Below the pieces are notes generated by a model. It was not told where the DNA came from. It saw nothing but the letters and a program-made list of their open reading frames with translations, and searched no databases. This document shows positions 1-64,000 of a stretch of 64,000 bases of DNA, in pieces. Source of the DNA: Octopus vulgaris (Eukaryota); contig OX597822.1 in assembly GCA_951406725.2 (NCBI GenBank), positions 6,634,001 through 6,698,000 on the forward strand, given 5' to 3'. A program made the position numbers and the translations under genes. Every line of letters begins with the position of its first letter. The first letter of the stretch is position 1.

Positions 1-345
1 TGATCTACTTTGGCGAACTGCTAGTTTATTTATCGATTTTCTTTGTTGAACTGCTATGTTAATTTATCGATCTCCTTTGGCGAACTGCTAGTTTACTTAT
101 CGATTTTCTTTGTCGAACTGCTATGTTAATTTATCGAACTCCTGTGGCGAACTGCTAGTTTACTTATCCTTATCGATTTTCTTTGTCGAACTGCTATGTT
201 AATTTATCGATCTCCTATGGCGAACTGCTAGTTTACTTATCGATTTTCTTTGTTGAACCGATATGTTAATTTATCGATCTCCTTTGGCGAACTGCTAGTT
301 TACTTATCAATTTTCTTTGTCGAACCGCTATGTTAATTTATCGAA
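1..345. repeat. 67-bp minisatellite (about 5 units, each a dimer of two ~33-bp subunits), cut by the window edge
   Basis: Unit starts at 2, 69, 136, 209, 276, 343 (one unit has a 6-bp insertion); subunits atcgatctcctttggcgaactgctagtttactt / atcgattttctttgtcgaactgctatgttaattt. Confidence 0.9.
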
Positions 346-370
346 GCCCTTTCGGGAACCTCTAAGTTAT

Positions 371-490
371 TTCAGTTTCCGTCCACCAAATCCACCCACA
401 AGGCTTTGGTCGGCCCGAGGCTATACTAGAAGACACTTGCTCAAGGTGCACGCAGTGGGACTGAAACCAGAAGCATGTGAAACGGGTAGC
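371..490 (-). mobile_element. SINE family A, partial (5' portion)
   Basis: Reverse complement of the family A segment seen at 2439-2590 (ttcagtttccgt...acaaggctttggtcggcccgaggctata...gcagtgggactgaa). Confidence 0.85.
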
Positions 491-717
491 ATGTATATGT
501 GTAGTTTGTATATATATATAGAAATGCACAAACTTATACGAATATATTTAAATACGTTTGTGCATACAAAAATATATAGAGCTACCGATGTATTTATATA
601 CATATACCCTAATATATACATACAATAAGCACTAATACATGCATCCATGCATACATATATTTACAAACAGTCCTGTTATCGCACGCACCTTTACAGATGT
701 ACATATTTAATATGTAA

Positions 718-1100
718 GCGTAGGAGTAGGAGTGGATGTGCGGTAAATAACTTGCTTATGTACCACATGGTTCCGGGTTCAATCCAACTACGTGGCACTT
801 TGGGCAAGCGTCTTCTACTTTAGCCTCAGGCCGGCCAAATCCTTGTGAGCGGATTTGGTAGACGGAAACTGGAAGAAGCCTATCGTATATATGCGTGTAT
901 ATATATGTATGTGTATATGTTTGTCTGTCTGTGTTTGTCCCCCCAACATCGCTTGACAAACGATTCTGGTGTTGTTACGTCCCAGTAACGTAGCGGTTCG
1001 GCAAAAAAGACCGATAGAATAAGTACTAGACGGTGCTCCAGCATGGCCACAGCCAAATGACTGAAACAAGTAAAAGAGTAAAGAGCAAAACGAGAGTAAA
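718..1100 (+). mobile_element. SINE family A (tRNA-derived), near full length
   Basis: tRNA-like head with A/B-box-like motifs (tggatgtgcgg, ggttcaatcc), body shared with 2439, 6825, 26761 and 61453, tail gactgaaacaagtaaaagagtaaa. Confidence 0.9.
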
Positions 1101-1307
1101 TATATATGTATTCTCATATAATTAAATATACAGGCAACGACCAAACTTATATACGGAGAATGTAGTGACCCGATTCTGATACATCTATTTATACCTTTTT
1201 CTTGCAAGCCAGACGAGAGAATAAACAATAACAAAAATCAATCATCAGACCAAAACAAGTGTCGTCACCGTATATTTATATCCATCTATAAGCTATAGAT
1301 ATATATA

Positions 1308-1661
1308 GTGGAGGCGCAATGGCCCAGTGGTTAGGGCAGCGGACTCGCGGTCATAGGATCGCGGTTTCGATTCCCAGACCGGGCGTTGTGAGTGTTTATT
1401 GAGCGAAAACACCTAAAGCTTCACGAGTCTCCGGCAGGGGATGGTGGTGATCCCTGCTGTACTCTTTCACCACAACTTTCTCTCACTCTTACTTCCTGTT
1501 TCTGTTGTACCTCTATTTCAAAGGGCCGGCCTTGTTACTCTCTGTGTCACGTGTCTGTGGAGTGCTCAGCCACTTACACGTTAATTTTACGAGCAGGCTG
1601 TTCCGTTGATTCGGATCAACCGGAACCCTCGTCGTCGTAACCGACAGAGTGATTCCAATCC
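1308..1661 (+). mobile_element. SINE family B (tRNA-derived) with 11-bp TSD
   Basis: Head ggaggcgcaatggcccagtggttagggcagcggactcgcgg...gtttcgattccc; TSD agatatatata at 1297-1307 and 1662-1672; near-identical to 50954-51339 apart from an internal deletion at a cacg microhomology. Confidence 0.92.
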
Positions 1662-2037
1662 AGATATATATACTTTGCTTCTACCACTTCTATTATCCTT
1701 ATTCCTGCGCAATGCATACACCTATCTACCTAGACCACATCTAAATACTATTCCCATGGCTAAACTCCACACCAAAAAACAGGACCTGTCACTATATAAA
1801 ACCAAGAGCAATTAAAATAAAGCAATTTGATGAAAGGAAGTAGGCTAAAACTTCTCTCTCTCTCTCTCTCAACAGTCATTACAAGAATTAGTAAGTAGGT
1901 CCTCTAATAAAAAGTATTGACAAATACTACAGTTTAATGTTAACGTATCTCTATCTTTCTGTCTGTCTCTCTCTGTGTATATATGTATATATATGTCTGT
2001 ATACATTCATACATACATACATGCATACATATATTCA

Positions 2038-2115
<78 letters not shown>

Positions 2116-2253
2116 TGTACGTATGTATGTACATACGTATGTATATGTTTACTTATATATCATAATGCCGCTGGAGTCTGAGGACTCAAAATAACTTGCT
2201 TAACGTGCTTGGAGGCAGATAATGTTATATAATACTTAGTAAGTTACCTACAA

Positions 2254-2310
2254 CTTCCAAGATCTTTCATCTGTAGAATGATACTTTCATATGCAGAATC
2301 ACCAGAAGAC
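2254..2310 (-). ncRNA. Degenerate type I hammerhead relic
   Basis: Minus strand: gtctt CTGGTGA t tctgca..tacaga t GAAA gatc tt ggaag; core A>G change, palindromic stem III, weak stem I. Confidence 0.4.
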
Positions 2311-2438
2311 AGAATGCAGCTATATTCTTTGAATTAAGGAATCTGGAGATAGCTACGCTTCTATTCGCATCTAATATGTTGCAACCTGTAAGTAAAACCG
2401 AAATATAATATGATACGCTATATAATGTTAAACATGTA

Positions 2439-2853
2439 CGCAGGAGTGGCTGTGTGGTAAGTAGTTTGTTTACCAACCACATGTTTCCGGGTTCAGTCCC
2501 ACTGCGTTGCTCCTTGGGCAAGTGTCTTTTACTATAGCCTCGGGCCGACCAAAGCTTTGTGAGTAGATTTAGTAGACGGAAACTGAAAGAAGCCCGTCGT
2601 ATATGTATATATATATATATGTATGTGCGTGTGAGTGTTTGTGTGTCTGTGTTTGTCCCCCTAGCATTGCTTGACAACCGATGCTAGTGTGTTTATGTCA
2701 CCGTTACCTAGCGGTTCGGCAAAAGAGACCGATAGAATAAGTACTGGGCTTACAAAAGAATTAGTCCCGGGGTCGAGTTGCTCGATTGAAGGCGATGCTC
2801 CAGCATGGCCGCAGTCAAATGACTGAAACAAGTAAAAGAGTAAAAGAGTAAAA
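2439..2853 (+). mobile_element. SINE family A, full length
   Basis: cgcaggagtggctgtgtggtaag...gggttcagtccc head; internal TA/TG tract; tail aagtaaaagagtaaaagagtaaaa. Confidence 0.93.
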
Positions 2854-3459
2854 GATATATATATATATACACACTATATAATATTATATATGTATGTGTG
2901 TGTGAGTGTATATATATATATGTATGTAGGCATGTATGTATGTATGTATGTATGTATGTATATATACACATTCACACGCATATGTTTGCGTGTGTCCTTG
3001 TGGTTTATGTGTAATAATGTTTATTGTATTGAAATAGAAATTTTTACGTGGTGTCTCTCTGTGTCATGTAAATTGGTCGTCCGGTAGATATTTCTCCACG
3101 AAAGCTATAAGTCTACAATAAGTATTTAACTAAATGTACGAGTGAAGCACTGAACGCAGTGTATTAATGGATGAAGCTAACAGAAGAGGCCATAGGATGA
3201 GTGTCCAGCTGCTCGTTCAAATGAATTAGAAGTTTATCAATTAATGAATAGATAACTGATCATTCCACATAATCGCCTACTTTGAATGTACCGTAAATCC
3301 TCGAATATAATCCGCATTTTTTCCCCAAAATTTGAGTGAAAACAATTAAGGAATATGGAAAGCAGAATCAAGTATAACTACGACTTCTAAATTTCGAAAT
3401 TAATTTGATCATATATATGGTGAAATGCTATTGCTACATGTACAAGAAGAGGATGATAC

Positions 3460-3533
<74 letters not shown>

Positions 3534-3579
3534 ATATATATATCTCTCTCTCTATATATATATACATATATATATATAA

Positions 3580-4464
3580 GTTCAGATGAATATATCTAGG
3601 GAAATTATTTGGTCTATGTTAATTACCTCCCTCTCATTACATTTTAATATATCTTATTGTCTCCTGACATATGTGCTAAATTGATAAGGTTTATTTTTCC
3701 ACAGTTAGTAAATATTATGTCTAGCGTATTCATTTAATTCAACTCATTAATAAAATAAATCACTATTTACTAGTTATGAGTCTATATTAATAGAAATGGG
3801 TACATATATATTTATATAAATATGAAATGATTTCTAAATTGTCTATCCCTATATAAGATACTAATATTTATTGAAATCCTTTGGAAAATTATCTAAAGGA
3901 CATTTACTTAAAATTTATAATATAGAATTTGGCTGTTAAATGGTAAGTGACATTGAAAACCTCTAGAGCATTAGTAGTCTCTATTCTCCTTACCCCACTA
4001 ACTTCACCCTACTAGCTTTTGCTCTAATGCATTCAAATATGTCTAAACTAAATTCCCCCAAATAAGGATGGATTTATGGTTTTGACATTTGTACTACCCC
4101 TTTCTCTATCTATAAATAGAAAAAAATCTTGTTTGTCTCCATTCAACCAGAAATAAAAAAAACACCCTCCCCACTGATAGATCTAAATAACAAAGTGAAC
4201 TTAGTGGTAAAATCTACAGACTGAGAACGAGCATACTACCATCATGTTCTTAATGATGAAATTAACCTCTCTGTCTATATATCTAATTTCTTAGTAATGT
4301 TGGCAAATATATAAGAATGTGCATTGTCAGTTTAATTCAAAAATTCTATATGTGACTGAAGATTGCTCGACATTTTAAAACTGATGTAATACAGTGTTTA
4401 ATAAAATTATGTAGCATGAAACAATTGTACTACACCACCTTGGATATCCTTGTTGCTTATTTTG

Positions 4465-4466
<2 letters not shown>
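3580..4466 (+). mobile_element. Decayed Penelope-like element ending in an HHR-containing terminal repeat
   Basis: Bounded by microsatellites; the last 25 bp (ggatatccttgttgcttattttgat) are identical to 16013-16037; HHR motif near the 3' end; no readable ORF, so the 5' boundary is uncertain. Confidence 0.45.
4351..4434 (+). ncRNA. Type I hammerhead motif (Penelope-type, imperfect stem I)
   Basis: tgtga CTGAAGA(4356-4362) t tgct..agca t GAAA(4418-4421) caattg TA ctaca; palindromic stem III. Confidence 0.6.
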
Positions 4467-4497
<31 letters not shown>

Positions 4498-4516
4498 TTA
4501 TCTATCTATCTCTCTA

Positions 4517-4659
<143 letters not shown>

Positions 4660-4730
4660 GAAAGGAAAGAATTTAAGTGTAGATGAACTTTAAATTCAGT
4701 TTAAATCCCAGTTGGTGCAGAACCAATATA

Positions 4731-4822
4731 TCTTTTACAAATTATTTCGGAGTCTAATCCATTCGAAAGACTAAGACCAAAAGCTCTTCATGAAGTAGAA
4801 ATTAGATTCCTCATCAGGAATT
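4731..4822 (-). ncRNA. Type I hammerhead motif, degenerate stems I and III, in a short TA-flanked element (about 4657-4935)
   Basis: Minus strand: CTGATGA ggaatctaat..attagactcc GAAA taatttg TA; stem II pairs 9 of 10. Confidence 0.55.
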
Positions 4823-4932
4823 GCATACTGGTATTAATGAATGCGACCAACAAAAATATGTAAAAACCTTTCGTAGCCCAGACGTGAACAAATAAATGAA
4901 AGATAGTAAGAACGCCAGATATTCAAAACTAG

Positions 4933-5050
<118 letters not shown>

Positions 5051-5176
5051 TTATTTAAACTTAATAATATGGTAAAATTACACGAAAATAAAATAAAAAT
5101 AAAACAACAAATGTTTTGTTTACAAAATAGCCTTCTGCAAGTAAAACAGTAGAACGGCTAAAGAGAGAGAGAGAGG

Positions 5177-5244
<68 letters not shown>

Positions 5245-5708
5245 GAGAGATTAGTATCAATGAAGGTAGAGGAGAGAAAAGGTAATACAGTGAAGGAGAG
5301 GCAGCGAGAGTAACAGCCATGATTGAGAGAGTGAGGGAAAGTAATGGCCGTTTGAGAAAGAACGTAGAGTATATCTTCTGTTCACAACATATGACTGAGA
5401 AAGGCTGGGGCGAATAGTGTAAAAGACAGCCATTCAATTCGGTGTGACTATATGTGGATATGTGTGTATATGAAAAAGGGAGGTATGTGAATGTTTGTGT
5501 GTGTATGCATGTGCGCGTCTGTGTGTGTGGGGGAATGTGTGGCTGTGCGCGTGCGTAATGGAAACGTACAACTCTGAAGATAAAAACCGTGATCATTCCA
5601 AATTAGTTTGAGGATGTGTATATATGTGTGTGATTGGGAAATATTTGAATATGTTGTATCTGTGAGTGTTCCGAACTTCATTTTGTGTAAGGCCCATTTG
5701 TTATTTAA

Positions 5709-6800
5709 TTGTGTTTGTATATGTACATTCATTTGCCTTGCTCAGGGGCTTAATGTCTTCAGCTTCAGCCCTTGGCCCAGCTGGTTTCAGGTAGTATCGG
5801 AGAGAACTGGGCGAAACTACGTGGACATTCCAGACTCCGACTGAAGAAGCAATTAGCTGCGAATGATCCGTGTATCTTGTTTTGTCCTGTTTGCCGTTGT
5901 TGTGCTATCGTCCTTTTCCTGCTTGTTACGTTTTGACGATTTCCGCTTGTATTTTTTAAACTTTAACACTACATACAATTTGGTGTTTTTCTTTGTAAAA
6001 AAATGATACTCCTTGAATATTATGTACGACTCTCACCTACTTTTCCTCTTTTGCTCCTTTTCTTACCCCCCTTTCCCTCTCTGTCTTTCTCACTCTCCCA
6101 TTCTCGATTTTCTCCAAGTGTCCTTCCTCTTCCATCTCTCTTTTCTCATCGTCTCTCTTACCCCATCGTTCCTCTGTCCCTCTGATTTCATCTTCCCTCT
6201 CTCGCATTCTTTAATCCCTTTTCCCTTCCCTCTTATCTCTCAATCTCATTTGCTTTCCTTCCTCACCTCCCTTGTACCTTGTTTCTCTCTCTCTCTCTCT
6301 CTCTCACATTTTGTGATCCCTCCCTTTCATTATTTGGTCCCTATGATTTCTTTTTCTCTTTCATATTCCTTAGTCCCTCTGCCTTCAACGCCTCCTCTCC
6401 TCTACTACGTGATCGCTGTCAGGTTTATACATTGACGTTCTTTTTGCGGATCACCACCTTTGAGGTCAGTCGCATCTGTTCTTTTCTGTCTCGCCACCCG
6501 CTCAGTAAAATTTTTCCATTTCCTTTTTCCTTGCGCTACCTTACTACACTGTCTGATTGTCGAAAGTCTCTGTCTTGTGTTATTTTTGTTGTATAGCTGA
6601 ATGTCCATTGTATATATATAATTCTATTCCTTATGTTATGTTCGCCCGATAGTTGAAAGATCCTTTCTGCTTGTTCTTTCTTTGTGTTTGTATATGTAAA
6701 TTCATTTACCTTGCTCAGGGGCTTTAGCTTTGCTTTGCCCTATTTGCAGTTGTGCTATCGTCCTTTGCCCGCTTCTTATATTTTCACGATTTCTGTTTGT
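5709..6800 (+). repeat. Diverged direct repeat pair (5709-5950 and 6682-6800) separated by a pyrimidine-rich tract; the second copy is internally deleted
   Basis: Shared ttgtgtttgtatatgta.attcattt.ccttgctcaggggctt and ttgtgctatcgtccttt blocks. Confidence 0.75.
5738..5852 (+). ncRNA. Rearranged (non-circularly permuted) hammerhead-like motif, copy 1
   Basis: X ttgct / Y caggggct..agcccttg / II gcccag / III gtag-T-A / I tcggag / II' ctgggc GAAA III' ctac / I' ctccga CTGAAGA X' agcaa. Confidence 0.7.
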
Positions 6801-6824
6801 TATGGTTTTTACCTTTGGTTTATA

Positions 6825-7147
6825 TTTACTCTTTTACTCTTTTACTTGTTTCAGTCATTTGACTGTGGCTATGCTGGAGCACCGCCTTCAGTCGAGCAAA
6901 TCGACCCCGGGACCCACTCCTTGTAAGCCCAGTACTTATTCTATCGGTCTATTTTGCCGAACCGTTAAGTGACGGGGACGTAAACACACCAGCATCGGTT
7001 GTCAAGCAATGCTAGGGGGACAAACACACACACACACATATATATATATATACATATATACGACAGGATTCTTTCAGTTTCCGTCTACCAAATCCACTCA
7101 CAAGGCTTCGGTCGGCCCGAGGCTATAGCAGAAGACACTTGCCCAAG
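6825..7147 (-). mobile_element. SINE family A, 5'-truncated
   Basis: tttactcttttactcttttacttgtttcagtcatttgac... is the reverse complement of the family A tail and body. Confidence 0.92.
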
Positions 7148-7979
7148 TTGACATGCAGTTTCCAAAAGTTCAAAAGCCAATAAAAGTCAAATAGAATCAT
7201 CAGAGTGAAAATAATTAAGGAAGATGACATGATATATGCGTATAAATGCTTGTATATTATCACGTGGTGAGTTTCAGTAGAGTCTCCGTTTACAGATTTC
7301 GACTGCAACTCAAAAACTGCTGATAAAGTCACTTACCCAAGGTGAACTGGAATCAAACACAAATCCACGTGGTTGAATCGTCAATATGATATCCATACAA
7401 ACATATCTGCATTTATTCCTTTTTATCGAACTATATTCTGAAGTTTGTGAAACATTATTACTAAACTTGTTGCACAGTTTCACTACATGTTGAATGTAAA
7501 TGCGAAGAGTCTTTTTTTTCTTTTTATAGATATTGTAAAGTTATTCTGCTTTGAAGAAGTTTGCAATATTTATTAGACATGATGTGAGAGTTCTCTAATG
7601 TTGCCTTACTTCAATCGAAATAAACTGCACAAGAAGGTTGTCTTTTAAATTTAAATATATAATTCTGAACTGAAATCATACAACGTCGGTAAGAAGAATT
7701 CATTTGGAAGCCCTTACTTTGGTATATCATCGTATACTGCGTTGTCAAATAAATGATTCTTTCATTTTTGTCGGAAGAAACTGATTTAAGGAAGAATTTA
7801 CTGCAATTAATACACTCACGTAAACAATATTATCTCTATGTTGTGTGTTTATTGTAGAAACATTTCACCTGTATCTCTCTTTGAATTGATTATCTATCCA
7901 TAGATTATTATTTTTTTTATTTTGTCTGGTCAATATTCACTGAACATGGGTCTAAAATATAAAAGAAAAAGATAAAGGA

Positions 7980-8555
7980 GTAGGGCTGGCAGAACTGTTA
8001 CCTCTCCGGACACAGTGCTTAGTAGTATTTCTTCCAATCTTAGGTTCTGAGTTCAAATGCCACCGAAGTCGACTCTACCTTTTGTCATTATAAAGTCTAT
8101 AAAATAAGTATTACTTTAGTAGTAGTGGACTCGATGTAACTGACTCACTACCACGTCCAAAACTGTTGGCTTTCTGCCAAAATTTGAAATCGTTAGCACT
8201 CCGGAAAAGAAAATGCTTAACGCCGGGAGGTCGACATTGCCTTTCATCTTTTAGGAGTCAATAAAATAAGTACCGGTTGAGCACAGGGGTCGATGTAATT
8301 GACTATACCCTCCACCCACGAAACTGCTAGCTTTGTACCAATGTTTGAAGCCGTTATTATTATCATGAAGGCGGCGAGCTGGGGAATTTTCCAATATTAC
8401 GCTCTGAGTTCAATACTGCTGGTGTCGACTTTGTTCTTCATCCTTTCAGAGTCGACAAAATAAGTACCAGTGGAACGCTGGAGTCAATTTAATCTACTGA
8501 ACCTGCTTCTGTGCCATCTAAAGTGTTGGCCTTGTGCTAAAATTGGAAACCAATA
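7980..8555 (+). mobile_element. Cluster of about 3 old, diverged family C SINE copies
   Basis: Recurrent gttctgagttcaaat..gtcgact..ttcatc..aaaataagtacc motifs. Confidence 0.75.
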
Positions 8556-10039
8556 TATTAAACATGATTCAAGAAATGTTTCCGATTGCACAGGATAAAT
8601 GCACAACGATAGACAGACACATTGCGTTGAACCATAATAAAAAGAAATAAGCATTGAAATCTGTTAAATAAATAGTGTTAAGCTCTATGTTACACATTCT
8701 ATCACAGAATATTTGTTTCTGAAGTGTAAATATTTTGTAATTCACCTTTCATTCTAACTCAAATTTAATAGTGATTACAAAAAGAATTGATTTATGTTTT
8801 CATGGCAATTTTGATTACTAAAGAAAATTTGAAAGCCAGGAGGTATATCTGTTGTTTCGCCTCTTTAAATAAAAATTAATTTCCCGGATAAACGGTGTGT
8901 TTTATCTCGAGCAAAGTACTTCATTTCATGTTACTGTCATGCACTCAGATGAGAAATCAGTTGCAGTCTATTGCTTGTTGAGCTACTTGTCCCTCCGGCT
9001 GGCAAATCCTAGGTGTTCTGTTGTTATATACGTGTATATTTGTATCTGCGAATGTATATCAATATGTGTGTGTATGTCTGTTCATGTGTATACCAGTAAT
9101 ATTCAAAATATACAACTCTGTATATATTTCCATATTTTGCATGACAGCATCCAATACCTGTTCAGCACTTAATTACTGTAATCTACTGTCATAAAAAAAC
9201 ACGTATACAGACATACCTGAAATCAAAATCAATACAGATATTTCTTGTGTCCCTCACAACATGTGGTGTCGTCAATAAAGCCAACTCGTTAACAACGAAG
9301 CTACGAGCAGAAAAGAGTAATTACTAAGGCCCTTGTTTATATGAGAAACATAAATTATATATAAAGCATCTATATTGATTTTGTGTATATATATCTATAG
9401 GAATATTTATTTGTATGTAAGTAGATCGAAATAATTATGTTCATCTCTTGCATTGTACTCTGTCTTAAAATGCATTGAAGCATATACTGAAGTGTATATT
9501 TCGATATATATTTCCAACAATTTACATGGTCGAGCACTTAGCCATATATAGAATCGTAAATATTTGCATGATGAGATACCATGAGCACAGCAGTCCTATT
9601 TTATTTCACCTTCATTTGTCTAATTACTGGAAGTTTCATATTTCTACAGAGATACACTTTCAATTATAAATTTCTTCTATGTTCTACAGTCATCACTAAG
9701 AAACTTAAGAATATATACTTAGACTCTTCCAGTGACCAAGACTACTGCTGCAATTACTGCGTTGCAGCTTCTGGCGTCTCTGATTATGAATTAAACTTTA
9801 GTGTTTCTTTAGAGATTTAATAAAAGAGCTATGAAGACTGGCATTCATTACAAAGTGTTCAGCTAAAACAGCAGTAAGTCACCGAATGCAGTCATACGTC
9901 AACTCTTGGTCTCTTTGCTTATATGTGAATTAATATTTTGTTCTGTACTAATGTTGTAGTTTGTAGGGGAGTGAAATTGAGAGGATATGCATGTATGGTC
10001 TCTCAGTGTCTTACAATCAGATTCTATAAACACTACACA

Positions 10040-10053
10040 TAATAATAATAATG

Positions 10054-10110
<57 letters not shown>

Positions 10111-10392
10111 GAATTATTGTATACAGTGCTCAGGTGCACCACAGCTTGTCAAAAGTGCATATAAAGCATATGCAGTAATATACGAATGTCTCGAATGTGA
10201 ACAGTGTATGAGTCAGATACATGCTTGCGTGTGTATGGAGGGGAGAAAATCAGGTGTAGTGTTGGCGGATCTCAGGAAGCATGGAAGTGTTGAAGGATGC
10301 AGTGCTCCGACAACTAACAACTGATGCCGGCAGTTTTTTCTATGCTTCAGCAACTCTTAGCGTGAAAAAAGTGTTTCCGAAAGTCATGGGTA
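10040..10392 (-). mobile_element. CR1/L2-group LINE 3' fragment with (ATT)n tail
   Basis: Minus-strand translation HDFRKHFFTLRVAEA*KKLPASVVSCRSTASF resembles the CR1-group ORF2 C-terminus; followed by a 3' UTR and a triplet tail. Confidence 0.7.
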
Positions 10393-10520
10393 TCTTAATT
10401 TGTAACAACCAATTATTAATTTTGCAAGTGCAACCAATTGCAAACATGTAATACTGGTGTGGATGCAGGAAGGCCCTGGTTAAAACTTTACTCAGTACTG
10501 CCGGTAGGTATTGTAGATCT

Positions 10521-10754
10521 ATCTGTTTCTTTATTGCCCACAAGGGGCTAAAACATAGAGGAGACAAACAAGGACAGACAAACAGATTAAGTCGATTATA
10601 TCGACCCCAGTGCGAAACTGGTACTTTATTTATCGACCCCGAAAGGATGAAAGGCAAAGTCGACCTCGGCGGAATTTGAACTCAGAACGTAACGACATAC
10701 GAAATACCGCAAAGCATTTCGCCCGGCGTGCTAACGATTCCGCCAGCTCGCCGC
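10521..10754 (-). mobile_element. SINE family C, full length
   Basis: Reverse complement of gcggcgagctggc..gagttcaaattccgccgaggtcgactttgcctttcatcctttcggggtcgataa..aagtaccag. Confidence 0.92.
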
Positions 10755-11813
10755 TGATATATTTATTAGCAAGTACCACTAAGCAGACACCAGTCTCTTT
10801 TTAGCGGGTCTAGTACTTTGTAAATAATTCACATTTCAATTAGAATCAACATCTAGTTGAATATATTATGCATTAACGTATTTTAACCTATTGGCTCTCT
10901 TCTACGTCGATAACTACTCTATGCTTACACACTCACTGACTTTAAACAAGTTCGTTTGTTTGTTTGTCTGTTGCTATAACTAAATATAATATGGTAACCA
11001 TAGACTAGTCTGTTCTACCCTACAAGATGCTGATTATAATATGTTAAAAGAGTAAACTATGTTTCTCACCTGATAATCACCTTGCTAGACTTATAATGAC
11101 ACAGTGAATAGGTGTCATGTTGTCTAGTATATTATATCACTATACGCAGCAACAACACTGCAAACGTGTCAAGTGTTTCGTTAGCTTTCAGCAGCACTAA
11201 GATGAATTCTGCTTCTATTTTTTTCTTTTTTTCCTGGCAAGAAGAACTCGAGTAAAACTGGTTTAAGTTACTTAATGCATTAAGTTACTTTCACACATTC
11301 ACAAACGCACGCACATGCGCAGACACGTACACGTGCGCGCACAGACCTACATACACCCGATCGTATTATATTTATTGAGATATATATATACATAGACATA
11401 AAAACATACACAATAATTCATCTGTGTGATTTTCTGGGAATATCTAAATCAAAAAATATAGATTATTTATATCCACCACCACCACCCAAAAATTAATAAT
11501 TTTTCTCAGTGTCAGCTGCCATCGAATATGTCCATACATCAGCTGTCAGCCAATTTCGCAGCGAATGATTAACCTTATTTGCTTGGACAGTATAGCAATT
11601 CTGAACATAAATTTGATTGACTAATTCATTGATTCATGAATTGACACTGTGGGAATTTGTAAGTCACGTATGTTTATATATGCATATAAAGATGTATATA
11701 TGCATCTGCTTAACTCCAGAAAATAACTCAATAATGCATTATACACACACGCACATACTGATAAGCATAGACACATACAAATACATGTGTGTCTATATAT
11801 GATAATATATGAC

Positions 11814-11906
<93 letters not shown>

Positions 11907-12575
11907 TATATATATGTATATATATATAATAGAAATATTAAAATTACTAAGTCTCTCTAAAGGAGATTACGGCAGCGTTACCGGATATTATATATATATA
12001 TAAACACACACCTATTTGAGCGTGCAAACAATAGACATTATTTAATTAATGACAAACTGTCGAAAGTTCAAATATGAAATGTAGGCTACCGATAATGCAC
12101 TAGCTTAGCTTATGACTGCTGTTTTTAGCGTCTGATCTGTACTATTGAATTCGATGTAAGTTGGGTAGGTTTACTCTCAAGAGGTGTGAAAGAAAAAAAA
12201 TTACACAGTGACACAGGTCGTCAGGAGACTCTCACACATTTTCCCGAGTTTCAATGGCTCAGAGAGAAGGACCTCTTACTTTATCAAGTCCCACACCCAT
12301 GATTTTTGAATATTTAAATATATTTCAGTCCTTCTAATACAAACATATATATACGCACGCACGCAATCACACGCACACACGGAAACATGCAGAGACATAC
12401 TGACATGCATATAAGTGGAGACACACACACACACACAGTGTATATATGTATATATGTGATGGTAATTTAATATCATAACTTGTAGTGGTGATATATTAAG
12501 GAGTATGTAGTGTTTTATTAACTTTTTAATGATGCTATAAAGTATTTCACTCATAAATGTATTAGTTAAATTAAT

Positions 12576-12996
12576 GGATCTTTTCGGTTTGAACGGCAGT
12601 TTTTAACATAATTTCTAGGTAACTAAAAAATTTTAAACTTCGTATACTGGTAGAATGTGTTTATAAAACATCTTTTTCCCTTGGCTTTATTGAGAAAATT
12701 CTATAGTTTGTAAGATATTTGTTGTTTTTTTCCTTCAATTTCTGCAATTTCAACCAATCAATTACGTCTATTGAGGTAAAAATCATTCTGTGCCGTATGA
12801 ATATATCCCTCGTTTAAGAAACAAATTGGGTTTATTTACATTTGTGAAGAAAAAAAGATACCCTTCCCCCTAACCCTAACTAACCCTAATCCTAAAACAG
12901 ATTGAAATTCAATAGATAGATTCTAGGGTCATAATTATGGGTGACAATTTCATATGACACGGCTAGAAAAAACTGCCGTTCAAGCCGAAAAGATCC
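12576..12996. mobile_element. Non-autonomous DNA transposon (MITE), 30-bp TIRs, 8-bp TSD
   Basis: TIR ggatcttttcggtttgaacggcagtttttt / aaaaaactgccgttcaagccgaaaagatcc; TSD aaattaat at 12568-12575 and 12997-13004; internal taaccct repeats. Confidence 0.9.
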
Positions 12997-13625
12997 AAAT
13001 TAATTTCAATCGTGTTCTGTTTGGGAGAAAAATTTACAAGGCCTGAATTTTCATTATAGAAGTATCTATGGAAGACCGGTGGGATTATTATTTATATGGA
13101 CTTAAAGATTGACCGCAATTTAGCACGTAATTTAGTTGTTGCAGTTTACTATTAATACCGATGATATGTCTTTTTGTTGTGGTTTTATTAAAATTAGTTT
13201 TAATCCCGCCTATATATTGATTGATTGAAATAATGTGGTGATTAAGCTTTTACGTTTATATTACACTACGGAAGACGGTTGGGATTATAATTTTGGATGA
13301 CTTAATAGTGTTGTCGCTGCTTAGTTATGTGTTGAGAAGTAGGTGTCATTTACTTATTGAATTTATTTATCGATACGGTTGTACATTGGGTAAATGTGTT
13401 TGAAAGTTGTGGTTTCTTTGGTGTGTTTGTTCCCAAACAACACTTATTTTAGTGCTGTTGACAACGCCGGGTTCAATGGTACTGCCCAGGGTTCGAAAGT
13501 ATAATGATATCCGTGAGGCAGTTGATGATGGAGGCTTTTGGATCGTTGATATGGCTGCGGAATAATATTTATTATAACACATCCTTTTGATGCATACATA
13601 CATGTATATATACACACACACACAT

Positions 13626-14345
<720 letters not shown>

Positions 14346-14629
14346 CAACAATTGAGGGTAAAATTAATTAATCATTAATCAATTTCACCAAGTGTTCAGT
14401 ATGCAAAGGGACCATTTAAGGCGAATTCAAATTATTACATTATATAAAAGGGCTTAGTAAAATAAATTACTTTGCCGCATACTGAACTCATTAGAAATAG
14501 CAGCTAAAAAACTTTTTTAAAACTATTTCTAATACTTAAAGAAAATCTCTCTCATATATAGTGTTTGCTTAATTCAACTCACAAAAGTTTGGGGGTAAGG
14601 ACATTAAAAAATCAAATGCTAAGGTTATT

Positions 14630-14681
14630 TGAGAACGTACGTTTCAAGATTAGTCAAAACAACACTTCTATCTTCAGCTCA
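14630..14681 (-). ncRNA. Type I hammerhead motif, left arm
   Basis: Mirror copy of 14912-14963. Confidence 0.6.
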
Positions 14682-14911
14682 GAAACTCCTTGGTTTGGAT
14701 TTGGAAACACTGAAAGTAAGAACATACCCTTTCGAAGATCCGCTCGTAACTAAGCATAGCGTTTGATGATTTTAACCCACGCTGGTGGAAAGGGGAGAAC
14801 AGAAATTCTTCACTTGCTTATTTGGGTTTGTTGGCACTGTTAGTTACGAGCGGATCTTCGAAAGGGTATGTTCTTGCTTTCAGTGTTTCCAAATCCAAAC
14901 CAAGGAGTTTC

Positions 14912-14963
14912 TGAGCTGAAGATAGAAATGTTGTTTTGACTAATCTTGAAACGTACGTTCTCA
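14912..14963 (+). ncRNA. Type I hammerhead motif, right arm
   Basis: tgag CTGAAGA(14916-14922) t aga..tct t GAAA(14948-14951) cgtacg TT ctca; palindromic stem III. Confidence 0.6.
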
Positions 14964-15694
14964 AATAACCTTAGCATTTGATTTTTTAATGTCCTTACCC
15001 CCAAACTTTTGTGAGTTGAATTAAGCAAACACTATATATGAGAGAGATTTTCTTTAAGTATTAGAAATAGTTTTAAAAAAGTGTTTTAGCTGCTATTTCT
15101 AATGAGTTCAGTATGCGGCAAAGTAATTTATTTTACTAAGCCCTTTTATATAATATATATATATATATATATATAGCGGCGTGCGTACCCTCTCTCTTAT
15201 ATGTAGTACACATTTCTCTAAACTTGGTACGACTCTGTCTCTCTCTTCCCCCTCTCCTACTTTTTCTTCGCCTTCTTACTTTGCACGTCACTTTGCCCCT
15301 GTCTCTTTTTCACACTCTCTCTCCCTCTCTCCTCCTCCTCCTTAATTCCTTGTTCCTCTTTTTCTCTCTCTTCTCCCCTCCTTAATTCTTCTGTCCCCCT
15401 TTTCCTCTCTCTTCTCTTCACACTTGACTGACTGACCGACTGCTGTCCTTTTGGGGTCTAGCAGCCGTAGCGATAACATCTACATTTTTGTCTCTCTGCC
15501 CCAAGGCACATTCCTAACACGCCAGCTAATTTTAATCCGTCTAGTCGAGAGACGCCTGTTCGTGATGCCCTGTTATTGCTATTTTATTGTTATTATTATT
15601 ATTATTATTGTTTTATTATTAAATAAGTATTATTTTTGTATTCATATTCGTGTAACATCGTCCGTTTTTCCGTCCTTGTTTTGTATATATTCAA

Positions 15695-15823
15695 AGCTTT
15701 CTTCCAAGGAAACTAATGCGCTCAGCTTAGGTTTTCCTTTAGGCTGGCCAGACTGGAGCAATCTCAAGATTAATCAGCCGAAATTGCGAGGATGATCCGG
15801 TTCTTGACTGAAGATTGAAGGCT
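15695..15823 (+). ncRNA. Rearranged hammerhead-like motif, copy 2
   Basis: X agctttc / Y aaggaaact..ggttttcctt / II ggctgg / III gcaa-T-C / I tcaaga / II' tcagcc GAAA III' ttgc / I' tcttga CTGAAGA tt X' gaaggct; linkers of 10, 4 and 14 nt as in copy 1. Confidence 0.7.
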
Positions 15824-15919
15824 TCGAATGTCGCGTCCGTGTTTTTTGAATCGTCTCCTAAATGTTTTCCGTTCTTGTCACATTTTGTATTTTTATACAT
15901 ACATACATATGTGTTTTTG

Positions 15920-16001
15920 TGCTGCTGAAGATTGCATTTTAAATTGATGAAATGATTGCATTGTTCAATTAAATGGAGTTGCATGAAACGATCGTACAGC
16001 A
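15920..16001 (+). ncRNA. Type I hammerhead motif, apparently intact
   Basis: tgctg CTGAAGA(15925-15931) t tgca..tgca t GAAA(15985-15988) cgatcg TA cagca; perfect stem I, palindromic stem III. Confidence 0.8.
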
Positions 16002-16614
16002 TTATCTCTGGGGGATATCCTTGTTGCTTATTTTGATATATATATATATATATATATATGTTTGGAGAAAGAGTAAACAAGAGTGACAGAGACAGGCAGA
16101 TGCAAGGAAATGCCACTTGTATTTGAACACTATGCAAATATTCTTTTAAAAAATTTTTTCTTTTAATGTTTCTCAAATTTAATTGTGTTCCATACTTACA
16201 ATTGAAAAAGAACCAATGACTGAAACCGGTACTGAAATGTTTTTTATAAAATTATTTTAGCATTTTCTATCTTGACTTCTTTTTTCATATATATATCAAC
16301 TCGTGTGTTCCTTTTCAACCTTCTGAACACACACACACACTCATATATATAGATATACTTACATATACATTTCTATATATGTATATACGTATGCATATAT
16401 ATATATATGTATATGTATATATATCTGTGTGTCTGCGAGTGTGTGTGTCTGTATCTATGTATATATGCATGTAGATATATATTTGTATATGTATGAGTGT
16501 GTATGTGTATGTGAAACTTTTTTTCAAAATTCTCTACCGTCACACTCTATACAGGTTACGTAGAAATAGATACGAATAAATTTTTATTTTAATTTGTTTG
16601 ATGCATACGTTCAT

Positions 16615-16627
16615 TCGTATATCTATG

Positions 16628-16722
<95 letters not shown>

Positions 16723-16880
16723 TTATCTATGTGTATACATAAATATTTATATGTATATATGTTTGTATATATATATATGTATGTATGTATATATATGCAT
16801 CTATCTATTTAACTATCTATCTATCTATCCATCTATCTATCTATCTATCTATCTATCTATATATATATATATGTCTCTGC

Positions 16881-16955
<75 letters not shown>

Positions 16956-17032
16956 CATATATGTGTATTTGTATTTTAGCTATCTCTCCACCTATCTATC
17001 TTTATCTATATCTGTATCTGTATATATATCTA

Positions 17033-17064
<32 letters not shown>

Positions 17065-17073
17065 ATCTATCTA

Positions 17074-17127
<54 letters not shown>

Positions 17128-17144
17128 CATACATGGATAGAGAG

Positions 17145-17190
<46 letters not shown>
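16615..17190. repeat. Compound (TATC)/(TA)/(GA)/(CT) microsatellite
   Basis: Direct reading. Confidence 0.95.
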
Positions 17191-17195
<5 letters not shown>

Positions 17196-17727
17196 AAATA
17201 ACATAAAATGGCATTTTTATATATTACATTCTACTAAAGACATTCACAGCCACCAGGACATAACGCTTTGCGCAAAAATTGCACGCAATGTTGCCATTTT
17301 TGTATCAGACTTATAATCTTACTAATATTTCTGTTATCACGATAATTATCTTCGATATTATTTGCTAAATATTTTGTGGTACTTGAACTCTCTTGGGAGA
17401 ACTTATGGATGAAAATTTAAACAAGCACGAACTATATGGCATTTTCACATACTAAGGAAATGGCGGATTCAGCCAGTTAATATATCTTTGCTATTGTTTT
17501 AGAATACGAATGTCTAGAACCAAAATTATGTTGAATTCTAACCCGCTTTTTTCTAATGTTTTACTGTTTTAAGTCGCATCCTTGTCAAAGATTATATTAC
17601 CCAAAGATAAATCAGACATTCTGTTATATATATGATAAATATATACTTAAATGAAGGGTGTTGAGTATGTCTATCAATATATGTAAGTCGTTCATTCAAT
17701 GTTTCGGTAGAATTAAAATGTTGGTGA

Positions 17728-17930
17728 ACTGGCAGTATCATTAGCACGCTGGGCAAAATACCTCGTGGTATTCCGTCTGTCTTTACGTTATGATTTTAAA
17801 TCCGCGGAGTTCTACTTTGTCTTTCATTTATTTAGAATCGATAAAATAAGCAGCAGCTGAACACTATTGTCGATGATATCGACTAACTTCTTCCGACCTA
17901 TTTGCTGGCCCTGTGCCAAAATTTGAACCC
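17728..17930 (+). mobile_element. Old diverged family C SINE
   Basis: ctggcagtatcattagcacgctgggcaaaata..tactttgtctttcatt..tcgataaaataag. Confidence 0.65.
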
Positions 17931-19273
17931 AATATAACTAAACTCAATTCACCACTATATCTGAAATGATATCAAAAACTTGAGTGTGCTAGAATTTATA
18001 GTTTCTGTAATTATATGACATGATTCATAATGGTTATTATTTCTTTTTGTATTTTATTTAATTAATGTCTATTATTTTATGTGAAACAATCACCCTTCCC
18101 TGTCTTCGTGTATGGACTCATGTCAAGAGTACTGAAGTTCATTTTGAATGCACATGAGATATAAGATGTGAATTAGCATATTCGTGCAACATCGAAGAGA
18201 AGGCCTTGGGGTATCTATTCTGGTTCCATGTGCACTGATCCCTAATTCTGTCATAGCCAACTTTGCTTTTCACCATGGCAGCGTTTACGGCAAAGTACCA
18301 GTCAATTTCTGGGAATGATTTTTTTCTTTTACATGCTGTCTTTCTTCTTCAGTTTCTTTCAATCTCTTTCTCTCTGGATAATATCGCCTACATAGAGACT
18401 AGGAGAGGAATAGTGCCAAAAAACAGAACACGCTATGGCGAGGAATTGTGCCCAAGACAGACCATGCCATGATCATTTCACGAGTAAGCTAAGAGATCAT
18501 CATTACTACATCAAGTGCATGGATATCAACCACCTGATGCAATACCGCCATAATCACAGATATTGTAAGATAAAGAGGTCATCAGTGTTTTCATTAAGTA
18601 TTTGCGAGCTGTCGCTTCATTCCTTCTGGGAGACCGGTAGCTTTATCTCATACAAATGAAACATCGGACTCATACAGTAGTGCAGGAATGGCATGAACTA
18701 CATTTGCTTTTATCTGAAATACATGTGAAGGAGGTAGGTAGGGGAGTGTCGATTTGTTTGCTCTTGATTATTTTATAATGTTTATTAGTTGCTACGAATG
18801 GTATACTGATGAGTGTCTCTACGTATGGGTATGTGTGATGGTTGTATTTGTATGTGATTGGAAAAAGAAGTTGCATACTGACGTGTGTGTGTAGGCATGT
18901 AGGTGTGTGTAATTGTTCGTGTATGTGCAATTGTACCTACACATTTGCACAGCTGATTGTGTGAGAGTAATAATGTGTGTGCGTGTGAAAAGCTATCAAA
19001 ATTGTAAGTGTGACTAATGGGACAATTGAAACAAGGAAAGCACTAAAAGTACAAAAAAGGAAAAATTATCTGTTTGATCAACCATACAATCCAAAATGAC
19101 AAATTACTTATGATGTAAAGGATTTTCTTTGTTAACCATGACTACTAATAGCTGGTTACTATCAACCATTAGACTAAAGTTCAAAGGTCAAAGTTCATTT
19201 GGGATGGACATTAATTGATGACTGGAGGAGAAAGGAATATTTATAGTGTTTTATGAAGTCATGGTAGATATGT

Positions 19274-19319
<46 letters not shown>

Positions 19320-19596
19320 AATAGAGAGACAGGTAGAAAGAGACACAGAAATGGGGGCAGAGTGAAACAGAAAGGAATAAGAAAGGATAAGAGAATAAAA
19401 GAATGATGAATGATGAAGGGTGATGGTATGTGGCAGTGGTTTCTCGATGTTTGAGAGAGAGGAAGAGAGCAGTAGTAAGAAATTGGTTGACGTATGTATG
19501 GATATCAGTGTGGGTGTCATTACGGGTATGTAAATGATGTTGGTATGGCAAAACGGGTGTCAGGGTGGGGCGTTTGAAACGGAAAGGCACTGAAGC

Positions 19597-19783
19597 GTTA
19601 TTTCGTCTACCGTTACGTTCTGAGTTCAAATTCCACCGAGGTCAACTTTGCCTTTCATCCTTACGGGGTCGATAAATTAAGTACCAGTTACGCAGTGGGG
19701 TCGATGTAATCGACTTAATCCGTTTGTCTGTCCTTGTTTGTCGCCTCTGTGTTTAACCCCTTGTGAGTAGTATATAAATAGGT
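19597..19783 (+). mobile_element. SINE family C, 5'-truncated
   Basis: tatttcgtctaccgttacgttctgagttcaaattccaccgaggtcaactttgcctttcatcc.. Confidence 0.88.
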
Positions 19784-20013
19784 AGGCATTTTTGGTCCAG
19801 TGTTGGTGTGATTATCTACATATATGAACCAAACAGAAACAAAAGAATATGTGTATGTGTGTGTGTGCGTATGTGCGTATATATATATATATCTGCATAT
19901 ATATTTGTGTGTGTGTGTGTGTGTAAATATCTTATATATAAGCGATTCGCTAAATCATCCATAGATTTCTATGGCGCAGACATATATACTGAGAGTGATC
20001 GTCGTCCGGAATT

Positions 20014-20091
20014 AGCCGAGATGGGCCGATTCCACTGAAGAGGCTAGGGCGAAAGCCGAAACTAACAGATCAGCCTCGGAATATCTCGACT
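20014..20091 (+). ncRNA. Type I hammerhead motif with extended bulged stem I, cleavage triplet mutated
   Basis: agccgagat gggccg attcca CTGAAGA(20035-20041) ggct..agcc GAAA(20058-20061) ctaacagatca GCC tcggaat atctcgact. Confidence 0.55.
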
Positions 20092-20106
20092 GCTGCTTTT
20101 CGCGCG

Positions 20107-20165
<59 letters not shown>

Positions 20166-20167
20166 TA

Positions 20168-20226
<59 letters not shown>

Positions 20227-20869
20227 TCATGATATAAGGATAAACATACGTATGTGTGTGTGCACGCATGTGCACGTGTATTCGGTGTAGAGAGATATTT
20301 ATCCGTAAGGGGGCATATGGGGGTATATATAGAGACATAATTGAAAATATCGCTTATGATATACATCCAGCTGAAGCAGATATACGGGTATGACACTGAT
20401 AACCAAGCGCAAACCAATGAATTCATATACATATACATATGAATTCATACACATATGAATTCATACACATATGAATTCAGATACATAAGTCAATATAAAA
20501 GCGCAACAATATATATAATTAGAAATAAGTCCGTAGGTACATTCAACTAAAGATACATGAAAACTGACTCTTGTAAATTATGCATATATGTAAATAGTTA
20601 TGTATGAATGCTCGACCGCAAGCGCGCACACAGACAGACACACAAACACAGACACACACATATATACACACATTTTACATTGAACAACGTATGATTACAA
20701 ATGGTTATATAGGCGAACAGCATTGACTTTCATATCACTCTGGGGGTCTTTGCCAAATGTAAACAAATATCAATTACTTTCTTTTAAAGTCCATGACAAG
20801 AAGTTTTCTGATCGCTGGAGCGATACCATTAATTTTTGTATATCTCTGAAAGTGTGGCAGTATGCTAAG

Positions 20870-20996
<127 letters not shown>

Positions 20997-21011
20997 TTAG
21001 CATACTGTATA

Positions 21012-21060
<49 letters not shown>

Positions 21061-21080
21061 TATACATATACATACATACA

Positions 21081-21121
<41 letters not shown>

Positions 21122-21128
21122 GCACATA

Positions 21129-22409
21129 CAGTGGTTGGAGAAGATAATGGAAACACCTAGCAGCATAGCGTCATAATTTTTACATATCTGTAACACCGTC
21201 AAATGCTTGTTTATTTTTATGGTTTAAAAAAGAAATTATTATTAGTGTTGCTTAATATGTTTTGCTAAAACTGTTTGTGTGTGTAATTAACTGTGTGTGT
21301 GTGTATTTAAAATTCATTAAATTGACAGATCTATCGGACTTTCAAAGAGGTCAAATTGTTGGTGCTCCTATGGCAGGTGCTAGCGTAACGAAAACAACCG
21401 AAATGTTTCGTGCATCAAGAAGTACTGTCTCGAAAGAAATGAGAGCCTTTGAGAAAGAGAGAAAACCTTCTCGTCGAAACAAAACTCTGGAATTAAACCA
21501 AATCATTCCGATAGGAATCGTCGGACTCTTACGCGAATTGTTAGAAAGGATCACAAAAGTACAGCTCCCAAAATTAGTGCGGAGCTTAATGACTTTCTCA
21601 AGAACCCAGTTTCACAAAAACGTTTCGCCCTGAGCTGCACAAAGCCGGATTTTACGCGAGGGCTGCAATCAGAAAACCACTACTTTCAAAAACAAACGTT
21701 GCAAGGCGTATTTAGTGAAGTAAAAACCTACAGAATTGGTCCCTAGAACAGTGTAAGAATGCTGTTTTCTCGGACGAGTCATTCTTTACCTTATTTACGA
21801 CCACCGGCCGAGTATACGTGTGGAGAGAGTCAAAAGAAGCATTTGACCCAGACTGACTTCTTCCAACTGTTAAAAATGGAAGAGAATATGTAATGATCGG
21901 TGGGAGGAGGGGGCTATATCTTGGAAATCCGCCGACCCAATTGTTTTCCGTCATGGTAGAATTAATAGTCAATACTATTTAAGCATTTTATGTGATCAAA
22001 TTCATCCATTGGTTGCGGAATTGTTTACGGAGGGAAACGTAATCTTTTAGGATGATAATGCACCAATTCACACCGCTAAAATTGTTACTGAATGGCATGA
22101 GGAACATTCCAGTGAAGTTGAACATCTTATCTGGCCACCACAGTCCCCAGATCTCAATATAATTGAACATTTATGGTGCATTTTAGAAAAACAAATAAGG
22201 AGTCGATATCTTCCACCATCATCACTACAAGAACTGGAGACTGTTTTAGCTGAAGAAAGGTCAAAATTCCTTCGGAAACAATTCAAATTTTGAACGAGTC
22301 GATAGCTCGTCGAATTCAAGCTGTAATTACAGTCAAGGGTGGTCATATCCCATATTAAAATAATTTGTTTGAAATTTTAAGGTATTTCCATTATGTTGTC
22401 CAACCCCTG
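21129..22409 (+). mobile_element. Full-length Tc1-like DNA transposon, DD36E type (1281 bp)
   Basis: TIRs cagtggttggagaagataatggaaacacct / aggtatttccattatgttgtccaacccctg; TA flanks; internal transposase relic. Confidence 0.93.
21322..22358 (+). pseudogene. Tc1-like transposase pseudogene (stops and frameshifts)
   Basis: TDLSDFQRGQIVGA.MAGASVTKT (paired-like HTH); FSDES; *DDNAPIH..WPPQSPDLNIIEHLW; terminal KGGHIPY*. Confidence 0.92.
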
Positions 22410-22554
22410 TATATATATATATATATATACGAAAGAAGTTTTCAAAATGCAATCTAAAAGATGTTTATTTACCTTACCGGTTTCACTCGTTGGGAAAAGA
22501 TTGTCAAAATAACATGTAGAAGTTCGGTTGCGTTAATTATTGGTTGTTACAAAT

Positions 22555-22950
22555 TACTACATTACATATATACAGTCTTTGGTAACAGGGACATGTTAAG
22601 GACATAAAGAAGTTGAACAAGTCCCTTAAACATTGGGCACAAAAGATTACTACATAAATAATCATTCTCAAGGGCATGCTTAAGATAGTATCCAGAAGGA
22701 ATTGATATTGGTATTGTATCTGTATATTCAAACATGCACAGAATATTGGTTTACACAGAGAACTACAATCCATATAAATATACATTCTTTGATGACAAGA
22801 GCATGTTGAGTATATAAAAAATTTAACAAGCTCATTGAAATATTGGGCACAAAAGATTACAACAAATATATTATACATTCTCAAAATAATTTCCAGAAGG
22901 AATTATTTAAAAAGTTCTGTAAATATTGGTACACACGTACAGAATATTAT
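22555..22950. repeat. Diverged tandem duplication, ~210-bp period
   Basis: attgggcacaaaagattac at 22632 and 22842; tccagaaggaatt also repeated. Confidence 0.8.
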
Positions 22951-23495
22951 GAGTTCAAACAGGTTTACATTATAATAGTAGGGAAGCTAAAACTGACCTG
23001 TCCACCATGTTAACTTAAAAGAATATTATCTATTTCAAGGGACGCAGTAGGTGTGTTTGGTTGGGGGGAAGGAGGAGTAATGTGGAACTGAAAAGAATTT
23101 ACCCATTTTGATTTAGGGGTCACGATGGGGTGAGTGTGTGTCTTTGTGTGTGTGTGTGCATATACATTTGTGGTGTGAATAGATGTGTCTGTGTGTTTGT
23201 AAGATCTGGTAGGATGGTGTGTGTATATGTGTGTCCGTTTGTCAACCGCGTGTGTGGTTGTCTTGGTGTTGTGTGTGTATGGCATTTGGCATGGTGCTGC
23301 GTGTGTATATGTGTGTCTGTATGGAGGTCAGAATGGTGTGAGTGTGTGTGTCTTTGTGTGTGTATATATATATACATGTGTTTCTGCGTGTGAGAGGGGA
23401 GCTGTTTTTGATTGGTTCCAGGGTCCGTTGTGGCGTAAATAGATGTGTGTTATTTAAATAATTTTTTTGGTAGGATGGTGTGTGTATATGTGTGC

Positions 23496-23551
<56 letters not shown>

Positions 23552-24289
23552 TTAATGTTCCATTCCTGAACCTGCATTCTGTCATGACAGCTTTTGATCT
23601 TCCGTGAGCAGGTGAGGCACAAATTTTGCTGTAACTCTTTGTTCGAAATTCCTTGTTCAAAATTCGTTTGTAGGAGCTCCAAGACACACCATTCATATCG
23701 AGAAGTTCGACCATTCTCCGGTGCTGGTCCTTCAAGCAGGCGCGTCGCTGAGTCCCTACAACCTCTGCAGTCGCAGAGGGCCTCCGCGGTTGAGGGGTCC
23801 CTTAAGATCAAACTACATAGATGATCCATCTATTTACTTCGGTTAAAAGGTTAACTGAAAATTTCATGTCAGACGAGAAACAAAAATATGAGTCTGTACT
23901 GTAAAAAATTTAAAAGAAAGGAAAAAAGTAAATCAGAAAATGCTTTCCAAAGAATTCCCTACGGATAAAAGAAAAGCGAAAGAAATCCAAAACAATGAAA
24001 ATAAGAACAACTTCAAGAGAAAGGAAGAGAAAAAGAAGCAATGGTGATGAAAGGTGTTGGCTGTGTGCTTATACATACAAACATACACACACACGCATAC
24101 GTACACATTCATATATACATACACACACACATATACGTCTGATTTTTATCTGTTTCGGTCTACCAAGTTCATTCACAAAGCTTTGGCCAGCTCAGAGAGA
24201 GAGAGAGATGGACATGTACCAAACATACACGCGTATCTTAGTCTCTCCCTCTTTCTCTATTCATTTCTCTCTCTCACTGTATACATACA

Positions 24290-24340
<51 letters not shown>

Positions 24341-24346
24341 ATAAAT

Positions 24347-24580
24347 GTATTTCTTTACTACCCACAAGGGGCTAAACGCAGAGGGGACAAACAAGGACAG
24401 ACAAACGGATTAAGACGATTACATCAACCCCAGTGCGTAGCTGGTGCTTAATTTATCGACCCCGAAAGGATGAAAGGCAAAGTCGACCTCGGCGGTATTT
24501 GAACTCAGAACGTAGCGGCAGACGAAATACCGCTTAGCATTTCGCCTGGCGTGCTAACGCTTCTGCCAGCTCGCCGCCTT
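24347..24580 (-). mobile_element. SINE family C, full length
   Basis: Ends ctgccagctcgccgcctt; full body matches 10521 and 37292. Confidence 0.92.
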
Positions 24581-24594
24581 TATATTTATATATA

Positions 24595-24759
24595 TATTAA
24601 TAAATTTCATGGTAGCAAAACGTTTAGAAAAATTCTTTGCTACCAGTGGTCTAGCGAGATGAAATAACTAGTCAAGAGACTATATATTATTCATTTAAAA
24701 ATACAGTGTACTTTTAAGCACAAGAGATGGCCATCTCTATGTGTTTAAATGTACACTGT
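24595..24759. mobile_element. Penelope-like fold-back element, minimal form (leader plus 57-bp palindrome)
   Basis: Leader homologous to 53262-53360; palindrome acagtgtac..agagatgg|ccatctct..gtacactgt at 24703-24759. Confidence 0.6.
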
Positions 24760-24831
24760 GTATATATATATATATATATACACACATATATATATATACA
24801 TATATACATATATATATACCTATATATATAT

Positions 24832-24909
<78 letters not shown>

Positions 24910-24927
24910 AAGTTAATCCAAACAAGA

Positions 24928-24994
<67 letters not shown>

Positions 24995-24995
24995 T

Positions 24996-25034
<39 letters not shown>

Positions 25035-25323
25035 CCCCCCCATATATATATATATATATATATATGATGTTTTCATTTGACGTTCTTGGAAAGCTGGACA
25101 CTTTGTAGCCAGAACAGTCGGCTTTCTTAACCTAAAGCAATATAAACTGGAGACAAAATTCTTTCTGTACCAAAAATATGGCATAAGCGCACACGCACAC
25201 ACACACACACACATACTCACACACACACACACACATACACATACACATACACTGAAGATTGTGTTTGTGTATCTATCTAATACAGAGGGGTAGATAAAAG
25301 ATATACCGTTAGCTTATTTCATG

Positions 25324-25380
25324 TGTTGTATTTTAGAATCATCACAGCAGAGTATGCTGTGATGATTCTAAAATACAACA
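25324..25380. repeat. Perfect 26-bp inverted repeat with 5-nt loop
   Basis: tgttgtattttagaatcatcacagca gagta tgctgtgatgattctaaaatacaaca. Confidence 0.95.
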
Positions 25381-25499
25381 AGCTGTAAGGAACTATGTTT
25401 GGTCTTTGCAGATAATAAAGGTACGTAGCTTATGAATTTTGACTGAAGAAATGGGGCTCCGAAACAAAAAGTTGCAGTGGACCTCTAAAAATCATACGA

Positions 25500-25958
25500 C
25501 GGCCCTGCGTCCCAGATCTGTTCATGAATTTCCATAATGTTTTCCTTCGTTCAGGACGTCAACGGTCGTCTTGAACGAGTTTGGTATTCAAGCAACAGGG
25601 GACCATTCCTAAAGCGTGGAAACCACTCGTAAACATGCGTTTTGCCCATGGCATCGTCCTTCTAAGTTGTTTCAAGCGTGATAACTGTCTCGGCCACCAT
25701 TTTTTCCCCAGCTTAAAAACAGAATTTCATAGGAGCACGATGTTCCTTAGCTTTAGCCATCGCAAAATCGACGAACCGAGCAGAAGCACTGCAAACCAAC
25801 GTCGCACCACGTGTCAGTATGACGCAACTGGGCAACGCCAGTCGGCAAGACCGGTGCCTGAGAGGCGCATCAAATGGCTTCTAGCGGCCGAGGCCTGAAC
25901 TACAACAGTCTTGTCCTACAGAGAAGTTTCCGGTTAGTTAGTTTGGGTCAACTCCTCG
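25500..25958 (-). mobile_element. Mariner relic, 5' end and transposase N-terminus
   Basis: Minus strand KEHRAPMKFCF..AETV..DDAMGKTHVYEWFPRFRNG..RSRRP..KENIMEIHE (mariner HTH); begins ta|cgagg. Confidence 0.8.
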
Positions 25959-25993
25959 TATATATATATATATATACATACACACACACACAC

Positions 25994-26060
<67 letters not shown>

Positions 26061-26760
26061 CACTACTTTCACGTGATTTTATTATTTCTTCTGTATTTTT
26101 CCTGTTTCTCATTAGAAAATAAAATCTCTCTCAATTTTGACCCCATGTTTAAAAAAAATCTCAATAGTATCATTGCAATGGGTTTCACTTAGGCCGCTTC
26201 CTTCTTGTTCGTATTTTTATTCCTGCGGATGACAGACGTTTTCTTCGCAGGTTGTGTCTTGGAGAAGGATTTCTCAGATCTCACAATTTGCTTGTTACAC
26301 TCACTACTCGGTGATTTTATCTATCGAATCACCAACTGTGTCTGTCGTTACCTTAAGCCCACAACCGCAATGATTTGCTCTTGATGTTGTAGCACCTATT
26401 TTTCTAGCTTTCTAAGCTTTCTGGTCAAAAACAAACTTGAATGGCTTTCACAGTCACATATATCGCAGTTACCTGGACTGTCTATATTGGATACTGATAT
26501 TTAAGGCCTTCCTTTCAGTACCATCTTCTGGTACCCGCTAAGTTATGGCATTCAGTTCGGATTTCGTGATATTTGTCCATTCCCAAAGACCTTCAGTTTT
26601 CTGGATTGTACGCGCTACACATGTCAGTCATTCACGCTTTGAACAGCAACAGTTTATGCAGAGTAATCACCATCAGAAACCCGCGGATCTTCGAGATCCT
26701 GCAAAGATTACGGGCACTGTTCCGTCCTTCGAATGCAGAAAGTAAAGAAGAATCAATATC

Positions 26761-27130
26761 GGCGTGGCCGTGTGGTAAGAAGCTTGCTCTCCAACCACAT
26801 AGTTCCTGCTTCAACTCCACTGCGTGGAACTTTGTGCAAGTGTTTTCTACTATAGACTAGGGCAGACCAAAGCCATATTAGTGGACTTGGCAGACGGGAA
26901 CTGAAAGAAGGCTGCCGTATGTGTGTGTGTGTGTGTTTGTATGTCTTTGAATCTGTGTTTGTCCCTTTATTATCGTCCCTGCAACTTAGCGGTTCGTCAA
27001 AAATTGTTCGATAGAATAAGTACTAAGCTGTAAAAACTTCATTCCTGGGGTTGGTTTGTTCGACTAAAACACTTCAAATGGTGCTCCAGCATAGCCACAG
27101 TCAAATGAATTGAAAGAAATAAAAGCAAAA
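26761..27130 (+). mobile_element. SINE family A, diverged
   Basis: ggcgtggccgtgtggtaagaagcttgct..ggtgctccagcatagccacagtcaaatg. Confidence 0.88.
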
Positions 27131-28084
27131 TATTAAAAAAAAAGGAATTGTGAATAAATCTGTTCCGCATTCAGTAAATAAAAAAATCATTCAAAAATAT
27201 TCATTTAAAAAAAAAGGCTTTCAGAATGGTTTTGTTGCAGAGTACATTGACAGAATAATTCCCCTCACAATATGGGTTACCGTTTTATGGAATTGATATC
27301 TTTTGGTAGTGAAATGTATTTGGTATTTTCTTTGTTTAAGCTTTGCCTTTAGTTTTTTCTTGATTTTTTAAAGTTCATGATCGCATTTGCAAAATAATTC
27401 TAGCTATTTTCAGAATTCTAGGGGTCATGTTCGTCAGACGACACACGCAAGCTTATATATTCTATAGAAAGGCATAAAAATATTCAGAAATCTTATTCTT
27501 TCTACTGGGGCTGATGGGGGGACACTTATTGGTTCTGTCGTTGTTGATATTGCTGTTACTGGCCGTCGTACTGGTAACTGCGGTGTGGTTTCTGTACGTG
27601 ATGATATGATTTTGTGCAATAATCGATAAACTTCCACTTGAGGCTATGGAGTTGTTATTGTTTTTATAACTTTGCCGTTCAGTAGAATAATGTTGTTGAT
27701 GTTGTCATCGGTTTTGTTGTGTATTAGACAGATATTTATTGTTGTTTGTAGTAATGTTGCTAAAAATAACTCTGAAAACATTTCGGATAAAATCAACTTT
27801 TCGTTTTCATTAGTAAAAATATTCAACCTCTGAGCTATTACCATCTTTTATGACTAGTTCCTATCGACCCTGTCTCATCAGGCGTCAACACTGTTGTTGA
27901 CATTTCACATAATTGCTTTTAAGAATTGAAGTGATGATGATGGTGACGACGATAGCAAGAACAACCATTACGAAAACAGCAATACTCAATTGAAGAACAA
28001 GAACAACAAGAATCTTTTCTAATTTAGGCAGAAAGTCGGGAATTTTGGGAAAGTGGGCAGGTCTATCCCTCCCCCTACACACAC

Positions 28085-28640
28085 AAATAGTACTTATTTT
28101 ATCGACCCCGAAGAATGAAAGGCAAAGTCGACTTTAGCAGAAAGTGAACTCAGAACGTAAAAACAGACGAAATGCCGCTAAGCATTTCGCCCGGTGTGCT
28201 TCCCATTCTGCCAGTTCAGCTTAACAACAACAACAACAACAACAACAAAAATAATAATTATAATGAAAATAATAATAGCAATGAAAAATAAAAATGATAG
28301 TAATTCTTTGTACTAAAGGCACAAAGGCCAGAAATTTTGTGAGTGGGGACTGAGTCGATTACATTGACCCCCAGGGTTTCACTGGTACTTAATCTATCGA
28401 CCCCGAAAGGATGAAAGGCAAAATGATAATAATAATAATGTCTTCAACATTTTGGCGTAAGGCTAACAGGTTTGGGTACATATTTTATCGATTGGTACTT
28501 ATTTTATCGACTCCATTGTTTGAATAGTATTTAATTTATCAACCCTGAAAGGATGAAAGGCAAAGTGAACGTCAGCGGAATGTGAAGCGGAATGAGAAGA
28601 CGAACCAAATGCCACTAAGCATTTTACCCGCTCGCCACCT
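28085..28640 (-). mobile_element. Three partial family C SINE copies interleaved with triplet repeats
   Basis: Repeated atcgaccccgaaaggatgaaaggcaaa motifs at about 28101, 28396 and 28538. Confidence 0.8.
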
Positions 28641-28707
28641 TAATAACAATGCTAAGAACAAAAACAAGAACAACAATACTACTACTACTACCACCACCAC
28701 CACCACC

Positions 28708-28768
<61 letters not shown>

Positions 28769-28774
28769 TAGGAT

Positions 28775-29097
28775 CTATAAGAAAGAATAAATGTTAACCA
28801 ACAATGACGATTTAAAGCGGGAAATACGATGGATGTGGTCAATGAATAGAGTAGATGTGATACTAATAGTAATTGATGCAATTGGAAGTAACAGCACTCA
28901 GTTCCCAACATGGCTGAAAAAGACTGATGCAAGAGTGAAGGTAGAACACCTAGAAAAACCAGCATTGGTTGGAACTGCAAGAATTCGTTGTAGGGTTCTT
29001 GAAGCATGACCAGTAAACAAGTGTCACCTTAGTCTCTTGGCTGTGGAGGGCTGACGCTTTCCATGATTCCCAGCAAAATAAGTTGTGCGTTTTCATA
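28775..29097 (+). mobile_element. R4/Dong-type LINE 3' fragment
   Basis: DDLKREIRWMWSMNRVDVILIVIDAIG..EHLEKPALVGTARI..VLEA*; short 3' UTR then (TAA)n; (ACT)n upstream. Confidence 0.8.
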
Positions 29098-29131
29098 TAA
29101 TAATAATGACAACAACAACAACAACAACACC

Positions 29132-29170
<39 letters not shown>

Positions 29171-29579
29171 GACAGTGGCCCTCATGGCTTCTCATCTTAA
29201 CTGATTGGAAGTGTTATGTATATTGTATTGTCTTTGATATAAAAGATGGATTGTGTGAGCGCGTGCAAAAAATTTCTTGCTGCTTTGGAAATTTCTAATA
29301 ATTTCTTTTAACGTTGCACAAGTTTTGTGACGACTCACATGGCTTTATTTCTACTAGCGTAAAAGCTAGGCTTACTCTGCATGCCTGCATCTGAAATACA
29401 ATATATTTACAAGTCTTCTTATCTTTTCCTGTACTGTTTTCTCTTTCACCTGCTCTGAACACCTGCCTGGAGGTACAAAGAGAATGAATGGAACTGAAGG
29501 CGTAGAAAAAGTGTAGCTGCTATGCTTTGCTTATAGTATTAATAATCTTGCGAAGGAGCTTGTTGGATTATAACTGGCA

Positions 29580-29730
29580 CTTGGTCGGTTACGATCAGCG
29601 GAACAGCCTCCGCGTGAAGCTAACGCACAAATGGGTGAGCAATCCCTAGACACGCGTATCCTTAATGTAGTTCTCAAAGAGGTTCAGCGTGACATAGACA
29701 GGCTGGTCCTTTGAAGGAGGAATTACAACC
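29580..29730 (-). mobile_element. Diverged family B SINE 3' part
   Basis: cggaacagcc..cgtgaa..acacgcgtatccttaatgtagttctc..ttcagcgtgaca matches 51008-51105. Confidence 0.7.
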
Positions 29731-29782
29731 GTGTTTCGTGGTCTGCTACTACAACAGCTCCTTTATAGGATCCAGTTAGTTC

Positions 29783-29875
29783 AAGACATCATCAGGAGAA
29801 ACCATGTCCGGTTTCGGCCCCTACTCCTCTACCGTTTTGACGTGGCGGGCCCCCTCCCCCTTTCGGAGGTGTCTT
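29783..29875 (-). ncRNA. Rearranged hammerhead-like motif, copy 3
   Basis: Minus strand: X aagaca / Y cctcc-gaaa-ggggg / II ggccc / III cgg-T-A / I gaggag / II' gggcc GAAA III' ccg / I' tttctc CTGATGA X' tgtctt. Confidence 0.7.
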
Positions 29876-30343
29876 CAGCTCTGGTGTTGGGTGCATGTCT
29901 TCTGTCTTCTTCTTTCTTCTCTTCCTTGGCCTCTTCGATGTATCGTCAGTGAGTCTTAGCCGGTGACTGACTGACTTGTCAAAATTTTTCCCTTTAAATA
30001 CCTGCCGCTAGGCTCCAGCAGGCAGCCCCAGCAAGTTGTAACTTATTTTTGCCAGATGGAAGAACGTGAAATAAAAAGTCTTGCTCAAGGATTCAATCTG
30101 CAGCATTGTACTGACGAACTCACAGCCTAATGATCTTGAGCCGAATACCCTCACCAATCAGCCACGCGCCTTCACGGTTTGTTTATAAATTCTCTGGAGA
30201 AGGAGAAACATACTTCATCTACTTTTTTTCGAAACGAGTTTATGTTAATTTTTTTTTCTGCTTTGAACAAGGAACATTTCAGAAAACATTCTGAAGAGAG
30301 TAATGTTTATCGCCGGCAAAAAGTACGTGTGTATGTGCGTGTT

Positions 30344-30905
30344 GTATGTATGTATGTATGTATGTATGTATGTATGTATGTATGTATGTATGTATGTATT
30401 TATGTATATATGTAGGTATGTATGTATGTTTGTATGATTGTATGCATGCATGTATATTTTTATGTATGTATGCATGTATGTATGTATATATGTATGTATG
30501 TATGTATGTTTGTATGTATGTATGTATATATGTATGTATGTATGTATGTTTGTATGTATGTATGTATGTATGTATGTATGTATGTATGTATGTATGTATG
30601 TATATATATATGTATATATGTATGTATATATGTATGTATGTATGTTTGTATGTATGTATGTATATATGTATGTATCTATGTATATATTTATGTATATATG
30701 TATGTATGTATGTATGTTTGTATGCATGTATGTATGCATGCATGTATATTTTTATGTATGTATGTATTTATGTATTTATGTATGTATGTACATATATATG
30801 TATGTATGTATGTATGTTAGTATGTTAGTATGTATGGATGCATGTATACTTTTATGTATGTATGTATTTATGTATGTATGTATTTATGTATTTATGTATG
30901 TATGT
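30344..30905. repeat. (TATG)n microsatellite, ~560 bp
   Basis: Direct reading. Confidence 0.97.
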
Positions 30906-32029
30906 GCATATGCTTGTGTGCATATGCTCGTTTGAATACTGTCAGTGGTATTTTTTGTTCGCGACAAATGTTGAAATCAACATTGCTCTCATTTTCTTTT
31001 TAAAGAAAGTAGTTGTTATTTTTTTTCCTTTTTTCAAGTTTGTCTGCTTGTACGGGGAAGGTAGCTTTCTATTTTTCTCCTTTTTAAACCTCTGTAAATA
31101 TTTTTATCACAAATTTGTTGTGACTGAGGGTCATGTTTGCTGATTGCAGCTCTAACAACACCATGATGAGTTTCTCCTCCTGCTCCATCATGCAAAGAAA
31201 AAAAAAAAAAGAACCATGTTCAATTATGGCTCCGAGAAAAAACATTGAAAAGAAAACGTTCAAAATATATCTTTTTTTTTTTGGTTTTTGTTTCTGTCTA
31301 AACAAATAAGAGTAAAAATTAAAAGCACAGTTCACACCGGTCTTTGTAAAATATCTGCGTGATACAAAAGAATCTTTTGAAAAAGAACAACAAATTGTAA
31401 CCCAAAACAGGGGCATAAATAAACACATCTTGCAACAAGAAACAGACGTAACAACAGCAACAGCAACATCATCATCATCATGATTATCATCATTATCATC
31501 ACCATCATCATCAATACCATCATCATAATCAATGACAACGATGATACCAAATCGACAATAACAACGTTAACGATAATGGTTTCTTTATTAGCCACAAGCG
31601 CTTGAAGAGAAAATTAAAAACTCGACGATACTATGAAAACAATAAGGATTGCGATTATAAATTCCATTGATACAGAAAAACATGAAGAGACCTTAAAGAA
31701 GACATGTGCCAGAAAAGGTGCGGTATGGGGCAGGTAAGTTACACAAGAACTAAGGGAAGCACAAATATTGGTGCAGAAATAAATGTAAAAACGTGATGAA
31801 ACACAATAATTAACAAAAAATATAATTAAATGAAAAAATAAAAAAACATATCAGTTGCGATGCAGCACGTCATGTGGCTGTCTGCTGCCGCTTGCATTGT
31901 GGTCCAGTGCAATGCACTTAACGGAATCCATTAACAAATTTTGAATAGGTTGGGGTAACAACACTCATCTAATCCCGGTTATGTTCTAGTTTGTTATTTT
32001 ATTGTCTTTACTTAGTTTTATTTGCTGCA

Positions 32030-32411
32030 TGGGCTTGACATCCAAACATGAATTGTAGGATTTGAATTCAGAATGAAATCAGGCGGAAGTAAGTACTACT
32101 GTTTCGGAATATCGTCAGCCCACCAAACATGACTGGTACATAGTAACTCCATCATGAAAAAGAGAAAGAAAAAATTCACCACGGTGAGATTAGAACTGAA
32201 GATGCAGAGGGCTAGAACAATTAGCCGCCTGGAATTTTCCTCCAGCTTGGTTACTTCGCTGTAATATTCATATATCTAGCAATCAAAGAACTTTGGTCTC
32301 AGTTATGCATCTACGATGCATACACAGTCCTGAAATTCTTCTTTATTCAATTTTACTTTGTTTAATCATGTCAGGTATTTGTCATATAGCATTTTTTTCT
32401 TGCCACAGACA
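32030..32411 (+). repeat. ~380-bp dispersed direct repeat, copy 1
   Basis: Highly similar to 40772-41153 over its full length. Confidence 0.92.
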
Positions 32412-33123
32412 TTGTGGGTTCAATTCCTGAACCGGGAAGGTTTCCTTTCCTGTTGCTCTGCGATCGGTTCGATACCCGACGTGCAGTACTCCGTCCATAT
32501 TTTCAAGCGACGTCAATTTGAGGAAGAGAGTCAGCTATTGAACAGTAACATTACTAAAATCTAATTATTCCTGCTGGTTGTTCAGCAACAAATTTTAGAA
32601 CAGTTTTCTCGGACTACGTGAGACTATCACCATTTTATTTTTATTTGTGTATTTACTTTATGCCTAAGCTTGTCGCAGCCATGTTTTTATTTACTCACAA
32701 TTCATGAAACCACAGATTCGCGATTATTCTACTAGTCACCAGTTAATTTTCGAAGAATAGAATCTCATTTCTTCTTCCTTCTTTCAGTCTTCTTCATTAT
32801 TTTTCCGGAATGGTATCATTATTTATTGAACGAATTGCTTCTTTACATCCTTTTTAGCTTATTTTGTGTTGCATTTCTATTTGTAGTCAAATTTACATTT
32901 GTTTTCATTTTTTCGTGTGAGAGATTATACACTTTCTCGTACAAACATTATTTCTTACTGGTCTCTTGTCGACGGAATGTTGCCACAAGTTCTACTGTCA
33001 AGAGGACAGTCAAGAGATTGTCCATATCTGTAGGCTTGGGCAAAATGTAATTCCTCTACAATTCCGAGAGTTTTGACATACAATGTCCTAGAAAATGGAT
33101 TCTCCGGCTGTTGTGGTTGTTGA

Positions 33124-33592
33124 TCTTCTTCTTCTTCTTCTTCTTCTTCTTCTTCTTCTTCTTGTCTTCCTCCTTCTTCTTCTCCTCCTTCTTCTCCTCC
33201 TCCTTCTTCTTATTTTCTTTTTCTTCTCCTCCTCCTCCTCCTTCTTCTTCTTCTTCTTCTTCTTCTTCTTCTTCTTCTACTTCTTCTGCTTCTTCTTCTC
33301 CTTCTCCTCCTCCTCCTCCTTCTTCTTCTTCTTCTTCGCCTTCTTCTTCGTCTTCTTCTTCTTCTTCTTCTTCTTCTTCTTCTTCTTCGTCTTCTTCTTC
33401 TTCTTCGCCTTCTTCTTTTTCGTCTTCTTCTTCGCCTTTTTCTGCGCCTTCTTCTTCGTCTTCTTCTTTTTCTTCTTCTTCGCCTTTTTCTTCTTCTTCT
33501 TCTTCTTCTTCTTCTTCTTCTTCTTCTTCTTCTTCTTCTTCTTCTTCTTCTTCTTCTTCTTCTTCTTCTTCTTCTTCTTCTTCTTCTTCTTC
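33124..33592. repeat. (CTT)n/(CCT)n polypyrimidine tract
   Basis: Direct reading. Confidence 0.97.
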
Positions 33593-33869
33593 CAATCAGG
33601 ACTCACGCCATTAGACGCAAAGAATAATCCCTAATTTGAACCTACTCTAAGCTACCAAGAATGCATGTGGCAACTTTAAGATCTACCCACCGCACGCGAT
33701 AGTCTGGCGGCAAAGCTACGTTGTTATCCTCATTCCGTAAACGGTGGATTTTAACGGGTGGAGAGCTGAACCATCCTGGGGTACACAGGATTCACAATCT
33801 AGACTAGGGTCTGAAAGTTTACCACACTATAGTGTGTTACACAATGGTTCCTCTGCTCTATGGCAGAAG

Positions 33870-34054
33870 TAGGAAGAAAGAGTGAGAGGAAGTTGTAGTG
33901 AAAGAGTACAGCGCCCCCCCCCCCCCGCCGGAGCCTCGTCGAGCTTAGGTGTTTTTTTGCTCAATAAACACTCACAATGCTCAGTCTGGGAATCGAAACC
34001 GCGTTCTTACGATCGTGTGTCCGCTGCCCTAACCATTGGGCCATTGCGCCTCCA
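33870..34054 (-). mobile_element. SINE family B, 5' half
   Basis: ..gctcaataaacactcacaatg..ctgggaatcgaaaccgcg..ccctaaccattgggccattgcgcctccac. Confidence 0.85.
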
Positions 34055-35699
34055 CTCCGGCTGTTGATGCACTGTTTCTCTCCTTCCCTGATTCCTTGCT
34101 TAATTGTTCTAGTTCTTCAGAGCCAAAAACTTTGAAGTGGTTCCTATCATGACAAACGTACAACCAGTTATTATGCTTTCTACCACTAAACACATACCAT
34201 TCTTTCGGTGTCCTCAACCGAAAAATGTTCTAGTTATACATCATTGGTGATCTTTATTTGCAAACACCTTTTGACGTCCCATGGCGACATATCGCCAACC
34301 CTGTTTTAACCACCTACGCAAACTGAGGGACGAAAAGGAGGACCAGAAATGAATCCACATTTTCCAGTGCCTATTATGGTTATCGATTAATTTCTTTGCC
34401 GTATATTTTTGGGTTTGTATGGGTGGACGTATAACTTACACTGTTAAACTCTATTTTGGCTCCGTTTTCGGTTTTAAAAATATTGACATCCTCCATTTTT
34501 GATTTAAAGGATCTCTTTGAAGAGATGTTGAAGTTTTTAACCCATATTTTGTACCATATTATGGAGTGCTTGATGTTGTTACTAACACAAATAATGTACC
34601 ATATTTTGTAAGGTGCAGATATGTAATATTTTTCTTTGCCCTCTCTTGAATTAGACCTGACAAAGAAATGAACTTCGGCTTTTATAAAATTCTTCTGCCT
34701 ACATTATTCTTGAAACTGTCCTAAATCTAAAAGGTCTGTTTGTTTTCTGTTTGTAATAGCAGCGAGACGAGATTAATTTTTTATAGAGTCGCTATATGAG
34801 CGAATAAAAGCTCTTAACGCTGAGTGTATTGCTTACAGTAGTTATTAATCATTATGTTTAAAATGATTTTTTGAAATATGTTTGGAAGAATTTTTTTTCT
34901 TTTAAATGCTCGCTTAAATGTCCATTTTTGTATTTTCCTATACTCAGTTGTGCATTTTGGTCTTGTGTTTCTTTCCTCAGTTGTTTGTAATATTTTATTT
35001 TACTCCGTGTCTGGCAGCCATTTTCATTGAGAAAAATATAGCATGTATAATCAAGCACGTCGAAGCCGCTAAAAAGAAAACTTGCTTGTCAAATCGTTGC
35101 CATTGGGGCCGTCTTTTCTCAGCTGTTTATCATTCTTTTTGAAATCTTGAAGGAAAGTATCATTTGGTGATGCCGGGAATAAAGTCCTGTGTCTGCGAGA
35201 GAACAAAATATTTTCTCTCCGTAAGAATCTCTATACTTCTACTACTAATAGGTCTGAAATTTTGAGGAAGGGGTTTGTCGAATTCATTGACCCTAGTACC
35301 CAACTGGTACTTATTTTATCAATCCCGAAAAGATGAGAAGATTTTGAAGTCAGAACGTACCAAGAAGACGAAATACATAAAAAAATTTTGTCCATGCTCA
35401 CGATTCTGCCAACACACAATGATAATAACGTTAATGATGGTAGTAATAATGATTATAATTGTAATCTTCTGTAACGTATGCTGAAGATTAAACTTTTGGG
35501 TGAAGAAGTTCTTTGGTTAACGTTGCCCAGTCCTCGCTAGTACATTTTTTTTTCATCTACCTTGGAACAATGGAAGGAAAACGGTTCATCCGTCGGTATT
35601 CGAAGTCATAACCTAAAGTTAGAAAATACGACTGATACATTTTATAACGAAAATTAATAGGACAATTATATCAATTTGAAGAAAAACACCACAGTGATT

Positions 35700-35973
35700 T
35701 GATGATGATTATTATGGTGATGCTGATAGTGACGATGATGATGATGAGGAAGAGGATAATGATGATGAAGAAGAGGATGTATTGAAGGAGGAAAAAATAG
35801 AGGAGCTGGATAAGTCGATGGTGGTCGATGAGTAAGTTGATCTCTTTATTCTTGTTATTGTTGATGATGAGGATTAGGATAAAAATGAGGACGACGACAA
35901 AGATGACGATGATGATTATGAGGAGGAGGATAATGATGATGAAGAAGCAGGAGCAGCAGCAGCAGCGGAGGAA

Positions 35974-36036
<63 letters not shown>

Positions 36037-36090
36037 TGAAGAAGGAGACGACGAAGAAGAAGAAGAAGAAGAAGAAGAAGAAGAAGAAGA

Positions 36091-36146
<56 letters not shown>

Positions 36147-36209
36147 GAAGAAAAAGGGGCGGCAGCAGCAGCAGCGGAAGAAGAAGAAGAAGAAGAAGAA
36201 GAAGAAGAA

Positions 36210-36275
<66 letters not shown>

Positions 36276-36470
36276 GAAGAAGAAGAAGAGCAGCAGCAGC
36301 AGCGGAGAAGAAGAAGAAGAAGAAGAAGAAGAAGAAGAAGAAGAAGAAGAAGAATGATGGTATTGATGGTATTGACGATGGTGAAGATGATATTGATGGT
36401 GATAAGCTGATAAAGAAGGCGTTGGTGGAGAAGGACAATGGGAAGAAGACGAAGAGAAGGAAGAAAAGAA
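35700..36470. repeat. Compound triplet microsatellite (GAT/GAA/AAT/GCA)
   Basis: Direct reading; a gcagcagcagcggagaaga block recurs three times. Confidence 0.95.
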
Positions 36471-36831
36471 AAAAAAACTCACAGTAACAACAATAGCTAC
36501 GACGATGACGACAAAAGAAAAAAGTAAAAACCACAATGGCGATTATAAATTTCAATGATATAGAAAGATGCAATTTCTTTCTATGTCGTAAGGTTAATCT
36601 TGCAAATAAAAATCATTTTAGTGAAATAAATTACTTAAGTCTGCAACCAAAAGTCCAGGACTAATAACAAGAATCGATTCGGGGTTTGATGTGTTCTTGT
36701 ATTACCTCTCTGACTATGATTTATTCTATATTTTATTTTATTTATTTTATTTGTTTATATATTTATTTATATTTGTTGTTGTGTGGAAGAAATTAAACTA
36801 GGAAATTGAGGAAAACCAAATGAAAAAGAGA

Positions 36832-37921
36832 ATATTAATGCCTCATTGATGAATTTATTACCGAAAGACAAAAATGATTTCACCAATTACCCAATGATGT
36901 AGTTAGTTACTTAGAGATGAGCTTCACCATGTTAACCATAATGACGTTGTTCATTTTCATGATGACGACTATAATGGTAGAGACGCTGGTGTTGATGGTA
37001 TTCGAAAGGGTAGGGGTGTGTATTATGATAATGATATGATGACGTTTTTGTTGTTAAGATCAATCACAGCATCGACGCAGCAAGGCCTTATGACTGAAAA
37101 ACATTTTAAATGTGACCGCCATGATTGTTATTTTTAGGTAGAAAAAGATGAGCAATTTAGTCCTAACTGTGAGTAAATAAGTCAGTGTCTCCTCTACTTA
37201 CGGTGATAGTGAGCAATATGAGGAATATTAGGTTTCTATTTCTAACATGCCGTGTGGCTGCGTAGACACTCTCTCATCATTAAACAAATGAAAGGCAGCG
37301 AGCTGGCAGAAACGTTAGCACGCCGGGCGAAATACTTAGCGGTATTTCGTCTGTCGTTACGTTGTGAGTTCAAATTCTGCAGAGGTCGACTTTGCCTTTC
37401 ATCCTTTCGGGATCGATAAATAAAGTACCAGCTGCGCACTGGGGTCGATGTAATCGACTTAATCCGTTTGTCTGTCCTTGTTTGTCCCTTCTGTGTTTAG
37501 TCCCTTGTGGGTAGTAAAGAAATAGGTATTTCGTCTGTCGTTACGTTGTGAGTTCAAATTTCGCCGAGGTCGACTTTGCCTTCCATCCTTTCGGGGTCGA
37601 TAAAATAAGTACCAGTAACGCACTGGGGTCGATGTAATCGACTTAATACCTATGTCTGTCCTTGTTTGTCCCCTCTATGTTTAGCCTCTTGTAGGTAATA
37701 AAGAAATAGGTATTTCATCCATCTTTGCGTTCTGAGTTCAAATTCCACCGAGATCGACATTGCCTTACATTTCTTCGGGTTTGATGAAGTGAGCACCAGC
37801 ATATTAATGCCTCATTGATGAAATTTTTACCGAAATACAAAAATGATTTCACCAGTTACCCAATGGTGTCGTTAGTTACTTCGTGATGAGCTTCACCATG
37901 TTAACCATAATGATGTCGTTC
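36832..37921 (+). repeat. 121-bp direct repeat pair (36832-36952, 37801-37921)
   Basis: atattaatgcctcattgatgaa..gagcttcaccatgttaaccataatga in both copies. Confidence 0.9.
37292..37800 (+). mobile_element. Head-to-tail family C SINE multimer (one full and two 5'-truncated units)
   Basis: Units joined at aaataggtatttc (about 37525 and 37709). Confidence 0.9.
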
Positions 37922-38926
37922 TTCGAGATTTTGCATGGATTTTTGTGGCAGTGTATCTTTTGTTGAAAGCAGTTCCTCCCTTGGTGAGAATCTGTTTTCT
38001 CTTCATCTTTCTTCCTTTTTTTGATTTTTACATTGTTCCACAGGTAAGTCCATTCAATATTGATTTTTAACCTCTCATTATTTCAATCTTTTTTTCACTC
38101 GTACTTCTCCAGTTTGGAATTCTTCTCAGGTTTGTATATCTTTGTTTTTTCAGAGACATACAACTGGTTTCAATTGTTTTAACAGCCGCGTAAATAATTT
38201 CATTTAATTCAGTGATATCTGGTTTTAGTTCTTGTATAATTTCCTTTGTTACACAGTTCCCAATTTTATTTTTTTGCTATTTTGGATTGTATTTGAGATC
38301 TTACGAAATAGTTCCATATCTTGCATATTGGTATGTCTTACAACTGCAAGCTTATATCCGGGTTTTCTGTTTCAGTTCTATCGTAGGCTCTCAGTGACCT
38401 TCAGTAAATGCGTGGTCTTCAAATATCTATCACCTGGGGGACGCGCTTGCAGAATAACCACAGGACAAGCGATCTGGTATACTGTTGCAGTTTTCCTTTG
38501 TGCTTCATTAGACATATTTTGCTACGTTAAAATCATCAGTATTTAACCCTTATTCCGGCAAATGTTCCGGTTGTTGTCTCTGCCTCTTTTGTAGACTCCA
38601 CCATTAACACCGTTACAGTTAATTTAACCTTGTTATTGCAGCATTGCTCATCATTAGTTACCACGAATAGTGCCTTGATCTGCATAGTTGTGGTTAACAC
38701 TTCATAACCATGATGACAGTACAGGTTTGTACATCGATTCGGTAGATGGTGAGAAGATCAGCAATGGGCTTTCCTGTGCAATAAGGAGACAAAATAGGCC
38801 TCATACCCTTGGAGTCAGCAGAGGTCAAATCTTTTTACGAGTACTAGCTATCAATAAGAGTACTGATGTTGGCCCTGAAAAGAACCAATTCACCTTGACC
38901 TGTCATTAATTACTGATACAAATAAG

Positions 38927-38984
<58 letters not shown>

Positions 38985-39149
38985 TGATGGTCTCATTGTT
39001 GAATTCTTGCATCTCTGATTTTCTTTCAAATTTTTCTTTTTATAAATTTTGCTGTGCTTTACAGTTTTTGTCTTTAATTTTTTCTCGTGCATTTAAGTGT
39101 GATGTTGCAATAAAAGGTATGGTTACATATCCGGGTAGTCAGAGAGAAA

Positions 39150-39465
39150 GGAAAGGTAAAATTTTCACACAATATTTTAGATATTAAAATCTTAAAATCT
39201 TCTAGAGATGACCTTTTGTAAGTCCGATCAGAGAAGACTAGTGTTTTTGCAATGAAAACGATGTTTACATTTTTGGATACTCAGGGAGAAAAGAAAGGAA
39301 ACGAAAGGAGGGTAAAATTTTCGCAGAAAATTGTATATATTAGAGTTCTAAAATTTACTAAGGACGATCTTTTGTTTGTCCGAACATTGAAGACTGCAGT
39401 GTTCTAAGAATAAAAATAACAGAGGATGTTTACATTTTCCAAAAGTTAGGGAGAAGGGAAAGGAT
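39150..39465. repeat. Old tandem duplication, ~157-bp period
   Basis: ggtaaaattttc at 39154 and 39311; gatgtttacatttt twice. Confidence 0.7.
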
Positions 39466-40771
39466 AGATATGCATGGAGGTTGTTGATAGTAAAGTTTTT
39501 AAAGAGGATCGTTCACGTGTTCGAAAACAGTAGTTATGTAAGTTTCAAAATTTATTTGGAGGGAAATTTAAAATACTCACAGAAAATTGTACATATATCC
39601 CATGGTTTTTACTAATTTTCCCCTTCTGAGAATCATTATACCACATTTCTCGATCCCAAATTCTATGCCAGTATCTTTACGAATCATCTGCACAGTTGTC
39701 GTCAAACTCCCAATTGCTTTTTCAGTCATTTTGAGTAGATTTCACGTTCAAAATATCCACCACTCTCACCCTGCAAGCACAACAAAATATATGTATGACT
39801 GACAATTATTGACAACAGCAAAGTTTTCGACATGATGTCAAACAAAACAAGATGATGAACATTTTACAGAATGATTGATATAAGTAAGAAATATTTAGGA
39901 CGATCCAAGTACATAATTTTGCGGTAGCGATGACAGAAGTACCAGTATTCAGAGTATTCACTCTTCGGGTAGCTGGGACTGGACTGACGGGAGACAATAT
40001 ATATTTGGGAATGATCGAGGTGGATCAGATGCAAATAAACAAATAAACAGGGAACGTCAGAGATTCGTAGAATCCCTGTGCCCGTTCATGGTTACCGAAA
40101 CAAATGAGTCAGAAAAGGATGGCACAAAGCAGCAGACTTAGTTATTGTGCACAAGATATTTTGCCTAAAGAACTTTAAAGGCTATGAAATTGGATCAAGG
40201 TATTGGATAGCCTCTGAGACAAAGCCCCAGTTTTCGGAGAAGCATCAGTCATAGCTCCGAAAATGGTGGAGCAGATCACTATGTATCAGCTTCCCTACAA
40301 CTTTGTTAAAAGATACCAAACCCGCTATTTCTTTTGCGGGAAGTAGAACTTTCGGAAAATAAACAAGACTTCCAAACAATCTCAGAGGCCGCAGACGGTA
40401 AAAGAAGATGGAATATCTACAACATAAAAAATAAGTAAAACTCAACTGAAAATAAACAAAAAAACTGGAAGAGATTTTCGTAACATATCTCCAAGCAAAA
40501 TTCTTAGTCAATGGCGAATTAATAATAGATGTACAAAGAGGCAGTGGACTCACTATTTGTGTAGTGTTCAACAGTTTAATATTGGCATTTAAAAGAAAGT
40601 TTATCTTAGTACGTTGGAATAACTACTACCGCCGAACGGAAAATATACCGAGGTGTGTTTTTGATTGCAAAATAACACAGTTTGAAAATTTAATCTAAAA
40701 GCTTAAAACAGAATGGCTTGTGCTCAAGGAGTGAAAGATGCCAGGTGGTGGTGTTAAACCTGGAGACAGAC

Positions 40772-41153
40772 TGGGTTTGCCATCCAAACATGAATTGTAG
40801 GATTTGAATTCAGAATGAAATCAGGCGGAAGTAAGTACTACTGTTTCGGAATAGCGTCAGCCCACCAAACCTGACTGGTACATATTAACTCCATCATGAA
40901 AAAGTGAAAGACAAAATTCACCACGGTGAGATTAGAACTCATGATGCAGAGGGCTAGAACAATTAGCCGCCTGGAATTTTCCTCCTGCTTGGTTACTTCG
41001 CTGTAATATTCTTATATCTAGCAATCAAAGAACTTTGGTCTCAGTTATGCATCTACGATGCATAGACAGTCCTGAAATTTTTTTTTATTCAATTTTGCTT
41101 TGTTTAATCATGTCAGGTATTTGTCATATAGCATTTTATTCTTGCCACAGACA
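40772..41153 (+). repeat. ~380-bp dispersed direct repeat, copy 2
   Basis: Highly similar to 32030-32411. Confidence 0.92.
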
Positions 41154-42189
41154 GTACATTAAATTATGCAACATCACTTTTAGCTGAGCTTACATTTTTA
41201 GCCAGTTCTATTGTTCTTTCTCCTTTTTCTTTACATCTGTCTGTTGCACCAGCCGCTATAGCACAAATGTTCGTTTCCTTGAAGATAGAAAACAGCTATT
41301 GTCTTTGTTACTGATTTCGATGTTTATATTAGTTTCCATTCAAACTTCAATACATATGTTTATATTAATATAGTTGATATTTTATTGTATTGTTCTCGTT
41401 GCAAAAGACCGCTAGCCTCCCTAGATTCGCGGTAAATAAAACATTTGTACGTTGGACTTTGAGTGATGTATCTTATATGCAGTAATTATTTTTCTTGTTT
41501 CCCGTCTAGTCTGGCTAATTCACTTATTTTCTAGTTTGTAGCGTCATAATTATATAATGTGGAACCGGAACAGATGCTGCATTAATGCCTATTACCTTAC
41601 ATTTTCTCTTGTTTCTCGCTATGTTTAATTATTAATAAAATGTGTCTACGCTTTCCTTCCTAAATTTTTCTTTCATTTGCATGTGTTTGTGCTCTGTCTT
41701 GTTCATTAATTAATAAGTATCTGTAAATTGTGTTTAGTCTAATTTTCTTATCTTTGTTTCTTCATTTAACACAACACTATTGTTTTTATTTATGGTTGTA
41801 TAATCAATGTTGTTTTATGTCTGTTGTTTTTTGTTATATTTCTACTAAACCGAACTCCATCTGAATTCCTCTACTGAAACCGTGTACTGTTCATACCACT
41901 GTTTCAAGTAGTTTGTGTTTTGTAGCAGACGACAAGAATACATTCGCATACGACAGGTGTTTGATTATCTAGACATTACTGTTATCCGTGTCCAGTCAGT
42001 TTAGCATATTGGTCAAAGTTGTTAACAAGAAAGTATAGTAAAGGGAGCGAGTCACCATAGAACAGTCTTCTTCTAACAAGGACGGTTTTATAACATATTT
42101 TTTCTATTTAATCAACAGCATTGTTTACTACTATTATTTAAGACGTAGCACAGTATCCTATATCGTGATGTTGTTCATTAAAGATATTA

Positions 42190-42342
42190 TAGTTCTATAT
42201 TTAAGAGATGGGGAATTATGTACATTATTTACATTATTTACATTCGACGGATATTTTTTAACTCAACGTTTCGGCTGATATACCCTCCAGCCTTCTTCAG
42301 GTGTCTTGGGGAAATTTCGAACCTGCGTACTCATTCCTAAGG
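42190..42342 (-). mobile_element. Penelope-like terminal repeat with minimal HHR (42259-42306)
   Basis: Minus strand gacac CTGAAGA a ggctg..cagcc GAAA cg TT gagtt; inverted partner at 44470-44628. Confidence 0.75.
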
Positions 42343-42343
42343 G

Positions 42344-42396
<53 letters not shown>

Positions 42397-42398
<2 letters not shown>

Positions 42399-44367
42399 GT
42401 TTGACTTTTGCTTTATATCTGTACAAGTTGGCTCCAAGTCTCACCCAGAGACCTCAAGAGACAACAGGTTAGAAGTTCTGTGCCATATATTTGGGGGTTT
42501 TTTTTTTTTGGTGTTGTACTAGTGAATGTCTAATACATAAAAAGAAAAAATAAACAAATAAAAAAAAAGTTTGTTTTAAACCTTGGGATTACATAGAGAG
42601 TATTTTGCGTAGGATATGAGCAGTTCCCATGAGCACTATCTTTTGAATTTCTGCCATTTTGGGGTTTCCTGGTATCTGAGTTAGGTAGCAATCAGTCCCT
42701 TTCGCTATCATTCCCAGGGCGCCTATGACAACAGGTATTGTTTTAGTCTTCAGCTTCCACATTTTGCTGATTTCTATTTCAAGATCTTTATATTTGCTCA
42801 GTTTTTGGTAGGTCTTGACAGATACGTTTATATCGATTGGGACAGTCATATCAATGAGGAGGCATGTTCTTTGTCTGAAGTCTTTCAATATGATGTCTGG
42901 CCTATTTGCATCTATCTTCCTGTCAGTTTGAATGGTGAAGTTCCAGAGGAGTGAGATGTGGTCATTTTCAAGCACAGGAGGTGGATTGTGTTCCCACCAG
43001 TTTTTTTCATGGGGCAAATCCAGGTTTTTGCAAATTACCCAGTGAATATATTGTGCTGCTCTATCATGCCTACTGAGGTACTCTGTAGGCGCTAGAAGAC
43101 TGCATTTGGAGACAACCTGGTCAATGGTTTCATTTTGTTGTCGGCATACACGACATGTTGGGCTACTGCCGTTCTTACTGCCGTTCTGGCCTGGTAGTTT
43201 CTTGTTGGTAGGCATTGCTTGCTATGATAAACCCCTCTGTTTCAGATTTTAAGCCAGAGGCCACTAGCCATTGATGGGTCAGGGCTTTGTCGATATCTGC
43301 ATTATTCGCTCTCTTTGGGTATTTGCCATAGAGAGGTTTTTCTTGTCATTTATTATTCAGAATATCTAAGGCCGCAGTTTTGGCACGGGTTTTCATGCGC
43401 CTAGCTTTTTCTGTGTTTGTTTCTTTTATGTCTATCTCTAATTCCGAAATTGGTTGTATTCGGAATTCACTTAGATATTCCTTTTCCTGTTTTGTGACTG
43501 AGTATGATGCTTTCTTGTTTTCATGTTTTGAGACAAGTTTTAACATCCAGTCCTCAGAGTTTTTCAGGTAGGTGTCTAGGCAAATTGTAGCAATCTTCAT
43601 TGTTATCGCCAGTTGCAAAAGACCACGGCCTCCTTCTTTTCTTGGCAGATAGAGTCGTTCTGTATCTGCCTTAGGGTGGTGCATTCTATGTATTGTCAAC
43701 AGTTTCCTTATTTTTCTGTCGAGCTGACATATTTCAGTAATTGACCAGTTAACAATATTGAAACTGTAAGTCACGACTGGTATGGCTAATGCATTGATCG
43801 CTTCGATCCTGTTTCTTGCATTCAGCTCTGTCTTGAGTATTGCTCTCACTCTTCGATAGCATTCTCTCCTGATCCTTTCCTTCATCTCTGAATGCTTTAT
43901 TCCGTTCCCTTCAATTACCCCTGGGTACTTGTAGCTCTCCGCTGGGTCTAGTTCTTTTATGACATTCTGCTGGTCAAGGTTAACGTTAGATGTTTCTGTC
44001 ATATTTCCTTTGATAAAGGTAGCCTTTGCACATTTATTGAGGCCGAATTGCATTCTGATGTCGTCACTGAACTGTTTGACTATCGCTAGTAAGCCCTTGA
44101 GTTGTTGGTCAATTTTTGCAAAAGCTTTAAATCATCCATGTAAATGAGATGATTTATATTTTTATCAAACATTTTATACCCGTACTGCGCGTCATTGAGC
44201 AGCTTTGAGAGAGGTATTAAGGATAAACAAAAGAGAAGTGGTGACAGTGAGTCACCCTGGAAAATGCCACACGAAATTTTTACATCACCAGCATTTAGGG
44301 ATTCATTGTCACTGGTCAGAGTTAGCGTGGTTCTCCATGATCTCATACCTACAGTCAAGAAGTTTCT
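42397..44367 (-). mobile_element. 5'-truncated R4/Dong-type non-LTR retrotransposon (RT, CCHC, restriction-like endonuclease), frameshifted
   Basis: GIFQGDSLSPLLF, YMDDLKL, FGLNKC, LYLPRKEGGRGL, CRVC..ET..C, RHD, RPDI..ID..P, K..KY.DL, LMGTAHILRKIL*; 3' end in (TAA)n at 42343-42396. Confidence 0.93.
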
Positions 44368-44469
44368 GTTATTATTATTATTATTATTATTATCATTAGT
44401 GTTGTTGTTGTTGTTGTTGTTCAGTGATCTGAACAACAACAACAACAACAACAACAACAATAATAATGA

Positions 44470-44628
44470 TAATAACATAGAAAAATACCTTAGGAATGAG
44501 GACGCAGGTTCGAAATTTCTCCAAAACACATGAAGAAGCCTGGAGGGTATATCAGCCGAAACGTTGAGTTAACAACAAACAAGATGAGGACAAATATCGT
44601 CGAATGTAAATAATGTAAATAATGTAAA
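44470..44628 (+). mobile_element. Penelope-like terminal repeat, inverted partner; HHR core mutated (aTGAAGA)
   Basis: ccttaggaatgag.acgcaggttcgaaattt..tgaagaagcctggagggtatatcagccgaaacgttgagtt..cgaatgtaaataatgtaaataatgta. Confidence 0.75.
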
Positions 44629-44639
44629 GATATGTCAAC

Positions 44640-46268
<1,629 letters not shown>

Positions 46269-46289
46269 GCTTTTGCAATAACGCAAGAG

Positions 46290-47690
46290 ATGTACTACGG
46301 TCACAACTGTTCACTAACAGTGAACTAAGGTATACACCTCTTATTTTTCGAGCATTTTCCGGAGTGTTCGAGAGGTTCCGAGCAGTCCTGTTTTCTGAAA
46401 GTGCTCTACCCTTATTGCAGTCCCTATTTGTTCCATGTACTTCTCGAGATTTTTCTCACTGATCCCAAGGCTCCCACAATTATCATAAATTCTCACAGGA
46501 TCTTTGCGTTATCATTTTCGATAATGCCTTCGGATTTGTGGTCGTACCAATTTTTTCCTCTGCCAAGTCCATACATGTTGCAAAATGTCCAATGGTCAAG
46601 CCTTGCTATATTGTCGTGGAGTCTCTTATATTCCTTCTGGGCTAGTGGCGTATATTGGTTGATAATATGCCATTCGGTTTCACCATTTTTCCCACAGATT
46701 CTGCACTTATCACTTTCTGATTTGTTGTCTACTCTGTATTTTATGTAGTTTGCTCTTAGTGCTTGCACTTGGGCAGCAGCGATTAGAGCCTCAGTTTCCG
46801 GTTTTAAATCAATTTAATCATCCACAGGCATCTCTTTACTCTGTCTGTCTTATCTTCAACATTCCCATGAAATTGTCCATGCATTCTTTTCTTTACCCAT
46901 CTATTTTCAGTTTCAATCGTTTTCAGTTGTTTGTGCTGTGATTTATCTTTGCAGTCTTTCATCCTCCTCAAGTCTGAAACTTCTAACTTCTAATAATAGC
47001 AGTTTTGTGGTATGTTTTACATACCATGCGACGTTGTTTTCTTCTGCTTTAATACTGTGTTCGCATCCAATAAGTCCTCTTCCCCATCTTAGTTTTGGTA
47101 CATATAGTTTCTCCGTGTCACTTTTTGGGTGAAGTGTCCCATATCTCGTTAGCAACTTCCTTGTTTTTCTGTCTAAGCTGTTTAGTTCCCCAACTGTCCA
47201 TGCGATTACCCCTGTTCCATATCTAAGGATGAAACTGCCCAGGTGTCGATAGCTTCAAACTTATTCCGTCCGTTTAATTTCGACTTAAGGATCAGTCTCA
47301 GTCTGCACAATTATTCCACCTTCAATTTTTCTCTCTTTCTTTCTCCATCAATTAGTCCATTTCCGAAATCCCCAAGTACTTATAGCCCGTCTCTTCTATC
47401 TGCTTCATAACCTCTCCCGACGGTATCGATAGTCCGTCCATACATTTGACTTTGCCTCTTTTCAAGACTAACACACCACACTTTCTCAGTTCCAACTCCA
47501 TTCTGATATCAGCACTGAAAGTATACACCTTTTCAACGAAGGAACTGACTTGGGCTTCATCTTTACCATAAAGTTTGAGATCAACAATGAATAACACCCG
47601 GCTGACATTTCGTTGGTGGCTTTTGAATACACAACCAGCTTTTGCTTTCCTCGTGATCTGTGTTAGTGGTATCAAGCACACTACAAAGAT
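46290..47690 (-). mobile_element. Decayed R4/Dong-type LINE
   Basis: LFIVDLKLYG, ELRKCGVL, YKYLGI, LHPKSDTEKLYVP..GRGL, CRICGKNGETEWHII, YKRLHDNIA, QKTGLLGTSRTLRKML. Confidence 0.88.
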
Positions 47691-48274
47691 CAGTGGGAAC
47701 AGGCAGTTACTTTTCCTCCTTTTGAAGTCTCTAAATACAGTTTTGTCTACCAGTTGATCCTTGGACCTCTACACTTACGCTTGCTCATGTGGCAGGACTC
47801 CATTTTTTCTAAATGTTTGTAGATTGACTCTGCGCGTATTCCTGTCAATAATTTCTACATAAGTGGCGGACAGGATATCGACCTGTAATTGTCTACCGTA
47901 TTGAATTGTGTATTGTCTATCGTATTGAATTGTGGTATTCATAGGACGCGGACTGTGTCCAGCAGTGTCATACCCTGGGCTGTGTAGCGTAAGAAATTTT
48001 GTTATGTATGTGAACTTCTTTATATGTATTTCCTCTTGCCTACTTCTTCCATTTTAATATGAACTGAATTTACCTTTATATCTGCATCCTGACAGATTCC
48101 CTACACAATTTCCAGCAATATTGTGGTCAGGTGGGGGCCCAGTCTCGGTCAGACTACATATCCTTCCTTCAAGCTTTCCCTAATTGCCATGTGACAGGCT
48201 TGATCCCCATTTTAGACTTGATAGCCATGATCCAGTATTGAGGTAGACCCCTTCCTATTTGGTCAAGACATAAT

Positions 48275-48405
48275 TGAGTCTTTTAAAGTTTCATTTCGAA
48301 AGGAAAGTGAGGGTGCCGAGGAAAGTGCTATCACCCAGTGAATTTATGAAAAGCTGGGTGACAGTCGCAAAAATTAAAGTGAATGGCCCTACTCAAAGCA
48401 TGCAC
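48275..48405 (+). mobile_element. Possible L1/Tx1-type ORF2 C-terminal scrap
   Basis: KFHFERKVRVPRKVLSPSEFMKSWV resembles Tx1-clade C-termini (recognised from memory only). Confidence 0.4.
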
Positions 48406-48805
48406 CAGTATATATGTGACAGTTGGGAGAAGTCTAGGGTTTTTAGGTGTCAGAATAATCCGGGTGCTGTGATGTCCGTAGATTGTTGGAGTTTCTTCTG
48501 CATAAGGAAGACCGCAATACTCATGTTATCAGGTACTATGTATACAATATATAGTTTTATGCCATTCAACATCTTTCAATTTCTTTTGCCTTATATGTTA
48601 TGTAAACCCTCACTCAAATTATTGACTGCCGTTGTCATGCCCATCCTCATTGATGGCTGAGTGGCTGATAAAAGAAATCATTCTTCTTATTGATGTTGTT
48701 GTTGTCATTGTTGCCGTCATTTTTGTTGTTATTGTTTATTTTCCTCCTTTCCTCCTACTCTTCTTCTTCTTCTTCTTGTTATTACTGCTACAATTATTAT
48801 AAGAG

Positions 48806-49185
<380 letters not shown>

Positions 49186-49204
49186 ATAGTTGATATACCA
49201 GTTG

Positions 49205-49636
49205 ATATGTAATAATACCAGATATAGTTGTCAGAGATCATGAAGAAAAAAAATATTTTCTAATTGATGTATCAATACCGGCTGATGAGAACGTGTCTCT
49301 AAAAGAAATGGAGAAACTCTCAAAATGCAAAGACCTGGAAATAGAGGTAACTAGAATGTGGAATCTGAAAACAGAAACAATTCCTATCATAGTAGGTGCA
49401 TTAGGCATGATAAAAAAATATTCAGACAAATACATAACAAAAACACCAGGACTTACAAACACATATAACATACAGAAAATTGCACTACTAGGCACTGCAC
49501 ACATCCTACGCAGAACACTTTCCATACAGTAACCATCAGAGCATCACAACAAATCACAGCACATACCCAAGGCACACAGAGCTGTGCTCGGTAGTGAAGT
49601 GAAAGCACGCTATAAAAATAAAAATAAAACTACTGA
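49205..49636 (+). mobile_element. R4/Dong-type LINE 3' fragment embedded in (TAA)n
   Basis: PDIVVRD..LIDVSIP..EKLSKCKDLEIEVTRMW..IIVGALG..QKIALLGTAHILRRTL; TAA tracts on both sides. Confidence 0.9.
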
Positions 49637-49678
49637 ATAATAATAATAATAATAATGATAATAATATTAATAATAATG

Positions 49679-49711
<33 letters not shown>

Positions 49712-50065
49712 TTAATAATAATAATAATAGTAATAATAATAATAACAACAACAACAGTGATAATAATAAAAATAATAACAATGATAATAATAATAATAAA
49801 AATAATATTACTATCATCAGCATTGGACTTCAGATGGAAATTGTTTCTTGAATTAGCCGATATTAATTAAATAAGAACCATGTAATTTGTCAAAGCAATC
49901 GTTGTTCATGTTTCTCTTTTGCTTTACTTATTTATTATCATATTATTTCATATGTTTAATCACCATAAATCATTTTTTGCTATTCTTAGTTCTTATCAAA
50001 TCATGTTCATAAAAAATGCCAGCAGCAACGCAAGACTGGACATCCAGACGTACATACACACAAAA

Positions 50066-50106
<41 letters not shown>

Positions 50107-50124
50107 CAGACAGATAGATAGATG

Positions 50125-50175
<51 letters not shown>

Positions 50176-50253
50176 TGAGAGAGATAGATTGATTGATAGA
50201 TAGATAGATAGATAGAGAAACATATATATAGCTTTCGAGAAACGTAGATATAC

Positions 50254-50295
<42 letters not shown>

Positions 50296-50343
50296 TGAGA
50301 GAGAGAGAGAGAGAGAGATTTTGGGAGAGAGAGAGAGAGAGAA

Positions 50344-50393
<50 letters not shown>

Positions 50394-50877
50394 ACAGCAA
50401 CGTTAATTTAGTTGCAACACGAGACGTACCATAAAAATGTCATTCATATATTACCGTAGAAGAGTACTATTTGTTGTAATATTTCTGTTAACCTATCCCC
50501 TTCAAAAGTGCTCAGATATCAAGAGAAGCTGATAAGTGAAAGTGAACAATATTGCCATGTTGATTTCATTCATCTGTGTTAAATGCAATGCAGTAGCACC
50601 ATGTGTAATGCATGGTGCAATTTGTGTCGAGTTTGGCGTTCCATGAAGATTTTATGTGAATGACAGAAATCCTTTTAATTTGTCAGAAACAACGGTTGCA
50701 ACAAATTGCTATGAATATTCTAGTAATTTCTCTTCATTTGTAATAAATTTTATGAAAGAATGAATTGTTGAACAACGGGTTGTACATAACTTACCTGTCA
50801 CCCTAAAAACATATTTCTCACCTGTTTTTCTTCTCTTAACACCTTTCAGTGGGATTATCACAATCTAAATTTCATTT

Positions 50878-51480
50878 GGCTGTTTGCTTCCCAGGCACAG
50901 GGTTCAGGATTTAGTCCCTCTCCGTAGCATCTTCAGCAAGTGTCTTCTACAATGGAATGGAAGCACTCCGTCGGTTACGACGACGAAGGTTCCGGTTGAT
51001 CCGATCAACGGAACAGCCTGCTCGTGAAATTAACGTGTAAGTGGCTGAGCACTCCACAGACACGTGTACCCTTAACGTAGTTCTCGGGGATATTCAGCGT
51101 GACACAGAGAGTGACAAGGCCGGCCCTTTGAAATACAGGTACAACAGAAACAGGAAGTAAGAGTGAGAGAAAGTTGTGGTGAAAAAGTACAGCAGGGATC
51201 ACCACCATCCCTGCCGGAGCCTCGTGGAGCTTTTAGGTGTTTTCGCTCAATAAACACTCACAACGTCCGGTCTGGGAATCGAAACCGCGATCCTACGACC
51301 GCGAGTCCGCTGCCCTAACTATTGGGCCATTGCGCCTCCGTCTTCTACAATAGGCTTGGTACGACCAAAGACTTGTGCGTGGATTTGGCAGACGGAAACC
51401 AAAAGAAGCACGTCGTATATAAGTATATGTATGCGTGTGTACTACTGTGTCTCTGTCCCCACCATCGCCAGCGTGTGTGT
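50878..51480 (+). mobile_element. Old family A SINE split by a family B insertion
   Basis: ..gcaagtgtcttctacaat [insert] gtcttctacaataggcttggtacgaccaaagacttgtgcgtggatttggcagacggaaac. Confidence 0.8.
50954..51339 (-). mobile_element. SINE family B, full length, 12-bp TSD
   Basis: TSD gtcttctacaat at 50942-50953 and 51340-51351. Confidence 0.93.
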
Positions 51481-52394
51481 ACGTATGTATCAAACAAGGT
51501 TACTTGAAAGTACAGTATATCGCATTGATTTATATTTTCGCCCGAATTGGAAATCCTCGAACTATGAAATTTTGAAAACTGAAGTTTACTTCAATTGTAG
51601 CTTGAGATTCTGTGTGTGTTTGTGTATGGATATGTAAGTGTGATTTTGTGGGCCGATAAGTCTATAAAATAAATATTTTATTTAGCTACTGGAAAATAGA
51701 ACTGCAAAACTTTGATTTGGTAGAATAAGAGAGACATGTGGTGGAGTAATTAAAAGTAGATAAACTGAAATTATGTATTCGAAGATGCATGAAATTGATC
51801 GTTAGAAAAATCATAGCTTTTGGCCGAAATATTAAATGTTACGTGGAGGAACTGTTTTGTGAGTGAAAACACAATGAGTGAATTTGTTTTGGATACAAAG
51901 GAGGTCAGAAATTAAAGTAAAGTGAGACTTGAGAAGAATGTTGTGGTCTGGGGTATATGATCGTTCATTCTAAAACAAATTAAATTTATTTATGAGCAGA
52001 AATATAAAATGTGTTGTTTCGTAGCCAAACTGAAAATTACGTTAATCCCTATGTAAGACGTAGAGAATCATTAAAGAAAGGAAGAGAGAAATGCAGATCG
52101 ATTATAGAGACATAGTTACTGATATAGATGCTTATGTGGCAGGACAGAGATAAACATAGGCACAAGCATCTATGTACATAAAAGTCGAGCATACTTTAGA
52201 AACGTGATATGAATATACTATTATTTGCGTATATACGCATAAATTAGTATATAGCTATATTCGGACATAGATGGCTGGATACTCATGAATAAAAACATAT
52301 ACACTAACGTAATTATATGTACGTAAGTATGCATGTATGTATGTATGTATGTATACACACACACACACACACATGTATATATAGATAGAGAAAT

Positions 52395-52430
<36 letters not shown>

Positions 52431-52468
52431 TTATATATGTATATATATATATATATATACATGTATTT

Positions 52469-52500
<32 letters not shown>

Positions 52501-52509
52501 TTATATATG

Positions 52510-52540
<31 letters not shown>

Positions 52541-53230
52541 TTATATATGTATATATATATTATATATAAATATATATATATATATATATACTACAATATA
52601 TATATATATATATTTATACACATATATTCATATATATATATTTTTATATTTATACACGTATATACATATATATATATATATATATATGTATGCATGTATG
52701 TATGTATGTATGTATTTTTTGTATGCATGCGGTGGGGTGTATGTGTGTGTGTGTTTTGAAACTTCCATATGCAACTGGACACTTATTCGGATAGATACCC
52801 ATGTGTATTAATGTATGGTGATTTATAAATTTACAGATATACTCCTTCCCACGCATGCATGCACGCATACAGGTACCTGTATTTATGTAGCTATATCTAT
52901 GTCTGGACCATGTGTATATACGGGAATAAAAGTAGAATGACCTAAGCATATTACATTCATAAATATATACTTACATACCGAAAACATATATATGGATATA
53001 TGCTAGGGTAGTCCCAAAAGTACGGTCTCCTAAGTACTGGGGGAAGCAGGGAAACTGCGTGCGGCTATTAGCAACACTGTTTTGTTTGTTGTGCATATAT
53101 ATATATATATATGTATATATATAAGTCATACGATATAGTGTATATTTAAACACATAGAGAATCCACTTATAGAGATTCTACGCATTAGAAAGAACAGCTA
53201 AGTTCTATGACCACAAAAAAATTCGCGACA

Positions 53231-53261
<31 letters not shown>

Positions 53262-53263
<2 letters not shown>

Positions 53264-53916
53264 TTAATAAATTTTAGGGTAGCAAAAAATTCTAGAAATA
53301 TTCTCCGCTACCAGCGGTCAAGTGAGAAAGAAAAAATAGTCAATAGACTATGTAATATGCATTCAAACATATAAGGGATGACCATAAGAGGACATCCGAC
53401 TCACTAGAAAGAGCAGCCAAACTCCAAACCACTAATAGTTGTAATTCTGAAATGGAACGAGAAATAAAAACGTTTACCCTCTCCTTTCTGGACTATAGTT
53501 GCAATCTTTGTAAATAAAATAAATTTATTTACCACTGGCGTTGCCTCTTCAGCAGAAAAGCCAAGGACTAATTTGGCTAATTTTGAAATTAAATCGGCAG
53601 TTTATATTTACTGCTGAGAAAACCGCTCGAGTGTGGTGGATTTTGAAAACTTATAGCATATAGACTCGAGGCACGTTTATTATCGCCGCGTGGATATATG
53701 GTAGTCCTTGGCTTTTCTGCTGAAGAGGCAACGCCAGTGGTAAATAAATTTATTTTATTTACAAAGATTGACGAAACTATGCATAGTCCAGAAAGGAGAG
53801 GGTAAACGTTTTTATTTCTCTTTCCATTTCAGAATTACAACTATTAGTGGTTTGGAGTTTGGCTGCTCTTTCTAGTGAGTCGGTTCCTATTATGGTCGTC
53901 ACTTACATGTTTGAAT
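53262..53916. mobile_element. Penelope-like fold-back element (leader plus ~210-bp inverted arms, 131-bp spacer)
   Basis: Arms 53361-53570 / 53702-53916; TA-flanked; HHR in the arms. Confidence 0.8.
53712..53796 (+). ncRNA. Type I hammerhead motif, right arm, near-intact
   Basis: cttttctg CTGAAGA(53720-53726) ggcaa..ttgac GAAA(53773-53776) ctatgcatag TC cagaaagg; GUC triplet, 8-bp stem I, palindromic stem III. Confidence 0.8.
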
Positions 53917-54224
53917 ATATATATGTACATATATATATTAACGGATCATTGGCGCGAAGCAGTGTTTAGGTATAAGCAGAATGTAGGTTAGCTGAAATAT
54001 ATTTGTCACATATTTCAAATGCTAAAGGGAAACACACTGCAGTTACCATGGAGAAAGAATCTCTGTTATGCTAAAAAAAAAAAGGTGTGAAAAGCTTTAT
54101 TAAATTCTGCGCGTGTGCTAAAAGCTAAACGGAGTGTAAAGATGTGGATGTGGAAATACGTGTATGCATATTTGAGTAGAGGAAGGAGTACATATAACCA
54201 TAGCATTGCAGATATATATCCATA

Positions 54225-54545
54225 TTGTTGTTGTTGTTGGCATCCTTTTTGTCTCGGGAGACAATGGAGTTGCGCATAAAATAATCAAGTCCGGCTTCTA
54301 CATTTCATGTCCTAATACATTTCCTGCTGTGACTGTGTAGTCCTATCCTGGACAAACACTCCATCTGATAGGGTGCTGCAAATGTAGCGAAGACGTTTCC
54401 TGGCTGGTTGTAATTTCATAGTTTCTTGTTGACGTATTTTCTTGTCTTTCCATTTCTCCTCTCTCTCTCTCTGTCACTCCTTTGTGTTTCCTCTTTTACG
54501 GTACGTCGCCAATCTCCACGCCCTATATTGATATATCTCCCCAGC
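54225..54545 (-). mobile_element. RTE (BovB-like) LINE 3' fragment with (CAA)n tail
   Basis: Minus strand RGDWRRTVKE..ECLSRIGLHSHSRKC; 3' end ccattgtctcccgagac..ggatgccaacaacaac. Confidence 0.75.
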
Positions 54546-54699
54546 TACCGTGGGGATATATCAGTATAGGGGCGACATAATACTGAAATTCTTCAATAAA
54601 GCAATGAATATACTGGCAATGTAAAGTCGGGAATCAATCAGACTTGTAAAGCGGAGCATCAGTCAGAGTTGTCATGTTGGATAGTTGCAGGATGTAGCG

Positions 54700-55570
54700 T
54701 TCATGGTAGTGTTTGTGTGTCAAGTATTTATTTGTAGTGAATGCCCAGGTGGTTTGGATGACAAAGGAGCTATGGAGTGGGAAATTTGAATAAGTTAATC
54801 TCGAAGAGGAAGATGCATTTGTATAATAAAAGAATCGTTTGCTGAATTCACTAAGTACCTGGTTGAATTACTGTTATGTGGAAGCAGGATAGGAGATTGC
54901 AATGTAAGAAGTGTTATTGCCTGTTTGTAGCTAACTGTTTGTTCCTCGAGGGGTTTTATTTTATATTGTCGTTAATTGCAATAGGTTCGAATCGTTGCTT
55001 TGTAATTCATGTCGATTGGCATGGATCAAATAATTATTTTAACTTTCTTGATATGAATAGAATTTGTTTTCTTATTTTTAAGAGAAAGAAGAGAAGCATT
55101 TTCGTTGGAGGATAATTTCTAGGTTTCTGTTCATGGAATCGGTGCTAGTTCGGTGTTTGGAATTTTGGTTGAATATAGATAATACATTGTTGGGGAATAT
55201 TAGTGAAGAATGAAGTGTAATATAATCTGCATAAGAGGAAGTGTATTTGGAAACGATGATAAGTAGGTGATTGATGTAGAGAAGGAAGAGCGTGGACTTG
55301 AACCATACTATGGGGTATGCCAGGGTTTAAATAGTGGGGTACAGAAAGAGCACCATCAAGACACTCTGCAATAGTGCAATTTATTAGGAAGCTGCTGTTC
55401 CATGAGATGAAAGACGCGAGGATCCTGGAGGTAGGTAGCTTTGATAGGAGATCTCCATTCTAGTCACTATCGGAAGCTTTACTGGTGACAAAGATGACAA
55501 CATTAGTCTCACTAAAATTCTCTATGGTGAGATATCACGTATGTGGAACTTTACGGAAGCTGTTTTATGA
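54700..55570 (-). pseudogene. Highly decayed LINE reverse transcriptase (jockey/CR1 group)
   Basis: FRKVPH..LNPGIPH..STLFLLYINHLL..SYADYITLHSS resembles the GVPQG..LF..INDL..YADD motifs; boundaries approximate. Confidence 0.6.
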
Positions 55571-57201
55571 CTGAAAGGTAAGTCAGTACGTATAGATCAC
55601 AGAAATCTTCACAACAGAAACAGTTATCCTAATACATGATATCCTAATCAAACGTGGTGAGTTGTTTACTCTTAGGAGTAAAATATATTTCCGTCTTTCT
55701 TTTCGGAGAATTATTTCGGTTGTAAATTACAGGACATACATAATCTGCAAGTCTACCGAACTGTATTGAAGAATGAAACGGTGAGCTCACAGAACAGGCT
55801 TCAATTGTCCAGTGTCTGTCTGAGTGTATATATCTGTATGACTGATCACAGGATTGTGAATTCAGAGTGACAGCAAGTGGCATAGGTCAAGTATACAAGT
55901 ATATATTAGAGGCTCTCGAACCGGTAATGATATTAAAATCATAGCATGTACAGTTGTATTTAACAAGTCTCCGTACATACAAACGTGTAAATATCTAGTC
56001 AACGTAAACTGTCTCGGGAGAGTAATTATGGTTATAGAGAATATTTCTAAAGCGCACATTAGTTTCTGACTTCACCGAACTGTAGAACACGAGTTTCTTT
56101 CTTCTTATGCTCCGTTACTTACAGACAGCGAATCTGTTTAGATACAAGAAACACAGTTGGTCTACAAACAACGGATTCAGTGACTGAGCTGATGAGGCAT
56201 AACAGCGCAGAAACCCGTGTTTTGCAGTATGATGTGGCCATTCGTTCTTTAACGCCGTGTCATTTCATACATGTTTATGAGGAGAATTTTCTCTCCGGAA
56301 AATTTCCACAGCGAAGGTTGACTGTACAAGAACATGACAAATATGAACGTGCAGAACTTTACACACACACACACACACACACATACAATACACACGCACA
56401 CACACGAAACCACATGCACAATACTGAAACGCGCACACACACTCACGTACTTTACATACATATGTACGCGCGCGCGCAAGCACACACATAGATACGTGCA
56501 TATGTGTATGTATGTACTTGTATACATACACAATCATATGCAGATATGTGAAGAAAATGAGCTCTAATTTGAAAATAGCTTATGCTTTGTCGCTATGATA
56601 CGTTTATCGTACATTTTATGCGTGTATGTATAGATTTTTGTCGGTAAAGAACATTTCCGTCTTCGTTATTTCCATGAAGTAGTGTTCCATTTTTTATTCA
56701 ATAAATGAAATAACTCTTCAAACATGAAGCCAATATGGAAACAAGCAACGAAAGATGTCAAAAGCAAATTAGCTCTATGGTTTTTCAAGCAGCAACAATG
56801 GCGACAACAATAACGACAACAATTTTCGAAAGAAATAATAATGCAAGCACGAATATTACTAAATTTTGAACTTTCTACTGAAACTCGAGTGGAGAAAAAA
56901 AAAACCCTATGAAAAAATGTGATTTCGTCCATAAAATATTCATGAATATTTTTGTCTGAATTTAAAATGGTTAGTTTGGTGCCAGTATTTCATAAGCAGA
57001 ATATTCTTGCTAATATAGCTGCTTTTAAAAAATATATTTGCTTCCTGTCATTGTAAGAAATGGTTATATTTCATGTCGAAATTGAAAATTTTTTTGTTTT
57101 GTTTATACTATTTCTTTTTTTTTTTCTGCTGCTACCGTATCTTAAAGGGAAATGAAGTTTAAAGAGAATAGGGATATGGGCTTCAATATGATTTTTATAG
57201 C

Positions 57202-57260
<59 letters not shown>

Positions 57261-57429
57261 GTATTATTGTTATGGTTATCATGATCATCATCATCATCGT
57301 CTTCATCATCATCATCATGATCATCATCATGATCATCATGATCATCATCATCATCATCATGATCATCATCATTATCATCATCATCATTATTATTATTATT
57401 ATTATTATTATCATTATTATTATTAACGA

Positions 57430-57881
57430 CATTGCTATATCCATCATTGCTGTTTTTTTATTATTATAAGAGTGTTATTTTTACTGCGTGCTTCGACTCC
57501 ATAATCGGACATAGTGAGGGGCGCCTGCAATGTTCAATTTGAGTTTTAAAAAATATTTTCTATCATACGTGCGTTACAATGTGTCGATAAATCTTTACAT
57601 TCAATGGGTACATCATCTGATATTGCGATTTCTTTGTATTTCATATATATATACGGAAGTTATGTGACATCCTTCATATGCTTACACAGCCGAAGGCAAT
57701 GTTACAATGACTGTGTATCCCATCCCGAGATATTTTGATAACATACTTATATCTAATACCTTCGTTTTCAAAGTATTTTAATACTTTCGTAGACCTTTTT
57801 ATGTGTTAAACACTCTTTTTTTATCCTTTCGATTAACCATTTCCCTCTTTGTCTCCTCTCTCTATATATATGTATACATAC

Positions 57882-57929
<48 letters not shown>

Positions 57930-58498
57930 AGTCTTCTGTATTATAAATAACACTTTATCATTTTTACTTCAATTATGTGAATAGAGGGAAACAGGTGTCG
58001 AAGTATAATCTTCTCACATCGAAACCTCTTTTGCTCTATGTATATTGCATGTTTAATCTTCGTGTATTTATTCATGATATTTTTAATGCCCTTTAGTTAT
58101 TGAATACTCATCAGTGTGGAGGTTTGTTGGAGTGCCTACAAAACTATAACCATTATCGCTAAGCAGGATTGATATATTAATAAAAAGAAACATACCCAGA
58201 CAGGTGAGTTGTGGTAACTATATGAATGTGGGAAAAGATGCTTTGATATCTTCAATAACCCTTTGTGTTTCAAGCTTAAATTTCACTAAAATGCGTGTTA
58301 AGATTATGTTGTTAAGCTCACCAAAATGCATGCAACTTAATTCATTGTAACGCACGTATGATAGAAACTATTTTTTAAAAATCAAATTGAACATTGCAGG
58401 CGCCCCTCGCTATGTCCGATTATGGAGTCGAAGCACGCAGTAAAAATTACACACTCTTATAATAATAAAAAAAAACAGCAATGATGGATATAGCAATG
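57430..58498. repeat. ~152-bp inverted repeat pair (57430-57581 / 58343-58498)
   Basis: cattgctatatccatcattgctg..ctgcgtgcttcgactccataatcggacatag..gcgttacaatg and its reverse complement; no TSD seen. Confidence 0.9.
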
Positions 58499-58601
58499 AA
58501 TTATTTCTGTAGGAAAGATCTGTAAAATGCAATGAGGTCTTTATTCTCTGTTCCCTAACTGAATAAGAAATGTCATTCCTTTATTTTGTACTGGAAACAT
58601 T

Positions 58602-60200
58602 ATTTGTTCATAGATCTTCCCTTAATAATTTGTCCATAGATCTTCCACTAATATTTCCTTCTATAGATAATCTGTTTATAGATCTTCCCTTAATAATTTG
58701 TTCATAGATCTTCCACTAATATTTCCTTCTATAGATAATCTGTTTATAGATCTTCCCTTAATAATTTGTTCATAGATCTTCCACTAATATTTCGTTCTGT
58801 GGATTATCTGTTTATAGATCTACCCTTAATAATTTGTTCATAGATCTTCCCTGAATAATTTGTTAATAGACTTCCCATTAATAATTTGTACATAGATTTT
58901 TCACTAATAATTTGTTCCATAGATCTCAACTTAATAATCTGTTCATAATTCTTCCCTAACAAATTTGTTCATAGATTTCCTCTTAATAATTTGTTCATAG
59001 ATCTACTATTAATGATTTGTTTATAGAATGGATGTTCCCTTAATGAGTTGTTCCTAGATCTTCCCTTAACATCCTGATCATAGATTTCCCCTTACTAATT
59101 TGTTCATAGACTTTCACATAATTATTCAGATCTTTCTTTAAAAATTGTTTCATAGATCTACACTTAACAGTTTGTTCATGAATCATCCATAGATAATTTT
59201 TACACAGATCTTCGCCTAATGATTTGTTCATCGATTTTCCATTAATAATATGTGCATAGATCAGCCCTTCATAATTTTTAAAACAGATCTACCCTTAATA
59301 ATTTGTTCATAGATCTTACCTTAACAATTTGGTCATCTACCCTTTATAATATCTTTAAAAGTCCTTACTTTATAATTTGTTCAGAGATCCTCTCTTAATA
59401 ATTTGTTTATTGACCACCCCTTCTATTATTCATAGATTTTCACTTAAAAATGTGTTTATACATCTTCCTTTAATAATTTGTTCTTAGATCTACCCTTAAC
59501 AATCTGTTCATAAATCACCCCGTAATAATTTGTTGATAGACCTTCCCTTTAGTTCATAGATCGTCTCTTAATAATTTGTTATAAGATCTACCCTTAATAA
59601 TATATGATCATAGTTCTTCCCTCAATAATTTGTTCATGAATCTCACCTTAAAATATGTCCAGGGAGCTTCCCTTGATAATGTTCTCATAGATTTACCCTC
59701 TTCCGTTAACAATTCGTTTAATAGATTTCCTTTAATAATCTCTTTATAGCTCACATCTAAAATATTTGTCGATTGACGTTCCCTTCATAATTTGTTCATA
59801 GATCTCTTTATAAATTGTTAATAGATGCACACGAAATACTTCATTCATAGATCCCCCTTCGTAATTTGTACATAGATCTACCTTTAATAATTTGTTCGTA
59901 TATCTACTCTTAATAATTTTTCATAGATGTTGTAGTAATTCGTTCATCTTCCCTTAATACTTTGTTCATAGACCTTCCCTGAATTTATTCTTAGAGTTAC
60001 GGTTAATAATTTGTTCATAGATCTTCATTTAATAATTTGTTTATAGATCTCCCTTTAATAATTAGTTCATAAATCTTCCCTTAGTAATTTGTTCATAGAT
60101 TTCCCATTGATTTGTTCAGTGATGTGCACCTAATAATTAGTGCATAGATAAGTTGTTCTTACATCTTCTGTTAATAATTTGTTCATAGAACTCCCTTTAA
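58602..60200. repeat. 26-bp minisatellite, ~1.6 kb
   Basis: Consensus cttaataatttgttcatagatcttcc, degenerate; 68-bp higher-order units start at 58621, 58689 and 58757. Confidence 0.93.
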
Positions 60201-61452
60201 TAGTTGTTGTATGGTATTTGGAATGCATTCTGCAAAACGAACTGCTTTTAACTTTAAACATGTATCTCCTATAAAACTGTTGAGGCCTTTTTTGATTTTA
60301 ATATAAAAGCTGCTTAAATATTTTTAATAATCTTATAAAAGCCGTATATCTTGCAGGACACAGTACAAACAATGATCTTTTTATGACTTGGGAGATAGGA
60401 GTACTGACGTGAAAGCAGTTTATTCACTGAAATTGTAAACAAAGGCAGTGACATGTTTAGACTCAAAGGTAGTGATTTGTGGCTAATGAGACACAAATGT
60501 CGAAGCACACGTGTCCCAGAAACTCTTGCGTCAATGAACGTGCTGTTGTTGGAAAGTGGGGGAACAGCAACTGGCCTATCTCTGCCTCAATCTGCAGGAG
60601 ATTGAGACTGAATATACAAATCATCGCTTCATATTTTGCTGTACACAATACGAATAATGAATTTCCATATATTTTTAATCCTTTCTGCGACTCATTTCTT
60701 GAGTTACAAATCTCTCTCTTTCGCGTTACTGAATTGAATTGTAATTGTTTAAACCTTGGAGTTTCTTATAAGTATTTCATTGCTGCACTCTTAAACGGTT
60801 TGATATCCAAATTATTATCATGTTACACTAAATAACTTATCGGATTTCTATGTGGATGTACAAAGATAATTGATAATGATTTCTAACATATCATCTTCCT
60901 GCTTCATCTGCACTTTTACACGCAGTACAGCAATTATTTTTCTTGACAATTTTAAATGTCACTAAGTTTCAGACAATAGGAAGCAGTACTTCATGCATTT
61001 AAATGGCTTCTTAGCTTTGATAAAAAATAAAGTAAAATAACTCCGCTATTCTGAATTGATACGACATTATCACAGTCATCATCATCATCATCAACAACAA
61101 CAACACCGACAACAAACCTCTTCATTTCATTCATGCATAAGTATTTCTTCTTCCTTTCCTTCTTCTTCCTTTTATCCTTCGCATTATCATTATCATCGTT
61201 ATTTTCATTATCATCTTTCAATTCTGTTTCCATTTCTTGCCGAATGTCTTCCTGACACCTAGAGCAGAAAAACACATTTCATGCATTGGTAGGCCATTAA
61301 ATTAAACACACCAGATCGTTCCTTTACAAAGTCATATGATGGGGGGAATGGAGAAGAAGGACAGAAAGAAAAAAGAGAAAATAAAAAATAAAAAAAGTAA
61401 GCAAAGAGACGTCCCCGGTTCGTAAGCACGTATCGACTTCAGTTTTTATGGA

Positions 61453-61750
61453 CAGGCATGGCTGTGTGGTAAGAAGCTTGCTTCCCAACCTCATAGCGCC
61501 GGATTCAGTCCCACTGCGTAGCACCTTCGGCAAGTATCTTCTACTATAGCCTCGGGCCGACTAAAGCCTTGTGAGTGGATCTGGTAGACTTGTGAGTGGA
61601 TCCGTAATCTAGCGGTTTGGGAAAAAGACACCGATAGAATAAGTACGAGACTTAAAAAGAATAAGTCCTGGGGTCGATTTGGTCGACTAAAGACGGTGCT
61701 ACAGCATGGCTGCAATCAAATGGCTGAAAGGTGTAAAATAATGAAAGAAT
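61453..61750 (+). mobile_element. SINE family A with internal deletion and duplication
   Basis: Head and tail present; cttgtgagtggatc is duplicated at the deletion junction. Confidence 0.85.
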
Positions 61751-61789
61751 AAAATAAATGAAGGAGAAAGGGAAAGAAAATTCAGAGCA

Positions 61790-62010
61790 ACAATGCACTT
61801 CTGAATATGTGTGACGTACAGTCTTTTGCCCTTCCCGCATGGACGGTAAGCCAGGGATCATTCTTAAATAATTGTCACTTCCTTTTTGGATCTTTCCAAG
61901 TGCTCCTACAATTACTGGTACTGTAATCGTCTTGGGTTGCCACATGTTTTCGATTTCGATTATATTTTCTGAACTTATATTCTTTTGCTGCAATATTATG
62001 GTCACAGGGT
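61790..62010 (-). mobile_element. R4/Dong-type LINE 3' scrap
   Basis: IEIENMWQPKTITVPVIVGALGKIQKGSDNYLRMIPG. Confidence 0.75.
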
Positions 62011-62279
62011 CTTCTCATGTCAATCAATGAGAAGACTAACACTTTCGAATGTCACTACTTTTCAAACAATACTTAGTGTTGCTTCATGCTTTTAAATGAC
62101 TTCTTAGCTTTGAAAAAACAAAACGAAACCGCTATTCGTGATTAATACGTCATTATCACGGTCATCATCATCATCATCATCAACAACAATAACAGCAACA
62201 ACAACAGAAGCAACAGCAACAACTTCATCATCAACAACAACAGCGACAATAACAAATGCAATCTTCCATTCTATTATTA

Positions 62280-62652
62280 TTAGGTCATCCTATAAACAAT
62301 GCGGTTTTTTATACTTCGTTCATTTTTCAAAATTAAGATAAACAAAGTTTTTTTCAGCTAAAGTATACTCTACGTCATTTTCCTCATGCTCTTTCAACTA
62401 TCTGGTGGTCTTGCAAAGACCCTCTTCCAAGATTCACTTGTCGAGCCGAAAAATACTCCTCCAGTACTGTTCTACAGAATTCATATTTTTTCCGTCCAAA
62501 TGATTTTGAAGATTGTGGAATAAATGGTAATCAGATGGGGCAATGCTCGGCGAATATGATGGGTGGGGCATCGTTTCCCATTCAAACTGCTCCATCCTTT
62601 GGGATGTCATCCTCGCTGTATGTGGGCAAGAATTATCCTGATTTAAGAACAC
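62280..62652 (-). mobile_element. Mariner (DD34D) relic, 3' end
   Basis: QDNSCPHTA..PHPSYSPSIAPSDYHLF with 34 residues between the two Asp; TIR-like ttaggtcatcctataaacaatgcgg after TA. Confidence 0.85.
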
Positions 62653-62671
62653 ATTTTAGTGCCTAATTTAA

Positions 62672-62949
62672 CACACTCACCGGTAACATTTCTAATAATT
62701 TACTTGATTGATTGATTGATTCTAGTTTCAGCTCATGAGCTGTGGCCATGCTGGGGCACCGCCATTTACTTATTTATTTTTCTAAAGTTTTCGTTGCGTC
62801 TTGCAACATTTTCAATAACTATTAGGTATGAAGGAAAATGTCAGCTGTCCAGAGTCAGCAGACTGACTAATGAAAAGGTTGCAAGATGCAACGAAAAAGA
62901 AATAGTAAAATAAATAGGTAAATGAGTGGAAATTTTACCGGTGAGTGTG
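62672..62949. mobile_element. Palindromic MITE with TTAA TSD (piggyBac-like)
   Basis: ttaa|cacactcaccggtaa ... ttaccggtgagtgtg|ttaa; long imperfect arms; 58-bp retroposon tail inserted at 62706-62763. Confidence 0.85.
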
Positions 62950-62989
62950 TTAAATTATAAGATACTAAAATAGAATGACTCTTCCCAGA

Positions 62990-64000
62990 TACAACCAATT
63001 ACTATTGTTATCACATCTCCTTTCCCCAGGAAGTTTTTTTCTTTTTTATTCAGCACAACACATTGTAGTTTCCGATGTCTCGTCAGGTGGTCGTACTGAA
63101 TAATTACATCCCACATGATTTTGCAATCCTCACTCTCCCCGACACCTTCTGGGGTTTTCTCATACCACATCTTAGGTCTTTCTAGGCCGTGATTTGCATA
63201 GAGCTCCCAATGTATCACACTTGTCATATTTTCCTGTCTTTTGTAATCGTGTAGTGCCAATTCCGAGCATTCACTAACAATGTACCATACATTTTCACCA
63301 CTCTCAAACGCTTGTACTTCTTCTGCACATATAAGTGCTTCTGTCTCTATCTTCAGGTCACTTCTCCTCATCCTCAGCCACCGGTCTTCTGTAGCTCTCT
63401 TGGCGTTCGTATCTCTTGCAGACTGACCGTACATGTTTTTCTCCTTCCGTGCTGTTTCTTCTTTATTCATTCTTTTTCTCTATATATTTTTCTTTCTTTA
63501 CACAATTATCAATTTTGATGACGCGGACTTCCTCAGATACTTCAGCAATGGTTCCACGGTTTCTTTTTCACACCATCCTAAGTAGTTTTCCTCTGCTTCG
63601 ATACAATCTTAGCAACTGATCAAACCTTTCCTATCCTTTCTCTTCGAGAAGTACAGACTTTCGGTGTCACTCTTAGGGTGGAAGTCTTCGTGCACTGTCA
63701 ATTGTTCTTTCGTTTGCCATTTTATGATTCCAGCTCCATACCGAAATGATGCCATTGCCCATGTATTAACTGCTGGGATTTTATTCCACCCGATCAATTT
63801 TGAGTGCAACACTAATCTTTGTATTCAGAAATATTCCATTCTCAATTGTTCTTTCATATCCTTCTCAATTATATCTCCATTGTCTAGTATGCAAAGATAT
63901 TTGTAGTTTTAGATTTCAATTTGTTTAATAATTTCGCTGTTACGTTATTCTATCCCTATCAGGGGCTGAACCTTGCTTTTTTTTCAGGTACATTATACCA
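62990..64000 (-). mobile_element. Decayed R4/Dong-type LINE running off the window
   Basis: YKYL, AVNTWAMASFRYGAGIIKW, HPKSDTESLY, LKIETEALICA, ENVWYIVSECSELA, KIMWDVIIQ. Confidence 0.85.

Follow-up and report, generated by a model that had tools for sequence, protein, structure and literature searches.

The 64,000 nucleotides of Octopus vulgaris DNA analysed here (assembly GCA_951406725.2, contig OX597822.1, positions 6,634,001 to 6,698,000 of the forward strand; hereafter the window) contain two diverged repeats in which the pieces of a hammerhead ribozyme can be picked out, in a rearranged order and with the core interrupted. The question raised by this locus is whether such an arrangement is a self-cutting RNA, a fold conserved for some other role, or an accidental set of pairings in repetitive DNA. 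In the hammerhead mechanism G12 acts as the base and the 2'-OH of G8 as the acid, with A9 pairing with G12 under the G10.1-C11.1 pair (PMC11300833, in the parts available to us). The alignments of known hammerheads in the accessible parts of Eckert et al. 2023 (PMC10085705) never place more than 1-2 nt between CUGAnGA and the stems, which counts against a split core, and a viroid hammerhead tolerates one extra base between A9 and G10.1 (PMC3705267).

We put at about three in four the probability that the copy at 15689-15829 is a worn representative of a predicted hammerhead with reordered strands and a core open between A9 and G10.1, that the motif occurs once in each unit of a non-coding repeat likely copied by a Penelope-type enzyme, and that intact copies likely cut after the base matching C15763. 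As judged from sequence, the split core appears to be a real and conserved new variant of the hammerhead.

Anatomy of the predicted split core

The repeat that carries this copy belongs to a family termed F2, and its elements, together with the other copies in the window, are the following (window positions):

15175..15905, plus strand: F2 unit, a non-coding, (TA)n-flanked, Penelope-like non-autonomous repeat, delimited by homology
15689..15703, plus strand: 5' strand of helix X (13 bp, 15689-15701), then UU opposite UU at the junction
15704..15741, plus strand: hairpin Y, with a 10-nt loop, adjoining stem II in the F2 family
15742..15747, plus strand: 5' strand of stem II, with G10.1 at 15742, upstream of the cleavage block
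15748..15757, plus strand: 10-nt linker, comprising the 5' strand of helix Z (15748-15755) and the GA of a predicted kink-turn (15756-15757)
15758..15763, plus strand: 5' strand of stem III (15758-15761), U16.1 and C17, with the predicted cut 3' of C15763
15764..15773, plus strand: 5' strand of stem I (15764-15769), then a 4-nt linker
15774..15787, plus strand: 3' strand of stem II, G12-A13-A14-A15.1 (15780-15783), 3' strand of stem III
15788..15801, plus strand: 14-nt linker, comprising a 3-nt bulge, the GA at 15791-15792 of the predicted kink-turn and the 3' strand of helix Z (15793-15800)
15802..15814, plus strand: 3' strand of stem I, then the C3-A9 core CUGAAGA (15808-15814)
15815..15829, plus strand: UU, then the 3' strand of helix X (15817-15829)
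5726..5865, plus strand: copy 1, family F1, with the layout and linker lengths of copy 2 and different stem sequences
29778..29880, minus strand: third copy, family F3, with the same layout, shorter linkers, a helix Z of 7 bp and no kink-turn

All 13 segments named in the original prediction are present at these coordinates, base for base, and the linkers of 10, 4 and 14 nt equal those of copy 1; the F3 copy had been missed. Two helices proved to be larger than first described: X, given as 7 bp, forms 13 bp (15689-15701 with 15817-15829) above two U.U pairs, and Y extends over 15704-15741, so as to adjoin stem II in the F2 family. The sequence allows the small gga..tcc hairpin proposed within the 14-nt linker (3 bp, -1.2 kcal/mol). 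This pairing competes with a sixth helix, Z, between the 10-nt and 14-nt linkers, and is probably incorrect. The energy of helix Z is -3.8 kcal/mol in another F2 copy (L005) and -1.2 in the window copy, and Z together with a likely kink-turn probably accounts for the linkers better than does the hairpin.

The catalytic core has the standard hammerhead composition, with C3-U4-G5-A6-N7-G8-A9 after stem I, G12-A13-A14, an A15.1-U16.1 pair and H17 in the triplet AUC. Stems I, II and III, of 6, 6 and 4 bp, close on the core with G10.1-C11.1; 94-98% of their cells are paired, with double-sided changes, and each stem crosses the other two. The departure from all contiguous hammerheads lies at A9, which is not followed within 1-2 nt by stem II: the 5' strand of that stem is situated upstream, and X and Y intervene. 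In the F2 anatomy the path from A9 through X and Y to G10.1 passes over only 0-2 unpaired bases per step, and X/Y and stem II/core would form a four-way junction. Contact between stems I and II may be provided by the 4-nt linker and the predicted helix Z, the latter being 7 bp in F3 and having 70% of its cells paired in F1 and F2.

A kink-turn consists of a helix, a 3-nt bulge and then tandem G.A/A.G pairs. The GA dinucleotides of this pattern are present in F2 in 92/92 copies on the 5' side and 88/92 on the 3' side, and in F1 in 19/30 and 26/30 copies, with F4 fitting by eye; the pattern is absent from the representatives of F3 and F5-F8. A GA/3-nt bulge/GA between stem III and Z thus fits a predicted kink-turn in F2, F1 and F4.

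The F2 anatomy was read from 92 copies; copies of the family have a median divergence of 4.5% from the column majority. CUGAAGA is kept in 89 of the 92 (a count biased upward because the copies were chosen by a pattern spanning the core), GAAA in 88 and UC in all 92, and the majority sequence of the family retains the core and every helix, so that the loss of pairings or core nucleotides in the consensus, which would have told against the original prediction, is not seen. Most of the common variants keep or improve pairs (in Z, U-G in 55 and C-G in 36 copies; in X, U-G in 69 and C-G in 19; again in Z, A.C in 72 and G-C in 13), and some break pairs of Y (16/92 and 25/92 at two columns, in part through alignment shift). 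The window copy differs from the majority at nine positions, and pairs are broken at four of these, namely 15740 and 15741 at the base of Y, A15693 in X and C15753 in Z. The first two (T15740, A15741) abolish both Y/stem II junction pairs, which are kept in 82/92 and 83/92 copies. Its core and stems I-III are undamaged. Given the loss of two Y junction pairs, one X pair and one Z pair, the odds are about even that this worn copy is inactive.

Maintenance of the fold

A descriptor that specified only stems I and III and the core elements UH, GAAA and CUGAnGA, arranged S-G-C (the cleavage block, then the blocks with GAAA and with CUGAnGA), and left out stem II, X and Y, gave three matches in the window, namely copy 1, copy 2 and the minus-strand F3 copy. 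Over 264 kb it gave four core matches, all with the upstream stem-II partner and three with X and Y as well. The reversed 264 kb and each of three shuffles gave 0 matches, and a relaxed descriptor applied to 360 kb gave one match, complete, with 0 in the controls. A stem II strand directly after the core was present in 0/4 of the core matches in 264 kb and in 3/67 in the search loci.

The claim that the stems differ between the copies and nevertheless pair was borne out: between F1 and F2, 15 of 31 pairs are changed on both sides, where slid controls gave 3-6, and the share of cells that pair is 88%, where they gave 21-40% (15 copies of each family). Double-sided changes occur in all five helices counted. 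The comparison is of two lineages only, and in a within-column shuffle the number of changed pairs is not significant (50/500).

Two tests addressed X, Y and stem II across families. In a contiguous-helix test, shuffles equalled F1, F5, F6 and F7 in 0/500 cases, F3 in 1/500, F2b in 21/500 and F4 in 112/500; the X/Y/II arrangement of the window copy alone is not significant (38/500). In a junction energy test, X|Y|II was compared with 200 shuffles of upstream DNA for each of 12 natural copies, and eight of the 12 stood at 0/200 (F2 L005, F2b, F3 twice, F5, F6, F7 and F8), while the window copy, both F1 copies tried and the F4 copy failed. Hence seven of nine families are significant by junction energy; F1 is so by contiguous helices, and F4, with its short X, by neither test. 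A ninth descriptor match (L074) failed the architecture test and was not counted as a family, and a search for new families that excluded F1/F2 letters recovered only mutated F1/F2 copies.

Knot-free folding and Rfam models are unable to score three mutually crossing stems. Knot-free folding of the window copy was uninformative (z = -0.91), and in a single F2 family copy the lowest-energy knot-free fold already holds X, Y and II. Rfam gave no hammerhead or other family above threshold among the 150 of 216 window matches listed, and a local Rfam search of the motif gave no hammerhead and only two weak snoRNA matches.

Other families and the Naiad elements

The conservation of the rearranged hammerhead between diverged repeat families, proposed from two copies, extends to nine families in the genome and, by eye, to published tails of Naiad elements. 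Five more families with the fold were met by chance in flanks or neighbouring DNA (L131, L069, L012, L006, L187, L059).

F3, with 1057 exact copies of a 29-mer (loci including L093, L096, L103, L113 and L142), belongs to a non-LTR retrotransposon in which a zinc knuckle and a motif of restriction-like nucleases can be recognized by eye, with an RVT_1 match at E=7e-5, below the cut-off. The fold lies in the 3' UTR of this element and is therefore not restricted to Penelope-like elements. Its G-rich segment from the Y loop to Z, which holds the 5' strand of stem II, occurs in 56 forms in 58 copies between conserved flanks (L341-L370, L385-L424), and this may reflect instability of G-runs or selection for non-cutting templates. 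Copy 1 (F1) heads a partial tandem at 5697-6830, made up of the motif, a body of ~750 nt and a second terminal repeat that lacks the ribozyme core through a deletion near 6724-6730. Elsewhere in the window, broken LINE-like RT and nuclease frames lie at 42589-44568 and 46329-47768 (minus strand), interrupted by (AAT)n runs.

Naiads were reported to lack canonical hammerheads, with ten 'core' and eight 'half core' cases, the octopus Naiad being a half core (Craig et al. 2021, PMC8557442, as far as the available parts go). We parsed by eye the tails in part of the 54 consensus sequences of that study. The split layout was recognized in Beroe, three Acropora species, two other cnidarian entries, one arthropod and two octopus entries, that is, in a set that includes a ctenophore, corals, a box jellyfish, an arthropod and octopus, from four phyla. 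Nematode and spider tails (Craig 2021 File S5) read by eye as an unsplit type CSG with a I-II helix, and the other entries looked at parsed as neither form. When the genome was searched with a short pattern taken from the tail of the octopus Naiad, 255 exact matches were obtained, against 0 for the control; this is family F4, and at two of its 30 loci examined the sequence upstream reaches into the end of an RT frame.

The carrier repeat

The suggestion of a Penelope-like terminal repeat as the carrier stands in part. F2 has (TA)n targets, partial tandems and an optional tail of 30-40 nt (L009, L019), and the spacing of cores in tandem is 682-1042 nt (median 744, n=21), with one hammerhead motif per non-coding unit, as in non-LTR retrozymes. 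None of its copies could be tied to an RT/GIY-YIG frame. The longest stop-free stretch on its plus strand is 119 aa, a Naiad ORF (N-terminal GIY-YIG, C-terminal RT) was absent from the unit and from the common flanks of 60 F2 loci, no flank common to the copies lengthens the unit, and the F2 body as a query brought up no long version. A first look at the 2.8 Gb genome gave 3071 candidates, and exact matches to one 28-mer set the copy number at a minimum of 2012. With Penelope-like hallmarks of the kind listed by Craig et al., F2 is likely a non-autonomous passenger copied by a Penelope-type enzyme; lacking an ORF and any sequence link to Naiad beyond the fold, it is at most that.

Possible enzyme partners were sought among GIY-YIG loci. 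In the best matches translated, the nuclease is C-terminal, with one intact 781-aa RT + GIY-YIG frame; in the set of 50 loci, the sole split-core match was an opposite-strand neighbour (L187), and only a 45-nt tail piece was shared with F2. The intact frame lies at L231:1245-3587 and represents a Penelope-like family of many copies; in the tails of its relatives L180 and L190 we recognized by eye a degenerate minimal hammerhead of the canonical, not the split, form. In a single case (L445:1495-2100) a short Naiad (F4) 3' end is fused directly to a diverged F2-like body, a joint that would be either a chance insertion or a template switch pointing to the Naiad enzyme as the partner of F2. Directly upstream of the F2 unit in the window lies a 720-nt self-inverted repeat of 91% identity (14436-15157), with inverted pieces from 14000, which is probably a separate fold-back element.

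Contigs from four presumed-RNA runs span the motif, with a rise in summed depth near 15756-15790; nothing is drawn from this depth because contigs show neither ends nor levels, related subfamilies match better there, and a DNA-run control was lacking.

5' ends of genomic copies at the predicted cut

If the RNA is cut after C15763, copies of the 3' product should begin at or just after 15764. The main sample comprised 94 of the first 100 listed among 2012 places, chosen only by the 3' 28-mer at 15803-15830. Thirty-eight of these copies reach past 15645, 21 start within 15646-15763, 34 within 15764-15797 and one later. The start rate is thus 21 per 5594 copy-nt upstream of the cut (3.8 per 1000) against 34 per 2767 downstream (12.3), and the starts per 6 nt from 15760 number 3, 10, 11, 5, 2, 4 and 1. 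The maximum-likelihood change point falls exactly at 15764, and 2/2000 simulations score as high under a null of constant rate. The rise holds both for starts at AT sites (4.7 to 20.0) and for non-AT sites (3.3 to 8.3), and reappears in a second sample of 29 F2 copies drawn by another pattern (7/1650 against 9/332, p=4e-4).

Most F2 starts lie 2-20 nt downstream of the cut, many joining (TA)n at AT bases, and in the main sample only three of the 63 dated starts around the site are within 1-3 nt of it (two at 15764, one at 15761). In F3, 0/71 copies begin downstream of the cut, and in the F4 Naiad family (50 of 168 copies) the counts are 4/1416 and 8/1698 (p=0.87); neither shows a rise. F1, with 3/509 and 7/849 from 14 copies, is too small. 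F3 starts seem to cluster at -78 only because the reference copy differs in the length of a repeat. As F3 and F4 show no rise and F1 has too few copies, the footprint is a property of F2 in these data and not a general proof of cutting. It fits a passenger copied in trans from cut RNA. Separately, three F2 copies (L002, L259, L323) contain inverted pieces that are joined within the ribozyme, at 11-35 nt past the predicted cut.

A model of cleavage and copying, and the alternatives

In the model that we propose, A9 would run into X, X would stack on Y, and Y would deliver G10.1, so that X clamps both ends of the motif and X/Y stacking joins A9 and G10.1 without a covalent bond. Z would link stems I and II at their far ends, in the manner of the fourth helix required by type-SGC hammerheads, and the kink-turn would bend stem III into Z. 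The SGC and CSG orders cleave in vitro at 0.004-0.19 per min, and SGC-3 requires the I-II helix (PMC10085705, in the parts available). Tandem transcripts would be partly cut, the partial nature of cutting being suggested by the 59/94 copies that extend upstream of the cut. Reverse transcription would begin near the 3' end of the unit (about 15900); run-off at the cut 5' end would yield copies starting 0-30 nt past the cut, and read-through of uncut or rejoined RNA the 59 that reach further upstream. After the cut, X, II, Z and III would still hold both ends, and four helices joining the products would favour rejoining and circles, both of which have been proposed for Penelope tandems (PMC4209133).

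Of the competing explanations, we regard as unlikely, yet as the most serious, that the fold is conserved and does not cut itself, being instead a binding or pausing structure for the retroelement enzyme or one cut with the help of a protein, and that the 5' ends stem from RT stalling or a nuclease. The missing 5'-end edge in F3 and F4 would suit such a fold, as would the position of most F2 starts, a few nt beyond the cut, and the joining of many to (TA)n at AT bases. A precedent exists in the Anolis Penelope hammerhead, which in vitro cut only in the presence of its protein and was not required for insertion, the uncut RNA being the main template and no RNA ends being found at the cut (PMC11167929). 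Against it, every catalytic nucleotide is kept across nine families while the stems change, the change point sits on the predicted base with a rise at non-AT starts also, and a stall would be expected at the 3' entry near 15829 rather than after most of the fold had been copied. Far less probable is an unsplit core, in which GGCU in the 3' strand of X (15820-15823) pairs with the 3' strand of stem II to give a type SGC interrupted by 5 extra nt behind A9. X, Y and the upstream strand would then belong to an alternative fold without activity. Such a 4-bp pairing is possible in F2, and type SGC is experimentally proven (PMC10085705, in the parts available); the pairing is, however, absent in F1 and other families, as the scarcity of a stem II strand after the core attests, its GGCU is tied up in the 13 bp of helix X (-18.2 kcal/mol in L005), and the upstream strand makes 6 bp and covaries with its partner.

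We give still less credence to an active form assembled between neighbouring tandem units or across a circle join (the 3' strand of X with the 5' strand of the next X), with the single copy silent, as in dimeric Penelope hammerheads. It would be in keeping with the partial tandems of F2, ~740 nt apart, and with the proposal that metazoan Penelope hammerheads act as dimers (PMC4209133), but all partners lie within 141 nt, stem III has its full 4-5 bp, the knot-free fold of a single family copy already has X, Y and II, and the chemistry would still be that of a split core. The least credible of all is that the pairings are chance matches, made by eye in a low-complexity repeat. The weak scores of the window copy on its own (z = -0.91; 38/500) and the want of a hammerhead match in Rfam might be cited for this; it is refuted by controls, reversed and shuffled DNA giving 0 matches and seven families passing the energy test at 0/200, while Naiad tails from four phyla show the same layout by eye (in the available entries) and three mutually crossing stems are in any case beyond the reach of knot-free folding and Rfam models.

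Returning to the predicted split hammerhead, we lean, with less assurance than for the window copy and its family, towards a broader proposal: that it is a seventh natural topology, derived from type CSG by circular permutation, in which the core is opened at a bond taken to be unbreakable and a four-way junction closes it again, some lineages having a kink-turn as well; that it supplies the ribozyme missing from the Naiad clade, in at least four animal phyla, and was passed on to non-coding passengers and a LINE; and that it cuts in the germline, the cut site being recorded in the 5' ends of copies. If true, there would be a topology beyond the six considered possible by Eckert et al. 2023, and the A9-G10.1 bond would be replaceable by a helical junction. 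Non-circularly permuted ribozymes would move from metatranscriptome contigs to animal genomes, in thousands of copies, and the apparent lack of hammerheads in Naiads would be explained, restoring the link between Penelope-like elements and self-cleavage. The 5'-end edge would be a genomic footprint of cleavage, which RNA data did not give for another Penelope element (PMC11167929), and descriptor searches that require a contiguous core will have missed the split-core class.

Relationship to known hammerheads and retroelements

The literature searched, which covered few subscription papers, brought up no account of a hammerhead with a split core or of one in Naiads; the supplementary data of Eckert 2023 and Li 2026 could bear on this. 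The comparisons that follow refer to the available parts of each source. The nearest relatives in block order are found in Eckert et al. 2023 (PMC10085705). Type SGC (HRIMA-1 and variants) shares with our motif 1) the order cleavage block, GAAA block, CUGAnGA; 2) a short linker between stems I and II (about 3 nt in SGC, 4 here) and a helix joining the other sides of these stems (the predicted Z here); and 3) three mutually crossing stems. In SGC, the stem II strand directly follows A9, whereas here it is upstream, with X and Y inserted, so that the order S, G, CUGAnGA is found without a contiguous block C. SGC is also known from metatranscriptomes rather than genomes of known organisms, and its cutting is proven, whereas here it is predicted from sequence.

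Type CSG, known from two metagenomic sequences that both cleave (PMC10085705), has the same cyclic block order, and the 5' strand of stem II, a linker and the cleavage block follow in the same succession. The block C of CSG is intact, 5' and without X or Y, whereas here CUGAAGA lies 3' of both other blocks. The split form might thus be read as a CSG closed from stem III to Z and reopened between A9 and G10.1. As block C is not contiguous, the motif is outside all six orders set out in the accessible parts of Eckert et al. 2023.

Among retroelements, F2 resembles the Naiads (PMC8557442) in its (TA)n targets, partial tandems and optional short tail, and differs in having no ORF and no sequence link beyond the common fold. 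The animal non-LTR retrozymes (Li, Clavereau and Pollet 2026, 10.64898/2026.07.22.740005) are likewise non-coding and tandem, with one hammerhead per unit and a proposed Penelope-like origin. Unlike these, F2 has the split permuted form and a unit of ~740 nt. The retrozymes reportedly carry type I hammerheads in shorter monomers. Finally, the pseudoknot-containing hammerhead of Zhan et al. 2024 (PMC11300833) also sets a standard core in a pseudoknotted frame with an extra helix, but in it A9 is joined to G10.1 and the blocks follow the standard order.
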